From a virus: 64,000 nucleotides of DNA. Shown here piece after piece: positions 1 to 64,000 of this stretch; positions within the stretch are counted from its first letter, which is position 1; each line of letters opens with the position of its first letter. Location: IMG/VR virus record IMGVR_UViG_3300027704_003324, positions 32,001-96,000 of that record. The stretch is one strand, 5' to 3'. The translations under genes and the position numbers were made by a program. Below the pieces are notes generated by a model, which was given only the letters and a program-made list of their open reading frames with translations, was not told where the DNA came from and did not search any database.

Positions 1-98
1 TAGTAGTTCTTCTTGAAGAATTTAGACAGCCATTCTTCACTTCTTTGCGGCTGATAAGGGCATTGGTCAAATTTATCGTACTCTATTACATCGCTCAT
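1..98 (-). CDS. hypothetical protein, N-terminal part (runs off the window)
   Basis: ATG at 98 directly after a CGTATATTAA promoter motif; MSDVIEYDKFDQCPY... open to the window edge. Confidence 0.6.
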   Translation of the reverse strand, partial: MSDVIEYDKFDQCPYQPQRSEEWLSKFFKKNY

Positions 99-103
99 AT
101 ACC

Positions 104-134
104 TTAATATACGAAAGTTTATTTAAGTAAGCAA
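104..134 (-). promoter_or_regulatory. Bacteroidota sigma70-type promoter (example of a recurrent motif)
   Basis: Minus strand TTG-N20-TATATTAA (CGTATATTAA), resembling the -33 TTG / -7 TAnnTTTG consensus; recurs at >12 intergenic sites. Confidence 0.65.
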
Positions 135-650
135 CTATATGAAAGATTCTTTTAAGATAAATTTTTGGTAATCTTTAAATACTCTAACAGAAGCTTTATT
201 CCAAGGTTCAATTATAGCATATAAATACTCATAATTTTCACAGCAGTATTTCATTACATAACTACCAAAGTCCATTGCTGCATCAGCAGGGAGTTTTTGA
301 TCTAAACATTTATACATTCCTCCTATATAGATACTATTAGGTTTAGGTAATGGTTTAGTATCAATCCAATCATGAGTAAATTCTGAGTTAAGCCAAAACC
401 AACCACTTAACTCGCCTTTATAGTACTGATACATTACAAATGAACCGTTCTGGAATCTTTCTTTAACTGTTTCTATTGTAGGTCTAGTTGTCCAGAGAGG
501 AAGTGAATCTTTAATGCTTTTTATTATATGGGCATTAGGAGCTTCTTCATTGTACTTAGAAACTCTATAAATATATTCACTATTATAATTGTAACTCTCA
601 GCTATTACAATACCTTCTTTTGTAGGCATTTCATATTCTAAATAAGACAT
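135..650 (-). CDS. GNAT-family acetyltransferase-like protein
   Basis: C-terminal YAIIEPWNKASVRVF resembles the GNAT N-x-A-S motif. Confidence 0.5.
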   Translation of the reverse strand: MSYLEYEMPTKEGIVIAESYNYNSEYIYRVSKYNEEAPNAHIIKSIKDSLPLWTTRPTIETVKERFQNGSFVMYQYYKGELSGWFWLNSEFTHDWIDTKPLPKPNSIYIGGMYKCLDQKLPADAAMDFGSYVMKYCCENYEYLYAIIEPWNKASVRVFKDYQKFILKESFI

Positions 651-1420
651 TTTTTCGTATTTTCAAATTGAATTATATCTTTTGCTTTCTTCTGTACGTG
701 CTTATCAAATTTCCATACTCCGTAATAATGGTCGTATTGTGCTTTACTCTTAGTGTATCCTACATTAATATTATGATTCATAACAATACATCCAAAAAGG
801 TATTGACATATTACTATAGAAGGGATATATTTAGAGGTTACTAATTTTTCCTTTGGTTCTATTATTTCCAAAAAATATTTTCTAAAAGCTAGGTAATTGT
901 TTATACATAAGTCTTTAGTTTTTTGGTTATTAAATTTTATTATACCAACATTACAAGCTAATGCTCCATCATGTACATATTCTTTTATAGTATCTCCTAT
1001 AGGATATTTTTTAAATATATTAAGCAAATAAATATAACCAATGTACATAGCTCTTTTAGCATTTAAAGCATTTGCTCTTGTTTCTGGGTATTCAAATATA
1101 ACGTCTTTGTCTCTGTATTCATCAAAAGGTAATTTAGATTTTAAAATTAAGTCTCCATCAATAGTAGCGCAATTAAGATCTTCTCTTTGATGAATGTAAA
1201 TTTTTAAATCATCTGTAAGTACAAACTCTTCTTTTTCTACATTGAAAGAATTATCGTAATGTCCTTTGAGATATTTTAATGTATAGTCGCAACCGTATAG
1301 CTTTATACCGTAGCCTAATTTCTTAGCCCTGATCATAGAAGCTTTGTAAAGCTGCAATACAGGATTAGGGTCTTTATACCCACCCTCCATTTTAGTAGTA
1401 AAGCTCCATATTAGTATCAT
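638..1420 (-). CDS. putative nucleotide-diphospho-sugar transferase (DxD, DUF6734-like)
   Basis: IDGDLIL DxD motif, CNVGII motif, late H-Y-x-G. Confidence 0.45.
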   Translation of the reverse strand: MILIWSFTTKMEGGYKDPNPVLQLYKASMIRAKKLGYGIKLYGCDYTLKYLKGHYDNSFNVEKEEFVLTDDLKIYIHQREDLNCATIDGDLILKSKLPFDEYRDKDVIFEYPETRANALNAKRAMYIGYIYLLNIFKKYPIGDTIKEYVHDGALACNVGIIKFNNQKTKDLCINNYLAFRKYFLEIIEPKEKLVTSKYIPSIVICQYLFGCIVMNHNINVGYTKSKAQYDHYYGVWKFDKHVQKKAKDIIQFENTKKCLI

Positions 1421-2001
1421 ATCATTGACCGTTTACCGTTGCGTAATCTTCTTGCTGGGTTTAATTCTGCTTTTGCTTTAGAAGTAAACTCTAATCCCAT
1501 TTCTGAGAATTCATTTTTAGTATCTCCGTAAAATAAAGCTTCATAAGATGTAATAGGTACGTTAACAGATCTAGATAATTTTACTAGTATCTCTTTAAGA
1601 CCCTTTAGTTCTTCTGTGTGTACTTCTGGTGAAGTAGTATAATCCTTATCTTCATAAGGTACCATTATTTCAATTCCGTTCTCATTGCAATATTTCAATC
1701 TAGCATAAGCAATAAGGTGGTCATTAAAATCGAACCTGTCTATTAAAAGAGTTTTATCAAATAAGGATACTAACCTTTTCCAAAATCTAGCTCTCTTAAT
1801 ATCAGAAGTACAATCTAATGGGTACTGTTCTACAGTTAGCTTTATGTTATTATCTTTTTCTAATAAGTCTTCAATCATACTGATAGCATCGTTGCTATGC
1901 TCGAACCTATTATAGAATGGTTCACTAACGTATTTATCTGACACTGCTTTTATAAGGCTTGTTGTACCGGATCTAGGTACTCCTATAACTAATAATTTCA
2001 T
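1417..2001 (-). CDS. sulfotransferase-family protein
   Basis: N-terminal GVPRSGTTSL PAPS-binding loop, EPF and YEAL motifs. Confidence 0.65.
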   Translation of the reverse strand: MKLLVIGVPRSGTTSLIKAVSDKYVSEPFYNRFEHSNDAISMIEDLLEKDNNIKLTVEQYPLDCTSDIKRARFWKRLVSLFDKTLLIDRFDFNDHLIAYARLKYCNENGIEIMVPYEDKDYTTSPEVHTEELKGLKEILVKLSRSVNVPITSYEALFYGDTKNEFSEMGLEFTSKAKAELNPARRLRNGKRSMI

Positions 2002-2690
2002 AATATTCTTTTTGGAATGAGAGTTGACATAAACTCTTTAGCTATAAAAAGATGTCCTTTTACATTAGGGTGTAAGTCTTCTTCTGATATGTTAAGCTTA
2101 TTACTGTATATTATATCAACCCAACCAACTTTACCTTCATTAGATAGAGGTGTCCATAAATTTGTAGAAATAGTAGATGGTGATTCAGATACATTATCAT
2201 TAAACCTTGAATCGTTGTCTGTATTGTTTAACGCTGTAAGGTTCCATAGTATAACTTTAGCTCCTATATTTTTATCTATAAAGTTAACTAAGTTAATTAT
2301 ATTATTTATACATCTATCAGTTTCTACAATTTCCGGAAGGTACTGTGTATCGTAATACCACTGAATGCTTTTCTGTTCTTTAAATGTAAGTTTCTGCTTA
2401 TTACTGTCATCTACAGACAAAAAGAAATCTTGGTCGTTAAACCAAGACTTCCTGCTGTTTGCTCCTATCGGCAATCTTCCTTGACCTGATAGGTTAATAA
2501 TTATAATGTCATTGCTTGTGATTGACGGTAACTGTTCTATTATCGTATGAAGAATGTATAGATTAGTAGCTCCTGCTTTTGCAACGTTAAGTAACGGTTT
2601 GTTTAAAGTTCTTTCAATAATAGAAAACCATTGATTTTGGTGGTGATCCTTAATGATAGCAGAGAACGAGTCTCCAAAAACTTTTAACAT
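1998..2690 (-). CDS. SGNH/GDSL hydrolase-like protein
   Basis: FGDSFS block I, GATN block II, DLHPNVKGH block V. Confidence 0.7.
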   Translation of the reverse strand: MLKVFGDSFSAIIKDHHQNQWFSIIERTLNKPLLNVAKAGATNLYILHTIIEQLPSITSNDIIIINLSGQGRLPIGANSRKSWFNDQDFFLSVDDSNKQKLTFKEQKSIQWYYDTQYLPEIVETDRCINNIINLVNFIDKNIGAKVILWNLTALNNTDNDSRFNDNVSESPSTISTNLWTPLSNEGKVGWVDIIYSNKLNISEEDLHPNVKGHLFIAKEFMSTLIPKRIL

Positions 2691-2717
2691 AACATTTACA
2701 ATAAAATTAGTACTCCT

Positions 2718-2876
2718 TTATGAACTGTGCTTTACTACGATCTGGCTTAGCAATGCTTCAACCGTATTACGGATTGTCAATTGCTCTGCTTCAGTAGCAG
2801 GTACAAATGTTCTAATGTCATTAGTATCTTTTCTTTTATATACTAGTGCTTCTACTTGTTCTTTAGTTAATGCCAT
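2718..2876 (-). CDS. small hypothetical protein (52 aa), not in the ORF track
   Basis: MALTKEQVEALVYKRKDTNDIRTFVPATEAEQLTIRNTVEALLSQIVVKHSS fills the gap in the operon. Confidence 0.6.
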   Translation of the reverse strand: MALTKEQVEALVYKRKDTNDIRTFVPATEAEQLTIRNTVEALLSQIVVKHSS

Positions 2877-2942
2877 ATTATTCTATTTGTTAATTATAGG
2901 TCTTGTAAAAAATCTCTTAAAATATCTCACTTTTGTTAAATT

Positions 2943-4343
2943 CTAAATAAATCCTTTTCTGTTGTGAGTTACGAATGCAAAAGATTGATCTCCAACCAAT
3001 AAGTTATCTACTGACTCTACATCTGCTGTAAAGAAGCTACCTGTTGCTACAGATAACTGTAACATTTCAGCTTTTACAATAGGGATTTTAGATCCATCTA
3101 GAGCTATAAGTGAGTGATGATCTTGATTGATTTCAAATACAGGTGTATACCTAGTTACTCCAACTTCAGTAGATTCATAATTGTGGGCTAATACTGCTGT
3201 ACTACCTCCAATGTAGAAATCTGTATCTGCTGTTTCTATTCTATACAATTCACCGCTAAGGTTTTTATTAGTATATACTGCAGTTTGTACTACTGAAGAT
3301 GTAACTGCTGTTCCTTCTGGCCATTGAGAACCTGTCATATTCCATGATAAGTAAACATCTGGTATATCTGTATCAGGTAAACCTGGCACATAAAAGGTTT
3401 TAAGGGTCTGTCCAACTTTAACGTCGTGAATACCTACTGCTTCTTCTGCTGCAGATGCTGAAGTATATGTTTCGTTTTCAAACATTCCGTCTTTAACATC
3501 TTTTGTTTTCCATGTAGAAGTAGAATACTCCATTCTGTGTTTAAGTCCAAACTTCCAGTTAGATGTTCCATCCCAGTCTAGTCCAGCTGCTGAAGGTATA
3601 TCAAATGTAGCTTGTGTAGTAATGGTACCTAAATCTATATAATTTAATCCACCACCATATGCGATTCCGTAGTTTCTATAAGACTTCATTATACCTGCTG
3701 CAATATCATCAGCATGTGTTTCGTAGCTAGTCATATAATAACTACCTGTTAATTCACTTTTTGCTGTATCCCAGTCTCCTACTTTTCCAAATTCAATAGG
3801 TCCGAATACATCCATCTTAGGTTTGTAAACTACATCTGGAATATTAGCTGCATTTGAAGAACTTACTAACGTAGATGTTACAATTCCTTCGTCTACTGAG
3901 TAGAACGGTACGGCTAATGAACCAGATCCATTCTCTTCAAAAAGAGCTAAAGGATTGATTGCTGACGCTGCATAGTAAGAATCTAAGATTGCATTCTCAT
4001 CATATGCTAAACGTAAAATAAATTTGTTTGCTGCATCTTCTACTGCTGTAGGAAATGAATTGTGTAGAGCTTCGTTTTGTAAAGTTATAGTTGTTATACC
4101 TGAACATCCTGCTGCTACTTTGCTTTTTATATCTTGTACAGCTGCTAAGTGAAGTTCTGCTTTGTATATAATATGTAATGTATTAAAGCCTGCATCTGCA
4201 TTTAAGAAGCTTACTAAAGCTTGCCAATCTGCATCATGTCTTAAGAAGTTACCGTATAACACGGTATCAGTGTTCATTTCAAGAAATTTTAAGTCGCCAT
4301 TTCTATCTTTGACAAAATCGTTTGATATTAGTGTTCCTTTCAT
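2943..4343 (-). CDS. GspS-like (circularly permuted ATP-grasp) domain fused to a C-terminal Hint-like domain
   Basis: N-terminal DFVKDRNGDLKFLEMNTD; C-terminal IHDVKVGQ ... FTADVESVDNLLVG...THN. Confidence 0.5.
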   Translation of the reverse strand: MKGTLISNDFVKDRNGDLKFLEMNTDTVLYGNFLRHDADWQALVSFLNADAGFNTLHIIYKAELHLAAVQDIKSKVAAGCSGITTITLQNEALHNSFPTAVEDAANKFILRLAYDENAILDSYYAASAINPLALFEENGSGSLAVPFYSVDEGIVTSTLVSSSNAANIPDVVYKPKMDVFGPIEFGKVGDWDTAKSELTGSYYMTSYETHADDIAAGIMKSYRNYGIAYGGGLNYIDLGTITTQATFDIPSAAGLDWDGTSNWKFGLKHRMEYSTSTWKTKDVKDGMFENETYTSASAAEEAVGIHDVKVGQTLKTFYVPGLPDTDIPDVYLSWNMTGSQWPEGTAVTSSVVQTAVYTNKNLSGELYRIETADTDFYIGGSTAVLAHNYESTEVGVTRYTPVFEINQDHHSLIALDGSKIPIVKAEMLQLSVATGSFFTADVESVDNLLVGDQSFAFVTHNRKGFI

Positions 4344-4403
4344 AATTTGTTTTATTGTAAATCTACGTTATTAATAAATATCACGTTTTAACCAATTCCA
4401 TTG

Positions 4404-4634
4404 TCAATTTAGCAGTTCATCACAAGCAACTTGTAAACCCAGTAGTAAGGAGGCTCCTCCAAACATTTTTTGTACCTCCGTGGCACGAATTTGCACTGCT
4501 GCTAATTTATTTTGTTTAGCTGCTTCGGCTAATAATCCCATAATCTTATCATCACGGTCTTTCAGGGGTATCCTCTTAGGATCTATCTTCCCTTGCTCTA
4601 CTAGTTCCTGATATTTTTTTATTGAATCTGACAT
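4404..4634 (-). CDS. hypothetical protein
   Basis: 76 aa ORF with upstream promoter-like motif. Confidence 0.6.
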   Translation of the reverse strand: MSDSIKKYQELVEQGKIDPKRIPLKDRDDKIMGLLAEAAKQNKLAAVQIRATEVQKMFGGASLLLGLQVACDELLN

Positions 4635-4730
4635 AACATTTATTTTTAATTAACTCGGTTAATATATAGATTAATAAGCCCGTAGGATTATTTGATATTT
4701 TTAGTCTAGTGCTTACTCTTAATGCCTTCA

Positions 4731-4892
4731 TTAGTCTTCATCCTGCCAATTATTACGCTTATGCTTTAGCTTACGCTTGTAAAGACTTTCGTCCCCGTGG
4801 CTTTTTTGAATCATCTTTCGTCTTATCAACTGGCTCAACTCTCGTTGCCCGTACTGCTCGTCCCCGACCAGGTTTTTCTTCTTCTTTTTCAT
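4731..4892 (-). CDS. small basic hypothetical protein
   Basis: Likely start MKKKKKNLVGDEQ at 4892; TATTTATA motif at 4935-4942 upstream. Confidence 0.5.
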   Translation of the reverse strand: MKKKKKNLVGDEQYGQRELSQLIRRKMIQKSHGDESLYKRKLKHKRNNWQDED

Positions 4893-5023
4893 TCCAACTA
4901 TCTTCGAAATAAATAAATTGCGGTTCCATACTTGTATAAATATAAGAACCTTTTGGTTCCGATGCAACTAAAGCACCATGTTTAATGTAATTAATATATG
5001 CCCATATTTGAGCTATAAGTAGT

Positions 5024-5053
5024 AAAAACACGCCCCCCAATGAAGGAGGGGTG
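5024..5053 (-). terminator. intrinsic terminator
   Basis: CACCCCTCC-TTCATT-GGGGGGCGTG followed by TTTTT on the minus strand. Confidence 0.6.
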
Positions 5054-5115
5054 AATTTAATTCGCGCGTGTCGACTTCGTCGACGAGAGAGTAATGCTCC
5101 CCCGCCGCCTCCATC

Positions 5116-5286
5116 TTACTTGCTTTCCGAAACAGATGCTGCCCTGTAGTCAGTGATTAATTTCTTAATCTCTCCTGCTGCTTTTCTTGCTCTCTGTTGC
5201 GATGCCTTAGTAGAACCACTGTTCTCTTCAGCTAATGTATTGAAGTGACCTTCAATAACTTCGAATAATTCTTGCTTACTTGCCAT
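5116..5286 (-). CDS. histone H1-like (Hc1-type) small DNA-binding protein, 56 aa, not in the ORF track
   Basis: MASKQELF...GSTKASQQRARKAAGEIKKLITDYRAASV resembles the Bacteroidota Hc1-like pattern KAAxxRARK...K..RK.S. Confidence 0.7.
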   Translation of the reverse strand: MASKQELFEVIEGHFNTLAEENSGSTKASQQRARKAAGEIKKLITDYRAASVSESK

Positions 5287-5288
5287 AA

Positions 5289-6029
5289 TTAATTTGATTT
5301 AGTGTTTTGACATACGGGTATTGCTACCATCTTATGTCGGTTATTAAAATTAAAACTATAAAAGATTTTTAAGACTTCTTTTTGTCTTTTGTTTAGCTTA
5401 CGTTTATCTCCGCCAAAAGTCATTGCCCATTCTAATTCATCATATGTAGCACCTATTTGGTCTTCGTCTGTTCTACCGTCTTCCCATAAGCCATCTGTAG
5501 GCTGAGCGTTGATGATTTCTAAGAGAATACCTAATTCACAAGCTGCTTCCTTTACTTCTGATTTCATTAGATCAGCAATTGGACTAATATCAACTCCTCC
5601 ATCACCGTATTTGGTGAAGAATCCAATACCAAAGTCCTCTACCTTATTACCGGTACCAACTACTAAGGCGTTAACCTTAGCAGCGGTGTGGTAAAGAGTC
5701 ATCATTCTTAGCCTAGCAGCAGAGTTTGCCGATGCTAAAGCGTCCGGTTCCATGAATAGTCCTTCAAAGCTTTTAAATGTATCCGTTAAATCAAATTCTA
5801 ACGGTGTTACATTCTCATACTTATTGTCTAACCATTCCATATGATCGTCTGCTAAATCCGACGTACCATTAATTGGAAGAGAAACTACATAGGTTGGTAT
5901 ACCTGTCTCAGCACATAGCGTTGATGTTACTGCTGAATCTATTCCTCCTGAGATTCCAATTACGAAGCCTTTATCTTGAGCACCTTTGCTATACTCCTTT
6001 AGCCAATTTATGATGAATTTATATTTCAT
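5289..6029 (-). CDS. nadE: NH3-dependent NAD+ synthetase
   Basis: GISGGIDSAV PP-loop, ARLRM, GTGNKVE, GFFTKYGDGG. Confidence 0.95.
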   Translation of the reverse strand: MKYKFIINWLKEYSKGAQDKGFVIGISGGIDSAVTSTLCAETGIPTYVVSLPINGTSDLADDHMEWLDNKYENVTPLEFDLTDTFKSFEGLFMEPDALASANSAARLRMMTLYHTAAKVNALVVGTGNKVEDFGIGFFTKYGDGGVDISPIADLMKSEVKEAACELGILLEIINAQPTDGLWEDGRTDEDQIGATYDELEWAMTFGGDKRKLNKRQKEVLKIFYSFNFNNRHKMVAIPVCQNTKSN

Positions 6030-6030
6030 A

Positions 6031-7692
6031 TTATCCCATTAACATTGCTGGATCGATTCCTCCTGGCATACCTGCTGGTTCACCGTCTTTTGGTGGATCG
6101 ATTGATACAACTGCTTCCGTCGTTAACATTGTAGCTGCAACTGATGCTGCATTTTCTAATGCTAATCGTGTAACTTTAGTAGGGTCAATAATACCTGCTT
6201 TTAACATATCAGTATACTCTTCGAATCTACTATTATAACCGTACCATTGGTTCTTCTTACCTTCTACTACTTCTTTGATCTCTGCAACTTTCTCTGGTTC
6301 TACGCCTGCATTCCATAAGATCTGAGTAAATGGTGTTGTAAGTGCTTCGGTTAGAATATCTAATCCTATCAATTCACTCACAGTAAGGTCTTTAAACTTT
6401 CCTTTTCCTCGTTGCTTAGTTAAGTCTAAAGCAGAGTTCAATAAAGCGATTCCACCTCCAGGTAGTATACCTTCTTCTAATGCTGCTTTTGTAGCATGTA
6501 AAGCATCGTCTACTCTATCTTTCTTCTCCTTCATTTCGATTTCAGTATGACCTCCTACGTGAACTACTGCTACTCCTCCGATAAACTTAGCTAATCTAGC
6601 TTGTAAGTTTTCAATTTCGAATGGTGAATTTGCTTCATCAATTTGAGTTTTAATCTCTTCAACTCTTGCTGTAATAGCTGCATCTTCTCCTTTAGCATCA
6701 ATAATCGTAGTAATATCTTTACTAACTGTAACCTTTCCGGCTTTACCTAACCATTTAGGATCAAATCTATCTAATCGCATTCCTTTTTCACTAGAGATTA
6801 CTTGTGCTCCAGTCATAATAGCAATATCTTCTAAGATAGCTTTCTTACGATCACCAAAATCAGGGGCTTTAACAGCTACTGCTGGTAATATACCTCTCAT
6901 CTTGTTTACTACTAAGGTAGACAGTGCCTCTCCATCAAGATCATCTGCAATTAGTAATAGTGATTTGTTCTGTACTTGTACTGCTTCTAAGACGGGTAAT
7001 AACTCTTTAATACTACTCAACCTCTTATCTACAATTAGTACATACGGTGATTGAAGAACAGCTGTCATTGATGGATTGTCTGTTACGAAGTATGGAGACT
7101 TATAACCACGATTAAATTGCATTCCTTCTACTGTTTCTAGATAGGTTTCTCCAGTTTTAGATTCTTCGATTGTAACAACTCCATCACGGCCAACTTTTTC
7201 CATTGATGTTGCAATTAACTCACCAACTTCTTTATCGCTATTCGCTGATATAGTAGCTACTTGTTTTAACTGCTCTTCATCCGTAATATCTTTAGATAGA
7301 TTTTCTAAATACTCTACAATTACTTTTGTACCTTTTAGAATACCTCTCTGTACTTCAACTGCATTATAGTCTCCGATAGTACCTAGTCCTTTATTATAAA
7401 GCTCTCTAGCTAATAATGTTGACGTAGTTGTACCATCTCCAGCTTGTTCTGCAGTTTTAATAGATGCTTGCTTAACTAGCTGAGCTCCTATATTTTCTAA
7501 CTTATCTTCTAAGTCTATTGATTTAGCTACTGTAACTCCATCTTTAGTAGACTGTGGGTTACCCATTGCACTTTCAATAATAACATTACGTCCTGATGGT
7601 CCTAATGTGCTTATAACTGCTTGAGCTAACTTCTCAATTCCATCGCTAAGACCTTGTCTTGCTGCATGGTTAAATGTAATACTTTTACTCAT
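6031..7692 (-). CDS. groEL: chaperonin GroEL
   Basis: [33 protein letters not shown]. Confidence 0.98.
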
Positions 7693-8005
7693 TGTCTTCT
7701 TTTTCTTTTACAACCGCTAGTATTTCTCTATCTTGAGCTAAATAGTATTCTTCTCCTTCAAAGTCAATACGTAAAGTACCAATTTTAGGAACCAATACCA
7801 CATCGCCTGCTTTACATGAACGTACTGTGATTAATTTACTTGGATCTAATTCGGACTGACGTCCAGGACCTACTGCTAGTACAGTGCCCATTTCCGGTTT
7901 TTCTTTTCCTAAATCTGGAATTACTAAGTTTCCATACATTTGTTCGCCTTCATCTATAGGCTTGATAAGAATCCGATCATTAGTCGGAGATAACTGTTTT
8001 GTCAT
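7685..8005 (-). CDS. groES: co-chaperonin GroES
   Basis: PTNDRILIK, GTVLAVGPG, EILAVV; adjacent to groEL. Confidence 0.95.
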   Translation of the reverse strand: MTKQLSPTNDRILIKPIDEGEQMYGNLVIPDLGKEKPEMGTVLAVGPGRQSELDPSKLITVRSCKAGDVVLVPKIGTLRIDFEGEEYYLAQDREILAVVKEKEDNE

Positions 8006-8073
8006 ATAACTTTATTTGTTAATTATTAATATACGATTAATTTATAAAAGAAACAACCCTAGAGCGGGTTAAT

Positions 8074-8487
8074 TTAGCTAATTTTCAAAGTTTTTGATTC
8101 TTTTCCTTTAGCATACGGTATTGTAACTTGCAATAAGCCATTTATAAACTCAGCTTTTGCTTTTTGTAGATCAAATCTACTGTCTATCTTCCAACCTAAG
8201 TTAAATGATCGTTTGGCTATACCTTTATGTATATAGTCAGTTGCTTCACCTTCTAAGGTTGGTTTGTTGTAATTGATTTTAATAATATTACCCTCAATTA
8301 AGATTTCGATATCTTCTTTTGGAATTCCGGTACAGGCTATATCTAAGCCAAGGCCGTTTTCTAATTCGTAAATATCTACTGGGTGGGGTAATTTTGACTC
8401 TTCTAACGTTTGGTAGTTGTGAGTCTTTTGCAAAAAATTGCGGACTAAAATGTCGAACGGATTACGTTCTTGAAAAATGTTACTCAT
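8074..8487 (-). CDS. small heat-shock protein Hsp20 (alpha-crystallin domain)
   Basis: PVDIYE, YIHKGIAKRSF, AEFINGLLQVTIP. Confidence 0.92.
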   Translation of the reverse strand: MSNIFQERNPFDILVRNFLQKTHNYQTLEESKLPHPVDIYELENGLGLDIACTGIPKEDIEILIEGNIIKINYNKPTLEGEATDYIHKGIAKRSFNLGWKIDSRFDLQKAKAEFINGLLQVTIPYAKGKESKTLKIS

Positions 8488-8588
8488 AATGATATAAAAT
8501 TGTGGAGTCCTAAGATCTCCGGTTAATAAAAATAAAAATTGCTCTAGGGTCGATCTTTATTCTTTAAATAAATAGGTTTAATTTAAGT

Positions 8589-10952
8589 TTAATGCCCTTC
8601 ACTCCAGTTATTAGCGATTTCAGGAGGTGCTTTTAAAGTAACTCCAGGTAGTACTGTAGTATCTTCCATAATCTGTTGAACATGAGGAGCAAACATTGCA
8701 GCATCCTTTTCAGATACGTTAATAATCAATTGATCATGAACCTGAGCTTGAACAATAGCATCTATGCCTAGTTCTTTTGCTTTACGGTTAATCATTACAG
8801 CAGCTCTATTTACTACGGCAGCTGCTAGTGACTGCAATTGAAAGTTAAGACAGTTATTAAGTCCGTTACGGTAATCTCTATAAGCTTGCATAACAGCTTC
8901 TTTACCGTATTGAGGAGTAATACTTTGTCTGAATCTCCAATCCATCATTTGATCTCCGTACTTGCCAAAGATCTTTTTCACTTTAGGTAAGTGCCTAACT
9001 CTACCAACATAGTTTTTAATATAACCATGATCTTTAACTTGAGTTCTAGAATCTAACCTCCATTGCTTAAGTTGAGGAAATCCATCTAGATAACCTTTTA
9101 CTAATCCTTCAGCAGACTTTTGATCAATACCTAAAGTCATTTTAAGAGCATAAGCTTCCATACCGTATGCAATACCTAATGAATAAGCTTTAGCTTTATT
9201 ACGAGCAGGCCCATCTAACTTCTTTAAGTAGTTATCTGCTTTCTTATCTGCAGATACTCCGTTAGGAAAACGAGATTTCTGATCGTCTAACTTCTCAGTT
9301 TTAATAGCTACAGTAGAGTAGAAGTCCCATCCTTTATTAAAGATCTCTTGAAGAGCAGTATCACCAGTAACAGAAGCAAAGCAATGAGGCTCTAGAGATT
9401 CGTAATCGGCATCGATTACTTTTCTACCTTTACCTGCAATCATAAATTCTCTAACTATATTAGTATACTTAACGATAATAGGAGCATCCTCACCTTCTTC
9501 TTTAGGTTTAGGAAGCTGCTGAGCATCAGAACCATATCTACCGGATACAGTACCGTTCTGCTTATAGTAGAAGTAGTATCTACCGTCCTCTTGACGATCT
9601 CTAAAACGATCTACATAAGTAGATTTAATCTTAAGAAGCTTATTGTATACACGTAAATTTTCAGCCCAAGAATAAGTCTTCGCTAAATCTTCTATCATAT
9701 CCATATCGAATTGAGCTCTACCGCTTTTAGTCTGACCAGCAGCTTTTAGAGGTTTAATGCCCATATACCCAAATACTATTTCACCTAAATGCTTTTTAGA
9801 TTGAATATTTAAGTATTCACCGTCGTTAGACTCTTTCCACATAGCCATAGATATTCTAGCTTGCTCTACTTCTTCGATAAGATCTACGTTACCAGTCATT
9901 AAGAACTCTTTTACTTTTTCTTCTTTATCGTTAGACGGTTCATAAGCTTCTATATTCTTCTGAGTAAGAGAGTACTTGCCAGTCTTTTCAGATTTCGGTA
10001 AAGGTATAGAGTAACGAGTAACTAGGTTCTGAGCCCAATTACCTTTATGGGATACGGGATATTGATCTAATGCAGTAGCTACTATCCAACTCTTAGTTTC
10101 ATCTAAAGCTAATAAAGACTTCATTACGATCTCTTTATTATTAATCAAATCTGCTGCAATAGCAGTATAAGTAGATTCTATTAAGTCCATATCTAAATCA
10201 ACTCCTTCAGCTTCCATAGGTACAGTAACTTCTCTGTAGATAGGCATTACCTCATCCTCAAAGAAGAACTTCTCTAGTCCTTCCTCTTTAAGTTTCTTTA
10301 AATATAAATTACATATACGTAAAGTTAAATCCGTATCTGCCGATGCATACTTACTAAGTATATCTAAATCAGCTTTAAAGATTTCATAGAGTAGTTTAGT
10401 AGTAGAACCACCATTCTTCTTAATAGACTCTTTAAGCTCTAATTGCTCTTGGTTAGCAGCTTCCTGAACATCTAATCCTAACTCTTTTTGATTCATTATA
10501 GCAATAGACTTTAATCCAAAAGGATTACCAAATCCAAAAGCTCCTTCTTCGTATACCGTATGAACTAATAGTCCAGTATCGACATATATATCTTCTATCA
10601 AATCTACTCCGAAGTAGTTCTTAATAAACTGAACATCAAAGGAAGCATTATGGAAGACTAGTTTCTTACCTTTAAGTAACTTAAGTAAATTCCTAGATAA
10701 TAGTTCAGTAGAAGTACCGTCAATCTCTTGCAGCACTAATTCATCTTTCTCATAATCAAAAACTAAGGTTGGTAGATAAAAACCTACTCCTTCATCTCCA
10801 GATACAGACCATCCGATGATCTTATTCTTTCTAGGGTTTAAACCAGTAGTCTCAGTATCGACTGCTATTACGTCAGAGTCAATAATGTGTTGATGTAGTA
10901 GTTCAAGAGTTTCTTTATCTTGAACCGTGTAATACTTTTTTTCTAATTGCAT
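8589..10952 (-). CDS. polA: family A DNA polymerase with 3'-5' exonuclease domain
   Basis: Exo I DTETTGL, HNASFD; motif A DADYESLE, motif B RNKAKAYSLGIAYG, motif C QVHDQL. Confidence 0.93.
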   Translation of the reverse strand: MQLEKKYYTVQDKETLELLHQHIIDSDVIAVDTETTGLNPRKNKIIGWSVSGDEGVGFYLPTLVFDYEKDELVLQEIDGTSTELLSRNLLKLLKGKKLVFHNASFDVQFIKNYFGVDLIEDIYVDTGLLVHTVYEEGAFGFGNPFGLKSIAIMNQKELGLDVQEAANQEQLELKESIKKNGGSTTKLLYEIFKADLDILSKYASADTDLTLRICNLYLKKLKEEGLEKFFFEDEVMPIYREVTVPMEAEGVDLDMDLIESTYTAIAADLINNKEIVMKSLLALDETKSWIVATALDQYPVSHKGNWAQNLVTRYSIPLPKSEKTGKYSLTQKNIEAYEPSNDKEEKVKEFLMTGNVDLIEEVEQARISMAMWKESNDGEYLNIQSKKHLGEIVFGYMGIKPLKAAGQTKSGRAQFDMDMIEDLAKTYSWAENLRVYNKLLKIKSTYVDRFRDRQEDGRYYFYYKQNGTVSGRYGSDAQQLPKPKEEGEDAPIIVKYTNIVREFMIAGKGRKVIDADYESLEPHCFASVTGDTALQEIFNKGWDFYSTVAIKTEKLDDQKSRFPNGVSADKKADNYLKKLDGPARNKAKAYSLGIAYGMEAYALKMTLGIDQKSAEGLVKGYLDGFPQLKQWRLDSRTQVKDHGYIKNYVGRVRHLPKVKKIFGKYGDQMMDWRFRQSITPQYGKEAVMQAYRDYRNGLNNCLNFQLQSLAAAVVNRAAVMINRKAKELGIDAIVQAQVHDQLIINVSEKDAAMFAPHVQQIMEDTTVLPGVTLKAPPEIANNWSEGH

Positions 10953-10969
10953 ATATATAACCGTTTTAT

Positions 10970-11515
10970 TTATTTAATAATATACGAAAAATTATTCAGA
11001 ATAAAAAATTCTTGAACAGCTTTTTTTCCGTCTTTTATATTTAACTTGTCTTGGTACATTTTTTCTATTGTATCCAATCTTGGAGTATAATCTACTTCTA
11101 TATCATCGTCCATTTGCGTAATTTTATCATCAAATGCTCTAGTATAAATTTCAAATTCTCCTCCAAACTCTTTTAAGAATTCATGCATTGCTGGAGCTAG
11201 CCATCCTGTATTGGCTCCTGATCCTTGTAAGTAGTTTCTTCCTATTCTCTGGTAAAGTTTCTGTGTACATCCTATTTTAAAATGTTGCTGTTTTCCGTCA
11301 GGAGCTTTATACACAAGGTCATAAATTGCTCTTTGCATAGGAAAGTCTGTTGGGACCATAGTAATATGATCTTTAGTATCTCTTCTGACTTTTAGTTTAA
11401 GGAAATACTTGTATCTATTTACTTCTGTAATATGCTCTGTTAGAGCTCTTTTGCTTTGTTCTAGTTCTCTCGGCAAAACAAATGAGTCTAGGTACTCAAA
11501 ATTCTTTGGAATCAT
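10970..11515 (-). CDS. GIY-YIG-like endonuclease
   Basis: AIY...FKIGCT...QRI pattern. Confidence 0.5.
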   Translation of the reverse strand: MIPKNFEYLDSFVLPRELEQSKRALTEHITEVNRYKYFLKLKVRRDTKDHITMVPTDFPMQRAIYDLVYKAPDGKQQHFKIGCTQKLYQRIGRNYLQGSGANTGWLAPAMHEFLKEFGGEFEIYTRAFDDKITQMDDDIEVDYTPRLDTIEKMYQDKLNIKDGKKAVQEFFILNNFSYIIK

Positions 11516-11559
11516 TATAACCTTTTTAATTATTAATATACCTTAAGATACGAAATATT

Positions 11560-12138
11560 CTACAACTTACCAACTAATTCTTCAGGTAAATCTTCATCTT
11601 TTATCTTAATATTATTTTCTTTTTCTATCTGAATCAGACACATACGTTTCATATTAATGTCTCCTGTAGAATATGCCCAAATAATAGAAGCTTTAAGTCC
11701 TTCTATTTTATTGCCAAAACTTGAACAGCTTTTTTCTAGAAGCTCTTTCTCGTTTTCAGATACTTCAAAAGTAATATCATTGTTAGTAGCCCAATTGAGC
11801 AGTCCCATAAAATCATTAGAGTCATAGTACTCTTTTATTTCATTGAAATCTTCCAATGAGCCTCCTTTATCCGGATGAGCTTTAATTGATACTTTTCGGT
11901 ATAATTTTTTTAGCTTCTCTGGTTTCTCTTTCTTTTTAGCTATATTGTCTCCAGGAGGAGTATCTCTCATCTCTCCTGTGTCTTTATTTACCCAATATTC
12001 TTTTTTTACTTTATCAAAATACTTACCAAAAGTTGACTCCCATATTTTCTCATATTCTTTAAACTCCTCTTGAGTTTCTTCAAACTCTAGTTTTAAAAAT
12101 TGGTACTTATGAGAGTACTTCTTTATGAATTTTGACAT
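11560..12138 (-). CDS. J-domain (DnaJ-like) protein
   Basis: LKKLYRKVSIKAHPDKGG with HPD motif. Confidence 0.8.
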   Translation of the reverse strand: MSKFIKKYSHKYQFLKLEFEETQEEFKEYEKIWESTFGKYFDKVKKEYWVNKDTGEMRDTPPGDNIAKKKEKPEKLKKLYRKVSIKAHPDKGGSLEDFNEIKEYYDSNDFMGLLNWATNNDITFEVSENEKELLEKSCSSFGNKIEGLKASIIWAYSTGDINMKRMCLIQIEKENNIKIKDEDLPEELVGKL

Positions 12139-12407
12139 TAATATTCTCCGTATAAGTCGAATACCTTAGCTTCCGGAACTTCTTCTTCTACTATAAATTC
12201 TTTAATTGCAAATAGTTTTCCGTTTAATGGCTCTAACCTATAATGTCCTTTAAATTTAGTTTTTCGTAAGTACTGAGTTAATGCTTCTACTAGACCTTCA
12301 ACAACTGTCTCTTTATCTATTACTAGTTCCCAGTTATCTCCAGGAGGAACACGAACTGCAATTAGTTCGTATTCTTCTTCGATCTTTGTTTTGTTATCTT
12401 CAGCCAT
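12138..12407 (-). CDS. hypothetical protein
   Basis: 89 aa, translationally coupled to neighbours. Confidence 0.7.
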   Translation of the reverse strand: MAEDNKTKIEEEYELIAVRVPPGDNWELVIDKETVVEGLVEALTQYLRKTKFKGHYRLEPLNGKLFAIKEFIVEEEVPEAKVFDLYGEY

Positions 12408-13348
12408 TATTGTCTTAATGTTTTCTTAATTCTATAGTCTCTTGAAGTAAAGAATTCAGGTATTAAAGATGAATGGCTAGCTCTAACAGGGTTAATATCT
12501 AAACCTCCTCTACGAGTATACAGACAAGATACCATTAACTGTTCTGGTTCGTATGCGTCTGATAGATGCTTATATACCATTTCGCAAATCTCTTCATGAA
12601 AATGACTTACTGTACGGTGAGAAACTATATACTTAGCTAGTGAATCAGCAGATGGTAATTTCTTACCTACCATTTTAATAAATACATCTCCCCAATCAGG
12701 TTGATTAGTAACTCTACAATTAGATCTAAGTAAGTTAGATTTTAATTTAACCTCTTTAGCTACATCTGATGTATCTTCTACTGCTAATTGAGTAGCATCA
12801 GATTGAAACGATGTAAAGTCAATTTGATCTAAATCTACTAATCCTCCTAAGTCTTCGTAACCTTCAAAAGATAGTTCTAATCCTTCTTCTTCACTTGCAA
12901 AGAAAGTAACAATTGTATTAGTTTCTAAAAGTTCATCTAAGTCTCTTTTAACAGTAGCTTCTATTCCAGTAATACAGTCCATAGCATTATCAGCTATTCT
13001 AGTCATATTGAAAGAATTCAAATATAACTTAATAGATTTAGACTCTACGTGAAATTCAGAATCAGAAGGGCATGTAATTTTAAGGAGTCCTGCTACTGGT
13101 TGACCTTTAGTCGTAATAGCAGATACTTCATAACAGTTCCATGTATCAACTCCTACAAAACTATCTGATGTTAGGTCGTAGCCTTCTCTATTTAAGTATC
13201 TAGGGATTTTAACTAATAGCTCTCTATTATACTGGTCAGAGTATCCATCTCCACCAACTTTACCTAAGTGCTTTCCAGCAATTGCTACTACTTCGTCGTA
13301 ATTTTTTACTTTTTCCATTTTATTTATTTTATTATATAATCTATCCAC
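12407..13348 (-). CDS. queF: NADPH-dependent 7-cyano-7-deazaguanine (preQ0) reductase, bimodular type; start probably MEKVK near 13318
   Basis: VESKSIKLYLNSF, LLRSNCRVTNQPDWG with catalytic Cys, FHEEICE, YTRRGGLDINP. Confidence 0.93.
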   Translation of the reverse strand: MDRLYNKINKMEKVKNYDEVVAIAGKHLGKVGGDGYSDQYNRELLVKIPRYLNREGYDLTSDSFVGVDTWNCYEVSAITTKGQPVAGLLKITCPSDSEFHVESKSIKLYLNSFNMTRIADNAMDCITGIEATVKRDLDELLETNTIVTFFASEEEGLELSFEGYEDLGGLVDLDQIDFTSFQSDATQLAVEDTSDVAKEVKLKSNLLRSNCRVTNQPDWGDVFIKMVGKKLPSADSLAKYIVSHRTVSHFHEEICEMVYKHLSDAYEPEQLMVSCLYTRRGGLDINPVRASHSSLIPEFFTSRDYRIKKTLRQ

Positions 13349-13938
13349 TTTGTTCCTTTAGTATCTATATTAGGAAATTCAAATACTCTTACAATAGCGT
13401 GTTTATCATCACCAATTGTAATTGTCTTTCTAAACCCTGAGGGTATAGTTGCACCAGTCGGTAAAACTACTTCTTCTCCTTCAAATAATACGTCTACTCT
13501 TACTTTAACATCTTCGTTAAAGAAGTTTGCTGCTGATCTTTCAAAAGCCTCTAATTTACTCCATTGACCTCTATTTAACCCTTGATGCTGTAAAGCTGAA
13601 TTAAGGTAAGAGAACGTTTTATACAGCATACCGGTATTACAGCTAAATGATGCTGCTGGTGCTAAATGACCTTTATCCCATATATTGTCTTTATAGTCTT
13701 CATCATCTGAGGTTACAATCATGTCTGGTTCCCAGAATTCCATACCTACTCTTGAAGCATTTCCATTAGAACAGAGTACTGTATATTCTACCCATAATGG
13801 TTGCTGTCTCTGTTGATCGTACTCTACTGTGAATATATCGGTTACTATAACTTGTGCGTTTGCAGTAGTTGAAGAAATGATAAAAGCAAAAGCCAATAAC
13901 ATCATCCAAAACAATTCTACTTTATCTAATTTTTTCAT
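13324..13938 (-). CDS. DNA/RNA non-specific endonuclease with signal peptide
   Basis: DKGHLAPA, N..LQ...LNRGQW..LE; hydrophobic N-terminus ending ANA-Q. Confidence 0.88.
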   Translation of the reverse strand: MKKLDKVELFWMMLLAFAFIISSTTANAQVIVTDIFTVEYDQQRQQPLWVEYTVLCSNGNASRVGMEFWEPDMIVTSDDEDYKDNIWDKGHLAPAASFSCNTGMLYKTFSYLNSALQHQGLNRGQWSKLEAFERSAANFFNEDVKVRVDVLFEGEEVVLPTGATIPSGFRKTITIGDDKHAIVRVFEFPNIDTKGTKWIDYIIK

Positions 13939-13939
13939 A

Positions 13940-14458
13940 CTATTTTATAAATTTTAATATTTGCTCTACTCTTTGCATAGGAGAACCTGTTATCGTCAAA
14001 TAAGGTTGACGTACACCTTCTAATACTGCTTTAAACTCTTCATCAATATCTGTTCTCCACTTTTCATTTACACTTCTTACTCCATCATCTACTGATTCAA
14101 ATTCAATAGGGAAGTAAACATAGTGAGTATATTCTCCTTTTACTCTATTCCAAGTATCATTTATATAGTTATATGTCTTAATAGATAATTCATCCATAAA
14201 CTTAGAATATACGAGTAAATCCATATAACACCTATCTAAGACTAGGTTATAAGGTTGAAGTAAAGCCTCTAAATGAAAACTACTAATAGCTAACTGAGTA
14301 GCATCAGTACCTTTCTCATTAATAGGAAATCCGTAACTACCTACAGTTCTAGTAGATTCATTTACGAATTCATATTTAGGTAATTTATTTTTAAGTAATT
14401 CATAAACAGTAGTCTTACCTGTACTACTAGCTCCTACTAATGCAATTCTCTTTATCAT
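13940..14458 (-). CDS. AAA_28/NadR-like P-loop nucleotide kinase
   Basis: GASSTGKTT Walker A, LDRCYMD, DDGVR. Confidence 0.75.
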   Translation of the reverse strand: MIKRIALVGASSTGKTTVYELLKNKLPKYEFVNESTRTVGSYGFPINEKGTDATQLAISSFHLEALLQPYNLVLDRCYMDLLVYSKFMDELSIKTYNYINDTWNRVKGEYTHYVYFPIEFESVDDGVRSVNEKWRTDIDEEFKAVLEGVRQPYLTITGSPMQRVEQILKFIK

Positions 14459-14507
14459 ATAACCTCTTTATTTACTTAAAGATACGAATTATTTCTCTAA
14501 TAACCTA

Positions 14508-15050
14508 CTACACACCTGCTTTTCTTAAAAAATGAATCCATAAGTATTCAGATCTCTGCTGTAATGCTTTAAACATTTCGTCCTTAGTAATACGCCAAGC
14601 ATTAAATCTTTCCTCTGATATTATTTTACCTTCATCTACTCCTGCAGTTACCTTATGTAATACACATCCCATAACATCATGTTTAGCTTCATAAGCTCTA
14701 ATTTGAGGGTCTTTACCTTTTAATTCTGGGTACTCAGTAATAAGGCCTGGATGACCGTTATAAATTCCATGCTTTTCGCATATTGATGGAGGAACTACTC
14801 TTAACCATCCGTGTAAAGTAATTAAACTATCTGGAAAGTATACAAGTAGGTCTTCATACTCTTCTAAGGTAGGTTTATTACTCATAGTGAAATAACCTTT
14901 CTTTTCTATTCTAGAATCTATTGTTCTAAGGTGTTCAGGTCTATCATTAGTAATTATCCTATCAGGCCAGCGTCCTAAGCTTTCCGCTAAGTTAGCTATT
15001 TCAGAACCTGTTTGACTAAAAAACGCTATCCAAGTATTTGATTCACTCAT
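14508..15050 (-). CDS. PurN-like formyltransferase (candidate DpdN, preQ1 formyltransferase)
   Basis: FSQTGS, LHGWLRVVP, YNGHPG, GCVLHKVTAGVDEG; context of que genes. Confidence 0.8.
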   Translation of the reverse strand: MSESNTWIAFFSQTGSEIANLAESLGRWPDRIITNDRPEHLRTIDSRIEKKGYFTMSNKPTLEEYEDLLVYFPDSLITLHGWLRVVPPSICEKHGIYNGHPGLITEYPELKGKDPQIRAYEAKHDVMGCVLHKVTAGVDEGKIISEERFNAWRITKDEMFKALQQRSEYLWIHFLRKAGV

Positions 15051-15726
15051 TTAATGTTGTTGATTTAATTCTAATATTTTCTATCTGTATAGGTTTTATA
15101 CCTCTAAGTTTAAAACTCAAACCTAATGCAAGACCTGGTCCATTACCTTTACCGCTAAAACTATTATCTTCAGATCCTATTTCAATCCATAGTTTTTCAG
15201 CTAAAGTTAAGTCTAAAACTATACCCTTAAGATACGAATTATAAGGCAGTATTCCAACTTGTTCTAGTACTGGTGTTACTTCAGTTGGGTCTACTCCTAA
15301 AGATTCCATATACTTTACTGCTTTGCTCCAGTATGCCTTTGTATACCAAGATCCTTTCCAACCACTTTGTACATAAAAATTATCGTCTGGTGGTATATGT
15401 GATGCTTTTACAGCATCTTTAAGTTTATCAGCGTCTGCATAAATAACTTGTTGTTTAATACATTGTGATATGAATATTGGCCAATAGTACTGTTCGAAAT
15501 AATTAAAAACTCCTTTGTTTGTCGGAGCCATATTAAAGATATTATAACCCTCTACTTCTATGTGAACATCGGTTTGAAGATATATAGTTGACTTCTTATC
15601 AATATATTTTATATTATTTAAAAAATCTTTTCTATGTTCATCTCCTATTGCTATGATACAATAATTAGCCATTTGTAAACCATTTAAATTTTTGTATATT
15701 ATTTTTAATAGTATCCAACTGCTCAA
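15043..15726 (-). CDS. hypothetical protein (start probably MANYC near 15672)
   Basis: ORF inside the operon; YADAD DxD-like motif. Confidence 0.55.
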   Translation of the reverse strand: MSSWILLKIIYKNLNGLQMANYCIIAIGDEHRKDFLNNIKYIDKKSTIYLQTDVHIEVEGYNIFNMAPTNKGVFNYFEQYYWPIFISQCIKQQVIYADADKLKDAVKASHIPPDDNFYVQSGWKGSWYTKAYWSKAVKYMESLGVDPTEVTPVLEQVGILPYNSYLKGIVLDLTLAEKLWIEIGSEDNSFSGKGNGPGLALGLSFKLRGIKPIQIENIRIKSTTLNE

Positions 15727-16462
15727 TTGTGAGCTCTGAGTTAATTAGTTCATGAAGTTTCTGACGCTCTTTAGACCATAGTCCATCGGTTCCGTATGTA
15801 ATTCCTTTAATTCCATGTACTACAGGATTTGAAGTATCTAATGAGTAGATCCAATCATAGTCAGAATGCTTATAAAAACTAAACTCTTGAGGAAGTCCAC
15901 ATCCTAATAAGTGATGAGGCTTATCTTTATTAATTACCCCGTCTTTAAGTAAGTCTCCTAGTAGCTTAACACGTCCTAGCATCCAACTAACGTACTTGTT
16001 AGCATGAGGAAAAGAATCGGTGTAATACGAATAATCAAAAGAGATAGCAATCATATCTACATTAGCTATTTCATCCATAGCTTTGTAACATTCTCTGATT
16101 TGCTTATAATTTTTACCTTGAACAACCCCTATACTTTTACCAGGGACATCACTATGGTTTTTAGTCCAATTTGCAGCTTGTTGCATAGTCTTATGAGCAT
16201 CTTCTAAAGCATCCGGAATAATATACCAAGTAGGTCTTATTTCTTTAACCCAATATGCAAATTTATGTGCATCAAACGCTTCTTCTAATTCAAAGATAGA
16301 GTTATCTAAAATAACCTCTCTACCACTAGCTATTGCTTTCTTAAATTGTTCCAAATAAATTGGATCCTCTTCAAAGAGGTGCACTAAGGCATAATCGTAA
16401 TCAGTTAAATACTGTACTTCATCAAAAATACTCTTCGGACTTTCGTGTGCTATTTTAATCAT
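15665..16462 (-). CDS. TGT-fold protein, candidate DpdA3-type deazaguanine insertion enzyme
   Basis: ILDNSIFE, IIPD, GVVQG, HHLLG, SLDTS: the TGT/DpdA TIM-barrel motif series; located among que genes. Confidence 0.7.
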   Translation of the reverse strand: MIKIAHESPKSIFDEVQYLTDYDYALVHLFEEDPIYLEQFKKAIASGREVILDNSIFELEEAFDAHKFAYWVKEIRPTWYIIPDALEDAHKTMQQAANWTKNHSDVPGKSIGVVQGKNYKQIRECYKAMDEIANVDMIAISFDYSYYTDSFPHANKYVSWMLGRVKLLGDLLKDGVINKDKPHHLLGCGLPQEFSFYKHSDYDWIYSLDTSNPVVHGIKGITYGTDGLWSKERQKLHELINSELTIEQLDTIKNNIQKFKWFTNG

Positions 16463-16643
16463 TTATTTCTGTTCTAAAACCTTTATCTAAATTAACCAAT
16501 GACTTTTGTACCATATTTACTACCTCATCTAATTTTAAAGTAACTAAATCAATGGCTGCAGTTGCAGTATCAAGAGGTATATACTTTACTCCCTCTATCT
16601 CTTTTACATCTTTCAGTAGATCTATTTGCTTATCTTTACTCAT
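16455..16643 (-). CDS. hypothetical protein
   Basis: 62 aa coupled ORF. Confidence 0.6.
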   Translation of the reverse strand: MSKDKQIDLLKDVKEIEGVKYIPLDTATAAIDLVTLKLDEVVNMVQKSLVNLDKGFRTEIND

Positions 16644-17227
16644 TATATTCCTATTGATTCGTTTCTAAATTTAGCTAATTCATCATCAGAGAAGAATTGA
16701 TGTAAGTCTGGTCTGAAGTAATTAGTTGCTTTCATTACTTTTCGGTCTCTAGATCGATAGACAATATACCGTCCTTCCTTAACCTTCTCAAAATGGCAGG
16801 CCTCACCTTGCTCCGTACTTCTTTGGCTGACGGCCTGTATGGCTTCTTCTTCAGTAGTACAAGCTTTTGACATATTGCTTGCTTGTACTTCTGCATATGC
16901 GGGCCGTATCTTATCCTTAAGGCCATGTAGCATAACACCGTTCCCAAGGGAAACATAAGTAATGTCGCACAAAGCGTCCAGAACTTCCACAATGTCTCCG
17001 TTTTCGCAAGCGACTCTATATTCTTCAAGTTCTTCGAGTATGAAGTCGTAAACGAATTGCCACTCTTTCTTAGCTGGTATAGTAGGTTCATAATTATTTG
17101 GTTTATTAAAAGTATCGTTAAAAATCTCTACTTCATCTACGAAAGGAACTGGGTTGATAGTAACCTTACCATCCGCCTCACTCCAGTTTCCAGCTTTTTC
17201 AGGAAATAATTTTAATTGCTCACTCAT
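16643..17227 (-). CDS. MazG-like all-alpha NTP pyrophosphohydrolase
   Basis: EELEEY...EVLDALCDITYV...EVQASNMSK...KVMK. Confidence 0.85.
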   Translation of the reverse strand: MSEQLKLFPEKAGNWSEADGKVTINPVPFVDEVEIFNDTFNKPNNYEPTIPAKKEWQFVYDFILEELEEYRVACENGDIVEVLDALCDITYVSLGNGVMLHGLKDKIRPAYAEVQASNMSKACTTEEEAIQAVSQRSTEQGEACHFEKVKEGRYIVYRSRDRKVMKATNYFRPDLHQFFSDDELAKFRNESIGI

Positions 17228-17228
17228 C

Positions 17229-17432
17229 TTAATATACTTTAATAATTCTAGATTCTGTTAAGCTAATAATTTTAAAGTTAGTCTCACTAAGCTCTTCTAA
17301 CATTTTATATGTTTTAGCTTCAGCTTCTGTTCCTGTCATAGCATCTACTAAGTATACTTCTTTTACTTTTTGAATTCTACCATTATCGTTTTCTCTTTCA
17401 AACTGGGTAGTTACTTGCCAATAATTTGTCAT
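17229..17432 (-). CDS. DUF4494-like protein
   Basis: NGRIQKVKEVYLVDAMTGTEAEAK, a pattern typical of Bacteroidota DUF4494. Confidence 0.75.
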   Translation of the reverse strand: MTNYWQVTTQFERENDNGRIQKVKEVYLVDAMTGTEAEAKTYKMLEELSETNFKIISLTESRIIKVY

Positions 17433-17439
17433 ATCTCTT

Positions 17440-17967
17440 TTATTTATTTAATTTATTAGTATTTTCTTTAGGCATTGTTAAACCTCCTATAAGGTTTATG
17501 TCATCTCTTTCGTCCTGTCTTTCATCTGGTTCGTTTGCTAAAAGCTCATTAGCCATTTCTATCCACTCCGGTAGGTCTACTTGTTCTTTATCTAAGACCT
17601 CTTGCATAGTTCCGATCCATTCATCTTCTCTTTTATAATCATCTTCTAATCGTACTATATCATCTTCTCCGAAGTAGGTACCAGTCTGTACTTCTATAAA
17701 TCTTACTGGTTTATCTGTTTCATTCCAAGCTCTATGTTTAGCTCCTAATGGTATTTTAATAGATTCTCCTGCTTTTCTAAATACTTTCTCATCATCAAGT
17801 ATAATAGTTAGTTCACCGTAGATAACAGTCCACTGCTCTTTACGTTTCGTGTGGTACTGGTAAGAGAGTCTTTGTCCGGGTTCAACTTCTATAATCTTAA
17901 CTTTAGCTTCTGAGGTATCATGTAATACTTCATATGCACCCCAAGGTCTATATTCTAATGACGACAT
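17440..17967 (-). CDS. mannose-6-phosphate isomerase type II C-terminal cupin
   Basis: RPWG, PGQRLSYQYH..R.E.W, IEVQTGTYFGEDDIVRLEDDY. Confidence 0.88.
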   Translation of the reverse strand: MSSLEYRPWGAYEVLHDTSEAKVKIIEVEPGQRLSYQYHTKRKEQWTVIYGELTIILDDEKVFRKAGESIKIPLGAKHRAWNETDKPVRFIEVQTGTYFGEDDIVRLEDDYKREDEWIGTMQEVLDKEQVDLPEWIEMANELLANEPDERQDERDDINLIGGLTMPKENTNKLNK

Positions 17968-18668
17968 ATGCTTGCTAATTCTATATTCTTATAAAACTCT
18001 GCTTTTGCAGAATCCTCATTTAAAAATGCTCCTGTTAACTTAGCAGTCTGCATTGAAGCTCCTTGATGCTTCACTCCTCTACAACTTACACAATTATGTG
18101 TTGCAGATATCATAACTGCTACTCCTAAATTACCTTCACATATCTTATTAACAGCATTATGAATAGCAACTGTTAATTGTTCTTGAATAGCACCTCTTCT
18201 TCCGAATTGCTCTACTATTCTATTTAATTTAGATAAGCCGACAACCTTCCCGGTCTCTGAAGCTATATAAGCTATGCTCACTTGTCCACCAATATTTTGG
18301 TGGTGGTGGGAGCACATAGACGTAACTGGAATATTAGATTCTTGTACGATTCCGTCGTAGCCGTCGCTAGGGAATGCCGTAATTCTGTCTAATGGCTCAT
18401 ATCGGCCCTTCCATAAATCGTTAACGTATGCTTTCGCTACTCTACGGGGAGTCTCAGAAGAGTTCGGATCATTTTTCCAATCCGTACCAAGAGCAGTCAA
18501 GAAGTCTCCAAATGCTTTTTCAGCATTATTAATGATAACTTCCTTCTCTTCTGATGTTAATCTAGCCTCAGGTCCGTCGGTTGCCTGCTTATCTGCTAGT
18601 TGAATGGATATACCGTTTGCATATCCAGCTTTTACTAATTCTGTTCCTTCTATAAACTTCTTTGCCAT
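17955..18668 (-). CDS. folE: GTP cyclohydrolase I (start taken as MAKKF at 18668)
   Basis: ETPRRVAKAY, SMCSHH, VGLSKLNR, IQEQLT, HNCVSCRGV. Confidence 0.95.
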   Translation of the reverse strand: MAKKFIEGTELVKAGYANGISIQLADKQATDGPEARLTSEEKEVIINNAEKAFGDFLTALGTDWKNDPNSSETPRRVAKAYVNDLWKGRYEPLDRITAFPSDGYDGIVQESNIPVTSMCSHHHQNIGGQVSIAYIASETGKVVGLSKLNRIVEQFGRRGAIQEQLTVAIHNAVNKICEGNLGVAVMISATHNCVSCRGVKHQGASMQTAKLTGAFLNEDSAKAEFYKNIELASICRH

Positions 18669-18678
18669 TTTCTCTTTA

Positions 18679-18705
18679 CTTGTTTTGTAGTGGTGCTTCA
18701 ACACT
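18679..18705 (-). promoter_or_regulatory. preQ1-I-like riboswitch aptamer in the folE leader
   Basis: AGUG-UUGAAGCAC-CACU-ACAAAACAAG between the promoter (18716-18725) and the ATG. Confidence 0.6.
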
Positions 18706-18734
18706 TATTAATACTTTAATATACGATTTTATTT

Positions 18735-19142
18735 TCATTTAACCAAATAATCTTGTATAGGATTTGAATTATCTTTTTCCCATGGATAAACTATCCACCC
18801 ATAATCATCTGCTATTTCTTGTGCATAGTACTCTGGTTTTGCTACTGATGTTGTCTTATAGTGAAGAGTAGCAAATTTAGGGTTAAACATAGTACCTCTT
18901 AAATCAAAGATTGTTTTACCGCTATCTGCTATATCATCTATAATCAATAGCTTAGGATAGTGGTTACTTGTGTACTGCATATAAGGTACTTCAAACCTAT
19001 GTGAGTACATTATTGCTAAAATGGTGCCTCCTCTTGGTATTCCAGTAACGTAGTCTATACTACCTTTACATTGTTCGTGTACTTTATCTAATAGTTCATA
19101 GACATCATCCCAAGTTAAGAATATTTTTTTTATTTCTCCCAT
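18735..19142 (-). CDS. type I phosphoribosyltransferase (Gpt-like)
   Basis: GIPRGG, LIIDDIADSGKT, WIVYPWE. Confidence 0.88.
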   Translation of the reverse strand: MGEIKKIFLTWDDVYELLDKVHEQCKGSIDYVTGIPRGGTILAIMYSHRFEVPYMQYTSNHYPKLLIIDDIADSGKTIFDLRGTMFNPKFATLHYKTTSVAKPEYYAQEIADDYGWIVYPWEKDNSNPIQDYLVK

Positions 19143-19270
19143 GTTGTTGTTGTTGTCCATATCGTAGGATCTATTACGTAGTTAAGTTCTTTCTCAAAGT
19201 TTAATTCTCTTACTTTTTTGCCTAATTCTTGATCATTAGGTGTGTCGTGTATTATTTGTTTAAGGTTCAT
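19130..19270 (-). CDS. small hypothetical protein (46 aa), not in the ORF track
   Basis: [27 protein letters not shown]..., overlapping both neighbours. Confidence 0.55.
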
Positions 19271-19571
19271 ATTTTAATCCAAAAAATTTATAATTATTTA
19301 TAACTGCTTCTTTTTCTCCGTCGGCGATTGCATCTTCTTCTGTTTCGTATATTGCGTCTACTGGGCATTCTGGTATACAGGCTCCACAATCAATACATTC
19401 GTCTGGGTTGATATAAAGGCTTTTGCCTATTAGTTGTGATTTGGTCATTTCTGCAACTTCTGCTCCTGCTCCTGTTATATCTATAGGACCATGTATACAG
19501 TCTACAGGGCAAACTGTTACGCAAGCTGTATCGCAGGTACTAATGCACGGACTTCCTATTATATAACTCAT
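19260..19571 (-). CDS. 4Fe-4S dicluster ferredoxin
   Basis: [17 protein letters not shown] and [16 protein letters not shown]. Confidence 0.93.
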
Positions 19572-20350
19572 TATACTTCTCTTTGATCTTCAAATGCAAT
19601 GATATGGGGTCTCCAAGTCATTCTATACCCATTATCTCTAACCCAATCAAACAATACAGGGTAAGACTTAAATAGAGATTCTCTTGAGTCTCCTGCAGGC
19701 ATAAACCATACTTTATCTTGAGGTGCTTCTAAAGTATCTATACATTCCATTATTTCTTTTAATGCTGCTTTATCTTTACCATCCCATACCGGCTTTAAGT
19801 GGTAGTTAGAATGGTATGCAATACTTTTTTTCATTGCTTCATAATTAAGTCTAAACTTATTATGTTGTTTAATCATCCTTTCATCAGTAATCTTACCTTG
19901 TGGTGTTGCCACTCCAAGTACAGGTACCGAGTTAGAGAATTTGGGACTGATAGAAAGCAAATTGATAGGATAATCCGTAGGTAGAAAATGACTACCTTCG
20001 TTCTCCATAGTAATAAAAATATCTTTTTCATTAGCAAAATGTGTTAATTCATTAACTAGTTTTCCATGCATTGAAGGTGATCCTCCAGTAAGCATCATTT
20101 CTTTAATATGAGGATTCTTCTCATATGCTTTAATTATATCATTAAAGTTATATTGACCTTTATCTGGATGAATAGATGTATACCAGCTATCACACCAGCC
20201 TCCTTCTCCAAAATAACATCTATGAGTACATCCTGTAGTTCTAATCACTACCGTTGGATAACCTGCTCTACTACCTTCTGACTGTACCGCTGTATATATT
20301 TCTACAATCGGTAAATTTTTATCGTAATCTTCTACTCTACCTAGGGACAT
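19571..20350 (-). CDS. queE: 7-carboxy-7-deazaguanine synthase (radical SAM)
   Basis: [14 protein letters not shown]...WCDS, LTGG, SISPK. Confidence 0.9.
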
Positions 20351-20804
20351 ATATTGCTGAGTTTTTACCGTGTTCTCTAAATTCTACTTTTATAACTTTT
20401 ACTCTACCTTCAGTTTCCGTTTCTATGAATGGAGCTAACTTTTCGTATATATACTGTGAGAACTTCTCTGCTCCTGTAGCAGGTACTACTCTAACCTGTG
20501 CTATACCTATTTGATTAAGCCTCATTGCTTCAGGTAGAAATGGATCGTCTTCTGCTATTAAGTAGGTATGGTCAAACATATGATCCATCCATACTTTTGG
20601 AGACATTCCATCTATTAAGGTCTTAGCTCTTTTCATTCCTCCGAAATCCCATACCCAGTTTCTTTCATCTAAATCTCCTTCAAACCATAGTTTAAAAGAT
20701 ACTCCATAACCGTGTAGAAATCTACAATGAGTAGTTTCGGCTTTCCATTGTCGAAAGACTGTACTGAATCCATCGAATACTTTTGTTGATTGATATTTTG
20801 CCAT
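20337..20804 (-). CDS. queD: 6-carboxy-5,6,7,8-tetrahydropterin synthase
   Basis: HCRFLHGY, WDFG, FDHT, GAEKF. Confidence 0.9.
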   Translation of the reverse strand: MAKYQSTKVFDGFSTVFRQWKAETTHCRFLHGYGVSFKLWFEGDLDERNWVWDFGGMKRAKTLIDGMSPKVWMDHMFDHTYLIAEDDPFLPEAMRLNQIGIAQVRVVPATGAEKFSQYIYEKLAPFIETETEGRVKVIKVEFREHGKNSAIYVPR

Positions 20805-20812
20805 AATATAAT

Positions 20813-21064
20813 TTAAACTAATTCTTCCCCAATTCCAACTAATTCAGCTAAAAATAATAAAATAAAGCCTAACTCAAATAATCCGAAGAATCCAAAAGCA
20901 CATGCTCCTAGTCGAATTGCGGATTTAATAAAAGATATTTTTTGGTGTAAACTAGGATCGGGTATTTTTTGACCGTTGATCTCTAATGACGGTTTCATAA
21001 CTACTTGCCCTCGATCGTCTCTGTAATAAAGATCATCGTTCAATTTCTCTTGTAACTTTTTCAT
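20813..21064 (-). CDS. small membrane protein heading the queD-queE operon
   Basis: C-terminal hydrophobic hairpin ending GIGEELV. Confidence 0.7.
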   Translation of the reverse strand: MKKLQEKLNDDLYYRDDRGQVVMKPSLEINGQKIPDPSLHQKISFIKSAIRLGACAFGFFGLFELGFILLFLAELVGIGEELV

Positions 21065-21066
21065 TT

Positions 21067-21094
21067 CGTGTTTTTAAAGTGGTACTGTGACACT
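21067..21094 (-). promoter_or_regulatory. preQ1-I-like riboswitch aptamer in the leader of the queD-queE operon
   Basis: AGUG-UCACAGUAC-CACU-UUAAAAACACG, 2 nt before the ATG; close to the T. tengcongensis preQ1-I aptamer as remembered. Confidence 0.7.
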
Positions 21095-21120
21095 ATCGCC
21101 TTATATTAATACAATATACG

Positions 21121-21149
21121 AAAAAAGGAGATAGTAACCAACTATCCCC
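21121..21149 (-). terminator. intrinsic terminator
   Basis: GGGGATAGT-TGGTT-ACTATCTCC followed by TTTTTT on the minus strand. Confidence 0.75.
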
Positions 21150-21171
21150 CCTTAATCTTCTGTATTTTATT

Positions 21172-22845
21172 TTATAAAGCTGCTATAGATGCTGTAAATG
21201 CATTATAGCTTGGAGCTGCTGCAACTAAATTCTTTAAAGCTGTTATGCTTATATAATTAGCAGATAGTGCATAAGAGCCTGTAGCTGCGTTAAGAGCACT
21301 AACTGATGGTAAGCTAGTAGTTAAAGCGTATGAACCTGTGGCTGAGTTAAGAGCTGTTAGGTCTACGTTAGTTAATACTGTTGAACCTGATAATAGTAAA
21401 GATCCTGTAACGTTTAAAGTTGTTGCAACGTTTACTTTTTTATTGAATAGCCATCTCTTATTAGATCTAACATATCCATCTTTTCGTGCTTCAAGTACTA
21501 CATCAGTTCCTCCTAATGACCCTGTTCCACCTCCTGTAAGTTGCATAGCAGGTTGTGTAGAGCCTGAGATAGCATACGAAGTTATAGAGATACCTGCATT
21601 TGGACCTGTCTTATCTGAAATGGTATAACCAGCGTAACGTTGTACTGATCCACTTTCTGTATCTAAGTAAGTCTGTACTCCAATTGAATTCCCTGGCTCT
21701 GCATAGGAGTTAATAGAAAAGTATCCTGAACCAGATATTGTCTGGTTACCTGTAAATGAATTACCTCCAGTTAAAGTAGCATGTGAACTAGTAGCTGCAT
21801 TTAAAGCAGTTACATCTGGTATATTACTTGCTAAAGCATACGAGCTTGTAGTTGCATTTAAAGCAGTTACATCTGGTATATTACTTGCTAAAGCATACGA
21901 GCTTGTAGCTGAGTTTATACTACTAACTGCTGTAGCTACTTGTGCATCTGTAGCAAAGGTAGCATCTAATGACCCTGTAAATGTATTAAGTGCTGTTAGA
22001 TCTGCGTTAGTTAATACTGTTGAACCTGATAATAATAGAGATCCTGTAACGTTTAGTACTCCTGTAACATTTACTTTCTTATTGAATATCCATCTCTTAT
22101 TAGATCTAACGTATCCATCTTTTTGAGCCTGAAGAATTACTGTTGTACCTCCTAATGACCCTGTTCCCCCTCCTGTAAGTTGCATAGCAGGCTGTGTAGA
22201 GCCTGATATAACATATGAATTAATCGAAATACCTGCATTTGGACCTGTCTTATCTGAAATGGTGTAGCCAGCGTAACGTTGTGCTGATCCGCTTTCTGTA
22301 TCTAAGTAGGTCTGTACTCCAATTGAATTTCCTGGCTCTGCATAGGAATTAATAGAGAAGTATCCAGATCCTGATATTGTTTGGTTTCCTGTAAATGAAT
22401 TCCCTCCAGCTAAAGTAGCATGTGAACTAGTAGCTGCATTTAAAGCAACAACTGCATTTGCTAATTGTGCATCAGTCGCATATGTAGCATCTAATGAACC
22501 TGTAAATGAATGTAAATTTTGTATGTGGCTATTTGCTGTTGCAATATTAGAATCAATAGACCCTGTTTTTGTATTTAAAGAACTTACTGCTGTTGATACT
22601 TGAGCATCAGTCGCATATGTTGCATCCAGAGAAGCACTAAATTGATCTAGCTTCTGTATAGCTGCAGTTACGTTTGAATATCCTTCAATACCTAATGAAC
22701 CGGTAACACTAAGGCTACCTGTAACTTTCAAAGCTCCAATAGATCCAGATACTAGTTTTCCTAGTCCATCTTGAAATTGAGCATTGTCAACTTGTACCAA
22801 TCGCTGGTACGTCTTGTTTATCTTCTTGCTTGTGAAATTTGCCAT
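21172..22845 (-). CDS. putative virion fibre protein with internal duplication
   Basis: Gly/Ser/Thr/Ala-rich with TGS repeats; ~155-aa block duplicated; TATTTATA motif upstream. Confidence 0.65.
   Translation of the reverse strand: MANFTSKKINKTYQRLVQVDNAQFQDGLGKLVSGSIGALKVTGSLSVTGSLGIEGYSNVTAAIQKLDQFSASLDATYATDAQVSTAVSSLNTKTGSIDSNIATANSHIQNLHSFTGSLDATYATDAQLANAVVALNAATSSHATLAGGNSFTGNQTISGSGYFSINSYAEPGNSIGVQTYLDTESGSAQRYAGYTISDKTGPNAGISINSYVISGSTQPAMQLTGGGTGSLGGTTVILQAQKDGYVRSNKRWIFNKKVNVTGVLNVTGSLLLSGSTVLTNADLTALNTFTGSLDATFATDAQVATAVSSINSATSSYALASNIPDVTALNATTSSYALASNIPDVTALNAATSSHATLTGGNSFTGNQTISGSGYFSINSYAEPGNSIGVQTYLDTESGSVQRYAGYTISDKTGPNAGISITSYAISGSTQPAMQLTGGGTGSLGGTDVVLEARKDGYVRSNKRWLFNKKVNVATTLNVTGSLLLSGSTVLTNVDLTALNSATGSYALTTSLPSVSALNAATGSYALSANYISITALKNLVAAAPSYNAFTASIAAL
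21347..22448. repeat. direct repeat of ~460 bp (offset 639 bp) plus a 57-bp tandem repeat
   Basis: Copies at ~21347-21808 and ~21986-22448; GCATTTAAAGCAGTTACATCTGG... unit at ~21797 and ~21854. Confidence 0.85.
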
Positions 22846-22870
22846 GTATCTGAGTATATCTTATAAATAG

Positions 22871-22987
22871 CTAAAAGTTCTTATAATTAAATGGGTCTCT
22901 GTTTTTTAACTCACGAATCTTTTTCTTATACGCTCTTGACGCTTTCCATGTGGTATAGTATTCTTTTATTACTTTAAGTATTCTCAT
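22871..22987 (-). CDS. small protein accompanying the carbamoyltransferase (38 aa), not in the ORF track
   Basis: MRILKVIKEYYTTWKASRAYKKKIRELKNRDPFNYKNF; ATGA overlap with the upstream stop. Confidence 0.65.
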   Translation of the reverse strand: MRILKVIKEYYTTWKASRAYKKKIRELKNRDPFNYKNF

Positions 22988-24654
22988 TTTTTCATTATTA
23001 AATAATTGTTAATAACAAGATAAGGGATATCACTATTAATGAACCTTGTTACAGCTTGTTCTGGTGTTCTAGTTATCGTCTGATCTTTAAGGTTAAACGA
23101 TGTATTTAGTACAACACCATGTCCTGATACTCTTTTTAGTTCCTGTAGTAATAAATAGTACTTTTTGTTCCTTTGTTTAGTAACTGATTGAATCCTAGCT
23201 GTATTATCTATGTGAGTAGCAGAAGGAAATAAGTTTTTAGCAGTCTCTTTTACTTTAACTACTTGATTCATATAAGGGACAGCTTCATTAGCGTCAAAAT
23301 ACTTAAGTACATCCTCATTAAGAACTGATGGAGCAAAAGGTCTAAACCCTTCTCTCTTTTTTATTGTATAGTTTAACTTATCTCTCATTTTAGCATTTGT
23401 TGGGGAAGCTAGTATACTTCTATTACCTAATGCTCTAGCTCCAAATTCCATACGGCCTTGAAACCATGCTACAATATTCTGGTTGTTAATTAGTGAAGCT
23501 GTTCGTTTTAGTAAAACTTCATAATCTAGTTTTAAAAAAGAAACTTTCCCTACGTTGTCCTCTAGTACTCCCTGTATATACTCATCTGTATAATGGTTTC
23601 CTAAATAAGGTGTAATATTGGTATGTTTAGGTCCTAAATAAGCAACTAGACAAGCTCCTATAGCTGATCCAGCATCTGAAGGTGCAAAAGGTATGTGGAT
23701 ATTTTTAAAGTACTTATAAGCTTTATTATTTGCTACTCCATTATATGCACATCCTCCTCCTAAACATAAATTGTCAGAATTACATATTAGTTTAGCTCTT
23801 TCTACTAATTTTAAAAACTCTCTTTCGTAAATATTCTGTAAAGCGCAAGCTAAATCTTTATGTTCTTGAGTAACTGGTTCTTCCGGTAAACGAGGTGCTA
23901 ACTGAAGTAATCCTGCAAGGTGTTTCGTGAACATTATATTATCTGAGTATTCCCAGGTAAAGTATCCTTGGTCTATTTCGAATTTATTAGAAGTTACATT
24001 AATAAATACTTGGTCTAATTTTTCATAGTATGTATTAGGATTTCCATACGGTGATAACCCCATTACTTTGTATTCTCCTTCATTTGGCTTAAACCCTAAA
24101 AAAGCTGTTATAGTTGAATATAACATTCCTAATGAATGTGGGAAGTCTATACTTAATTTCTTATCAATACCTTTTTCATCTCCTTTACTTATAGTAACAG
24201 TTTCAAATTCTCCAACTCCGTCTACTGTTAAAATTGCTGCGTCTTTATAAGGGGAAGTATAAAAAGAAAAAGCAGCGTGAGATAAATGATGATCTATATA
24301 TTTAATTTTACCCTTATATCCGTAGTTTTCTTTTAATAAAGTTTCTGGGTTATTTGCCTTATACTCTTTAAGGAATTTTCTACGTTTAAAAAATGTTCTT
24401 ATTGGCCTTTTTGCAAAAGACTTAAGAACTCTTTGTTTCTTCTTTTCCGGAACTTCATACCAGCATACTTCATTAACTTCTTCCATACTAATGCCAGTAT
24501 CTTTAAGGCACCAATTAATTGAATTTGTGGGAAAACTATAATCATGTTTAATCTCTGTAAATCTTTCTTCTTCTACAGCTGCTACTACTTTTCCGTCTAT
24601 TACTAAACAAGCAGCACTATCATGGTAAAAAGCAGATATTCCTAATTGTATCAT
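22984..24654 (-). CDS. carbamoyltransferase (NodU/CmcH family)
   Basis: YHDSAAC, EEERF, HHLSHA, GEYKVMGL, EFGARALGNRS, FRPFAPS, NTSFN. Confidence 0.95.
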   Translation of the reverse strand: MIQLGISAFYHDSAACLVIDGKVVAAVEEERFTEIKHDYSFPTNSINWCLKDTGISMEEVNEVCWYEVPEKKKQRVLKSFAKRPIRTFFKRRKFLKEYKANNPETLLKENYGYKGKIKYIDHHLSHAAFSFYTSPYKDAAILTVDGVGEFETVTISKGDEKGIDKKLSIDFPHSLGMLYSTITAFLGFKPNEGEYKVMGLSPYGNPNTYYEKLDQVFINVTSNKFEIDQGYFTWEYSDNIMFTKHLAGLLQLAPRLPEEPVTQEHKDLACALQNIYEREFLKLVERAKLICNSDNLCLGGGCAYNGVANNKAYKYFKNIHIPFAPSDAGSAIGACLVAYLGPKHTNITPYLGNHYTDEYIQGVLEDNVGKVSFLKLDYEVLLKRTASLINNQNIVAWFQGRMEFGARALGNRSILASPTNAKMRDKLNYTIKKREGFRPFAPSVLNEDVLKYFDANEAVPYMNQVVKVKETAKNLFPSATHIDNTARIQSVTKQRNKKYYLLLQELKRVSGHGVVLNTSFNLKDQTITRTPEQAVTRFINSDIPYLVINNYLIMKK

Positions 24655-24860
24655 TCTTTATTTATTCCGTATTTACTGTACTTATACCAAGCTCTCTCAT
24701 GAAAATAGTAAAGTATCATTTTTGTTATTACTTCTACTCCGCCAATTGAAAGTCCTATTTTCCAACTTCCTGTAATTAACCAAGATAGTATAAATGTATC
24801 TATAGTTCCAACTATTCTCCAAGATATAGTTTTAGCTAAATGTCTTTTATAATTTACCAT
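24651..24860 (-). CDS. DUF2061-like membrane protein
   Basis: KTISWRIVGT...LYYFHERAW. Confidence 0.85.
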   Translation of the reverse strand: MVNYKRHLAKTISWRIVGTIDTFILSWLITGSWKIGLSIGGVEVITKMILYYFHERAWYKYSKYGINKE

Positions 24861-25203
24861 CCTCCTTCATTTGGTTCCTGATCTTAGTAGCTGAGATATC
24901 GTGTATGTCCTTGGGAGGTACGTGCTCTATTACTTCGTATCCTACTCCCCTACCGTAATTAATTGACTCAATATCCGGAATCTTAATTACCTTAACTCTT
25001 CCTTCTTCTATTAAATCTTTAAGCTCTTCTGCTAAATTCATTAGGACTTCTTGTGCAGTCCAAGGTTGTGACGAATTAGGCTCTACATCTCTAATGCAAA
25101 CTAATACGTTTTTACCTATTTTTAATCTTTGTTCGATTAACCATCTATGGCCTGGATGCCAAGGTTGCCATCTACCGATGTACATTGAAAATTGTTTGCT
25201 CAT
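24847..25203 (-). CDS. HIGH-family nucleotidyltransferase (possible minimal sulfate adenylyltransferase)
   Basis: GRWQPWHPGH, YGRGVGY, ISATKIR; adjacent to cysC. Confidence 0.75.
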   Translation of the reverse strand: MSKQFSMYIGRWQPWHPGHRWLIEQRLKIGKNVLVCIRDVEPNSSQPWTAQEVLMNLAEELKDLIEEGRVKVIKIPDIESINYGRGVGYEVIEHVPPKDIHDISATKIRNQMKEDGKL

Positions 25204-25640
25204 AATCCGAATACTATATGTTCTATTAAATTATATGATGCTTCTGGGGTATCTATTGTTGTGTTGATAGCAATGAAGTCTTTTTTAGGAGCTATATAAG
25301 CTTCTGCTTTAAAATGATCTCTTTCTCTAGGTTCAGTAGTATAGACGTAAAATTCACAAATATTTTTTTCACCTATTAATGTTTTAAAATCCTCTCTTTG
25401 GTCAATATAAGGAGCTATTAAAGAAACAATAACTGTTCTTCCTTTTTTATGTAGGTAGTGTGCTATTTTTTGTGCTGTAGTTACGTTTTCTACTCTTCCT
25501 TTTATTGAATAGTCTTTATTAGTTGTTAACTCTCTTAAATCGTCTCCATCAATATGAAAAGAGCCTGGTATTGCTGTATGTAGCTTTTTAGCTAATGTAG
25601 TCTTTCCAGCTGCTGGCTGGCCTGTAAACCAATATATCAT
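25200..25640 (-). CDS. cysC: adenylylsulfate kinase
   Basis: WFTGQPAAGKTT, IDGDDLR, SLIAPY. Confidence 0.85.
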   Translation of the reverse strand: MIYWFTGQPAAGKTTLAKKLHTAIPGSFHIDGDDLRELTTNKDYSIKGRVENVTTAQKIAHYLHKKGRTVIVSLIAPYIDQREDFKTLIGEKNICEFYVYTTEPRERDHFKAEAYIAPKKDFIAINTTIDTPEASYNLIEHIVFGL

Positions 25641-25641
25641 A

Positions 25642-25836
25642 TTACTGTTTTGTTTTAGCTATTCTAGCTGCTTCAATTATTGCTTCTGTTGAATATTTAG
25701 TTAGGATTGTATAAGCTTCCTTAACCTCTTCTGGGGTAGGTATATAGTTGTTTATATACCTTACTGAAGGAATGTTCTGTATGAGACTTGTTGTCTCATC
25801 ATTATTTTCATACCATTTACTAATTGTATCGCTCAT
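25642..25836 (-). CDS. hypothetical protein
   Basis: 64 aa coupled ORF. Confidence 0.55.
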   Translation of the reverse strand: MSDTISKWYENNDETTSLIQNIPSVRYINNYIPTPEEVKEAYTILTKYSTEAIIEAARIAKTKQ

Positions 25837-26420
25837 AACTTTAAATCTTTTCTAATATCTTTTTTTACTACGTTTAAATACTCAGCTCTTTTCTTTGCAT
25901 CTACAAATGGTACTGACCAGAATTGTTTTGTTTTAAACCATCTATTTAGATTCCATCCGAATACAAATGTATAGACTCCCATTACTAATCTCAATTTAAC
26001 TGAATTAAGGTATAACGTAATAACAGGTAACATCGGTGCTCCATGTGTAATATATGTTCTAACTTTCTTATCACTTAACCTTGGTTTAGGATAAGCATAT
26101 TTACCTGTAATAGGTACAAAGTTATATGCAAAACCTGGTGTTAGTACTTCATCAAAAAATGTTTCCATCTTCGGTGTCATTCTAAACCACCAAACAGGTG
26201 ATACAAAGTATATGTGAGTAGACCAAGTAATTAGCTTTTTATATTCCTTTATCAATTCTGTTCTATCACGATGTAGTTTATCATCATATACATCGATGAT
26301 TTCATATACTTCGTTATTCTTTTCCAATTGCCTTATGATAGTTTTAAATATACCATTATAACAAAATGATTTTTGATCAGGATGCCCTATTACTACTAAA
26401 TGTTTGAACTTCTTTTTCAC
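25833..26420 (-). CDS. flavodoxin-fold NAD(P)H-dependent oxidoreductase
   Basis: GHPDQKSF, SPVWW..P..E..FDEVLTPGFAY. Confidence 0.85.
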   Translation of the reverse strand: MKKKFKHLVVIGHPDQKSFCYNGIFKTIIRQLEKNNEVYEIIDVYDDKLHRDRTELIKEYKKLITWSTHIYFVSPVWWFRMTPKMETFFDEVLTPGFAYNFVPITGKYAYPKPRLSDKKVRTYITHGAPMLPVITLYLNSVKLRLVMGVYTFVFGWNLNRWFKTKQFWSVPFVDAKKRAEYLNVVKKDIRKDLKL

Positions 26421-26438
26421 TTACATTATTTTAATTTG

Positions 26439-26512
26439 TGGAGAATATCGGAGTCGAACCGATGACCTCCTGCGTGCAAGGCAGGCGCTCTAGCCAGCTG
26501 AGCTAATCCCCC
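26439..26512 (-). tRNA. tRNA-Ala(UGC)
   Basis: GGGGGATTAGCTCAGCTGGCTAGAGCGCCTGCCTTGCACGCAGGAGGTCATCGGTTCGACTCCGATATTCTCCA; G3:U70 identity pair; CCA not encoded. Confidence 0.97.
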
Positions 26513-26514
26513 AT

Positions 26515-26610
26515 AAAAGAGACATTTCGGGTCTTTCAAGGTTACTGCATTAATGACAAGGTTAACCTTTACCTATATCTGTCAATTTAATCAGCTTTAC
26601 TGTCTCTCTT
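26515..26610 (-). ncRNA. candidate 6S-like (6S-Flavo-like) rod RNA
   Basis: 10-bp closing stem, asymmetric central bubble containing CUUGAAAGACCCGAAA, inner helices; ends 2 nt before the tRNA. Confidence 0.5.
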
Positions 26611-26614
26611 AATT

Positions 26615-26767
26615 TTAAATAGAACGATGTCTTCTTTTACTGTCCCATTCTACTTTTCTTGTACTACCTAACATAGATAGATTTGCTACTTTACTGTTAA
26701 AGGAATCCCTCATACCGTTTACTTGGGTATTTCCGTTTTGCTGACTACTTGAATCTACTTTTACCAT
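26615..26767 (-). CDS. small hypothetical protein (50 aa), not in the ORF track
   Basis: MVKVDSSSQQNGNTQVNGMRDSFNSKVANLSMLGSTRKVEWDSKRRHRSI, downstream of a promoter motif at ~26811. Confidence 0.55.
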   Translation of the reverse strand: MVKVDSSSQQNGNTQVNGMRDSFNSKVANLSMLGSTRKVEWDSKRRHRSI

Positions 26768-26844
26768 TACTTTTACTTACTAAATTAATATATATTGTTG
26801 TTTACGAACATATAAATATACAAAAAATATTTTAAGTCGCTTAA

Positions 26845-27660
26845 TTAATCTCTTCCTTTAATAACGGCTGAATTATGGTCTGAAAGTATAAGCTCTACAT
26901 GCGTTTTCGCAACGTTGTATTCAACTTCTCCACTTTCATCCTCATATTGTACAGGGTCATCCACACCCAACATGATAAATGCTTCAATTCTTTCAACAGA
27001 TGATGCTGATTTATAGTCGCTATTACCGCTAGGATAAGGCTTATAGGAAGTATTAGTACGTTTGTACACTTCATTAAAATCAATTCCCAACTCTTTAACC
27101 AGTTTCTGTCCATCTTTTAATATTCCAAATTTGTCTGTATCTAAGTAAGGAGTAAAATACCCTACTCTTTCTGCATCCCAATTCCCTTCTCGAAATGCTA
27201 AATCATCCGCGTCTCTAAACTCTTGTCTACAGTCCGGATATACTGCATGATCACCTGCGTGAATACCTAAAGCAATATCACAGGTCTCTTCTGCTTTATT
27301 AGCTACTGATAATGCTACAGCTTGTGTAATAGAAGCAAATATCTTATTCCTATTAGGTACTACTGTTTCTTTCATATTATCATTCTCATAATGTCCTTCA
27401 GGTACATCATCTCCTCCTTCAACTAATGCTGAATCTAGAAGGCTTGCAAGTCCGTCTAGTTTAATTTGACGATAATTAACTCTATGACCATTATCAGCTA
27501 GATAATTAATTAAAGATTGAGCCTTTTCTAACTCTACTCTATGCTTTTGACCATAATCAAATGAAATACCAGTTACGGTATCGTACTCTTTTAATGCTCT
27601 TAATAATAATGTGGAACTATCCATTCCACCACTTAATGATACTACTACATGCTTTGCCAT
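26845..27660 (-). CDS. queC: 7-cyano-7-deazaguanine synthase
   Basis: SGGMDS, FDYGQKH, TVVPNRN, YPDCR. Confidence 0.95.
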   Translation of the reverse strand: MAKHVVVSLSGGMDSSTLLLRALKEYDTVTGISFDYGQKHRVELEKAQSLINYLADNGHRVNYRQIKLDGLASLLDSALVEGGDDVPEGHYENDNMKETVVPNRNKIFASITQAVALSVANKAEETCDIALGIHAGDHAVYPDCRQEFRDADDLAFREGNWDAERVGYFTPYLDTDKFGILKDGQKLVKELGIDFNEVYKRTNTSYKPYPSGNSDYKSASSVERIEAFIMLGVDDPVQYEDESGEVEYNVAKTHVELILSDHNSAVIKGRD

Positions 27661-27748
27661 GTTCTATTATTTTTTAATTTGCCAGGTATTGATAACGTAT
27701 AGGCGGACGTTTTATTTAATATATGAAATATACTTCTATATTCCAACC

Positions 27749-28054
27749 TTATACTTCTAAAACTGAGGTTAGTGAATTACTAACAGTTTTCCATTTAGCA
27801 GCATACTCTTTTAAACTGTATACTTTTTTAGTAGGGTCACCATTAAGTAACTCTTTAGCAACTGTTTTTAAAGCTCCACCGAAGTGGGCTGGGTAGCATA
27901 TGGTTTTAATGTATTCGGTATCGTTATCTCCTTTGATAACTCTTTCGTAAACCGTATAACCTCCTGATTGAGATTTAGCGATAAAAAACGGTTCCATTAC
28001 CGGATCTTGAATCACGGTATCTCCTGCGGGTATTGAATCTGGTTTTCTTAACAT
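27749..28054 (-). CDS. hypothetical protein
   Basis: 101 aa ORF. Confidence 0.7.
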   Translation of the reverse strand: MLRKPDSIPAGDTVIQDPVMEPFFIAKSQSGGYTVYERVIKGDNDTEYIKTICYPAHFGGALKTVAKELLNGDPTKKVYSLKEYAAKWKTVSNSLTSVLEV

Positions 28055-28072
28055 AACTGATTTTAGTTTATT

Positions 28073-28336
28073 TTAAAATAATATTAACTCTTTTAGGGCT
28101 TGCTCTCTTAATTGCCCTACTTCTTTCTTTACTTCTTTACCTTCCTGTAGTACGACTGTAAAAGGAATACTCTTAACTTTATATTCTGCTGCTAATCCAG
28201 TAGTATCCGTTTCAATATTTACATTAACGAATTCTACCTTATCTTTTAGCTCTTCAGCTACTTTATCAAAAGTTTTAGCATAGACTTTACATGGTCCACA
28301 CCAATCGGCGTAGAACTTAATTACTTTTGTTCCCAT
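28073..28336 (-). CDS. trx: thioredoxin
   Basis: FYADWCGPCK, SIP. Confidence 0.95.
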   Translation of the reverse strand: MGTKVIKFYADWCGPCKVYAKTFDKVAEELKDKVEFVNVNIETDTTGLAAEYKVKSIPFTVVLQEGKEVKKEVGQLREQALKELILF

Positions 28337-28469
28337 AAGGCTTGGTGTTGTTGTAAGAATCGGCTTTTGAAAACTTAGCTCGAGGCTTTGAAGTTGATGT
28401 TGTTCTTGTTGGTTTATCCAACCAGCTCATTAGTTGAGCTACAGTTTGTTTTGCGGAATTTTGCGACAT
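28317..28469 (-). CDS. small hypothetical protein (50 aa), not in the ORF track
   Basis: MSQNSAKQTVAQLMSWLDKP..., directly after the promoter at ~28502. Confidence 0.5.
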   Translation of the reverse strand: MSQNSAKQTVAQLMSWLDKPTRTTSTSKPRAKFSKADSYNNTKPYGNKSN

Positions 28470-28534
28470 AAATAACTTATTTTGTTTATATTCTATATAT
28501 ACAATATACGAACTATAAGGGGTAAAAGCAACTG

Positions 28535-29074
28535 TTAATAGTAATAACTTCCTAATTGATATCTAGCGTACCAGTTAAGGTTTCCGTCGTGGCTACCAGA
28601 AGTAATTGTTATTGGGGAGTTACCTAATGTTGAACCACTAAATGCGTTGTTTGCAAACCATCCAGCAAATTCATATGGGTAGGTTGCTGTAGCTGTTAGA
28701 GTCATTGAAGGGCTACTACCAAAGTCTTGACGGTAACTGACTTCTGCTGTGGTAGTTACTTCTGTTGATCCTACTATCTCTACTGATCCATATGTTCCAG
28801 CGTTTACTGTATAAAAGTAAACGTTTTGGGCTAATTCACCAATACTTCCGGAACCTAAGTTAACGCATGTTGTAAGGTTTTGAACGTAGAACTGTGTAGC
28901 ATTGTCTTCAACGGTAAAAAACAGTCCATCATATAGGTCTTCTCCAGTAAATACTCCACTTGCAGAAACACTACTAGTTAGCAGGTTAGATGCAGAGATG
29001 GAGTTCTTAAATATATTCAGTGTGAGTATATCACCTGAAATTGCTGTGTTTTTTATTTTAACTACTTTGCTCAT
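28535..29074 (-). CDS. putative structural protein (C-terminal B-repeat-like domain)
   Basis: TLTATATYPYEFAGW...YARY; TATTTATA motif at 29079-29086. Confidence 0.5.
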   Translation of the reverse strand: MSKVVKIKNTAISGDILTLNIFKNSISASNLLTSSVSASGVFTGEDLYDGLFFTVEDNATQFYVQNLTTCVNLGSGSIGELAQNVYFYTVNAGTYGSVEIVGSTEVTTTAEVSYRQDFGSSPSMTLTATATYPYEFAGWFANNAFSGSTLGNSPITITSGSHDGNLNWYARYQLGSYYY

Positions 29075-29088
29075 ATATTATAAATAGG

Positions 29089-30804
29089 TTAACCATCACA
29101 ACTTAGACACTCAGTAGATGTTCTACTACCTATATCCCCATTAATAACACTATCAGTACGTAAGTAGTATAGTGTTTTGACACCTAATCTCCAGGCTGTT
29201 TGGTGAACTTCGTTAATAAATTTAGGACTATCAGTAGGATCGAAAGCTAAATTAAGTGATTGAGTCTGGTCAATGTACTTTTGTCTAGCTGCTGCTTGCT
29301 CTACTAACTTTAATTGGTTAATTTCAGCAAAAGTAAGGAATATTGGTTTATCCTCTGAAGGCATTACATCTTCGGGTAAATTAGCGATAGAACCTCTATC
29401 TTTCATAATTTGATCCCAAATTTCTTCACTATTATGACCTCTTTCCTCTAAATAGGATTCTAGAGCTCCGTTTTTACGTATAAAAGTGCCTTTTGCAGAG
29501 TTAAATGTGTATACATTAGCTGGTACTGGTTCTATTCCTGCAGATACTCCTCCTGCTATAGTACTATTAGAAACTGTTGGTGCAATAGCCATAACATGAG
29601 TATTTCTCATACCAGTACCTTTACACCATAGCGGTTCTCCGTATTCATCTGCTAATTTTCTTGAAGCATTTTCAGCTTTCTGTTTGATATCAGAAAATAT
29701 CTGATGAGTATATGATGTTGCAGCTATAGAATCGAAAGGAATTCTTTCGTTCTGTAAAAATGTATGCCATCCTAATACTCCTAATCCAATTGCTCTTCCT
29801 TTCTTAGCAGATCTATGAGACCTTACTAAAGATTCTTTACCATTAGTTTTAACTAAAAACTCTTCCATTACTCCGTCTAAGAAGTAAATTGCAGTTTCAA
29901 TTAAGTCACTATTCTTCCATTCGTGGTATTTAGATAAATTAACAGATGAAAGACAGCATATAAAAGAGTGCTCTTCGTCAGTATGTAATGTAATCTCAGA
30001 ACATATATTAGTCATAGATACATCTAAATTATTTTTCTTATATGCTGGTGGGTTAGCATTATTAACAGTATCGGAGAACATAATATAAGGTTCACCTGTT
30101 TCTACTCTAGATTTTAGTATTTTTACCCAAGTACCCATTGCCTCAGGGTCTCTATGATCAAGTTTTTGCATAAAGTTATCATCCACTACAACACATTGGT
30201 GTAGGTTTAGACACTGTCTGTTAGGGTCTCCTTTAGGTCGTCTAATCTCTAAGTATTCGTTAATATCTGGGTGATTTATATCTAGGTTTACTGATGCTGC
30301 TCCTCTACGAACTGATCCTTGATTTGTAGCAATTATAGTAGAATCGTATATCTTAGCCCAAGGTACTATACCTTCGGATTGTCCTGTATCTCCGTTTCCT
30401 ATTTTACCGCCTCTACCTCTTACCTTAGATAATCCAATTCCGACTCCTCCTCCTAATGAAGTTAGTCTCATTAATTCTGCGTTAGTAAGTCCTATACCTC
30501 TTATAGAGTCTGGAGTATCTATACCGAAACAAGAGATTGGGAGTCCCTTGTCTGTACCGGTATTAGATAAAACAGGTGAGGCTAAGTTCAACCAACCTTT
30601 CCACATATAACGAAAAAACTTATTTGCTAAGTCAGGTCGATCTAATCTTCTAGCTACTGTATCAGCAACTCTTTTAAATGCTTTTTTAGGAGTTTCGTCC
30701 GAAAGTAAATATCCTTTGGATATAGTTGCAATTGAAACTTCATTCATCCATTCTGGATAATCTTTACCTTTTTCCCACACAGAGGTATCTATTTCTATAC
30801 TCAT
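29089..30804 (-). CDS. nrdA: ribonucleotide reductase class I alpha subunit (short, no ATP cone)
   Basis: PISCF, TNICSEI, APTVSNS, KTLYYLR, C-terminal CLSCDG. Confidence 0.95.
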   Translation of the reverse strand: MSIEIDTSVWEKGKDYPEWMNEVSIATISKGYLLSDETPKKAFKRVADTVARRLDRPDLANKFFRYMWKGWLNLASPVLSNTGTDKGLPISCFGIDTPDSIRGIGLTNAELMRLTSLGGGVGIGLSKVRGRGGKIGNGDTGQSEGIVPWAKIYDSTIIATNQGSVRRGAASVNLDINHPDINEYLEIRRPKGDPNRQCLNLHQCVVVDDNFMQKLDHRDPEAMGTWVKILKSRVETGEPYIMFSDTVNNANPPAYKKNNLDVSMTNICSEITLHTDEEHSFICCLSSVNLSKYHEWKNSDLIETAIYFLDGVMEEFLVKTNGKESLVRSHRSAKKGRAIGLGVLGWHTFLQNERIPFDSIAATSYTHQIFSDIKQKAENASRKLADEYGEPLWCKGTGMRNTHVMAIAPTVSNSTIAGGVSAGIEPVPANVYTFNSAKGTFIRKNGALESYLEERGHNSEEIWDQIMKDRGSIANLPEDVMPSEDKPIFLTFAEINQLKLVEQAAARQKYIDQTQSLNLAFDPTDSPKFINEVHQTAWRLGVKTLYYLRTDSVINGDIGSRTSTECLSCDG

Positions 30805-30818
30805 TTCTTATTTATTTT

Positions 30819-31799
30819 TTAAAACATTGTTTCTGCATCCCAGTCCATATGACCTTTAGCATAATTTGTAACTCTATTAGCAAAGAAATCTGTTTGTTGT
30901 TTACCTGCTATTACAGCATCAAACCATTTCATCGTTTTTAAAGCTCCTTTGTTGATATCCGCTGAAGGAATTAAAGGCTTTAGCCCTAAGTCCCCCATTT
31001 TAGTATTGACTCTATGTTTTATAAAGTTCTTAAGCTCGTCTTTAGTTAAATTTTCTAAATCACCCATTTCAAATACCTTATCAATAAAGTCAAACTCTAA
31101 CTTAATAGCTGCTGTAGCTGCTTCTCTAATATCTTCTTCTAATTTAGGAGTTTTAAACTCAGGATGTTCTTCCATAAGAGTTCTAAATAACCAGCATCCA
31201 GCATTACTATGAAGAGATTCATCTCTTACTGACCATTCTACTATCTGTCCGACTCCTTTCAATAGGTTTCTCATTTTAAAAGACAGTAACACTGCAAAGG
31301 AACTAAATAAGTTAACACCTTCTGTAAAGGCAGAAAAGATAGCTAGAGAGACAGCTCTTTGATGCCAATCTGGTTTATCATGACTATCCCGAACATTCAT
31401 TAAGTTCTCTATTTTAGCCATAGTTGCCTCATCTTCCATAAATTCCGCAAAGTTATCTAATCCTAATTGTTCATTGAGAAGTGAATAAGCTTCTGCATGA
31501 ATAGTTTCAAAAGAACCAAACGTTACGCCCATCATAATTACTTCTGGTTTTCTAAACCAAGTGGTAACCAAGTTTGTCCAGTAATCATTTACTACTGTTT
31601 CTGTTTGTGCAAAGCCTTTTAGAATACCTCCTATTAGGTTCTTTTCATGTTCTTTTAGATTAGAATTCCAATCTGTTACATCTTGTGACATGGGTACTTC
31701 CGTATGTAACCAGTGTGCCTGCTGTTGTTTAAGCCAGTAGTCATATGCTTGTGGGTACTCAAAGGGTTTGTAGACGATTCTTTCGTTTAATAAACTCAT
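30819..31799 (-). CDS. nrdB: ribonucleotide reductase class I beta subunit
   Basis: ETIHAEAY, EGVNLFSSF, RDESLH, DFFANRVTNY. Confidence 0.95.
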   Translation of the reverse strand: MSLLNERIVYKPFEYPQAYDYWLKQQQAHWLHTEVPMSQDVTDWNSNLKEHEKNLIGGILKGFAQTETVVNDYWTNLVTTWFRKPEVIMMGVTFGSFETIHAEAYSLLNEQLGLDNFAEFMEDEATMAKIENLMNVRDSHDKPDWHQRAVSLAIFSAFTEGVNLFSSFAVLLSFKMRNLLKGVGQIVEWSVRDESLHSNAGCWLFRTLMEEHPEFKTPKLEEDIREAATAAIKLEFDFIDKVFEMGDLENLTKDELKNFIKHRVNTKMGDLGLKPLIPSADINKGALKTMKWFDAVIAGKQQTDFFANRVTNYAKGHMDWDAETMF

Positions 31800-31832
31800 A
31801 TATTCTTATATATTATTGGTTGATAGTTAGAC

Positions 31833-31864
31833 AAAAACGTCTCCGAAACGTGAATATCGGAGAC
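31833..31864 (-). terminator. hairpin plus T-tract between the helicase gene and nrdB
   Basis: GTCTCCGA...TCGGAGAC followed by GTTTTT. Confidence 0.55.
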
Positions 31865-31885
31865 TAAAATAAATAGCATATATAT

Positions 31886-33229
31886 TTAGGTTTTGTCGAA
31901 TATTTTTTCCATTTTTTCTTTAGTTAAGCTGTAAATCGGCTTATCGTCGGGAATTAAGTCTGAAGCGTTAGCTTCTCCGTCAAAAGTAATATGACCATTA
32001 TTAGTATCCATTTTAAGATTATAAGTCATACCATCTTGCCCGTATCTGTTCTTCATAACGTGCCATCTACCTGTACCTAGTACTTTATCTTCTTTCATTC
32101 TAGATAAAGAGAAACACATATCCGCTACCATCATCTTATCGTAAGAACCTGCTGCCTTATCTCCTTCAATTACTGAATCTTTAGCTCCCATACGGTTAAC
32201 CTGAGATGGAGTAATGATTGGTATCTTTAATTCTTTTGCTAATCCTTTAGTAGCAATAAATACATCATCAATTTCGTCTTTACGTTCGTTATATTTACCT
32301 TTAGAAGGAGCTCTTAAATAGTCCACATAGTCAATTACTATCATATCTGGTTTATGATCCATATCCATACATTTCTGTACGTGAGATTTTATAGTATTTA
32401 CTGTAGCCCCTTTAGGTGGGTATTCTTTTACTATTAACTTACCTTTTAATCCGTCTACTAGTATTTGAACTTCATCTCTATGTTTATTTACTTCGTCAAT
32501 TGAATGACCAGTAAAATAACAATCAAATCTCTTACCAACATAGTCTTCTCCTAATTCTAAGGTATAGTAGTTAACATTATATCCCATCTTGACTGCATGT
32601 GCTGCCATTGCTACACAAGTCCAACTCTTACCTCCTCCAGGATTACCAAAAACTATTGCTAAATCACCTGGACCGAATCCACCTTGAATACCTGCATTTA
32701 ATTCAGGCCATGGAGTTGGTATAGTAGGTCTATAGTCTTCTCTATAACGAGTTTCTACATCTTTATTATACTCATGACCCATATTCTTATCCATACCTGC
32801 TTTCATGGCTTTTTCGATCTGGTTTCTAATACCATCGAAATCTCCATCTTTTAATAAGTCGGTAGAATTTAAGATTGCGGCTTTCATTTCTTGATTCTTA
32901 CAAAAAGTAGTAAACTCTTCCTGTATATACTCTAGATCATCTTGTGAAGCTTCGTAAGAGTTTCTAAGCTCTTCTTTTAATGCAACTACTAGTACCTCAT
33001 TTTCAACCTTTTGAAGTTCTACTTTAAGAACATCCATTGTAATGTTTGTATGGTAATTGTCAAAGTAACTAATTATTTGACTTATAATCCACTTATGTGA
33101 ATCTGCGTCAAAATATCCTTCTTGAAGGACGTCTCTTACATTAAGTAAGAACGTTTTGTCGGTCAATAAGGATCCTAATACTTTTAATTGGAACCCCTTC
33201 CCGTACTGCTGTAGCGATTTTAATGTCAT
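31886..33229 (-). CDS. DnaB/T4 gp41-like replicative helicase
   Basis: GNPGGGKS, TLEL, IDYVD, SQVNR, KNRYG. Confidence 0.9.
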   Translation of the reverse strand: MTLKSLQQYGKGFQLKVLGSLLTDKTFLLNVRDVLQEGYFDADSHKWIISQIISYFDNYHTNITMDVLKVELQKVENEVLVVALKEELRNSYEASQDDLEYIQEEFTTFCKNQEMKAAILNSTDLLKDGDFDGIRNQIEKAMKAGMDKNMGHEYNKDVETRYREDYRPTIPTPWPELNAGIQGGFGPGDLAIVFGNPGGGKSWTCVAMAAHAVKMGYNVNYYTLELGEDYVGKRFDCYFTGHSIDEVNKHRDEVQILVDGLKGKLIVKEYPPKGATVNTIKSHVQKCMDMDHKPDMIVIDYVDYLRAPSKGKYNERKDEIDDVFIATKGLAKELKIPIITPSQVNRMGAKDSVIEGDKAAGSYDKMMVADMCFSLSRMKEDKVLGTGRWHVMKNRYGQDGMTYNLKMDTNNGHITFDGEANASDLIPDDKPIYSLTKEKMEKIFDKT

Positions 33230-33310
33230 TGTTTATAACCTGTTTTAATTATACTTAAATATACGATTTATTATTGTCTTATACAAGCTAAATCGAATAA
33301 AAGAATACTA

Positions 33311-34342
33311 TTATTTGAAGACTGTTAAGCTTCTAAAATTCTCTAACCATCCTTCAGTATTTTTTGTAATACCTTCTATCTGGTCTTGTTCTAGCAAGTG
33401 TAAAAAAGCTCCTGTTTGTAAATCCGGAACATTTCCACGTATTATGTTGTGTACTATATCTTTTTCTTTTTCATCTAAAGAAGACTCATGTAAGTCCATT
33501 AGAGTATAGTTAGTTTCAACACGATCCCATTCAGTAATGATTTTAGGAAAGATCTTTTTTACTTTTGGATCCTCTAATTTTTTAGCACATACATCATAGA
33601 CATATTCTAAAGTAGTTCCCGGTTTATTAACTAAGTCTGGGAATTCTTTTATGATTGTTTTTATACCTAATCCTTTAACACCTGCTAAATTATCTGAATT
33701 ATCACCTAGTAAGGCTTTAACTACGTTATAATTTCCAGGGAGTACTTTTAATTCTTCTTCAATATTTGCTGCCGTAAAGACTTTTTTCTTAATTGGAGCA
33801 TATACCTCTATTTCATTATTTACTAACTGTAAAAAATCTTTATCTGAAGAAACAATTGTAACCTTTTTACCGGATGCAGATCCTTTTTGTGCTAAGTACG
33901 CTATTATATCATCTGCTTCTAGTTTTTCCATAACCATAGACTGTACTGGTAGGCATTCTAGGTAGTCCTGTGTTCTGTGTAACTGTCCTATTAAAGCTTC
34001 CATCTCTTCTGCTTTAGAATCGTATAAGCCCCAATGAGTAATTCTTGATGTAGCTCTTTGAGCTTTATAATTAGGGTCTATATTCTTTCTATTAGCTGAT
34101 CCTCCTTTTCCGTCCCAAATAATTACTACCCTTGTAGGGTTAAATGTCCTTGTAACAAATCCTAAAGACCTTAAGAATCCAACCGTACCACCTATATGGT
34201 GGCCGGTCGGGTTCATCGCCTTGAGTAGAGAGAAACTACGAATTAACATATTCATAGCATCTATGACCAATATATGATCATTTAACTCTCGAGGAGGGGT
34301 TTCTTTAAGGTTTTCTAAAATACTTTGTTGTAGTTTGTTCAT
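33311..34342 (-). CDS. 5'-3' exonuclease / RNase H (flap endonuclease family)
   Basis: IDAMN, YKAQR, EADDII, SSDKDFLQL, GDNSDNLAGVKGLG. Confidence 0.92.
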   Translation of the reverse strand: MNKLQQSILENLKETPPRELNDHILVIDAMNMLIRSFSLLKAMNPTGHHIGGTVGFLRSLGFVTRTFNPTRVVIIWDGKGGSANRKNIDPNYKAQRATSRITHWGLYDSKAEEMEALIGQLHRTQDYLECLPVQSMVMEKLEADDIIAYLAQKGSASGKKVTIVSSDKDFLQLVNNEIEVYAPIKKKVFTAANIEEELKVLPGNYNVVKALLGDNSDNLAGVKGLGIKTIIKEFPDLVNKPGTTLEYVYDVCAKKLEDPKVKKIFPKIITEWDRVETNYTLMDLHESSLDEKEKDIVHNIIRGNVPDLQTGAFLHLLEQDQIEGITKNTEGWLENFRSLTVFK

Positions 34343-35412
34343 TAATCTAAGATTCCTTTAGTAATAACTTCTTCTTCTAAATCTCCTTCTTCAATAAGAT
34401 CGAAATCTATACTACCAACTAGCTTTAACCAATGCTCTTTATGTGCATCTCTATACTTGTCAATAGCTTTTTTATCATCTGGTATAAAACCATGTGATGT
34501 CATTACTACTTTTCCTCTCGATTGTACTCCTCCAATATGATTCTTCTCAACTTGAATATTAGTACGTTTAGCAAACTCTACTTGTAGGCCATTTTTAACA
34601 GCTTTAATCTTAGATGTTCCCGGGTTAGTAATGTTTCCAAAAGTTACTACTAATGTTGCATCATACCACATTGACATTCCTCCTTTATTCTGTAATTTAG
34701 GTTGTCCCATTGGATGTTCTGGTTTCATGGTCCAAACTTTATTAATAGCTACTAACGTATTAGTATAGGGACTATTTTCCTTACGAGATAATAGTATTTT
34801 CTGGTTTAAATTATTACCAAATTGAGTAGACATAGCTCCTGCATTCCATTCATTATTGTTCTTATTAGAACGTACTGATAAATCACAAGGTATAGATCCA
34901 ATTGAATCCCAGAAGAAACACATATCGTGAGGTAGATTACCTTTTGATTGCTCATCAATTAGATCAGCCATATGTACTGCTACTTCTTCAATTGTATTTA
35001 ACGTACCTCTGTCTGCGTATAAGAAAAAGCCTTCATAATCTGTTACATTACCATTTTCGTCTTTAACTTCATCAAACTGTAAGCCCATCTCTTTAGCATG
35101 CTCCCAAGACCATTTCATCTCTGAAATTATAAATACTGGTAGTATGCCTAGCTTTTGAGAATTAACTGCTGCTTCTAATAATGCAGTTGTTTTTCCGGTA
35201 TCACTGTGTCCACGTAATAATGTAATGTGACCAGTAGGTATCCCAGGTAGAGACGTAATATCTTGGTAAGCATCAGAAAGAGGTATCCATCCTTGTTTCT
35301 TAAACTTAACCGAAGAATTCGAAAATCCTTTCTTCTTTTTAAAGTTTCCTAAGTTAAAACTCTTCTTCACAGCCGCACTCGCGGCCTCTTGAACTTCTTT
35401 CTTTTTTGCCAT
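34342..35412 (-). CDS. RecA/UvsX-like recombinase
   Basis: GIPTGHIT..GHSDTGKTT, WDSIG, KGG. Confidence 0.85.
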   Translation of the reverse strand: MAKKKEVQEAASAAVKKSFNLGNFKKKKGFSNSSVKFKKQGWIPLSDAYQDITSLPGIPTGHITLLRGHSDTGKTTALLEAAVNSQKLGILPVFIISEMKWSWEHAKEMGLQFDEVKDENGNVTDYEGFFLYADRGTLNTIEEVAVHMADLIDEQSKGNLPHDMCFFWDSIGSIPCDLSVRSNKNNNEWNAGAMSTQFGNNLNQKILLSRKENSPYTNTLVAINKVWTMKPEHPMGQPKLQNKGGMSMWYDATLVVTFGNITNPGTSKIKAVKNGLQVEFAKRTNIQVEKNHIGGVQSRGKVVMTSHGFIPDDKKAIDKYRDAHKEHWLKLVGSIDFDLIEEGDLEEEVITKGILD

Positions 35413-35416
35413 AAAT

Positions 35417-36211
35417 TTACTCGTTAAATAAGTCGTCGAACTTGCTTACTGTGTCCTGATTACCTGCAGATGCAGTTTCTAATGTAAAGTCACTTTCCGT
35501 CTTTGCTACTGCTGGTGCAGGAGTTGCCGATGGAGAAGGAGCTGATGCCGGTACTGCATTAGGATCCAAATACATTTGTAATTGTTTCTTAATATAGTTG
35601 TAATCATACTCGTTGTGAACTTCTTCAGGGTTTGGTTGACTCTTTAACCAGATATCTACTTCATCAGCTTTCTCTGACAATCCACTACTATTACGTTTTG
35701 GTCGTACTGATGTTTCTGGGTAAGGATTCCCTTGAGCCATGGTAAGAGTTAAGTCTGTACCGTTTACTGGGTCTGTAATATCACCGTAATCTTCATCAGC
35801 AACGATTGCCAATAGAGCTTTGTAAATAGTAATACCGAATCCCCATAGTCTTACACCTTTCTCTTCTTCACCTCTTACTAATACAGGAGCAAAGATACGA
35901 GTTTTAGGAGTTAATTTACCTGCTAGAGACCAATTGTCTTTATCAGATGTCTTTTTAAGTTCGGCTACGAACTCTTCTACTGGATCTTGTTTGCCAAAAT
36001 TCGATAGTGCTACCATCGGATACTTTCCTACACCGTAATGGAATTTCATTTCCTTAAAAGGCATAGTTGGGTTAAAGGCAGAAGGGACTAATCTAATAGT
36101 CTGCTCTCCAATACTTGGTTTCCAAAAAATCTTTGTGTAGTCTGTTTTTTCTCTCTCCTGACCATTAGAGTTTAAGGCTTCTAGTTTCGCCTTGATCGCA
36201 TTCAAATCCAT
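35417..36211 (-). CDS. single-stranded DNA-binding protein (gp32-like)
   Basis: FWKP, IRLVP, DITDPVNG, acidic tail FDDLF. Confidence 0.8.
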   Translation of the reverse strand: MDLNAIKAKLEALNSNGQEREKTDYTKIFWKPSIGEQTIRLVPSAFNPTMPFKEMKFHYGVGKYPMVALSNFGKQDPVEEFVAELKKTSDKDNWSLAGKLTPKTRIFAPVLVRGEEEKGVRLWGFGITIYKALLAIVADEDYGDITDPVNGTDLTLTMAQGNPYPETSVRPKRNSSGLSEKADEVDIWLKSQPNPEEVHNEYDYNYIKKQLQMYLDPNAVPASAPSPSATPAPAVAKTESDFTLETASAGNQDTVSKFDDLFNE

Positions 36212-36262
36212 ATAACTGTTTTTTAATTGTTTATAACTTATTATTAATATACGAAGAATATT

Positions 36263-36724
36263 TTAATTCTCCAACTCTACTATACGAAATAGTTTAGTAT
36301 TAATTCTTTTTAATTCTGGACCCTTTGTTAGGAGAACGCAATTCCTATAATCTGGCCAGTTTACTTTAAAGTTTTTATCCAATTCTCCGCCGTTTAACTC
36401 TTTTACAAGTGTATTTAGTGCATTAATTGTATATAATGTGTTAGATTCTTTCTTTCTATGTACTAAGATGGTATTCTCTATAAAATTAGATACGTTTCCG
36501 TAGTCCACGTTATATGTACATACATATTCATCTTGACTTTTAGAGTACAGTACGAAAATTTTGTTGTAAATGATTTTATACCTTTCTTGTATTTCTCTTA
36601 AAGTAGCATCTAAGGTGCCTTCGGTTGAGAAAGTACAGAATAATTTATTGCTCATGTCTTCATTAATAGTGATATCGTTGAGATCGTAATCAAAACGATT
36701 ATTAGTTCCTATAACATTTTCCAT
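36263..36724 (-). CDS. conserved phage hypothetical protein
   Basis: 153 aa, HRKKESNTLYTINALN. Confidence 0.7.
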   Translation of the reverse strand: MENVIGTNNRFDYDLNDITINEDMSNKLFCTFSTEGTLDATLREIQERYKIIYNKIFVLYSKSQDEYVCTYNVDYGNVSNFIENTILVHRKKESNTLYTINALNTLVKELNGGELDKNFKVNWPDYRNCVLLTKGPELKRINTKLFRIVELEN

Positions 36725-36747
36725 TTAGTATAAATATGTAATTAATT

Positions 36748-38073
36748 TTATAAAAGCAAGTTATTTCCTGCTTTATATTTAACGGGGTATTTGCCCCCTT
36801 GGTTTAAAATTTGTTCTAACTCTATTAGCAGTTCCTTTCCCTCTGATTTATCAACATCAAAAAGTAAAGAATCGTAAGTGAATAAAACTACAGTAGTCTT
36901 TTTATCTTTGAGGTACCTAAGTACATCTTTCAATATAAGAATATTTCTTGAGGTTTCCAAGCTTTGCATCATATAGTTCATAAGCTTAGCTGGATGCATC
37001 TCTCCTAACTTCTTTGTAAACGGTTTACCGGAGACTGGATTGCATACTTCTCCTATTTCTTCATATACCGACCACATATTATCTATAAATTCTTGAATCA
37101 ACTTAAATATCTTCAAATTTTTATGTTTATGAGGTATTTTACCGTATATAGCTTGAAAGTTAATCTGTTTAGCTTCTAAATATTGCTCTTCTGATATATC
37201 TTCAGTTCCAAAGTAATGTTTAGCTAATTGTTTATGTGCTGATTCATCTGTTAGTTCATATCCAATCTGTTCGCAAAGTAAACGAAGATGGTAGCCATCA
37301 AAATCAAATTCAACAAATTTATCATTCTGAGGTGTGAAACATTCTCGGTGTTCTTCAGTTTTAGGTATAGCTGCGAAATTAACACTATTAAAAGCATTAG
37401 TAGGTCGAGATGTTGCATTATATAAGTTATACGATGTATATACAGTACTGCCGTCTATGTTATATATGGGATCTTTTGGAGTAAAAGCCGCTTCAAACTG
37501 GTTATTACGTATACCGATGCCAGGTTGCTCTAATAAGTAAAATACATTTGTAGCTAAGTTATTATAAAACTCAAATCCAGAGGGTACTTTTAGGTTTATT
37601 ACTTTTTTAATTTGTTCGTAAGTTTCCTCACATTTCTCATATATCTTTGATATAGGAATGAGTTGATTAATTTGCTTTTTACCTTTATGTTTGTTGTAGT
37701 ACCAGTTGTAAGTAGAGTTTTTACAAGTTATCTCTAACCTATTATAATTTACCATTGAATATAGTAAGGATATGTCTATTGCTCCCTGTATATTAAAGTG
37801 GTATAGTAGCTCCTTCTTATCTTTGGTATATAGTGATTGTACACTGTTAAGAAGACGAGAGACACGTTCTTTATTTACATTAATACCTTCGTCGTGATTA
37901 ATTGGAATTATGTATCCGTGATGGCTTTTATGAAGTCTTATGTATACTGCTGTAGTTTGAGTTAATTTAGGATGGAATTCGTCATTACTAGATATTACTT
38001 CTACGTAAGCACCTAATTTCATTAACCTCTCTAAATTTTCGAGCTTACGCTCTTCCTCTATTATATAAAACAC
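36748..38073 (-). CDS. second, divergent family A DNA polymerase-like protein
   Basis: TSRP, motif A FDFDGYHLRL, motif B KQINFQAIYG, NYMMQSLE, motif C YDSLLFD. Confidence 0.8.
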   Translation of the reverse strand: MFYIIEEERKLENLERLMKLGAYVEVISSNDEFHPKLTQTTAVYIRLHKSHHGYIIPINHDEGINVNKERVSRLLNSVQSLYTKDKKELLYHFNIQGAIDISLLYSMVNYNRLEITCKNSTYNWYYNKHKGKKQINQLIPISKIYEKCEETYEQIKKVINLKVPSGFEFYNNLATNVFYLLEQPGIGIRNNQFEAAFTPKDPIYNIDGSTVYTSYNLYNATSRPTNAFNSVNFAAIPKTEEHRECFTPQNDKFVEFDFDGYHLRLLCEQIGYELTDESAHKQLAKHYFGTEDISEEQYLEAKQINFQAIYGKIPHKHKNLKIFKLIQEFIDNMWSVYEEIGEVCNPVSGKPFTKKLGEMHPAKLMNYMMQSLETSRNILILKDVLRYLKDKKTTVVLFTYDSLLFDVDKSEGKELLIELEQILNQGGKYPVKYKAGNNLLL

Positions 38074-38118
38074 TTAATTATAACCTTTAATATTATACTA
38101 CAATATACGGACTTTTAT

Positions 38119-38652
38119 TTAAACTACAAACTCATCTAATAGAAATAAGTAATTTTTTATTCCACTGACTTTATTATCTGCTGCTTTTATAGCTTTAATA
38201 TGTCTAGTTATAGCTCCGTAATATGTAATTCCACCAAACTTTGTATCCTCTGCTGGACCTTCTAGCCACCAGTTTAACTTAATAGTAGTATAGGATGGGT
38301 AGTTGGCTGCTTTAGTATGTTCTTTACTGTCCACTTCTACTATTTTACCACTTCTATTATCTTTTACAAAGTACCTAGTAAACTCTTTAGCAATATAGTC
38401 TTTTTTTGTTGGGGATACAACTGTTCCTATAGGTTTAGGTTCTTCTGATGTAGTGTTAAGGCTATTAAGATGTTCACTTTCAAATATTAATTCCTTTTTA
38501 ACATTAACTGGGTCGGTTCCTTCAAATAATTGTTTTTTAAAGGTAATAATGTACTGTCCATTGAAAGGTTTTAAAGTATCTTTATACAAGATAGCTTCAG
38601 ATCCTCCAGATGCTGTAAATGGTCCTTTATATTTTGATTTTGGTAAATACAT
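38119..38652 (-). CDS. hypothetical protein (tail/baseplate module)
   Basis: Coupled to baseplate genes. Confidence 0.6.
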   Translation of the reverse strand: MYLPKSKYKGPFTASGGSEAILYKDTLKPFNGQYIITFKKQLFEGTDPVNVKKELIFESEHLNSLNTTSEEPKPIGTVVSPTKKDYIAKEFTRYFVKDNRSGKIVEVDSKEHTKAANYPSYTTIKLNWWLEGPAEDTKFGGITYYGAITRHIKAIKAADNKVSGIKNYLFLLDEFVV

Positions 38653-40817
38653 TAAAATTTGCCTTTTAGTACTATTGCTTGCCCTTCAATAGTTGTTATC
38701 CATTCAGTACCTATCTCATGTGAAATGTTTCCTATTCTAAATCCTACTTTAATTTTACCAAGGTACCAAGTTTCAGGTAAAAATTCTCTAGGAATAGTAA
38801 AATATTCAAGCATTTTTAAACCTGATATTCCTTTCATAGAAACTGTTAGTTTTCCTCCTACTGGTCCTCTCATACCGGTTTCACTTAGAGCTGCATCAGC
38901 ATCATTTATTTGCTTTTGTATTAAGCTAGTAAATTGAGAGGTAGTAGACGCTACAGCTTCGCTTGGGTAATGTCCTCCTGCATAGGCTTTTTCTAACGTT
39001 ACTAATGGATCTTCTTCCTCTTCTGGTGCATCTTCTTTTTTATCATTAGATACAGTAGCTTTTTTAGGGCCTTTCCATTTATGAGTTAATCCTTTATTAA
39101 AAGCAGATAGTCCAACTTGGGTGCTATTTGCAGCATCACCATCGTTAGCAATTGTTCCTGCTGTAATTAAGTTAATAAGATTCGCATTTAATTCGCTATT
39201 AATAGAAAAAGATTTCACTGTACTACCTAAACCCTGTGGTTGTATAAGTTGTATATCGTCTACATTCTGGTCTATTGATGCAGGAGTGTTAGTATCTACT
39301 AATCTGGATGGGCCTTCGTCAGATTTTAAGTTTGGGTCGAGCATTATACTAATATCGTTTACATACCCTAATGATCTTCCGATTTCTCTATTAATTTTAG
39401 TTAAAAAAGAACCCAAAGTACCAAAATCTGGATTTGTATTAAGTTTAAGTTCGCTTTCATATAAGTCTTTTACCCATCCTACTCGAATTAGTAACTCTAA
39501 TATATCACCTTGTTGATTTGACGGCCCACCTTTACTAGCTGCTGTTGTATCTATTATTCCATCGCTTTCAGTAACTCCACCGATCAAACAAATTGCAGGA
39601 TCATAGCTAAAATGGTCTGGGTATGTAGCGTATAGTTGCTGGTCTGGTGCTAAACCAAAAGAAGTATCTCCTTTACCTGCGTCTTCTCCTCCTTGTCTTG
39701 CTACAAATTGTAGGTTAATCAGGCCTAATAGGTGTTTATATTTTATATAACTAAATTGTCTGTTATCTCTTGATCTAAACCTAATTTGGTACATATCCAT
39801 CTCACCTGCATTCTCTTCTAAAGCATCAAACATATCTTTAGACTTTAATTTTGCTTCGAACTTAGCTTTATCAATGGTTTCAAGTTGTGGTTTTGATCTA
39901 TTTCTTTGAGGTGTTGAAGCTTTAATTGCTGCTTTATCTACAGCATCTAGAATTTCATAGAATTGACCATAGTTACTTTTAAATTTTTCTGCTTCATCTT
40001 TTTCTTCAGCTGTTATTGTCTCTGGTGGAGCCATTAACTGTTGCACTGCTAAGGATACACTTCCTTTACCCATTACTCTTACGTTAATATTGTAAGAAGA
40101 AGCTTCGTATTTCCAACTGTAGTTTGTTATAGTCCCCATCAAGTAGTCATAATTAAATCCAGAATCTTCTCTTAATTGGGAAGCCTCTTCTTTAATTTTG
40201 TATACACTGTTAGAAGTATCTGTTGATTGTTCATCAGTGGTACCCTCTGAAACTAAGTTTAATTTTGTATCAAATTTACCGGCTTTATTAATCTTCATTC
40301 CATGTCCCCATTCTATAAGCAATTGGAAACCTGGTCTACTAAAGTATTTTTCTAAGTAGTCAAATTGAGCTTTATTAAAACATTTAATGTCAAACTCTCC
40401 TGTTAATATAGCACCTGGTACTGCTCCTCCAAATTGAGAAATATTTAAATTATGTACCATAGGTGTTGGAGTAATACCGTACTTAGCATCATCTACTGTA
40501 TAAAGTGAATAGTGGTCAGTAAATAGTTTAGCTTCTGCATCGATACCTTGTCTATGACCTTGAAATTCGTCTGATGCTCCTCCAGACCCTAAAGTTATTT
40601 TAGTACACCCGTCTGTTTCTGACACTACTCCTGAGGTAATTCTAAAGTAAGGCGAGCTTCCATGAATCAGAGATTGTCTATCATTAGGATCAAGCTCACT
40701 TGGAGCATTTTCAGTAGAATTAGACATTACTGCCTCTCTATATTTTATTTGTTTTATTACCTCTTCATCTATGGTACTTCTACCTGGAACAGATGGTGTA
40801 GTGAATGCTTTTGACAT
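38652..40817 (-). CDS. putative baseplate hub protein
   Basis: Position in the tail module; LIEWGH, GTITNYSW, C-terminal ISHEI..WITTIEG. Confidence 0.55.
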   Translation of the reverse strand: MSKAFTTPSVPGRSTIDEEVIKQIKYREAVMSNSTENAPSELDPNDRQSLIHGSSPYFRITSGVVSETDGCTKITLGSGGASDEFQGHRQGIDAEAKLFTDHYSLYTVDDAKYGITPTPMVHNLNISQFGGAVPGAILTGEFDIKCFNKAQFDYLEKYFSRPGFQLLIEWGHGMKINKAGKFDTKLNLVSEGTTDEQSTDTSNSVYKIKEEASQLREDSGFNYDYLMGTITNYSWKYEASSYNINVRVMGKGSVSLAVQQLMAPPETITAEEKDEAEKFKSNYGQFYEILDAVDKAAIKASTPQRNRSKPQLETIDKAKFEAKLKSKDMFDALEENAGEMDMYQIRFRSRDNRQFSYIKYKHLLGLINLQFVARQGGEDAGKGDTSFGLAPDQQLYATYPDHFSYDPAICLIGGVTESDGIIDTTAASKGGPSNQQGDILELLIRVGWVKDLYESELKLNTNPDFGTLGSFLTKINREIGRSLGYVNDISIMLDPNLKSDEGPSRLVDTNTPASIDQNVDDIQLIQPQGLGSTVKSFSINSELNANLINLITAGTIANDGDAANSTQVGLSAFNKGLTHKWKGPKKATVSNDKKEDAPEEEEDPLVTLEKAYAGGHYPSEAVASTTSQFTSLIQKQINDADAALSETGMRGPVGGKLTVSMKGISGLKMLEYFTIPREFLPETWYLGKIKVGFRIGNISHEIGTEWITTIEGQAIVLKGKF

Positions 40818-40823
40818 AACCGT

Positions 40824-41129
40824 TTATCTTTTTTTATTTAGAGACTCATATAATCCTACTATCTTTGATGGTGAACCTGGTATTCTAATCTGTATTCCTG
40901 GTGTAATTACTAATGAGTCTGAGTTTGCTGTTGGATTAGCTGTAGCTATTATCCACCATAATGATAAATCTTTATAGTATTGTTGTGCTAAAGTATCGTA
41001 TCTATCTCCAACAGTAGTAATAACATATATATCATCTTCGGATTCTGGAATATCAGGATATATAGCATTCTGAATGTATCTTCTTCCTTCTATTGTTTTT
41101 TCCTTCCCTATTGTGGTATATCTATTCAT
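40824..41129 (-). CDS. LysM-like baseplate wedge / tail X protein
   Basis: GDRYDTLAQQYY.D.SLWWIIATAN...PGIQIRIP. Confidence 0.8.
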   Translation of the reverse strand: MNRYTTIGKEKTIEGRRYIQNAIYPDIPESEDDIYVITTVGDRYDTLAQQYYKDLSLWWIIATANPTANSDSLVITPGIQIRIPGSPSKIVGLYESLNKKR

Positions 41130-41131
41130 TA

Positions 41132-42367
41132 TTACTGTAGATTAGAACCTATAAATCTTTGATCTCCTGTTTGTGGAGCAAATTCATGTATTAATGTTGC
41201 AGATACACTTACATCTAGAACATGAGGCAGTATACGTACATCTTCTTCTTTATCTTTACCGGCTTGTATTTCCCATGGGTAATCTTGTTGCCAGCTAAAT
41301 TGTACACTATTAATTAGTGCTGTTTGTTTATGCAAATAATCTCCTATAGTTAATCTAACTATTGTACCTCTCATATGAACTCCTGTTACAGAGTCGTTAA
41401 ACATATCACGACGTTCATCATCTTTAGTTGCAAACCTTAAATCTTGATATGTAGGTGCTGTAGCACCGGCTAAAAATTGTAGCTTTTCATACATCGGTAA
41501 TAACTCTGCTCTATGTAATGCTGCGCATTTAAAGCTGAAGTTAGATGATCTTTGGAAACCTCCATATTGGTATACTGATTCTGCTCTACCTGGGATAGTA
41601 GTTGGGTTCCAGCTTGCGTTATAAGAGTCGTCAAAGTTATCTAAGAAAGCATGAAATCTCATATAATTGTGACTTCCCTCTCCATCATACCCTATCGTCT
41701 GTATAACGAAAGGAATCATTTGATCGTCAAACTCTGTTGGTTCATCCTTTATAACTCCTTCCATGCCTACAGATGTACCTTCTGCAGTACCTGCTCTATA
41801 GTCTATGTAGGAACCTAATTTGTCCTCTACCTTAGCTAATTTTAATTTTTCAGCTTTTCTGATTCTACCTGATTTACCAGAGAATTTATGAACATCTAGA
41901 TCTCCTTTTCTAATCGACTTATCAAGAGCCCTTACTTCGTAACTCCTAAAGTCTTCTCCTTTTATCTCTTTAAGTCCTTTGTTAAGGTGTACCCCTAATC
42001 CATTAACTGCTGTTTGACCAATATTTGTTACAGCAGACGCTAATATATCTAATGCAGGTTGTAACACTAACTTAAACATAGAGCTATCCGTTGCAAAAGA
42101 TTCTTTTGATTGATTAGCTTGTATTAGTGCTCCAATTGCTTGTTTAGCTGCGAACTCTAGACCTGGACGTGCTACTACTAGCTTTGCCATTCTAACGATA
42201 TCGTCAAGTCTTTTTGATAGTAAGATACCTTGAACATCGAAAGTAGAATTTCTACCTCCTTTGCCTATCTTCTTAACAATCGCTGGCTTTGGCTTCGGAT
42301 TTGAATCCGATTTAAAGTCATTGAATTTAAGACTAGTTAAGTCTGATGTTAGGTCTCTTAATCCCAT
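41132..42367 (-). CDS. putative tail tube initiator / baseplate protein
   Basis: FHAFLDNFDDSY.ASW...GRAE..Y.Y.GF.R pattern; follows the tape measure gene. Confidence 0.6.
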   Translation of the reverse strand: MGLRDLTSDLTSLKFNDFKSDSNPKPKPAIVKKIGKGGRNSTFDVQGILLSKRLDDIVRMAKLVVARPGLEFAAKQAIGALIQANQSKESFATDSSMFKLVLQPALDILASAVTNIGQTAVNGLGVHLNKGLKEIKGEDFRSYEVRALDKSIRKGDLDVHKFSGKSGRIRKAEKLKLAKVEDKLGSYIDYRAGTAEGTSVGMEGVIKDEPTEFDDQMIPFVIQTIGYDGEGSHNYMRFHAFLDNFDDSYNASWNPTTIPGRAESVYQYGGFQRSSNFSFKCAALHRAELLPMYEKLQFLAGATAPTYQDLRFATKDDERRDMFNDSVTGVHMRGTIVRLTIGDYLHKQTALINSVQFSWQQDYPWEIQAGKDKEEDVRILPHVLDVSVSATLIHEFAPQTGDQRFIGSNLQ

Positions 42368-42370
42368 TTA

Positions 42371-42559
42371 TTATGCTGGTGCGTTATCTGAGTACTTTGC
42401 TGGAGTTGCTCCGTCTAAGTCTAATTCTGATGCTCCTGTTGCGATAGTCTGTCCATCTGCATGAGTTGTTGATTCTGGTAATGCTCCGCCAAATAACGCA
42501 GGTGTTTCTCCGCCAAGGCTTAAGTCTTTTTTAGTTGCTAGTAAATCTAATAATCCCAT
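42371..42559 (-). CDS. small hypothetical virion protein
   Basis: 62 aa with TATTTATA motif at 42587-42594. Confidence 0.6.
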   Translation of the reverse strand: MGLLDLLATKKDLSLGGETPALFGGALPESTTHADGQTIATGASELDLDGATPAKYSDNAPA

Positions 42560-42604
42560 AGTTTTAGTTTTAGTTGTTTAATTTATTATAAATAGGTCCG
42601 TATT

Positions 42605-45600
42605 TTAGGCCTGATTAAGGTATTTCCCCATTTCAAATCCACTTAACTTAATAATAGGTTTGTCTGGGTTGTTGATTTTATGTAAAGTAACAGTGTTAAG
42701 TAGTTTCAATTCCTTAGACAACTTATTAACTGTTTGTTGTAGTACTACTGTTTGTTTTTTTGATTCTTTTATTTGTTCACCTTCTCGATCCACTGAGTCT
42801 AGTGTTGACTTAAATTCTTTAATTTGATTATCAGCACCTAAAGCAATAGATTTTTGCATTATCATTGCACTAGTCTGACCAGATTTAGCAAGCATCTGTG
42901 CTTGTTTGTCTGTCATAGTGAACTGCTTCATTTTCTCTGCAGCTTTCTTTAATCTTACAAGTTCTTTTTCTGCTGCGGTAGTTTCTTTTTTACCTGCATC
43001 TTTAGATTTATCATCTCCAGAACCAGATAACCAGCTCCAACCTTTCTTAAAGAAGCTTTTAGCTTTACTAGCTAAACCTCCAGTTACTGCGTCAAGACCT
43101 GCTGTTAAATACTCACCTCCTTCAGATATTTTATCTCCTATAGAAGAAGCAATAGCTTTTACACCACTAACTGCTGCTGAAGCTCCTTCAGTAAGTTTAT
43201 CTTTAAAGAAGCCTCCTACTGCTGCTAATCCTTTACCTGTATCTTTAAGACGGTCAAACATAAAGCCGCCTACTTTACCTAATGCTTCTTTAGTACCCTC
43301 CCAAGCAGTACTTGCAAAGCCTGTAATAGACTCCGCTACTGCAGTTCCTACTTGTTTTGCTTTTTCCCATGCTCCTTTAGCTCCATCGGCTATTTTTTGT
43401 CCAAATTCTGCTACTCCTTGTCTTAGTTTAGAGTTAGGGTCTGAGAATACTTTAAATCCTTCTGCTGCAGTACCTATTAATCCACCTACGGCTGCTCCAA
43501 CTGCTGTACCTATACCAGGTATTATTGAACCAATTGCTGCTCCAACTCCTGCTCCTCTAGCTCCTGCGGCTGCAATACCCATTGCTTCATCTCCTGCACT
43601 ACCTTCTTTTATTCCGACCATGCTACTTAGCATTGATCCTTTATTTGCATTTCCGGTTAAAGCTCCAAGTATACCACCTTCGGTAGCACCCATATCTTCT
43701 CTAATACCAGCTGTTTTCTTTTCTTCTGATGTTTTTCCGGCTACTTGACTAGCTCCAGTAAAAGCACCCATGGCAAGTTCTAAAGGAGCTAATAATTTTC
43801 CTCCTATACCTTTTAAAGCAGGTCCAACGAATTTACCTACTCCTCCTAAGGATGTAGCTATTTTTGGTCCAACACCAGTAAATACTTTTGTTAATCCTCC
43901 TCCAGTTTTAGTAATACCGCTAAATACTTTCGAAAGCATATTAGATTTACTACCCAAATTCTTGAATACTTGACCGGCAAAAGATTGATTTTTACCCATC
44001 ATGGCAGCAACATTTCTCAGTTGCTTACCAACTATAGTAGATTTTCCACCAAATACTTTTGATAAACCTTTAAAGCCTTTTAGCCATTTAGGGCTTTTAG
44101 TACTTAGTTTCATTACATCGCCCAATCCGCTGCTTTTCCCACCTGTAGTGTGTAGAGGGTTAAGTGAACTACTACCTTTTTTACCGAAAAGCATATCCTT
44201 TATGCCGGATGCTGCTTTAATTGCTATTGTTGCACCTCCTGCTGCTATTGCGAGAGAGCCTAATAGTTTACCCATTAGAGAGCCACTAATAGCTTTATCG
44301 TCAAAGATGTTTGTAAACCCTTCTTTAATACCTGTCCATACTTTGGTAAAGAGGTTTTTCATACCATCGATAAACCCATCTTTTTTAAATCCATTAAGAA
44401 TATCCATAGCAAAGCTTCCAGCTCCAAGAGCCATGTTCTCTTTAAACTTAGCCATTGCATCTGATAAGCCAGTCATTTTAGATATTGATTTATCTATTCC
44501 TGCTTGTAGTTCGGCATCTGATTTCTTTGCGTTTGCTGCATTCTTTGCTGCAGTTTCACCTGATTCAGCGGTCATGGTTTTTAAAGCATCACCTGAATCT
44601 CTAGCTTTTATGTATTGGTCTCTGGTTAATCCAATAGATTTAGCAAAGGCATCTTGAGCCATTACATTATCTCCAATTGAATCTTTATTTTCAGAAACTA
44701 ATCTGTTTATCTCAGCTGCTTGACTTGCAACATCTCCATTTGCTGCTGCTGCTCTAAGCTTATCTAAGTTTAATTCTTTTCCAAGCATTAACTCTGCTTC
44801 CATTTCTTTAGCAAGAGATGATTCAAAGTCTAATGTACTTTCTGCTGCAGATGCTATATCGTCCATTTCTAGACCTAACATTCTGGCTTGAGTAGCTGCT
44901 TGTATTAATGCGTTTTTGTTCTTACCTATATTGGCTAATACTGAGTCTGATGCATTAGCTATTCCTTCGTATATTACTTTACTAGATATTGCTACTTTGT
45001 TATTGGCATTGAATCTTTCAGTACCTACTGCAATACTATCTACAAAATCTTTATAATTATTACCGGTTTTAGCAGAAATGATCTGAAGTTTAGATGCATC
45101 TCCTGCTGCTACTCCGAATTTTTTAGTTAACTTACCGAATGAAAGTACATTTTCTCTTGTCTGTACAAGGCTCATTCCTAAGCCGTTATTCATTTCACCT
45201 ATCAGAGCGGCTGCTTCTTGTAAAGGTATCTTAAGTTTGCTTGCTGCTGCAGTTACAGCTCCCATTTGGGATGCTGCACTTAATGATGTTGCTCCTAAAC
45301 TTTTCTGTACTGCTGCTGCTGCATCAGACATTTTAAAGATACCATCAACTGCTAATTTTACAAAAGCAGTTAATGACGCTACTGCTATTGCCTGTATTGA
45401 ACCAGCTAAAGCTTTATACCTAGCTTTAGTTTTACTGATTCCTTTTGCTACAGCGTCTTGGTATGCTTTATTTGCACTTGTTAATTGTCCAAATATTGCT
45501 CCTACTGCATCTCCAAGTATAGGTATTCCACCCATTACTTTAGAGATATTCTCTATTGATCGAAGAAAGCCTCCTCCAGCTTCATCAATCTTTTTCATCT

Positions 45601-46531
45601 CAGCTTGAAGAGCTTCTGCTGAATTTACTTGTCCGTCTATCTCCTCTTTTGCAATCTTGTGTAAACCTACTAAGTCTTTAACAGCGTTTTCCTGAGCTAC
45701 TAATGTTGTGAGTGTTTGAGAAGCAGCTTCTTGTACAATACCTGCTTTATCTGCTTCTTGTTGTTTTTCTTTTGTTTTCTTTATTGCAAGCTCTACCTCT
45801 TTCTCCATGCTCGCCACCATATTGGTGTTTTGAGCCATTTGAGCGTTTTGGAGGTCTATTAAGGCTTCTGCTTCTTCAACCCCTTTTTGTGCTTGTTTAA
45901 TTCGATCATCTTGATGATCAAGTCCTTTCTTTTGTAATTCTTCAAGTTTTATACTTGCTGAAATAGCTGCGTCATTAGATCCTGCTAATTTAGCATATAT
46001 TTTAGCATTTTCTTCTCCTAATTGTTTTGCATTTGCTGCAAGTCCTGCTGAAGCATCAGATTCCTGTTGTTTTAGTTCAACTAGTTCTTTAGCTATTTGC
46101 TTTGATTCTGCTGAAAGTCTAGTGTTGGTTTCTGCTGCGATTAGAGAAGCTGCTGTGATGTTTTCTCCTTCTTCTTGTAATGCTAGTAGTTGGGCAGCAA
46201 TAGCTGCTTGTTCAGACTGTATACCTAATACTTTTCTTTCAAAGGACGCTCTTTCTTTGGTACTAGATAGATGGTTAGTGGTAAGGCCACTTAATTCTTT
46301 AGCAAAGTCTGTGTTCTTTTTATAGCTTTTGGCTAATGATTCAGCAAATCCGGTTAAAGATTGAGAACTTTTAACTCCTTCTTTACTAAACTCACCAATA
46401 TCCTTAAAAGCAGCTGCAACTCCTCTAAGTTTTGCTTCTACTTTTGCAGCTTCTAAGTTAATTTGCTTTAATTCAGCAACTCTTTCTTTTGAAGCTCCTT
46501 CGTTTCCTTTATTTGGTTGAGTCTCAGCCAT
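42605..46531 (-). CDS. tail tape measure protein
   Basis: 1308 aa, coiled-coil and Ala/Gly-rich, downstream of tube and chaperone genes. Confidence 0.85.
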   Translation of the reverse strand: MAETQPNKGNEGASKERVAELKQINLEAAKVEAKLRGVAAAFKDIGEFSKEGVKSSQSLTGFAESLAKSYKKNTDFAKELSGLTTNHLSSTKERASFERKVLGIQSEQAAIAAQLLALQEEGENITAASLIAAETNTRLSAESKQIAKELVELKQQESDASAGLAANAKQLGEENAKIYAKLAGSNDAAISASIKLEELQKKGLDHQDDRIKQAQKGVEEAEALIDLQNAQMAQNTNMVASMEKEVELAIKKTKEKQQEADKAGIVQEAASQTLTTLVAQENAVKDLVGLHKIAKEEIDGQVNSAEALQAEMKKIDEAGGGFLRSIENISKVMGGIPILGDAVGAIFGQLTSANKAYQDAVAKGISKTKARYKALAGSIQAIAVASLTAFVKLAVDGIFKMSDAAAAVQKSLGATSLSAASQMGAVTAAASKLKIPLQEAAALIGEMNNGLGMSLVQTRENVLSFGKLTKKFGVAAGDASKLQIISAKTGNNYKDFVDSIAVGTERFNANNKVAISSKVIYEGIANASDSVLANIGKNKNALIQAATQARMLGLEMDDIASAAESTLDFESSLAKEMEAELMLGKELNLDKLRAAAANGDVASQAAEINRLVSENKDSIGDNVMAQDAFAKSIGLTRDQYIKARDSGDALKTMTAESGETAAKNAANAKKSDAELQAGIDKSISKMTGLSDAMAKFKENMALGAGSFAMDILNGFKKDGFIDGMKNLFTKVWTGIKEGFTNIFDDKAISGSLMGKLLGSLAIAAGGATIAIKAASGIKDMLFGKKGSSSLNPLHTTGGKSSGLGDVMKLSTKSPKWLKGFKGLSKVFGGKSTIVGKQLRNVAAMMGKNQSFAGQVFKNLGSKSNMLSKVFSGITKTGGGLTKVFTGVGPKIATSLGGVGKFVGPALKGIGGKLLAPLELAMGAFTGASQVAGKTSEEKKTAGIREDMGATEGGILGALTGNANKGSMLSSMVGIKEGSAGDEAMGIAAAGARGAGVGAAIGSIIPGIGTAVGAAVGGLIGTAAEGFKVFSDPNSKLRQGVAEFGQKIADGAKGAWEKAKQVGTAVAESITGFASTAWEGTKEALGKVGGFMFDRLKDTGKGLAAVGGFFKDKLTEGASAAVSGVKAIASSIGDKISEGGEYLTAGLDAVTGGLASKAKSFFKKGWSWLSGSGDDKSKDAGKKETTAAEKELVRLKKAAEKMKQFTMTDKQAQMLAKSGQTSAMIMQKSIALGADNQIKEFKSTLDSVDREGEQIKESKKQTVVLQQTVNKLSKELKLLNTVTLHKINNPDKPIIKLSGFEMGKYLNQA

Positions 46532-46570
46532 TTATTACTTTACGTTTAGTATAAATAGTAAAGGCTTCCA

Positions 46571-46838
46571 TTAGTTGGAAGCCGTAGTACTATAATCTGG
46601 AGATATATTAGGACCTTTAGGTCTGGTGCTTTGAGTAGGTTGAGCATCCTCTGCTGCTTCGTTCTTTTTTTCAAAATAATCATTAATATAATTGAACGTT
46701 AAACGTCTCAACCATATAGGCATATTATAAACTGTATGCCAGTCGTACCCACCTTTACTATGAAAACAAATTTCGTGTATCTGTCTAAATAAACTAGTCC
46801 TGTAGTCTCTTGCTTGACTAGGCGTCAGGCCAAAAAAA
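46571..46838 (-). CDS. tail assembly chaperone C-terminal extension (probably expressed by frameshift)
   Basis: Overlaps the chaperone 3' end at a T7 run; YNMPIWLRR motif. Confidence 0.6.
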
Positions 46839-47558
46839 GTTGATCCCAATAGGGACATCAACCTCCTCCCCTCGACCGTCTTCATCTATATTATAGAATT
46901 TGAAGTCTACATCAGGCTGAAGTCTTGTATATTCATTCCTTAATGCTCTAGCATCTTGAGCTAATAGACCTTGGTCTACAAACTGTCGAATAGTTCCTTG
47001 TTCTCTTTCTCCGTTTACTGAGGTAATCATGTACTTAAGTCTTGTTGACATTGTAGCACTACTCTCTTTATTGATCTTTTTTAACCCGGTAACTTCTCTT
47101 TCTATGTTAGTATCGTCTCCATGGGTTAATAATTTAAAAGTAACTTGGTTACCACTTTTTGGTAGTGAGAAGGTAAATTCATTCTCTCCCGGCTTGTAGT
47201 CATCAAGGTTGATATCTTTATCTTTCAACTCTGTTAAGTCAATCGTAACGTCTTTTCCCTCTATAGTAACGTCGTAATCCTTACCATACGATAAGATTCG
47301 TGCTGCTACCATAATTGCGTTCTTATCCCCGATTAATAATTCGTTATAAGGGAAATCTGTAACAATTAAGGATTTAAGTAATTTATCTATTACTACTCCT
47401 TTAGCGATATAATTTTGATTGGTTAAGATATCTTCTTCTTTAGCTGTCATATACTTCATCTCTATTGTTCCAGATGAAAGTGCATGGTCAGCAGGATAAA
47501 GTCGTCCTTTTGATGGTAAATCTACCTGTTCGGTAGGTATTGAAAATTTTGGTTCCAT
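46818..47558 (-). CDS. tail assembly chaperone / gp26-like protein (start probably MEPKF)
   Basis: LPSKG, MTAKEEDIL, ends INFFWPDA. Confidence 0.75.
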   Translation of the reverse strand: MEPKFSIPTEQVDLPSKGRLYPADHALSSGTIEMKYMTAKEEDILTNQNYIAKGVVIDKLLKSLIVTDFPYNELLIGDKNAIMVAARILSYGKDYDVTIEGKDVTIDLTELKDKDINLDDYKPGENEFTFSLPKSGNQVTFKLLTHGDDTNIEREVTGLKKINKESSATMSTRLKYMITSVNGEREQGTIRQFVDQGLLAQDARALRNEYTRLQPDVDFKFYNIDEDGRGEEVDVPIGINFFWPDA

Positions 47559-47630
47559 AAATTTTATTTGTTTGTAACTTATTCTACATATAAATATACG
47601 AAGAATATATTCTCTAGGCAACTTCTACAC

Positions 47631-47660
47631 AAAAAAAAAGCCCAACCTAAGTTGAGCTCT
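47631..47660 (-). terminator. intrinsic terminator after the tail tube gene
   Basis: AGCTCAAC-TTAG-GTTGGGCT followed by a long T-tract. Confidence 0.8.
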
Positions 47661-47679
47661 CTTGTATATAAAAAGATCC

Positions 47680-48165
47680 TTAGAAGTTTAGTACACAGTA
47701 ATCCATGTTAATAGTGATTCCTAAATCAACTACTGCATCAGAAGACCAGTCAAATTGACCGAAATCTCCATTGGTTACAAATGCGCCTTTAATTAACCAC
47801 TCTCCTACAATATCACCTACTGGTCCTAAGACGTTAAGAGTAATATCTTTTTTGTAGAAGTCTGAATAACCAGCTCTTCCTGTTACTGATTCGTATCCTA
47901 GTCTTGCCCATTCCATTACGGCTTGTGCTCCACTTGGAGTTATTGGGTCATATAGAGTCATAGTCATTTCTGCCCATTCTCTTTTCCCTCTAATCTTACG
48001 ATAAGAGTTCATATGATCTAATTTTACTACATTGTCTGTAAAAGTAGGTGCTTTTACATTTTTTATCATGAATGATGGAATACCATCTATAAGCATGATG
48101 AATCTGTTTTGGACTTTCGGTTCGAAAGCTCTGAACATTATTTCGTTAGGATCTAATACTGCCAT
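47680..48165 (-). CDS. tail tube protein (T4 gp19-like)
   Basis: FEPKVQNRF, GKREW, YKKDITL; follows the sheath gene. Confidence 0.88.
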   Translation of the reverse strand: MAVLDPNEIMFRAFEPKVQNRFIMLIDGIPSFMIKNVKAPTFTDNVVKLDHMNSYRKIRGKREWAEMTMTLYDPITPSGAQAVMEWARLGYESVTGRAGYSDFYKKDITLNVLGPVGDIVGEWLIKGAFVTNGDFGQFDWSSDAVVDLGITINMDYCVLNF

Positions 48166-48204
48166 GTTTGTTTATCTTTTATATAAATATTCTGTTATTA
48201 TAAA

Positions 48205-49947
48205 TTATGCTCCAAAAGTTGCTCCAGTAGGCATAATTACGAAATCTAGAGAAATAAATTCTGCTGTTTTAGCTGGTTGGATGAAAATCTGACCAATTAA
48301 TTGATTTCTGTCAATTACGTCTGCTGTGTTGTTAGTGTCGTCCATTACTACTCTAAAAGCATAAAGACCTTGTCTTTGTACTACTGATTCTAAGTAAGGA
48401 TTCACTGAGCTCAAGAAGCTATTTCTTGTTGCTATAGTATTTTGTTCGAATACTATATTTTTCGCTGCATCTCCTAAGAATTTCTTAAGATCAATTAGCA
48501 ATCGTCTAACATTTACTCTATCAAGAGCTGATTTCTTTTTCTGCAATGTTTTTTGACCGAATACTGATATTCCACTTCCAGGGAATGTAGCGATTGGGTT
48601 AACGTTAGCTGCATATAAAGTATCTCTTTGAGATCTAGTTAATTTTCTTTCTGCTTGGATTACATTAGGAATACCTCCTCTAGTAAGACCTGCTGGTGCA
48701 AACCATGGAGCTGCTGCATTGTCTGTAAATACATATACACCTGGTATAACAACACCTGCTGGTACAAATTCGTTTCTTCCTGTAGCTGAACCTACTTGCA
48801 ACCAAGGCCAGTAAGTAGCTGCATAAGAACTGTTAACTGTTCCTGCATTTCCTGCTGCATTAGAGACCATTGATCCGTAAGGACTTAAATCTACTACTGC
48901 GATATTGTCTCCTCTATTAGAAGATAAAGACATCATTGAATCTAACTGTACTTTGTGATCTCCGTAGCTATAAATAAGACCTGGAGCTGATACGATGTTA
49001 AATACGTACTCATCTTCGTTAGATAAGATTGAAATAGCATCTGCGTAATCTGCTGCATCTAATCCTTGAATGTTAGTAGCGTTTATTTCGCTAAACATTT
49101 TGTTAGGTCCGCTAGACTTCCATAAGTTTCCTGAAGCACCGTGGAAAGATCCAGATGATACAGCTGGAAGTGATCCAGAATAAGCTCCTGTTCTAATATT
49201 GATACCATCATTAGATAAATAATCTAAAGTTGCTCTGTCTACAGATGATACTCTAATGTATCTAGATCTGTTAACATAAGAACCAACTGATGCTAAGTAT
49301 ACTGAAGAACCATCGCTTGCTTTAGTCTTATATTGATCACCAATTACTTTAGCAATATATCCTTCTGAGTTAGGATCTAAACTTAAGTCATTAAATGATT
49401 CTAATATTGTTTTTTCTTTTGTACTATCATCTCCTCTACGAACTAGTAAAGAGAAAGTTCCGTTAGCCTTGCTTACGTTTCCGATTTCCCATCTTACATT
49501 GTCTGATGATCCAGATACTAAAGATCCATCACTGTTTTGTGATCCTGCATCTCCTGCTCCTGTAGAGTTATTGAATAAAGCTCCTTTTCCTAAAGATGTT
49601 AGTGTAAAAGGGGCTGCTCCTGCATCCGCTGCAGCTATTGTACTGTTACTAGCGCCAGAAAAACTTCCGTCTACTACTCTAGTAATTAATGCCGATGAAC
49701 CACCTTGTTCAAAGTAGGATTTAACAGCTATTGAAGTCAAAAATTCTGACTTAGCTGATCCTGATTGAAAAGTTGTTCCAAAAAGTCGTTGGTAAGCACC
49801 ATATGAGGTTACTACAGTTGGTTCTTCAACTGGTCCTAATACTGTTGGTCCTATAAAGGCTGCTCCAGCCGCTAAAGGTGATGGTGCAATAAATGATTTA
49901 TCCTGCTCGCGTGATAAAACACCTGGTGAGATTAAAGTTTCTGCCAT
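48205..49947 (-). CDS. tail sheath protein
   Basis: SPGV, PWFAPAG, GQKTLQ, NVRRL, AEFI. Confidence 0.95.
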   Translation of the reverse strand: MAETLISPGVLSREQDKSFIAPSPLAAGAAFIGPTVLGPVEEPTVVTSYGAYQRLFGTTFQSGSAKSEFLTSIAVKSYFEQGGSSALITRVVDGSFSGASNSTIAAADAGAAPFTLTSLGKGALFNNSTGAGDAGSQNSDGSLVSGSSDNVRWEIGNVSKANGTFSLLVRRGDDSTKEKTILESFNDLSLDPNSEGYIAKVIGDQYKTKASDGSSVYLASVGSYVNRSRYIRVSSVDRATLDYLSNDGINIRTGAYSGSLPAVSSGSFHGASGNLWKSSGPNKMFSEINATNIQGLDAADYADAISILSNEDEYVFNIVSAPGLIYSYGDHKVQLDSMMSLSSNRGDNIAVVDLSPYGSMVSNAAGNAGTVNSSYAATYWPWLQVGSATGRNEFVPAGVVIPGVYVFTDNAAAPWFAPAGLTRGGIPNVIQAERKLTRSQRDTLYAANVNPIATFPGSGISVFGQKTLQKKKSALDRVNVRRLLIDLKKFLGDAAKNIVFEQNTIATRNSFLSSVNPYLESVVQRQGLYAFRVVMDDTNNTADVIDRNQLIGQIFIQPAKTAEFISLDFVIMPTGATFGA

Positions 49948-50093
49948 GTTATCTTAAAATTAGATTATTCGTTCTATAATAAATATCGTTAGTAAATCGA
50001 AACAGTTTGATATAGTTGCTGTTCTATTAACATTTATAAATAGGAAAAGAGGTCCTAAAACCTCCCTTCTTTAAATAATATATAAGATCTTTT

Positions 50094-50369
50094 TTATTTT
50101 ACGGCTGTAAACTCTCCGGTTGTAGTATTAACTGTACCTTTACCGTACTTTTCTTCAAGGGCTTTTGCTAATGTAACTTCGCTCTCTTTTAATTGAACTA
50201 AGTAATTCTGTGCTCTTTCTTTACGTTCAGATAAACTTAACTCTGATAAGCTAATTTTACCGAACTCTACTACTACGGCTTCATTGTTACTTTGAATGCT
50301 CTTAAGTTGGTTTATTTCTTCCTCACTTAATTTTGTTGTAGTTACTTTTGTTGTTTCTTTTTTTGCCAT
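50094..50369 (-). CDS. small coiled-coil hypothetical protein
   Basis: 91 aa, LEEKYGKGTVN. Confidence 0.7.
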   Translation of the reverse strand: MAKKETTKVTTTKLSEEEINQLKSIQSNNEAVVVEFGKISLSELSLSERKERAQNYLVQLKESEVTLAKALEEKYGKGTVNTTTGEFTAVK

Positions 50370-50370
50370 T

Positions 50371-51003
50371 TTATATACAATTAGGAATTTTTAATGTTAA
50401 ATCTTGAATAAGTTTAATTTCTTGTTGTTTAATTAATTCTGTCCATAGAATACTTCCTTCATATTGATCTCCATACTTTTTAATTAGTACTTTATCTAGA
50501 GAGTAGATATTATCTATATACTTATTATACAATATACGAAAAAGTTTCTTAAAAACCAACGGATGTGCAGAAAAAAATCTTTCGTCTATAGTTTCATGCA
50601 GAATCCTACCAAATATACAGTCACTATATTTAACTCCTTTCAATAAAGGGTAAGTATGTCTGTATGCTTCATTATAGTATTGTTTGACATTACTATCGAA
50701 CGCTATACTGTCTATATCTAAATCTGGTTTACCTTTAATAATTAAATCATATTCTTCTAAGTCTTTGATTAAGTTAACTGCTCTGTATGTAGAATGTAGT
50801 ATTGAAAATTTTTTAGGTAGCTCTGAAAGATCTTGTACCTCTATGTTAGTATCCACTCCTCTAAGTTTACCTAGCCATCTTTTATTCTCTTTTGTGTTCC
50901 AAGTATGTATATATACGTCACAGTCATTATTATGTATAAACTCTACAATGTTATCTTGTAATTTTTCAATATGGCCTGATAAGATCAGGGCTATTTTACT
51001 CAT
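50371..51003 (-). CDS. hypothetical protein, glycosyltransferase-like
   Basis: KIALILSG, DVYIHTW, K.KPD. Confidence 0.45.
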   Translation of the reverse strand: MSKIALILSGHIEKLQDNIVEFIHNNDCDVYIHTWNTKENKRWLGKLRGVDTNIEVQDLSELPKKFSILHSTYRAVNLIKDLEEYDLIIKGKPDLDIDSIAFDSNVKQYYNEAYRHTYPLLKGVKYSDCIFGRILHETIDERFFSAHPLVFKKLFRILYNKYIDNIYSLDKVLIKKYGDQYEGSILWTELIKQQEIKLIQDLTLKIPNCI

Positions 51004-52088
51004 AATAGTGTTCTGGTACTTTTTGTACGGAATCTATCTAATACGAAATTATTAAATTTCTTAAGTAGTAAGGTCTTGATATTAAACTCTTCTACACCGT
51101 GCTTAGTCCAAGGAGAATCTAAATGGAATTTTTCGATATAGCTATTATCAAAATAATGTTCTTTGTTTAGTAGTTTAGCTGGTTTAATAGCAGTGATATG
51201 TTTAGTACACATAGGATGATGCTCAAAGTGGATTTCAGCTGGTTTACAATCATCAGAAGATAAGTACATATACGGTTCATGTAGCAGGTTAGGAAGATTG
51301 GTAAACCAATATTCTATCTGTTCTACATAGTTAATAATTAGAGGTACCTTTATTTCCGTTGTATCTATATTCCATTCTATACCTATCTGTAAACTAATTT
51401 CATAATGCTCAAGGGGATGTGGATGGTTATCCAAATTTGGTTCCGGTAAAGATCCGTCTCGATTAGGGTAACTACAGTAGACTGAAGGCCATTTTCTTTT
51501 GTCTTCTATTCTTCTCATTTCAATACTCTTATCTAGAAAATAGGGACTGTTGTAAAAGTTTTTTAGTTGAAAAAAAAGATCTGTCTCATTAACAATAGGA
51601 TCAAAATTACTAATACCAAAATTATGATCTACTGGTTCACCTAAAAAGGTTCCTATCCATGGTTCAAACATATGAATCATTTTCAGGTTAATCTTTTTTT
51701 GTTCTGATAATGCGATTGCACTCTTGATATAGCTTACTAATTCTAATGCAGATTGAAGGGGAGAATGCCCTTTAATTATTTCATCTGGTATTTCTTCTTG
51801 ACTAGACATAAGTCCATGTACTGAGTAGTCGCCTGCACTCTCTACTATTCTATCAAATCTACATAGGCTGCTCCATTGAATAATAACTGAATCTCCTTCT
51901 TTAATATCATGTTTTGTGATAGCATGTACAAACGTATTAAAAATAAATTGATTACCTCCGCCACATTTAGCGTAGTTATAACTCTCATCAAAAGTAGCTG
52001 CTAAGTAGTCTGCATATGTCGGCCATAGGTAATTTGTATAGCTACATCCGAATGCAAAAAATCTACTGTTTGAATCTTGTGTTTCCAT
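51000..52088 (-). CDS. SGNH-like protein
   Basis: FGCSYT, GGGN, QWS, DNHPHPLEH. Confidence 0.55.
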   Translation of the reverse strand: METQDSNSRFFAFGCSYTNYLWPTYADYLAATFDESYNYAKCGGGNQFIFNTFVHAITKHDIKEGDSVIIQWSSLCRFDRIVESAGDYSVHGLMSSQEEIPDEIIKGHSPLQSALELVSYIKSAIALSEQKKINLKMIHMFEPWIGTFLGEPVDHNFGISNFDPIVNETDLFFQLKNFYNSPYFLDKSIEMRRIEDKRKWPSVYCSYPNRDGSLPEPNLDNHPHPLEHYEISLQIGIEWNIDTTEIKVPLIINYVEQIEYWFTNLPNLLHEPYMYLSSDDCKPAEIHFEHHPMCTKHITAIKPAKLLNKEHYFDNSYIEKFHLDSPWTKHGVEEFNIKTLLLKKFNNFVLDRFRTKSTRTLL

Positions 52089-53241
52089 AATGTATTACTT
52101 TGATATCTTTATTAGTAGAATAAGATCTCCATGGGTCAACTATAACAGATCCTTCCGGAAAGTCGTAATCATGATGTTTCCCCATATGTCCTAAAAGGTA
52201 CACTGCTTTGTAAGGTTTTGTAGGGTCGTACTCTACTTTATATTTCGAACCATAAGAAGATTCACAGAAATGTCCTGTAAGTATTGATGTTGATCCATCC
52301 TCGTAGTTTACATCTGGTTTATATGCTTTGCCTAATATAACGATAGGTAAGTTTACTTTATTAGATTCTATTACTAATCGTTGTGCTAAGTTCTTAGCTT
52401 GTTTCTCTCTAGCATTCATTATAGCATCAAATAGATCGTAACCTACATCTAACTTTTCAGCCATATACCGTAAAGCAATATTATCTCTTGGATGACATCC
52501 TCCACCGTCTCCCATTCCTGCTTTCATATAAGCCGGACCTAGTATCCTTTGAGTTGATCTTTCTAATGCTCCTGTAATAACGTCTACATTAATATTACCT
52601 GATTTCTCAGCAACGTCCTGTATCATATTAACTAAGGCTACTTTAGTAGAGATAAAGGTATTGTAGAATATCTTTATACCTTCTGCTTCGTCCCAAGTAC
52701 CTAATTCATATCTAGTGCCTTCAGTAATAAACGTTTCGTAAAATTCCAATAGTAATTTAGCATCTCCTGTTGTAGAACCGTCTTCTGTTCCTATAATAAT
52801 CATTTCCGGATTAACCATGTCCCATTTTACTGTTCCCATTGCTATTAAGTAGGGGTTATAAATAAACCTTCCATTAGGTATTAAGTCAATAAATTCTCTA
52901 CGGATTGTACCTGGTAGAACTGTTGATATTAATACTATGAGTTGGTCTTTAGAGACGTATTTGTTTGTTTCTTCGAGTACCTCTTTAACTATGTTATAAT
53001 TAAAATCTTTATTAGGTAAATGAGCAGTAGGGTATCTACCGTCATAGTCTGGGTGATGAGGTGTTGGAACAGCGATAAAAATTATTTCTCTTCCTTTGCA
53101 GGCTTCTTCTATTGAAGCTACCATTTTAAAATTTTCTGGCTCTATGTTGCTAACGTCGTAACCAACTATATCATGCTTTTCAGCCATAACTTCAGCTGCC
53201 TCTTTTCCGAGCTTGCCTACTCCTATAAATCCTATTTTCAT
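52063..53241 (-). CDS. ugd: UDP-glucose/GDP-mannose dehydrogenase
   Basis: GVGKLG, AVPTP, STVLPGT, GGGCHPRD, AYKP. Confidence 0.9.
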   Translation of the reverse strand: MKIGFIGVGKLGKEAAEVMAEKHDIVGYDVSNIEPENFKMVASIEEACKGREIIFIAVPTPHHPDYDGRYPTAHLPNKDFNYNIVKEVLEETNKYVSKDQLIVLISTVLPGTIRREFIDLIPNGRFIYNPYLIAMGTVKWDMVNPEMIIIGTEDGSTTGDAKLLLEFYETFITEGTRYELGTWDEAEGIKIFYNTFISTKVALVNMIQDVAEKSGNINVDVITGALERSTQRILGPAYMKAGMGDGGGCHPRDNIALRYMAEKLDVGYDLFDAIMNAREKQAKNLAQRLVIESNKVNLPIVILGKAYKPDVNYEDGSTSILTGHFCESSYGSKYKVEYDPTKPYKAVYLLGHMGKHHDYDFPEGSVIVDPWRSYSTNKDIKVIHYGNTRFKQ

Positions 53242-53300
53242 AAACTTCTTTTATCTATTATTAATATATGATATAAATATCAATTTTACAACTTTAGTTA

Positions 53301-54446
53301 TTATTCTTTTATTATTGCGTTATCGATTGTCCCGAACTTTAAATCTAACATATCCCAATCATTATCATGTTTACCGTACTGTTTTACTAATCGTTTAAGA
53401 ATTTCAGGAATGAATTTATGTTCTTTTAAAATTCTTTGGTAATTTTTTCTATTTCTTATTACCTTTTCTTCTGTAAGCTTTTTAATTTCATTAAAGTTAT
53501 TAAAGTTATCTGAGTACAGGTATTTATCGTTAAGATTTTTTAGTTGAGCAGAGATTCCGTTTATCCTTCGTGAATATGGAGAATAAGCATCAAAAGTGTA
53601 ATCAAATAATTCGTCATAAAGTTCAAAACCGTATGTTGTTAACATTTTATTAATATGTCTTCCTCCTGCTATAACAAAAGGAACTGCCCAATTAATAGCA
53701 TTAAAAGTTTTTTCTGTCCAAAAAATTCCATCTGGTTGGGATTCACTTATAATATGAATAGCCCCTTTCCATATCTCTTCTGGTGGAGAAGTTGAATATT
53801 GATTTACACTACCTTTAAATTTATCTCCGGGAAATGAATATACCTTATTGTTATCTTCCCAGTGTTTAAATTTATATTCTCCTTCTGTAGTATCTCTATC
53901 GTTATGCCAGGTGTAGTGTAGAGCATTATCCAGTAAAGAATCTTTAGCAAAAGTATCCATAAGTTCCATTCTATGATTATGTGCTCTGTTTATCATACAG
54001 GTACCTATCTTGTTTGGAACTATATTAGTACCTAATCTTGGGTTCAAAATATTACTTTCATTATCTCTATGGTATAGTAAACTGCCGTATAACCAGAACA
54101 TAGGCCAGTAATGTGTAGTTGTATTTTCAACAGGTATAGGTTTAGGTACTATTTGCCCTCTACTTCCGTATACAATGTGAAGCTGTATATCTCTATCAAT
54201 CAAAAGTTTTTCCATCTCCCTAATTGAATTTAAATCTGCATCTTCTGCAAATCTAGGTTGGCTAGGATCTGTTTTGATATCGCTCCAGTTAAACTCCCAT
54301 TCTTCAGCATTAAAAAATAGTATTTCTTTAACAGAGCTCCTATTGTGTTTAATTGAATTATAAATAGTGTCAAACAACGTACCTGATGTATATAACTTAT
54401 TGTCTTGCCATTGTCTGAGTATTAAGAGTCCATTAATGTTTTTCAT
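53301..54446 (-). CDS. putative glycosyltransferase (GT10/GT-B-like C-terminus)
   Basis: IISES...TEKTFNAI...PF, GFELYDELFDY. Confidence 0.5.
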   Translation of the reverse strand: MKNINGLLILRQWQDNKLYTSGTLFDTIYNSIKHNRSSVKEILFFNAEEWEFNWSDIKTDPSQPRFAEDADLNSIREMEKLLIDRDIQLHIVYGSRGQIVPKPIPVENTTTHYWPMFWLYGSLLYHRDNESNILNPRLGTNIVPNKIGTCMINRAHNHRMELMDTFAKDSLLDNALHYTWHNDRDTTEGEYKFKHWEDNNKVYSFPGDKFKGSVNQYSTSPPEEIWKGAIHIISESQPDGIFWTEKTFNAINWAVPFVIAGGRHINKMLTTYGFELYDELFDYTFDAYSPYSRRINGISAQLKNLNDKYLYSDNFNNFNEIKKLTEEKVIRNRKNYQRILKEHKFIPEILKRLVKQYGKHDNDWDMLDLKFGTIDNAIIKE

Positions 54447-55015
54447 AAAGTAGCGTATAAAGAATTTAGTATTTCTGTTGATGCACTATAGTCTTTAATC
54501 TCATAGTAAAGAGAAGTATATTCTTTGCTTTGTAGGTATTGTCTATCTACTCTACCTCCAAATAGTACTGCTACTCTATTATTATGTATATTAACTTCAT
54601 TACTCCATTTGTTAATTAAATCATACATTAAATGGTTATTTTTCACATAAGTTACTTCTTTAGTTAAATCTAGTACTAATTTACATCTTCCGTCTCTGAT
54701 GTCTTGTAGTACTTTCTCGGATATAACTTTAAATCCGCTATTAATATTATTATAGAAGTAGGTGGGAGTTAGTACTTTTATTACATATAAATGTTTACTA
54801 TCTACTATGTCCTTTATTTCTATATACTCTTGTGACTTTAAATCCGTAAGTAAATCAGAAGAACGGGTTCCATATCTAAAATAATCTTTCGGCAAAGTAT
54901 GAAGCATAGTCATTTTATTGGATTCTTTTAGATTCCAGGTTTCAGATGTACCATTAGGCCTATTGAAGCCTAAAAGTGTATCGTACGATTCTATACTAAA
55001 TTTAATTTTATCCAT
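54443..55015 (-). CDS. hypothetical protein, similar to the N-terminal half of the neighbouring GT-like gene
   Basis: HLYVIKVLTPTYF..GFKVISEKVLQDI..GRCKLV parallels HIYLVNVFNPEFF..GFDLM...KRCKVV. Confidence 0.55.
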   Translation of the reverse strand: MDKIKFSIESYDTLLGFNRPNGTSETWNLKESNKMTMLHTLPKDYFRYGTRSSDLLTDLKSQEYIEIKDIVDSKHLYVIKVLTPTYFYNNINSGFKVISEKVLQDIRDGRCKLVLDLTKEVTYVKNNHLMYDLINKWSNEVNIHNNRVAVLFGGRVDRQYLQSKEYTSLYYEIKDYSASTEILNSLYATL

Positions 55016-56313
55016 TATAACAAAGGAGTATTAACTGCTTTTAACTGGTTTATAAGGCAATGCTGCGGTTCATAGTCTTCTCCATGTCCCCAGTTTAGTC
55101 TAATTTTGTATTCAAAATGACTTCTATTATGTGCAAGTATTTCTTGCATGTCTTTTCTCATCTCATGTAACTCAAGAGTCGACAGTAGTGAGAGTTTTTT
55201 TAATTCTTTAGCAATATGTTCTGATCTATTAGTCCAATCTTCAAACTGATCATATTCTTCATTAAACCATTTACTAAACGTTTTATACCCTTCACATTTT
55301 AAATATTGAAGAGTACCTACAGAACCTAACACAAAAAATGGATGTCCCATAATAATAGGTTTCCATATTTTTTCAGATACAAATAATGTCCCTTTATTAA
55401 CTAATGTTTCTGTTATTACTGAGCAAAATGTAGACTCGTAATCTTGTATTTCTATATTACATGCTAAGTTAAAAAAAGTATTTTTATTATCTATTTGCAA
55501 AGGTAGTTGTTTTGCTACTTCTCTCCAATCTCTATCATAGACTCCATGTTGCCTTATAGGATTAGAGTGGTGTGCATCTACAGGTTTACCTAAACTTGCT
55601 CTTCCTCTATCTAAAATACCGTACTCTTGTAGTTTAGCTATGAAATGTAAACGTGAAGGTCTAGGTGCTCTATTATAGGTAAGAAAAAGTTGTTTATTAT
55701 CTACAGGTTTAAACTTACTTACGGGGTTTACTACTTCATTTTTATTCCAAGCACTAAATGCTTCATAGTGGTGTACTCTAATGCCGTTGTTTCTAACTTT
55801 AATGTGTTCACTAGCAATAGCATTACCTGTAATAAAATGAACACTGTTTTTAGGAAAACCTGCTTTTATTCTCCAATTTTCTACTATTTCAATATCGTTA
55901 TTACCCTCCATTTGAGAATACCCTTCAAATACATACCAGATAACAACTTTGCATCTCTTTTCTATGACATCCTTCTTAAACCTTTCATGCATTAAATCGA
56001 AACCTATATCAATATTAAGTTTGAAGAATTCTGGGTTGAATACGTTAACTAGGTATATGTGTTTTTCGTTATGCTCTAATGTTTCGCTATCTTTCCAAAT
56101 AATCTCTTCTGAATAAAATGTATGAGGGTAAGCATCGTTGTTAAGCTTACCGTGATCAAAAAATTCTCCTGTTTCACCAAATATGTTCCATGTACCTAAA
56201 GTATAAGGTATGTGAAATTTACCTGTTTCTTTCATATACCATGAAGGAGACGATAGATTTGGTCTAGGTCCTTTATATATAGAATCGTAATTTTCTCTAG
56301 ATAATGTTATCAT
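55015..56313 (-). CDS. putative glycosyltransferase (GT10/GT-B-like)
   Basis: YNRAPRPSR, VITET, SEKIWKPI..GHPF, GYKTF. Confidence 0.5.
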   Translation of the reverse strand: MITLSRENYDSIYKGPRPNLSSPSWYMKETGKFHIPYTLGTWNIFGETGEFFDHGKLNNDAYPHTFYSEEIIWKDSETLEHNEKHIYLVNVFNPEFFKLNIDIGFDLMHERFKKDVIEKRCKVVIWYVFEGYSQMEGNNDIEIVENWRIKAGFPKNSVHFITGNAIASEHIKVRNNGIRVHHYEAFSAWNKNEVVNPVSKFKPVDNKQLFLTYNRAPRPSRLHFIAKLQEYGILDRGRASLGKPVDAHHSNPIRQHGVYDRDWREVAKQLPLQIDNKNTFFNLACNIEIQDYESTFCSVITETLVNKGTLFVSEKIWKPIIMGHPFFVLGSVGTLQYLKCEGYKTFSKWFNEEYDQFEDWTNRSEHIAKELKKLSLLSTLELHEMRKDMQEILAHNRSHFEYKIRLNWGHGEDYEPQHCLINQLKAVNTPLL

Positions 56314-57203
56314 ACGTACTCTTTCTTTACTAAGTATTCATATACTATTTTTGCCAGTACTTTGTGTCCGTATTTAGTCGGATGAGAACAAGGAGTCCAG
56401 TATTTATTTTCTTTACCTATATATTGTCCATACCAAGCATAATTACGTTTCTTTCTTAACTTTGGTTGTTTATTAAGGATAAGGAGTTGATCTATTAACT
56501 GTATGTCTTCTTCTCCGTACATCCAATTATTAAAATCTATCTGATCTATAATCTTGCTTTGTCTATTTTGGTCGTCCTCAGTTGTATCGGACATAATATT
56601 TTTAATCATTAAGCTTTTATAGCCCAGGTCTTCCATTTGATTAATAACTACTAAGTTTGCGTTATTGAGCTTACACCAGTTCTGCAGTTCAACTAAAGTA
56701 GAAATGAATTCTAAAGTAGTAGATTTATCATTAAATATTGCTGTTCCATATCCTATCCATAAGTCTTTATGCCCTAATCTATCTTTGTCATCGAAATCCG
56801 GATCTTGAGGCCAAATAGTTTCAAATAGATTACCTGAGGCTAGGTTTGTATCTGGAGCTATAAATTCATATCTACAAAACTGAGTAAAGGAAAATACAAT
56901 GGTTATCTCAGAAGCTAAAGTAGCATCAAATTGAGGAGAAAATGTAGTTAGTTTTTTCACAGCATTACGGTTACCTTTGCCTCTATTACCTAGATTTATT
57001 ATATTATAATCTTTTAAATGATTTTTCTTTAGTTGACTGGGCCATGAGTTGTTTCTCTCCATTTCAGTAAAGGTATTAATTACGCTTTGCTTAGTAGGTT
57101 CCATCCATTCTAATGTTTCCCAGATACCGTCATCATAGGCACCTTGTCCTTCAGTAAATGAATCTCCTATAGCGATAATAACTTTATCTCCTCTCTTAAT
57201 CAT
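56310..57203 (-). CDS. SGNH-like protein
   Basis: IGDSFTEGQG, GKGN, HPTKYGH. Confidence 0.6.
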   Translation of the reverse strand: MIKRGDKVIIAIGDSFTEGQGAYDDGIWETLEWMEPTKQSVINTFTEMERNNSWPSQLKKNHLKDYNIINLGNRGKGNRNAVKKLTTFSPQFDATLASEITIVFSFTQFCRYEFIAPDTNLASGNLFETIWPQDPDFDDKDRLGHKDLWIGYGTAIFNDKSTTLEFISTLVELQNWCKLNNANLVVINQMEDLGYKSLMIKNIMSDTTEDDQNRQSKIIDQIDFNNWMYGEEDIQLIDQLLILNKQPKLRKKRNYAWYGQYIGKENKYWTPCSHPTKYGHKVLAKIVYEYLVKKEYV

Positions 57204-57209
57204 CTTTAT

Positions 57210-58538
57210 TTATTTACAGTAATTGCAAAATGAATCAAAATTAGTTGGCTTTTGAAATCTTACGTTATTCTCCATTACTAACTTATTATATTCTACAACT
57301 CCTCTTAATTGATTAAACCATTCTAACTTATCTTCAATACTTCTTTTACTAAATGCTTCTATCCATTCTAAGATAGCATCCGTTCTTTGTATATCGTTTA
57401 ATTTATCATACTCTTCTGGGATCATAGCATCAAAGGTTTGGTACCCGTATTTAGTATGTAAATACTCTAAGCTATCTCTACCTCCAAATACAATAAATGG
57501 ATGATTTGCAGCTATTGGTTTAAATACTTTTTCACTTAAGAAAACTGCTTTATTTTTATCCTCAAATTGTGCTTCACTTACAATGGTAACAAAAGAATCT
57601 AACATAGGTTGTTCATTTAACCTGTTTATAAACTCTCCAGCGTCAATATTATCATTTTCTCCGAATGTAGGTACATTATCATAGAATAAAGGAAGAGTTT
57701 TTGCTGCAGGACCTAAATCAACTGTTGTAAGAACTTCTTCTCCCATATTGCATCTTTGGTCTAATTCATAACTAAACTTATTCATGCTAACTATTCCTTC
57801 TTTAAGTAAATCTTTCTTATGAAGCATAGTGTACATCCATATCCTATGTTGTCTAGGTCTTCGGTTTAAAAAATTGTATACTTTTATTTTTTCTTTATTA
57901 GCATGTTTATATTTTAAATGATCATCAAATGTAGGTGCATAAACGTCTGGTTCTTTACTGTTAAGGTATATATCTGCTTCAAAATGACTATACCCTAGAA
58001 CCTTAATAGTTTTAGTTTTATTGTCTCTCTCGTACTCTTCTTTATGTTTATGTATATTTAGATCACCTGTAATAAACATTATGCTCTCCACAGGGATATT
58101 AAGTCTATCACACTCCTCTTTGAAGAAATCAAACAGAGTATCGTCGTAGTATCCCTCTAAAGAATTATCAAACACAATTAAAGCTTCTTTCTTTTGAGCT
58201 TTAAGTATATGTTTCATACTAATTGCTGAGAATATTGATGCTCCATTTTTTTTCATCCAATGATCTGGTGCTGCATGAACACCTATTGGGTATATGTATT
58301 TAATGTTCTGTATTTTAGAGTCAGTACCTAAGTACTTATTAATCCTATAGCTACTATTTAAACCAAAACAAATGTTATCCCGAGTATCTCTATCATCATA
58401 CATTTCTGGTTTAAGAATAGGTGTGCTAAAGTTTTTTAATACATCCAAGTGTATGAAGTAAGGGGAAGATGTTAAATGCGTGCCTTTCCACGATCTATCT
58501 CCATTAAATCCGTCATGTGTATCAGTAACTATGTTCAT
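57210..58538 (-). CDS. putative glycosyltransferase (GT10/GT-B-like)
   Basis: NRRPRQHR, IVSEA, SEKVFKPI..HPF, GYQTF. Confidence 0.5.
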   Translation of the reverse strand: MNIVTDTHDGFNGDRSWKGTHLTSSPYFIHLDVLKNFSTPILKPEMYDDRDTRDNICFGLNSSYRINKYLGTDSKIQNIKYIYPIGVHAAPDHWMKKNGASIFSAISMKHILKAQKKEALIVFDNSLEGYYDDTLFDFFKEECDRLNIPVESIMFITGDLNIHKHKEEYERDNKTKTIKVLGYSHFEADIYLNSKEPDVYAPTFDDHLKYKHANKEKIKVYNFLNRRPRQHRIWMYTMLHKKDLLKEGIVSMNKFSYELDQRCNMGEEVLTTVDLGPAAKTLPLFYDNVPTFGENDNIDAGEFINRLNEQPMLDSFVTIVSEAQFEDKNKAVFLSEKVFKPIAANHPFIVFGGRDSLEYLHTKYGYQTFDAMIPEEYDKLNDIQRTDAILEWIEAFSKRSIEDKLEWFNQLRGVVEYNKLVMENNVRFQKPTNFDSFCNYCK

Positions 58539-58539
58539 C

Positions 58540-59544
58540 TTATTTTTTCCAAAAACTATACAATCCTTTATCTATTTCGTAACTATCCCAAACAAATCTT
58601 TCTCTATTTGGTTGCTTCTTAGCCCATTTCCACATTTTAGATAAACCTTCATATAAGTCTGTCTTATATTCATATCCAAGAATATCAATAGATTTTTGAT
58701 ATGAGGGGTAAGCGTCTTTAACTTCATGTCTACCTTCTAAGTACTCAACTGTACCGTTTTTAATAACGTCTCTCAGAATTGCGTTTGCTTCATTTATAGA
58801 GTGAAACTTTGTACCGCCGAGGTTAATTGTTTCGCAACAAGCTTCTTTTAGTGTTGCGGCTTTCCATAATGGTTCCAAACAGTCATCTATAAAAGAGAAA
58901 GCTCTAGTCTGGGTTCCGTCACCAAATATTGTCATTGGTAAATCATTAATGTATTGGTACATCCAAATTCCTAATACATTTCTATATTTATCCCATATGT
59001 TTTGCCCTGTACCGAATACATTATGTGGTCTGATAATGCAGTACTCTAATCCGTGTTGTTCGTGAGCTACTTTTATATCCATTTCACAAGCGTATTTAGC
59101 AATACCGTAAGGGTCTATTGGTGAAGGTATATCAGACTCTTCAAAGGGTCTTTTTCCTTCCCATCCGTGTCCATATACAGCCATAGATGAAGTAAAGACT
59201 AATCTTTTTACATCGTGAATTATACATTCATTTACTATTGCAGCTGTTGCTATAGTATTATTAGTATAGTTGTATTTTCTTATAAAAGGAGATAAACCTT
59301 CTGCTGCATAGGCTGCAAAATGAAATACATATTCTGGTTTATGGTATTCAAATATACCTGTTAGGTCTTCTTTTGCTATATCAGTTTCATAGAAAATGAT
59401 TCTCTTGTCTATATTTTCTCTATAACCTCCTGAAAGGTTATCGATTCCAACTACTGTGTATTCTGGTTTATTATCTAAAATCCATTTAGCTAACCTACTA
59501 CCTAATAGCCCTGCAACACCAGTTATTACTATTTTTTTGTCCAT
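58540..59544 (-). CDS. NAD-dependent epimerase/dehydratase
   Basis: TGVAGLLG, TSSMAVYG, YGIAK, GDGTQTRAF. Confidence 0.92.
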   Translation of the reverse strand: MDKKIVITGVAGLLGSRLAKWILDNKPEYTVVGIDNLSGGYRENIDKRIIFYETDIAKEDLTGIFEYHKPEYVFHFAAYAAEGLSPFIRKYNYTNNTIATAAIVNECIIHDVKRLVFTSSMAVYGHGWEGKRPFEESDIPSPIDPYGIAKYACEMDIKVAHEQHGLEYCIIRPHNVFGTGQNIWDKYRNVLGIWMYQYINDLPMTIFGDGTQTRAFSFIDDCLEPLWKAATLKEACCETINLGGTKFHSINEANAILRDVIKNGTVEYLEGRHEVKDAYPSYQKSIDILGYEYKTDLYEGLSKMWKWAKKQPNRERFVWDSYEIDKGLYSFWKK

Positions 59545-60047
59545 AATCCTGTTATTTGTAGAGTATATCTTGGTTCAATACCAATATTACTAGCAGCATG
59601 CTCTACATCTGTGCTATAAATTACATAATCTCCTCTTTTCCAATTTACTATAGCCTTTCCTTCTGCTTCAAAATAATGTCCAGGCTTCCAGTCTTCTATA
59701 AATATGATGGCTCTACATACTCTATCAATACTTCTTTCTAATTTAAACCTTTTACAGTATGTCTGAAAGTGGTCAATATGTGGAGGCATAATTTCAAGCT
59801 GTACCATTTTATAGAAGGTATAACCACAATGTGTTAATCCTAATTCATTTGATACATCTTCTACCCATTCTGGCATTGGGTTTTTACTATTATAAAGAGC
59901 TCCTAGAAAAGTATCATGAGTGTATCCTTGATTTCTCCAGTTATTTAGTTCTTTTTTGTTTGTAAGATTCTGTTTTGTATAAGGAAAATGCAAATATTCA
60001 TTTCCCATTACTGTGTTAATCTTACCTTGTTTAACCCAATTATCCAT
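59529..60047 (-). CDS. cupin / 2OG-Fe(II) oxygenase-like protein
   Basis: PPHID...H.A.N.G...RYTLQITG. Confidence 0.6.
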   Translation of the reverse strand: MDNWVKQGKINTVMGNEYLHFPYTKQNLTNKKELNNWRNQGYTHDTFLGALYNSKNPMPEWVEDVSNELGLTHCGYTFYKMVQLEIMPPHIDHFQTYCKRFKLERSIDRVCRAIIFIEDWKPGHYFEAEGKAIVNWKRGDYVIYSTDVEHAASNIGIEPRYTLQITGLWTKK

Positions 60048-60049
60048 AT

Positions 60050-61060
60050 TTAATCTCTTACCATATCAGCAGTGCAGCAATGAAAAGAACCTCCTAATGT
60101 TCTGGAGTGTCTTATATTTAAGTCCAAAGCTTCAATCTTATATTTTTTAAGTTGCTTAATTAATTCTGTTTGTCTATTATCTACACATACTGTATTTTCG
60201 TCTAACGAGATAAGATTTATTCCTACCCATTCTGATGCTCTTAGTACTCCTTTGTATCCTATATCTACCATTGGTGCTGCATATATAATATCCCACCCTT
60301 TAAAGAGTTTTGGCATATTCTTTTCGTTAATTCTAGATGGATTAACTAATGCTAGTCCGTCTCTTAGAATGGCAATTGTAGAATCTATATGAGAATAGGA
60401 ATACATATTTTCTAAGTAGTGTACATTGTATTTATCTCCTAATATATTTTTTAACCAGGTATGTCCTTTTTTATTACCTGTATTAGAGTTTAAATACAGA
60501 ATGTCGTCGTTATGTCTTAGTATATTTGCTGCATCAAAGACAGGTTCAACATTAGTTAATGTTAAATCCTTTAAATTAGTTCTTTGGTAAGAATCATCTG
60601 TTAATCTTGGTTTAGGTGCACATATCCATTTAGATCCTTTGTCATTATATTTTATAAAAAGGTCCCTATAAGCATCCGTTTCAAACTGTCTGGATCTTAA
60701 CGTCATAGGTGATTCTATAAGGGTATCTCCTATTACTGTCATAGTATCTCTAGGACAAAAGGTATAGTATTGATCTGTCTCCCAATATCCGTTAGATACG
60801 GTCTTAGTAGTATCTATTATATCAGGTCTGTGTACTATAGCTCCAAAATCCTGCAAAGCTTTTGTCAATAGGTCAAGATCTTCTATAGACTCTTCATAAA
60901 CTTTAGGATCAAAGAATCCTAATTCCTTAGAAGGTATATTATCTTTGTCCGCATAGTTAATAGCATGGAGATCAAAACCATGTCTAGGCATATTTGCATT
61001 GTCGACTCTTCCGACAATTACTTCTCTTAATTTACCGTATTCATTTTTTACATTAACCAT
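60050..61060 (-). CDS. amidinotransferase (glycine / inosamine-phosphate family)
   Basis: CPRD, FDAAN, HIDST, GGSFHCCT. Confidence 0.9.
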   Translation of the reverse strand: MVNVKNEYGKLREVIVGRVDNANMPRHGFDLHAINYADKDNIPSKELGFFDPKVYEESIEDLDLLTKALQDFGAIVHRPDIIDTTKTVSNGYWETDQYYTFCPRDTMTVIGDTLIESPMTLRSRQFETDAYRDLFIKYNDKGSKWICAPKPRLTDDSYQRTNLKDLTLTNVEPVFDAANILRHNDDILYLNSNTGNKKGHTWLKNILGDKYNVHYLENMYSYSHIDSTIAILRDGLALVNPSRINEKNMPKLFKGWDIIYAAPMVDIGYKGVLRASEWVGINLISLDENTVCVDNRQTELIKQLKKYKIEALDLNIRHSRTLGGSFHCCTADMVRD

Positions 61061-61652
61061 TTGAAAATACTTTATAGTTTGTTAAATCTGGGTAGTTCTT
61101 ATATGACCACTCTTTAGGTTTAGTTGCTACTGCATCAGGTATTTTATGAATACCCATTAGAGCAGTTTCAGGAGTCATATAATAATGATACCCTGCTGTA
61201 TTAATTTCTTGTTTATCCCAAGGTAGTGGAGATTTAATATCTCTACCATCGTAAGACATTCTCCTTAGTTCATCTGCTGCTTCTTCATTATCAGTTAAGA
61301 TCATCCCTCCTCTTCCTAAGTTCAAATGCTTCTTAAATTGAAAACTTAGTACCATAAAGGTCCTATCAATATACGAACTTTCTTTCCAATACACTGCTGA
61401 ATCTATAATATTTTCAGTTATATAGTAATAATCGTACCAATTTTCATCTTTCCAGGTTAGTTCTAAGGTTAATTTACTAGCTAACATAGGAATAGATAGA
61501 TACGTATGTTTTGGTACCTCAATTTTTTTAGCTTTTGTGTATCTGAGAGCTAATTCTAAACCATGAGTACAACAGTCTACTGCTACTGCAAATGGAGCTC
61601 CATAATGACGAGCTATTTGTGATTCGAATATGTTTACAGTTGCAAATCCCAT
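61053..61652 (-). CDS. DegT/DnrJ/StrS-family aminotransferase, shortened
   Basis: AVAVDCCTHGLEL, DSA, SFQFKKHL..GRGG, GYHYYM. Confidence 0.8.
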   Translation of the reverse strand: MGFATVNIFESQIARHYGAPFAVAVDCCTHGLELALRYTKAKKIEVPKHTYLSIPMLASKLTLELTWKDENWYDYYYITENIIDSAVYWKESSYIDRTFMVLSFQFKKHLNLGRGGMILTDNEEAADELRRMSYDGRDIKSPLPWDKQEINTAGYHYYMTPETALMGIHKIPDAVATKPKEWSYKNYPDLTNYKVFSNG

Positions 61653-62692
61653 TAGTTAAGTTTTGATATACAATTAAATGCATGTTTTATGTTAACGAGT
61701 ATTTTGTCTATAGGGTCAGTAATGTGGTAAGTTAGTAGGTCTGTGCTATATGCTGCTACCAAAGTCCAAGTTGATACCGGATGTCCTAATATAATTTTAC
61801 AAGTTCTTAATGCTGATTGATCTATTACTGTTTCTAGACCTGTTCTTTCTAAGTTAGTAGATTCGTATAAGTGAGTACTGTGTATGTATTTAGGTACATG
61901 CTTATAAAAATCATCTCTAGTAAATACTTTAGTGCCTTCAGGTAATAGATCTGTAATCTTCTTAAGTTCTATAGTAGGTAGATCAGTAGAGATATAAAAC
62001 TGTGCTTTTGGTCTTTCTGCTATGATGTCCTGAAGCAACCTAGTAACTTTTCTATCATTTACATACTTGTATATAGAATCTTTTGATCTGGGATTATTCT
62101 GGTTTAATAAATCATTATCCTGTAATGTTTCACTAAACTCTAACATTTCTTTTTTAGATTTAAATACTCCTGATCCTCTTCTCAAATGCACTCCTATAGT
62201 GTTAGTTCCAAGTACTTTCAAAAAACTTTTTCTAAATGTTGGATCTATAAGTTTTATTTCTCTACTTCCTTTACGTGTTTTATATTTAGTGTCTTCGAGT
62301 ACTAAACCTACTTTGCTCCAATCGAATGCTGTATAGTAGTCAATATTATTTTTAAGCGTATCTTCTTTTCCGTCTAATATGTCATCAACCATTTTATTTG
62401 TAATAGGTAGAAGTTTTGTCCACTTCTCTTTATGGTGATCAAAATCCCATCTAGCTATTTTGCTTTGAATTTGAGGATCTGTATGCCATAACTGCCAGGT
62501 CATCATACCCGGAAAGTCTAGAAATTTCTTTTCATGCCAAAAGTGCTGTTCTACTTCTGTATTATGGTCTGTACCACAAATCATTTGTAATTTATATACT
62601 GTTTCCCAATGTTGTATTCTATTACCATATCCTGTATCAAACTCATGGTGCCCACCTCCCCATGGTTCTAGTAATCTTATTTTATAATGCAA
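61652..62692 (-). CDS. fucosyltransferase-like (GT11/GT23-fold) protein
   Basis: GYGNR, GVHLRRG, FYISTD, STW. Confidence 0.55.
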   Translation of the reverse strand: MHYKIRLLEPWGGGHHEFDTGYGNRIQHWETVYKLQMICGTDHNTEVEQHFWHEKKFLDFPGMMTWQLWHTDPQIQSKIARWDFDHHKEKWTKLLPITNKMVDDILDGKEDTLKNNIDYYTAFDWSKVGLVLEDTKYKTRKGSREIKLIDPTFRKSFLKVLGTNTIGVHLRRGSGVFKSKKEMLEFSETLQDNDLLNQNNPRSKDSIYKYVNDRKVTRLLQDIIAERPKAQFYISTDLPTIELKKITDLLPEGTKVFTRDDFYKHVPKYIHSTHLYESTNLERTGLETVIDQSALRTCKIILGHPVSTWTLVAAYSTDLLTYHITDPIDKILVNIKHAFNCISKLN

Positions 62693-62694
62693 GC

Positions 62695-64000
62695 CTATAT
62701 AATTTTAGTCCATTTAGATTTTTTCTTCTCCACATCCGGTGCATATTCGCCTGCCGGGTCAGCCTTCTTCTTCTTAATGTTTACACTTTTCCATTTAGTT
62801 TTAATTTCATGTTTAGGTTTATCTATATCTGGTTGGTACTCACCTGATTCAAAATGAGTAATTGCTCCGTTATTAACTTTTACCTGTGGTATATTTTTAT
62901 CTACTTCGATAGAGTCGTACCATTCTACCAGTTCTGGGAATGTTTCTCTAAAGTTAAGGTTTTTTCTTACATCGTATTGTTCATAGAAACTTTTAAAGTC
63001 ATGATAATGTTTAGTTTTATCTTCTTCTGTACTTGTATGTCCTTGCTCTACTACGTCTACATATTTAATCAACCTTTCGATTTGAGCTTTTTCATGATCC
63101 ATCATCAATGGATGGTCTTTTTTACCCTCATACCATGTTGATAACTTCTTATATACCTTAACTTTTTCAGAATCAACTAGATTTAATGGTGATTGAAATG
63201 CTGGCCATCTTAATATATTTAAGTCAATACCAGGTGAGTTCATTCCATATTTTTCTTTAAGAGAAAACATATCATCCATAAATTCAGTAATAGAATAGAG
63301 ACATAGACTGTTAATAGTCATCATACATATAACTTGATTGTAATCTGCTTCTTCTATAAACTTAACTAAATTAGCTCTCCATTGATCGTAATCTAATCCT
63401 GATCTAATATAGTTTGCTGCTGGTCCATAAGCTTCACAACTGGTATATAAATCAAAACCTTTAATATCTATGTCCTTTGTAGTGTCTATAAGCTTTTGTA
63501 TAAGCTTAGGATGTACCATAAGGTTAGAATTTACTGCTAAAGTTAAGTCTGGAGCTGGGTGCTCTTTAACTGTCTCTAAGAATTTCCAAAAGTTATGAGA
63601 TGCAGATGGCTCTCCTCCTGTAACTCTTAATTCTTGTAGGTGTTTTGATAATTCTGGCCACCATTCAACAAAAGCTTGAACGTATGGATTATTGTCATTA
63701 TATTTACCAAATAAATCTGCCCATGACCCATCGGCATGATATGCTCCTGCAGAGGTAGTTTTAAAATCTTGGTAAGGTCCGTTTGTTTCAATATCTTTAG
63801 CCCAAGTTGTTGAGTACCCAGCATTACAGTATGAACAAGCTAAATTACAGGTCCTATCAAAAGATACTTCTACTGTTTTTAGCATAATATCAGCATCCCA
63901 AGGTGCATTAGCTGCATCTTCTATTTCTTGGTCTGTATATATTCTACTTTTGAAGATTCTATCTCCTGCTGTATTAGGGTCAATGTCTTCTACTTTCCAG
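62695..64000 (-). CDS. radical SAM protein (probably twitch/SPASM type), 5' end beyond the window
   Basis: CNLACSYC, TGGEP; the frame stays open upstream of 63885 (WKVEDIDPNT...). Confidence 0.85.
   Translation of the reverse strand, partial: WKVEDIDPNTAGDRIFKSRIYTDQEIEDAANAPWDADIMLKTVEVSFDRTCNLACSYCNAGYSTTWAKDIETNGPYQDFKTTSAGAYHADGSWADLFGKYNDNNPYVQAFVEWWPELSKHLQELRVTGGEPSASHNFWKFLETVKEHPAPDLTLAVNSNLMVHPKLIQKLIDTTKDIDIKGFDLYTSCEAYGPAANYIRSGLDYDQWRANLVKFIEEADYNQVICMMTINSLCLYSITEFMDDMFSLKEKYGMNSPGIDLNILRWPAFQSPLNLVDSEKVKVYKKLSTWYEGKKDHPLMMDHEKAQIERLIKYVDVVEQGHTSTEEDKTKHYHDFKSFYEQYDVRKNLNFRETFPELVEWYDSIEVDKNIPQVKVNNGAITHFESGEYQPDIDKPKHEIKTKWKSVNIKKKKADPAGEYAPDVEKKKSKWTKII

Follow-up and report, generated by a model that had tools for sequence, protein, structure and literature searches.

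Class I preQ1 riboswitches are described as reading their ligand through four positions, namely the C that immediately precedes the P1 3' strand, the U of L1 (U6), the last A of L3, and the G of the closing pair (PMC11625349). The same review gives a loop-G/tail-C pair as the ceiling of the type II pocket. Types II and III are said to carry AC ahead of the P1 3' strand and types I and III to carry UU following the 5' strand, and type III itself is placed almost exclusively in Pseudomonadota (PMC11625349). The type III aptamer of Escherichia coli has an L1 of one nucleotide and an L2 of 3 nt and is reported to tolerate changes in L3 length, including shortening; a 30-mer of it binds preQ1 at 52 nM, and its preference for preQ1 over preQ0 is 133-fold (PMC10622847, the last value from its Table 3). 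Given this small aptamer, one of 27–30 nt with a 9-nt loop is physically plausible.

Riboswitches have been reported as very rare in phages (PMC5473149), and riboswitches in mRNAs that lack a Shine-Dalgarno (SD) sequence were named as an open challenge in a 2024 review (PMC11625349). Flavobacterium phage immuto is reported to carry formyl-preQ1 in place of all G in its DNA, and the word "riboswitch" is absent from the main text of the paper on its fdPreQ1 pathway (PMC10516641). Our literature search returned no description of a preQ1-type riboswitch in phage deazaguanine-DNA clusters. The McCown 2014 alignments, or Supplementary Data S1 of PMC10516641, could already contain such sequences.

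Here we describe a candidate preQ1-like element in a 64,000-nt stretch of viral DNA (hereafter, the window), a portion of a 139-kb virus record whose phage is related to Flavobacterium phage vB_FspM_immuto and Cellulophaga phage phiST. Gene order in the window is immuto-like: queD, queE, a ferredoxin-like ORF, a PRTase-like ORF, folE, DUF4494, a MazG-like ORF, a 265-aa ORF, and a PurN-like formyltransferase, with QueC farther upstream. The 265-aa ORF occupies the place of immuto's DpdA, and its PHROG match is to unknown function only.

A candidate aptamer in the folE leader

A 27-base hairpin and A-rich tail, AGUG-UUGAAGCAC-CACU-ACAAAA-CAAG, lies at 18705–18679 on the minus strand, with a CGTATATT box on its 5' side and the folE ATG (18668) on its 3' side. 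A preliminary description of this DNA had claimed an AGUG/CACU element between a promoter motif and the folE ATG, and the element is indeed present on the minus strand as claimed. Its parts, read from the sequence unless a profile match is given, are:

18716–18725, minus strand: promoter-like box CGTATATTAA
Minus strand, from box CGTATATTAA to AGUG: gap of 10 nt
18702–18705, minus strand: P1 5' strand, AGUG
18693–18701, minus strand: 9-nt loop, UUGAAGCAC
18689–18692, minus strand: P1 3' strand, CACU
18683–18688, minus strand: A-rich L3, ACAAAA, 6 nt
18679–18682, minus strand: tail, CAAG
18669–18678, minus strand: 10-nt A-rich spacer UAAAGAGAAA to the start codon, without SD
17955–18668, minus strand: folE, GTP cyclohydrolase I, the putatively regulated gene, ATG 18668–18666 (PF01227, E 1.4e-43)

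Within the loop, U18701 is the L1 U, and A18694-C18693 is the "AC" that includes the specificity C. The pocket floor would be formed by G18702 and C18692, and loop G18696 would pair with tail C18682. Under a Tte-like register, G18679 stands opposite A18698, so that the A-G mismatch previously reported in one pseudoknot pair is real in that register. The previously suggested resemblance of the tail to that of T. tengcongensis also holds: the 10-nt ACAAAACAAG occurs within the construct sequence printed in PMC10639078.

The earlier suspicion that the annotated start at 18704 is wrong was borne out. This GTG is not the start codon, because near-identical folE leaders have 18, 19, or 20 nt from stem to ATG, a variation of 1–2 nt that puts the GTG out of frame, and because other relatives carry an in-frame TAA directly 5' of the folE ATG. 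Counted from ATG 18668, the FolE N-terminus M[AP]KKFI[ED]G is conserved. Upstream, TATATT occurs within 35 nt in 88 of 99 unique motif instances, in DNA that is AT-rich. The TAnnTT core of box CGTATATTAA resembles the Bacteroidota −7 element, and a sigma-70 promoter scan remained at chance level (12 found vs. 11.6 expected).

A sister element (copy B) precedes a second transcription unit on the same strand:

21121–21152, minus strand: terminator-like GC hairpin and U-run at the end of the upstream gene, just before the copy B box (from sequence, with the hairpin in the alignment; unflagged by the terminator scan)
21113–21120, minus strand: CGTATATT box of copy B (from sequence)
21062–21097, minus strand: sister aptamer, AGUG-UCACAGUAC-CACU-UUAAAAA-CACG-AA-AUG, with stem to CACG at 21094–21067 and ATG 21064 (from sequence; 38.8 bits)
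19571–21064, minus strand: operon behind copy B, comprising an 83-aa ORF, queD, and queE (profile matches and homologues)
21064–20813, minus strand: 83-aa ORF
20804–20337, minus strand: queD (PF01242, E 5.4e-14)
20350–19571, minus strand: queE (Radical_SAM, 22.3 bits, under the Pfam cut-off)

Homologues of the last two genes are annotated as QueD and QueE in immuto and phiST. Against a model built without this phage, copy B scored 38.8 bits (E 2.9e-6). The distance from stem to ATG is 12–16 nt in copy-B-type leaders and 15–20 nt in folE leaders.

Occurrence of the motif within the window

The motif had previously been noticed only before these two deazaguanine transcription units, and pattern searches agreed. 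The shared pattern AGTGTNNNAGYACCACT, which was derived from the two sites themselves, matches just these two sites in the window; shuffled sequences gave a mean of 0.01 matches, and none of 100 shuffles contained two or more. A looser descriptor combined a 4-bp stem with a closing G-C pair, a 9-nt U-N6-AC loop and, after no more than 3 nt, a run of four or more A followed by C; its stem and loop lengths were picked after the sites were seen, and it also matched only the two leaders. Across 300 dinucleotide-preserving shuffles, it had a mean of 0.023 matches and never reached two. When the window and the complete 139-kb record were searched with our model R1, no other strong copy turned up. 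Thermodynamic folding gave no signal (z +0.72 and +1.01), and the minimum free energy structure of the folE-leader copy is a competing hairpin, GUGU-UGAA-GCAC.

Conservation and covariation among related phages

FolE homology identified 80 IMG/VR loci, 79 of which were searched with model R1. This yielded 74 matches, all on the folE strand, with 55 in the folE leader and 19 located ~2.3 kb upstream, before queD. The folE-leader element is thereby present in 56 of the 80 related loci, a count that includes the window's own sequence (L003) as a non-independent case. The other 24 relatives lack it and have only a short promoter-to-ATG leader before folE.

Stem sequences in the family vary (UGAG/CUCA, UGUG/CACA, GGAG/CUCC, AGUG/CACU, GGUG/CACC, and UAAG/CUUA), and all of these variants pair. 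Among 41 unique sequences, 99.4% of P1 cells were paired, a value partly built in, as alignment rows were picked by a regular expression demanding the inner three P1 pairs. The outer pair fell outside this demand; it takes three pair types and forms in 40 of 41 sequences. Changes on both sides were found in three of the four P1 pairs (AU/UA/GC, GC/AU, and UA/AU) in these 41 sequences, and the P1 covariation score was 0.575 compared to 0.131 in shuffles (0 of 500 reached 0.575) and at most 0.21 in slid controls.

The closing G-C pair, with G on the 5' strand, occurred in 41 of 41 sequences and was likewise invariant in an 83-sequence alignment. Loop positions 1, 5, 6, 8, and 9 (U, A, G, A, and C) were invariant in both alignments (A1, 41 sequences; A2, 83 sequences). 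All four positions by which class I aptamers read their ligand were invariant in the two alignments and are kept in the folE-leader copy. L3 ranges from 5 to 9 nt across the family, most commonly 7 nt, and a run of 3–8 A followed by C is found in every instance, although the selection pattern partly imposed this. With a 4-bp P1, a 9-nt loop, an A-rich L3, and a tail C, the family measures ~27–30 nt.

Evidence for the pseudoknot helix was more limited. Loop G6 and the tail C never vary and thus weigh neither for nor against their pairing. Of 78 unique sequences, 59 have a standard second P2 pair (loop position 4 vs. tail position +3 in the Tte-like register), and G faces all five loops that have C at position 4. 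We compared the Tte-like register with a bulged-A5 register, and neither was clearly supported by the 78 unique sequences. Beyond its invariant G-C, the predicted P2 is poorly supported.

The preliminary description had proposed aligning both leaders with homologues; in that alignment, the element is conserved at the homologous place, P1 covaries, and the pocket positions are kept. We place higher confidence in the folE-leader element being a selected RNA element than in the switch mechanism that we set out below.

Association with deazaguanine genes and distribution

To these FolE-derived loci we added a gene-blind DNA pattern scan of IMG/VR, which returned more than 120 stretches; the pooled set held 91 unique instances. 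Thirty-one lie before folE, 54 before (small ORF)-queD-queE, two before queE, and one before FolE2, meaning that 88 of 91 precede folE, folE2, queD, or queE; the remaining three are on contigs ending within about 80 nt. The FolE2 downstream of one instance (332 aa, PF02649, E 9.7e-66) is a non-homologous enzyme for the same pathway step as FolE. In our view this case is the strongest single argument, in that the enzyme family appears to have been swapped and the leader kept.

We also scanned 185,579 species genomes, one per species, with a consensus-loop pattern. This gave 34 matches in 33 stretches, and all four stem pairs were present in only two matches, both on L103, a 5.9-kb phage-like contig binned into a metagenome-assembled genome that carries both phage leaders and phage promoter boxes. 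A bacterial origin of the leader was considered and set aside, given that the full-stem pattern occurs in species genomes only on this phage-like contig. In 141 Flavobacteriaceae genomes, model R1 found nothing at E ≤ 0.01 under strict filters, with ~46 candidates scored per genome, and RF00522 exceeded its cut-off in one of these genomes (L280, 50 bits). With no bacterial full-stem match and no R1 match in the 141 Flavobacteriaceae genomes, the phage form would thus not be a copy of a host leader, within the genomes searched.

A variant loop in the folE-leader copy

The common loop is UCGUAGCAC; that of the folE-leader copy, UUGAAGCAC, departs from it at positions 2 and 4. The C2-to-U and U4-to-A changes come as a pair: among 78 unique sequences, none carries one of them alone. 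As a true leader in IMG/VR, the variant was found only in this phage and one other lineage, and the other 10 matches were coding sequence. A metagenome scan gave 26 variant matches, of which 19 were folE leaders; these had stems AGUG/CACU or GGUG/CACC, tails CAAGU or CAAAU, and an L3 of 6 or 9 nt. The second P2 pair in the variant is A-G in this phage and A-A in the other clade. Where the contig is long enough (the window and L123), the variant occurs together with a consensus-type copy B.

On a FolE tree of 64 distinct rows, the variant needs at least two placements; the tree came from a quick search, has low support, does not distinguish recombination from repeated origin, and omits identical proteins and loci whose FolE the regular expression missed (L013 is mislabelled "none"). 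Its retention in at least two FolE lineages, and in 19 metagenome leaders whose outer pair covaries, means that the variant is not a decaying relic. Nor does U at loop position 2 argue against preQ1 binding, because it is normal in types I and III.

Against model R2, which was built without this phage and without the variant, the folE-leader copy scored 18.5 bits (E 0.1). It ranked second in the window, exactly in the folE leader, and the next match had 15.4 bits. With this score against a model that excludes it, this copy is a distinct, rarer sub-variant of the family, and the caution previously raised about a weakened pseudoknot pair was warranted. Loss of the second P2 pair may lower affinity or shift selectivity.

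Comparison with curated RNA families

Under the Rfam model RF00522, whose cut-off is 39 bits, the folE-leader copy reached 12.4 bits (E 2.2 on 111 nt). Neither copy B nor the immuto copy was matched by it, none of its matches in 20 loci or the window reached the gathering threshold, and an Rfam gathering scan of the window returned just a tRNA. Scans of the leaders by E-value found no other riboswitch family, including folate-type riboswitches. Weak matches to a trpB motif, snoRNAs, DUF805 RNA (12.8 bits, copy B), and Histone3 appeared in these scans and were set aside as meaningless.

The preliminary proposal of a preQ1-like aptamer before folE is supported by comparative data, with conservation at its place, a covarying P1, invariant pocket positions, and the exclusive link to folE, folE2, queD, and queE on its side. 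The folE-leader element probably works like a preQ1-I aptamer and would be a variant outside the curated boundary of RF00522.

Proposed mechanism and alternative explanations

We consider it fairly likely that the folE-leader element senses preQ1 or preQ0 and switches translation OFF independently of an SD, and the phage probably throttles synthesis of its modified DNA guanine by way of a metabolite-sensing RNA. On this model, a free 7-deazaguanine base (preQ1, possibly also preQ0) would accumulate and dock between the G18702-C18692 floor and the G18696-C18682 ceiling, where it would be read by C18693 through Watson-Crick pairing, by U18701, and by the final A of the A-run. Docking would thereby create an H-type pseudoknot that folds up the A-rich, SD-less leader, which Bacteroidota-type ribosomes would need single-stranded; folE translation would fall, providing feedback at the first pathway step. 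Copy B would exert the same control over queD and queE. We infer the identity of the ligand, pseudoknot formation, the sense of the switch (OFF), and its action on translation. A terminator scan found no terminator between aptamer and ATG, and the sequence of 18688–18669 has no SD-like GGAG; the expression platform would be the A-rich, SD-less leader itself.

RNA evidence came from four metatranscriptome contig sets of two studies, in which contigs cannot show transcript starts and the libraries possibly contain DNA; metatranscriptome depth in folE mixes organisms. One RNA-library contig (18234–18940, 0 mismatches) bridges the folE leader, and the transcription start near 18710 proposed in the preliminary description is a putative one. 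At copy B, two contigs of one study end at 21089 and 21093, 1–5 nt inside the stem, and contigs of the other study bridge it. The folE leader is not preceded by a terminator, whereas copy B stands behind a terminator-like hairpin. Given this arrangement and the bridging contig, transcripts begun in the upstream operon could read through into folE.

Several other explanations could account for the same leader. That it is a functionless chance hairpin in AT-rich DNA is extremely improbable: a stem of just 4 bp, a positive folding z-score, and the silence of Rfam are what such a hairpin would give, but no shuffle among 300 had two descriptor matches, and 55 of 79 loci have the element at the corresponding position, with compensatory stem changes; this effectively refutes the idea. 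Another explanation is a functional RNA that is not a small-molecule sensor. Such an RNA could serve as a 5' stabiliser or a translational operator, with a phage or host protein binding it to co-regulate the deazaguanine genes. Its conservation, stem covariation, and link to particular genes would be explained equally well, and this explanation would sit comfortably with the weakly supported P2, the unremarkable folding energy, and the failure of the Rfam riboswitch model. We nonetheless judge it distinctly improbable. Invariance falls on precisely the four positions that read the ligand, together with the ceiling pair, as described for class I (PMC11625349), arranged in the class I order and with the spacing seen in 30–34-nt aptamers; the loci inspected showed no candidate regulator gene accompanying the element; and the leader stays when FolE is replaced by FolE2.

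A further explanation is that the UUGAAGCAC copy has changed its job, either recognizing another 7-deazaguanine (preQ0, CDG, or formyl-preQ1), or having shifted preQ1 selectivity or affinity relative to copy B, or persisting as a weakened relic. Its low score against the family model, the strict co-occurrence of its two loop changes (no intermediates in 78 unique sequences), the loss of the second P2 pair to A-G here and A-A in the other clade, and its constant coexistence with a consensus-type copy B where the contig reaches (the window and L123) are all consistent with such a change, as is the 133-fold preference for preQ1 over preQ0 of type III, which shares the UU start (PMC10622847). However, all four ligand-reading positions are unaltered, and U at loop position 2 is described as normal in the preQ1-binding types I and III (PMC11625349). 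The relic version also conflicts with the variant having been kept in at least two FolE lineages and, with covariation of the outer pair, in 19 metagenome leaders. On balance, a changed job seems unlikely, and we favour the OFF switch sensing preQ1 or preQ0.

Implications

If the leader is metabolite-sensing and gates GTP cyclohydrolase and QueD/QueE, it would show how GTP is shared between base synthesis and the making of DNA precursors in a phage whose G is all replaced. If the proposal is true, the preQ1-I class would also come to include a shorter P1 and translation control without an SD. The variant and consensus copies in one genome form a natural experiment on how an aptamer is tuned by two loop positions. 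Because the cultured vB_FspM_immuto_2-6A has the folE-leader copy (L001, 4854–4888), the idea is directly testable. A preQ1-type riboswitch is reportedly mentioned in the 2011 work of Sabri on phage Dp-1.

A more far-reaching reading, which we hold to be rather improbable, is that three small RNA sensors act on one DNA-hypermodification pathway: a Tte-like mini aptamer before queD/queE, the UU variant before folE with another preQ1/preQ0 or formyl-preQ1 selectivity or another set-point, and an unrelated conserved queC pseudoknot with U at the preQ1-I specificity C. If this were true, they would together be the smallest natural riboswitch aptamers (~27 nt), the first shown to work without an SD, and the first governing DNA base modification.

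Relationship to known preQ1 riboswitches

The closest described system is preQ1-I type II (T. tengcongensis and B. subtilis queC; RF00522), which has the same order of parts as the phage element: P1, an L1 U, a P2 5' strand with G, an L2 ending in AC, the P1 3' strand, an A-rich L3, and a tail C. The G-C floor and the predicted G-C ceiling pair are the same, and both elements are tied to 7-deazaguanine synthesis genes. At the level of sequence, the folE-leader tail repeats 10 nt of the Tte tail, and the loop of copy B is one substitution and one deletion away from the Tte loop, compared to the sequence printed in PMC10639078. By contrast, P1 in the phage element is 4 bp rather than the 5 bp of type II and the solved aptamers, and its loop is 9 nt rather than 10–12 nt, with an L3 of 6–7 nt in the phage copies. 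Unlike type II, the phage element has no SD in P2 and no terminator, and it occurs in phages that place the base into DNA instead of in tRNA-queuosine operons. The folE-leader copy departs further from type II, with UU in place of UC at the loop start and A-G at the second P2 pair.

Type III, as described for the E. coli yhhQ leader, has a similarly short loop, with a UU start and CAC end as in the folE-leader copy (PMC10622847). However, its pyrimidine-rich P2 5' strand is reported to pair with an AAGG SD beneath a U-A ceiling (PMC10622847), whereas the folE-leader copy has GAAG as its P2 strand, a predicted G-C ceiling, and no SD.

The canonical preQ1-I of L280 comes from the host family, Flavobacteriaceae, and, like the phage element, it stands directly before an SD-less start codon. 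It differs from the phage element in its 5-bp P1 and in a 12-nt loop that starts with UU and ends with UC, the type I signature, and it precedes a membrane protein, a putative precursor transporter as judged from its N-terminus. Still, this case shows that the preQ1-I class can presumably work in Bacteroidota leaders.

Distribution of the folE-leader aptamer

The aptamer upstream of folE was missing from 24 of the 80 loci collected by FolE homology (L004, L029-L031, L040-L043, L046, L047, L065-L069, L071-L075 and L079-L082). One of these, L004, encodes a FolE 90% identical to that of the window and lacks the folE-leader aptamer, yet it retains the sister aptamer (copy B) found before queD. Because so many loci lack the element, including one with so similar an enzyme, we conclude that it has been gained or lost repeatedly. 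In the GGUG-stem clade of the variant (folE leaders of L039, L259 and L272), the spacer reads ..AAAUGUAAAUGG.., which puts an AUG-UAA mini-ORF directly 5' of the folE AUG.

At a further locus, L237, a mini preQ1-like leader with a GGAG stem and UCGUAGAAC loop precedes a FolE2-type enzyme in place of FolE, with a DpdA-like gene ~2.2 kb downstream.

L237 3064-4099, - strand: FolE2-type GTP cyclohydrolase with the family leader upstream (PF02649, E 9.7e-66)

An alternative hairpin in the folE leader

Window 18693-18704, - strand: competing hairpin GUGU-UGAA-GCAC, the MFE structure of the folE leader

This hairpin and P1 are mutually exclusive, and the hairpin may represent the apo-state structure. 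It requires U at stem position 3 together with C at loop position 7; across the leader family, C occurs at loop position 7 only where stem position 3 is U. Alternatively, this association may simply reflect shared ancestry.

Surroundings of copy B and genes toward queC

Window 21121-21152, - strand: GC-rich, terminator-like hairpin with U-run, at the end of a 557-aa ORF
Window 20813-21064, - strand: small ORF between copy B and queD
Window 22984-25640, - strand: three genes between the queD operon and queC, namely a carbamoyltransferase (PF02543/PF16861, E about 1e-62) and two ORFs, one cytidylyltransferase-like and one APS-kinase-like
Window 26439-26512, - strand: tRNA gene (66.8 bits) between a flavodoxin-like ORF and queC

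The terminator-like hairpin lies directly upstream of the CGTATATT box of copy B; it was drawn within a weak Rfam "trpB motif" alignment and was left unflagged by the terminator scan. In most phages, the small ORF sits between a copy-B-type aptamer and queD, while in the few without it the aptamer is followed directly by queD or queE. Its homologues span 61-107 aa, many with an N-terminal ..ELYDRE.R.., and neither it nor they matched Pfam or PHROG. The three genes before queC could indicate additional chemistry on nucleotides or bases.

A distinct pseudoknot in the queC leader

Window 27672-27716, - strand: conserved H-type pseudoknot before queC (ATG 27660)

This pseudoknot, composed of P1 (AACGU/ACGUU), a loop (NN-GCC-UAU) and a tail (AAUACCU-GGC-AAA), was strongly conserved, occurring in 75 of 80 loci (59 unique) assembled by QueC homology. 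In P1, three of the five pairs showed changes on both sides, and none of 500 shuffles reached the observed covariation score. Four divergent loci showed covariation in P2, with the strand pairs GGCCC/GGGUC and GACCC/GGGUC. No Rfam family matched the pseudoknot, which is a different element from the mini preQ1-like leader family. It has the preQ1-I topology, but its closing pair is U-A and it carries U at the position of the preQ1-I specificity C.

Follow-up and report, generated by a model that had tools for sequence, protein, structure and literature searches.

A 28-nt RNA element that precedes the queD operon of an uncultured phage, and that recurs in the corresponding leaders of its relatives, is probably a shrunken, type II-like preQ1-I riboswitch, with which the accumulation of free preQ1 or preQ0 would shut off translation; stated more generally, it is likely to be a 7-deazaguanine-sensing translational riboswitch. 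The window, that is, the whole stretch of 64,000 nt that was analyzed, belongs to a 139-kb uncultured phage record. The closest named relatives are the Flavobacterium phages vB_FspM_immuto (77% nucleotide identity for queD). A preQ1-I-type riboswitch had been proposed for this site by a model that saw only the letters and their open reading frames (the sequence-only reading), and the comparative evidence described below, namely the pathway genes downstream, the covariation and the conserved contact bases, supports it as the probable interpretation. The features of the window are listed in Table 1.

Table 1. The two aptamer candidates, their flanking signals and the 7-deazaguanine genes of the window, in order of position.
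Feature	Position	Strand	Details
queF (preQ0 to preQ1 reductase)	12407..13348	(-)	PF14819 + PF14489
Formyltransferase, DpdN-like	14508..15050	(-)	PF00551
DpdA-like DNA guanine transglycosylase	15665..16462	(-)	74.3% identity to immuto protein so annotated
folE (GTP cyclohydrolase I)	17955..18668	(-)	PF01227, E 1.5e-43
Aptamer candidate 2, diverged twin	18679..18705	(-)	AGUG-UUGAAGCAC-CACU-ACAAAA-CAAG
Promoter-like ATCGTATATT	18718..18727	(-)	before folE
queE-like radical SAM enzyme	19571..20350	(-)	PF04055, 22.3 bits, under its cut-off
queD (6-pyruvoyl-tetrahydropterin synthase family)	20337..20804	(-)	PF01242, E 5.4e-14
83-aa ORF	20813..21064	(-)	hydrophobic C-terminus; first gene behind candidate 1
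Aptamer candidate 1	21067..21094	(-)	28 nt: AGUG-UCACAGUAC-CACU-UUAAAAA-CACG
Promoter-like pair	21113..21143	(-)	AGTTGG 21143-21138, 19 nt, TATATT in TTCGTATATT 21122-21113
Terminator-like hairpin + U6	21121..21151	(-)	3' end of upstream 557-aa gene; -17.8 kcal/mol, z -4.66
queC (matched part only)	26974..27648	(-)	PF06508, 132.5 bits

The immuto phage replaces all of its dG by formyl-preQ1 and has the same gene set as the window, and the role of its formyltransferase is described in the same preprint, as far as its available text goes (bioRxiv 10.1101/2023.04.13.536721). The place of the queE-like gene in the window matches that of the QueE annotated in the immuto phage record. Behind this gene follow a 4Fe-4S protein and then a protein with a phosphoribosyltransferase domain.

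Candidate 1 lies on the minus strand, and its leader, stem, loop and tail are arranged as the sequence-only reading had claimed. From 5' to 3' it consists of AGUG (21094-21091), UCACAGUAC (21090-21082), CACU (21081-21078), UUAAAAA (21077-21071) and CACG (21070-21067), followed by AA and by the AUG at 21064-21062. The stem P1 is formed by 21094-21091 with 21081-21078, it encloses the loop 21090-21082, and the A-rich L3 comprises 21077-21071. The gap between the end of the tail and the AUG at 21064 is, as had been noted, 2 nt, which places the G of P2 at position -3. For P2 we propose the pairs G21085-C21070 and C21087-G21067, and as the putative ligand contacts C21082, U21090, A21071 and the closing pair G21091-C21081. 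The candidate scored 49.1 bits with R1, a covariance model made from A1 (75 distinct copies), and 43.4 bits with R2, a broader model made from A2 (78 distinct copies).

The terminator-like hairpin at the end of the upstream gene was overlooked by a simple terminator scan and was revealed by folding, whereby none of 200 shuffled sequences folded equally well. Because of this hairpin, the queD operon is taken to be a separate transcription unit. The promoter-like pair AGTTGG-N19-TATATT, which we take to resemble the -33/-7 promoter type of Bacteroidota, is also found 5' of the element in related phages. In the window, a spacer of 18 nt separates TTCGTATATT from the AGUG of candidate 1. The window contains 12 occurrences of the motif TTCKTATATT, compared with 1.56 expected, and among the leaders with a promoter of this type only the two before 7-deazaguanine genes carry the element. 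Neither the reading of the sequence nor the terminator scan revealed a terminator between candidate 1 and its gene.

According to the sequence-only reading, the element controls a queD-queE operon. It does head that operon; however, the first gene behind it is the 83-aa ORF and not queD, so that the small ORF, rather than queD itself, would be the first controlled gene. Relatives of this ORF are present in 44 of 80 QueD loci. It matched no Pfam or PHROG family, its Atlas matches were viral hypothetical clusters only, and its product looks membrane-anchored.

The folE leader of the window contains a diverged twin, candidate 2, 10 nt before the AUG of folE. It was scored weakly by R1 (13.9 bits, at 18712-18672) and with 30.1 bits by R2 (E 8e-4); its second P2 pair is unpaired, with an A opposite the G. 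The same loop variant recurs in the phage locus L306, there with a G-C outer pair. The layout of the leader (promoter-like ATCGTATATT, candidate 2, 10 nt, AUG) argues that folE starts at AUG 18668 and not at GTG 18704 of the ORF list, and the resulting N-terminus MAKKFIEG is common to relatives. Model R1 also picked up copies in folE leaders elsewhere, including that of the cultured immuto phage, with the stems GGAG/CUCC and UGAG/CUCA. Candidate 2 is absent from the sequence-only reading.

To explore the distribution of the element, 80 phage loci were gathered by similarity to QueD and 80 by similarity to FolE, i.e., by protein and not by motif. The element was present in 29 of the 80 QueD loci, always directly before the small ORF or, in locus L016, before QueD itself, and in 56 of the 80 FolE loci. 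The remaining 24 FolE loci lacked even a diverged copy (best R2 score 11.9 bits), and therefore the element is dispensable in some relatives. Where related uncultured phages of the Flavobacterium type carry it, the 28 nt are almost unchanged, although the flanks differ and the identity of the small protein drops to about 32%. A strict pattern matched 118 stretches in IMG/VR. All loci collected by then contained 150 instances in 84 distinct contexts, which lie 4–11 nt before an ATG except for the L092/L195 type, which is located inside an ORF and looks like chance.

A generalised descriptor (a 4-nt stem with at least 3 pairs, the loop UYNNAGNAC, an A-run, and then CA) yielded 215 instances, among which one contig can recur across fetches, and 78 distinct sequences. 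In all 78 distinct copies the tail ends 1–12 nt 5' of a start codon. The first downstream gene was the small ORF heading queD in 115 of the 215 instances and FolE in 77; less common were a lipoprotein-like gene with the small ORF and QueD behind it (6 instances), QueD (4), QueE (3), and truncated or variant forms of these genes, as judged by eye (10). The order in locus L095, for example, is QueC, element, lipoprotein-like gene, small ORF, QueD, and some contigs carry two copies. The genes whose starts lie behind the element are thus folE, queD, queE and the small ORF ahead of queD, which is the placement expected of a preQ1-I riboswitch. In the window, the descriptor matched twice, both times in the leader of a 7-deazaguanine gene, and it matched in none of 60 first-order Markov simulations. 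The descriptor was drawn from the data, and therefore the independent evidence is the recurrence in other phages.

The specificity of the element was also seen in genome-wide searches. In five phage genomes of 139–191 kb, R2 matched only in these leaders (seven matches at E <= 0.1). A pattern that admitted both main stems gave 36 matches in 185,579 bacterial and archaeal genomes. Thirty-four of them are attributed to chance, as they lie in unrelated, mostly GC-rich contexts without a start codon, and the other two stem from one 5.9-kb phage-like contig that bears both phage copies. Two weak, unconvincing matches of about 29 bits were obtained with R2 in 141 Flavobacteriaceae genomes. With the bacterial searches nearly empty, the element is confined to phage-type DNA among what was searched.

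The alignment A2 of the 78 distinct sequences supports the stem. Of the P1 cells, 99.4% are paired, and three of the four pairs change on both sides. The outer pair is AU in 55 sequences, UA in 11, GC in 10 and unpaired in 2; the second pair is GC in 77 and AU in 1, the third UA in 65 and AU in 13, and the closing pair is GC in all 78. These values have to be read with the descriptor in mind that was used for collecting, which demanded at least three of the four P1 pairs, a fixed closing G-C, the loop G and the tail C, and the AC. Six fully paired versions of P1 exist, with the 5' strands AGUG, GGUG, UGUG, UGAG, GGAG and UAAG. The covariation score of P1 was 0.334, compared with 0.092 for shuffled alignments (none of 500 reached the observed value) and at most 0.130 for slid partners, whereby the shuffles ignore relatedness.

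For the proposed P2, which with its two pairs offers too little for a firm test, the sequence-only reading had claimed that both pairs are retained. All 78 sequences have the pair of the loop G with the tail C, the descriptor having required both bases, and the second pair appears to covary. It joins loop position 4 with the base three past the tail C and is formed in 61 of the 78 sequences, compared with 50.7 after shuffling; none of 5000 shuffles, which again ignore relatedness, reached 61, and seven other P2 registers gave no signal. A C at loop position 4 is accompanied by a tail G in 8 of 8 cases, a G by C or U in 5 of 5, and a U mostly by A or G, while 17 of the 78 distinct sequences leave the pair unpaired. 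The count taken directly from the alignment (UA 35, UG 10, CG 8, GC 4, AU 1, GU 1, other 19) includes 12 of 78 rows that are misaligned in the tail, where MAFFT pushed the length differences of L3 to the end. Across A2, L3 has 5–9 nt and ends in at least 4 A.

The loop U (in L1), the ligand-pairing C and the A-rich tail, which the sequence-only reading had found to be retained, are invariant across the 78 distinct copies, as is the closing G-C, but this invariance is in part a consequence of the patterns with which the copies had been collected. The AC ahead of the P1 3' strand, for instance, occurs in 78 of 78 and was required by the descriptor; in the FolE leaders fetched by protein, it is present in every leader that has the hairpin. 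As a test of its proposal, the sequence-only reading had asked whether stem, loop and tail are conserved in the leaders of orthologs; the stem was found to covary, and loop and tail were found to be conserved.

Taken alone, P1 is a marginal stem, with a typical stability of -0.5 kcal/mol (range +1.6 to -2.4). That its pairing is nevertheless kept by selection suggests stabilisation by tertiary contacts or by a ligand. The minimum free energy fold of the candidate 1 leader was no better than those of shuffled sequences (z 0.17); this is compatible with a fold that depends on a ligand, without being evidence for it. An alternative hairpin, GUGU/GCAC, can form only in variants with a C at loop position 7; it is not conserved and was rejected.

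The comparison with known RNA families gave a divided picture. The Rfam PreQ1 model RF00522 (gathering score 39 bits) did not match at E <= 10 in 301 nt or 50 nt around candidate 1. A search of the entire phage record gave no match at this position either, and the folE copy of immuto was likewise missed, so that the search at a relaxed threshold that the sequence-only reading had suggested came out negative. The best RF00522 match elsewhere in the phage record (16.2 bits, G000:C1:109927-109968) lies in apparent coding sequence and is ascribed to chance. Conversely, R2 scored true bacterial preQ1-I sites with 11.2 and 9.4 bits, less than unrelated matches, which reached 17.0 bits. The profile searches place the element outside the Rfam PreQ1 family. 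The scan of the window at the Rfam gathering thresholds yielded a tRNA only. In the E-value scans of the site, weak matches to trpB-motif, rivX and SIB are taken as noise or as reflecting the upstream terminator hairpin. The DUF805 RNA (RF03081) matched weakly over the hairpin and CACUU-AAAAAC (13.6 bits, E 6.8); membership was rejected, as the score is far from the gathering value of 51.1 bits, the second hairpin is missing, and the match was gone when only 50 nt were searched.

In contrast to the profile, the individual sequence features are those of the class. Class I preQ1 aptamers are H-type pseudoknots in which the specificity C stands just before the P1 3' strand, with an A ahead of it in type II, in which the U of L1 and an A of the A-rich L3 read the other edge of the ligand, and in which the G closing P1 contacts the aminomethyl group (PMC11625349, accessible part). 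All of the contact features given in that part of the review are present, without variation, in the phage element. The sequence of the Tte aptamer quoted in the sequence-only reading agrees with the one printed in the available portion of PMC10639078. The resemblance to type II preQ1-I comprises the hairpin, the A-rich tail and the short loop-tail helix (proposed for the phage RNA), the loop UC-R-Y-A-G and the tail C-A-N-R in the register of Tte and of the bacterial RNAs L356 and L357, as well as queuosine-pathway genes downstream and an adjacent start codon. In Tte, the P2 pairs are C9-G33 and G11-C30. Between the 9-nt loop of the window and the 10-nt Tte loop UCGCAGUAAC, eight positions match, one G is replaced by A, and one A is missing.

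The element also differs from type II in several respects. Its P1 has four pairs instead of five, the P2 G and the specificity C are separated by 2 nt instead of 3–5, the total length is about 28 nt instead of 33–34, and the tail lacks a Shine-Dalgarno sequence. Moreover, it is phage-borne and putatively controls DNA-modification genes, including folE. With its 4-pair P1 and 9-nt loop it is shorter than the Tte and Bsu aptamers as given in the accessible part of PMC10639078. The bacterial RNAs L356 and L357, located before yhhQ/queT-like genes, have the loop UCGCAG..AC and an A-run with a CAAG tail in the same register as the phage RNA; the phage copy L199 has UCGCAGUAC. These two RNAs score 37.5 and 33.0 bits with RF00522, i.e., below the 39-bit cut-off despite their type II features, and therefore the model appears to be weak for this subtype. 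A type I preQ1-I RNA (L250, Flavobacteriaceae, before a yhhQ-like gene, 50 bits) shares the H-type layout and the A-rich tail with the phage element. However, P1 of type I is followed by UU, and its 3' strand is preceded by UC (PMC11625349, accessible part), whereas in the phage element these places are taken by UC (UU in candidate 2) and AC, respectively. RF00522 exceeded its cut-off in only 1 of 121 sampled genomes of the Flavobacteriaceae, the presumed host family, which argues against a simple pick-up of the phage copy from the host. Judged by these sequence features, we file the element as a variant that would work like a type II preQ1-I riboswitch and not as a proven member.

These comparisons also bear on the view that hairpin and tail are an operator bound by a phage or host protein, which would repress or activate the translation of the 7-deazaguanine genes while no ligand is sensed by the RNA. 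We regard this as unlikely, as it leaves unexplained why every class I preQ1 contact base is fixed and why loop and tail covary in the type II register. Phage translational operators do work by such protein binding, and a covarying short stem with a conserved loop by the start codon is also their typical look; the blindness of the Rfam PreQ1 model to the element points in the same direction, and a protein could stabilise the weak P1 as well as a ligand could. However, no candidate regulator gene was found travelling with the element, the co-transcribed small ORF having no known family and looking membrane-anchored.

As a preQ1-I-like riboswitch, the element might work as follows. Transcription would begin a few bases past TATATT, and the 5' end of the RNA would thus lie just ahead of the weak 4-bp P1. 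Accumulated free preQ1, or its precursor preQ0, would pair with the C preceding the P1 3' strand; the U after the P1 5' strand and the last A of the A-run would also read the ligand, which would stack on the closing G-C. The A-rich tail would dock along P1, and P2 would arise from pairing of the loop with CA(N)R in the tail. The resulting H-type pseudoknot would end 1–12 nt before the AUG, at the landing site of the ribosome. In Bacteroidota, mRNAs carry no Shine-Dalgarno sequence, and their initiation depends on how the leader is structured and on adenines upstream (PMC6847099, available text). As Bacteroidota ribosomes need an unstructured leader and no Shine-Dalgarno sequence, the knot would be expected to block initiation. 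The simplest model is an OFF switch, in which initiation would be blocked on the small ORF-queD-queE message and, via the twin, on folE. In this way, the phage could adjust its consumption of GTP to the needs of DpdA, the enzyme that exchanges the base into the phage DNA.

The set of genes that carry the element would agree with such a role. No copy was found in front of queF, and R2 had no match in front of queC. If folE and queD/queE are controlled while queC, queF, dpdA and the formyltransferase are not, this would look like end-product feedback on the entry steps of a pathway. Replacement of every G by a 7-deazaguanine, as shown for the related immuto phage, is taken to hold for these phages. 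Each modified base costs one GTP, and therefore it makes sense metabolically to place the feedback at folE and queD/queE.

Concerning the ligand, QueF and a PF00551 formyltransferase are encoded in all five complete or near-complete genomes that contain the element. Therefore, preQ1 is made in these phages, and we infer that preQ1 or preQ0 are the likeliest ligands. That the preQ1-I scaffold serves another guanine-like ligand, i.e., the formyl-preQ1 base, an intermediate from earlier in the pathway, such as CDG, or guanine itself, is distinctly improbable in view of the ubiquity of QueF and of the P1-closing G, the aminomethyl contact according to the accessible part of PMC11625349, which is invariant in 78 of 78 copies (partly forced by the descriptor). 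Several observations would nevertheless accommodate such a ligand. The specificity C reads the Watson-Crick face that is common to all of these bases, and class I aptamers bind preQ1 better than preQ0 and preQ0 better than guanine (PMC11625349, same part). In addition, compared with Tte, L356 and L357, L2 has lost one to three bases, and this could give the pocket a different shape around the 7-substituent. Finally, the phages have a DpdN-like formyltransferase, for which the available text of bioRxiv 10.1101/2023.04.13.536721 does not fix whether the free base or DNA is the substrate.

An operator at the DNA level, in which the inverted repeat AGTG..CACT would be bound by a transcription factor, is very improbable. 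A short inverted repeat is indeed present, and the element lies 12–18 nt past TATATT, where repressors, as is generally known, often bind. However, the half-sites vary and yet stay complementary, which is the signature of paired RNA strands and not of an invariable half-site recognised by a protein; the conserved parts, namely the loop and the A-run with the C, are asymmetric; and the spacing to the start codon stays within 1–12 nt, whereas that to the promoter varies. A chance resemblance without function is scarcely conceivable, because, although small motifs arise easily and 34 of the 36 bacterial pattern matches look fortuitous, the element recurs in the leaders of orthologous genes on well over 100 phage contigs, shows compensatory changes there, and was absent from all 60 simulated windows.

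The sequence-only reading knew of no description of such a phage riboswitch, and our searches of open-access papers and bioRxiv agree: no paper on a riboswitch in a phage 7-deazaguanine cluster was found. The strings 'riboswitch' and 'regulat' are absent from the available text of bioRxiv 10.1101/2023.04.13.536721, and the word 'phage' is absent from the accessible part of the review PMC11625349. The que cluster of Streptococcus phage Dp-1 had no match to an Rfam preQ1 family at E <= 0.1. To our knowledge, almost all known riboswitches are housekeeping controls of bacteria, and we know of no solved example of so small a preQ1-I version binding its ligand.

If the preferred reading of a preQ1-I-like riboswitch is true, a virus would use a riboswitch to regulate its own DNA chemistry, and regulation would be added to a pathway that has so far been described only enzymatically. 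With its 28 nt, the element would move the lower size limit of natural aptamers further down, and it would show that a riboswitch can act without a Shine-Dalgarno sequence. A more far-reaching version is tentative, and we consider it rather unlikely as a whole: the element would be the smallest natural aptamer (about 28 nt) and represent a phage-only class that reuses the preQ1-I pocket in a form adapted to the requirements of the phage, maybe with a preference for preQ0 or the formylated base over preQ1; it would gate translation on Bacteroidota ribosomes, which use no Shine-Dalgarno sequence, by folding away the A-rich leader, and both copies together would be a small regulon of the virus that controls how much GTP enters DNA hypermodification. 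Short type II-like variants of this kind escape the Rfam model, and the RNA is short enough for direct synthesis.

In the mechanical ORF list, folE occupies 17955-18704 (-) of the window and starts at a GTG (18704) that lies within the second aptamer candidate, the diverged copy of the element (a preQ1-I-like hairpin with an A-rich tail). Relatives and the leader show that folE in fact begins with the AUG at 18668. The element is missing from the folE leaders of some close relatives with FolE proteins 90% identical, where the leader is plain and A/U-rich; such leaders were found at L271, the folE locus of the phage genome G125, and at 23 other loci among the 80 fetched by FolE similarity. Since the phage that lacks the element at folE still carries it ahead of the small ORF, the folE twin is gained or lost independently.

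The small ORF, the first gene of the queD operon, encodes 83 aa and belongs to a phage-only family (61-107 aa) that is almost always located between the element and queD. Its conserved C-terminus reads ..PDPKLHQ..SFIKS..R.., followed by a hydrophobic stretch and ..EELV. No family was found for it in Pfam or PHROG, and the Atlas yielded viral clusters only. Two phage copies of the element, one before the small ORF and one before folE, are present on the 5.9 kb contig NYWG01000135.1 (loci L229 and L230), which is binned as a Verrucomicrobiales MAG and is probably mis-binned phage DNA.

Where loop position 7 is a C, as in the variants L134 and L086, a different hairpin of 4-5 bp (GUGU/GCAC) has a higher predicted stability than the P1 stem. 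By hiding the specificity C, a proposed ligand contact, this hairpin could act as a competitor in the apo state. Neither the window's copy nor loops containing A have it.

Two RNAs from the bacterial genomes G293 and G276 (loci L356 and L357) show every type II preQ1-I feature, yet score below the Rfam cut-off of 39 bits, so that the family model RF00522 appears to under-call this subtype. The region 21037-21098 (-) of the window weakly resembles the Bacteroidota DUF805 RNA motif (RF03081; 13.6 bits), whose first hairpin and UUAAAAAAC tail are similar in layout to the element.

Many genes with short A/U-rich leaders are preceded by TTCKTATATT, which occurs at 12 sites in the window, lying between 106 and 61377, compared with 1.56 expected, usually with (A)GTTG(G/C) about 19 nt upstream. 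Together, the two motifs probably constitute the main promoter type of the phage. The 7-deazaguanine genes are interspersed with carbamoyltransferase, cupin/mannose-6-phosphate-isomerase-like, phosphoribosyltransferase-domain and 4Fe-4S genes.

Features in the window and bacterial RNAs with type II preQ1-I features
Feature	Position	Strand	Remarks
83-aa ORF	window 20813-21064	-	first gene of operon
tRNA gene	window 26439-26512	-	66.8 bits; just downstream of queC
Carbamoyltransferase	window 22984-24654	-	
Cupin/mannose-6-phosphate-isomerase-like protein	window 17440-17967	-	
Phosphoribosyltransferase-domain protein	window 18735-19160	-	
4Fe-4S protein	window 19260-19571	-	
TTCKTATATT, example sites	window 28512-28503, 36255-36246, 50540-50531	-	
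Type II preQ1-I-featured RNA	L356:1501-1544		before yhhQ/queT-like gene; 37.5 bits
Type II preQ1-I-featured RNA	L357:1501-1544		before yhhQ/queT-like gene; 33.0 bits
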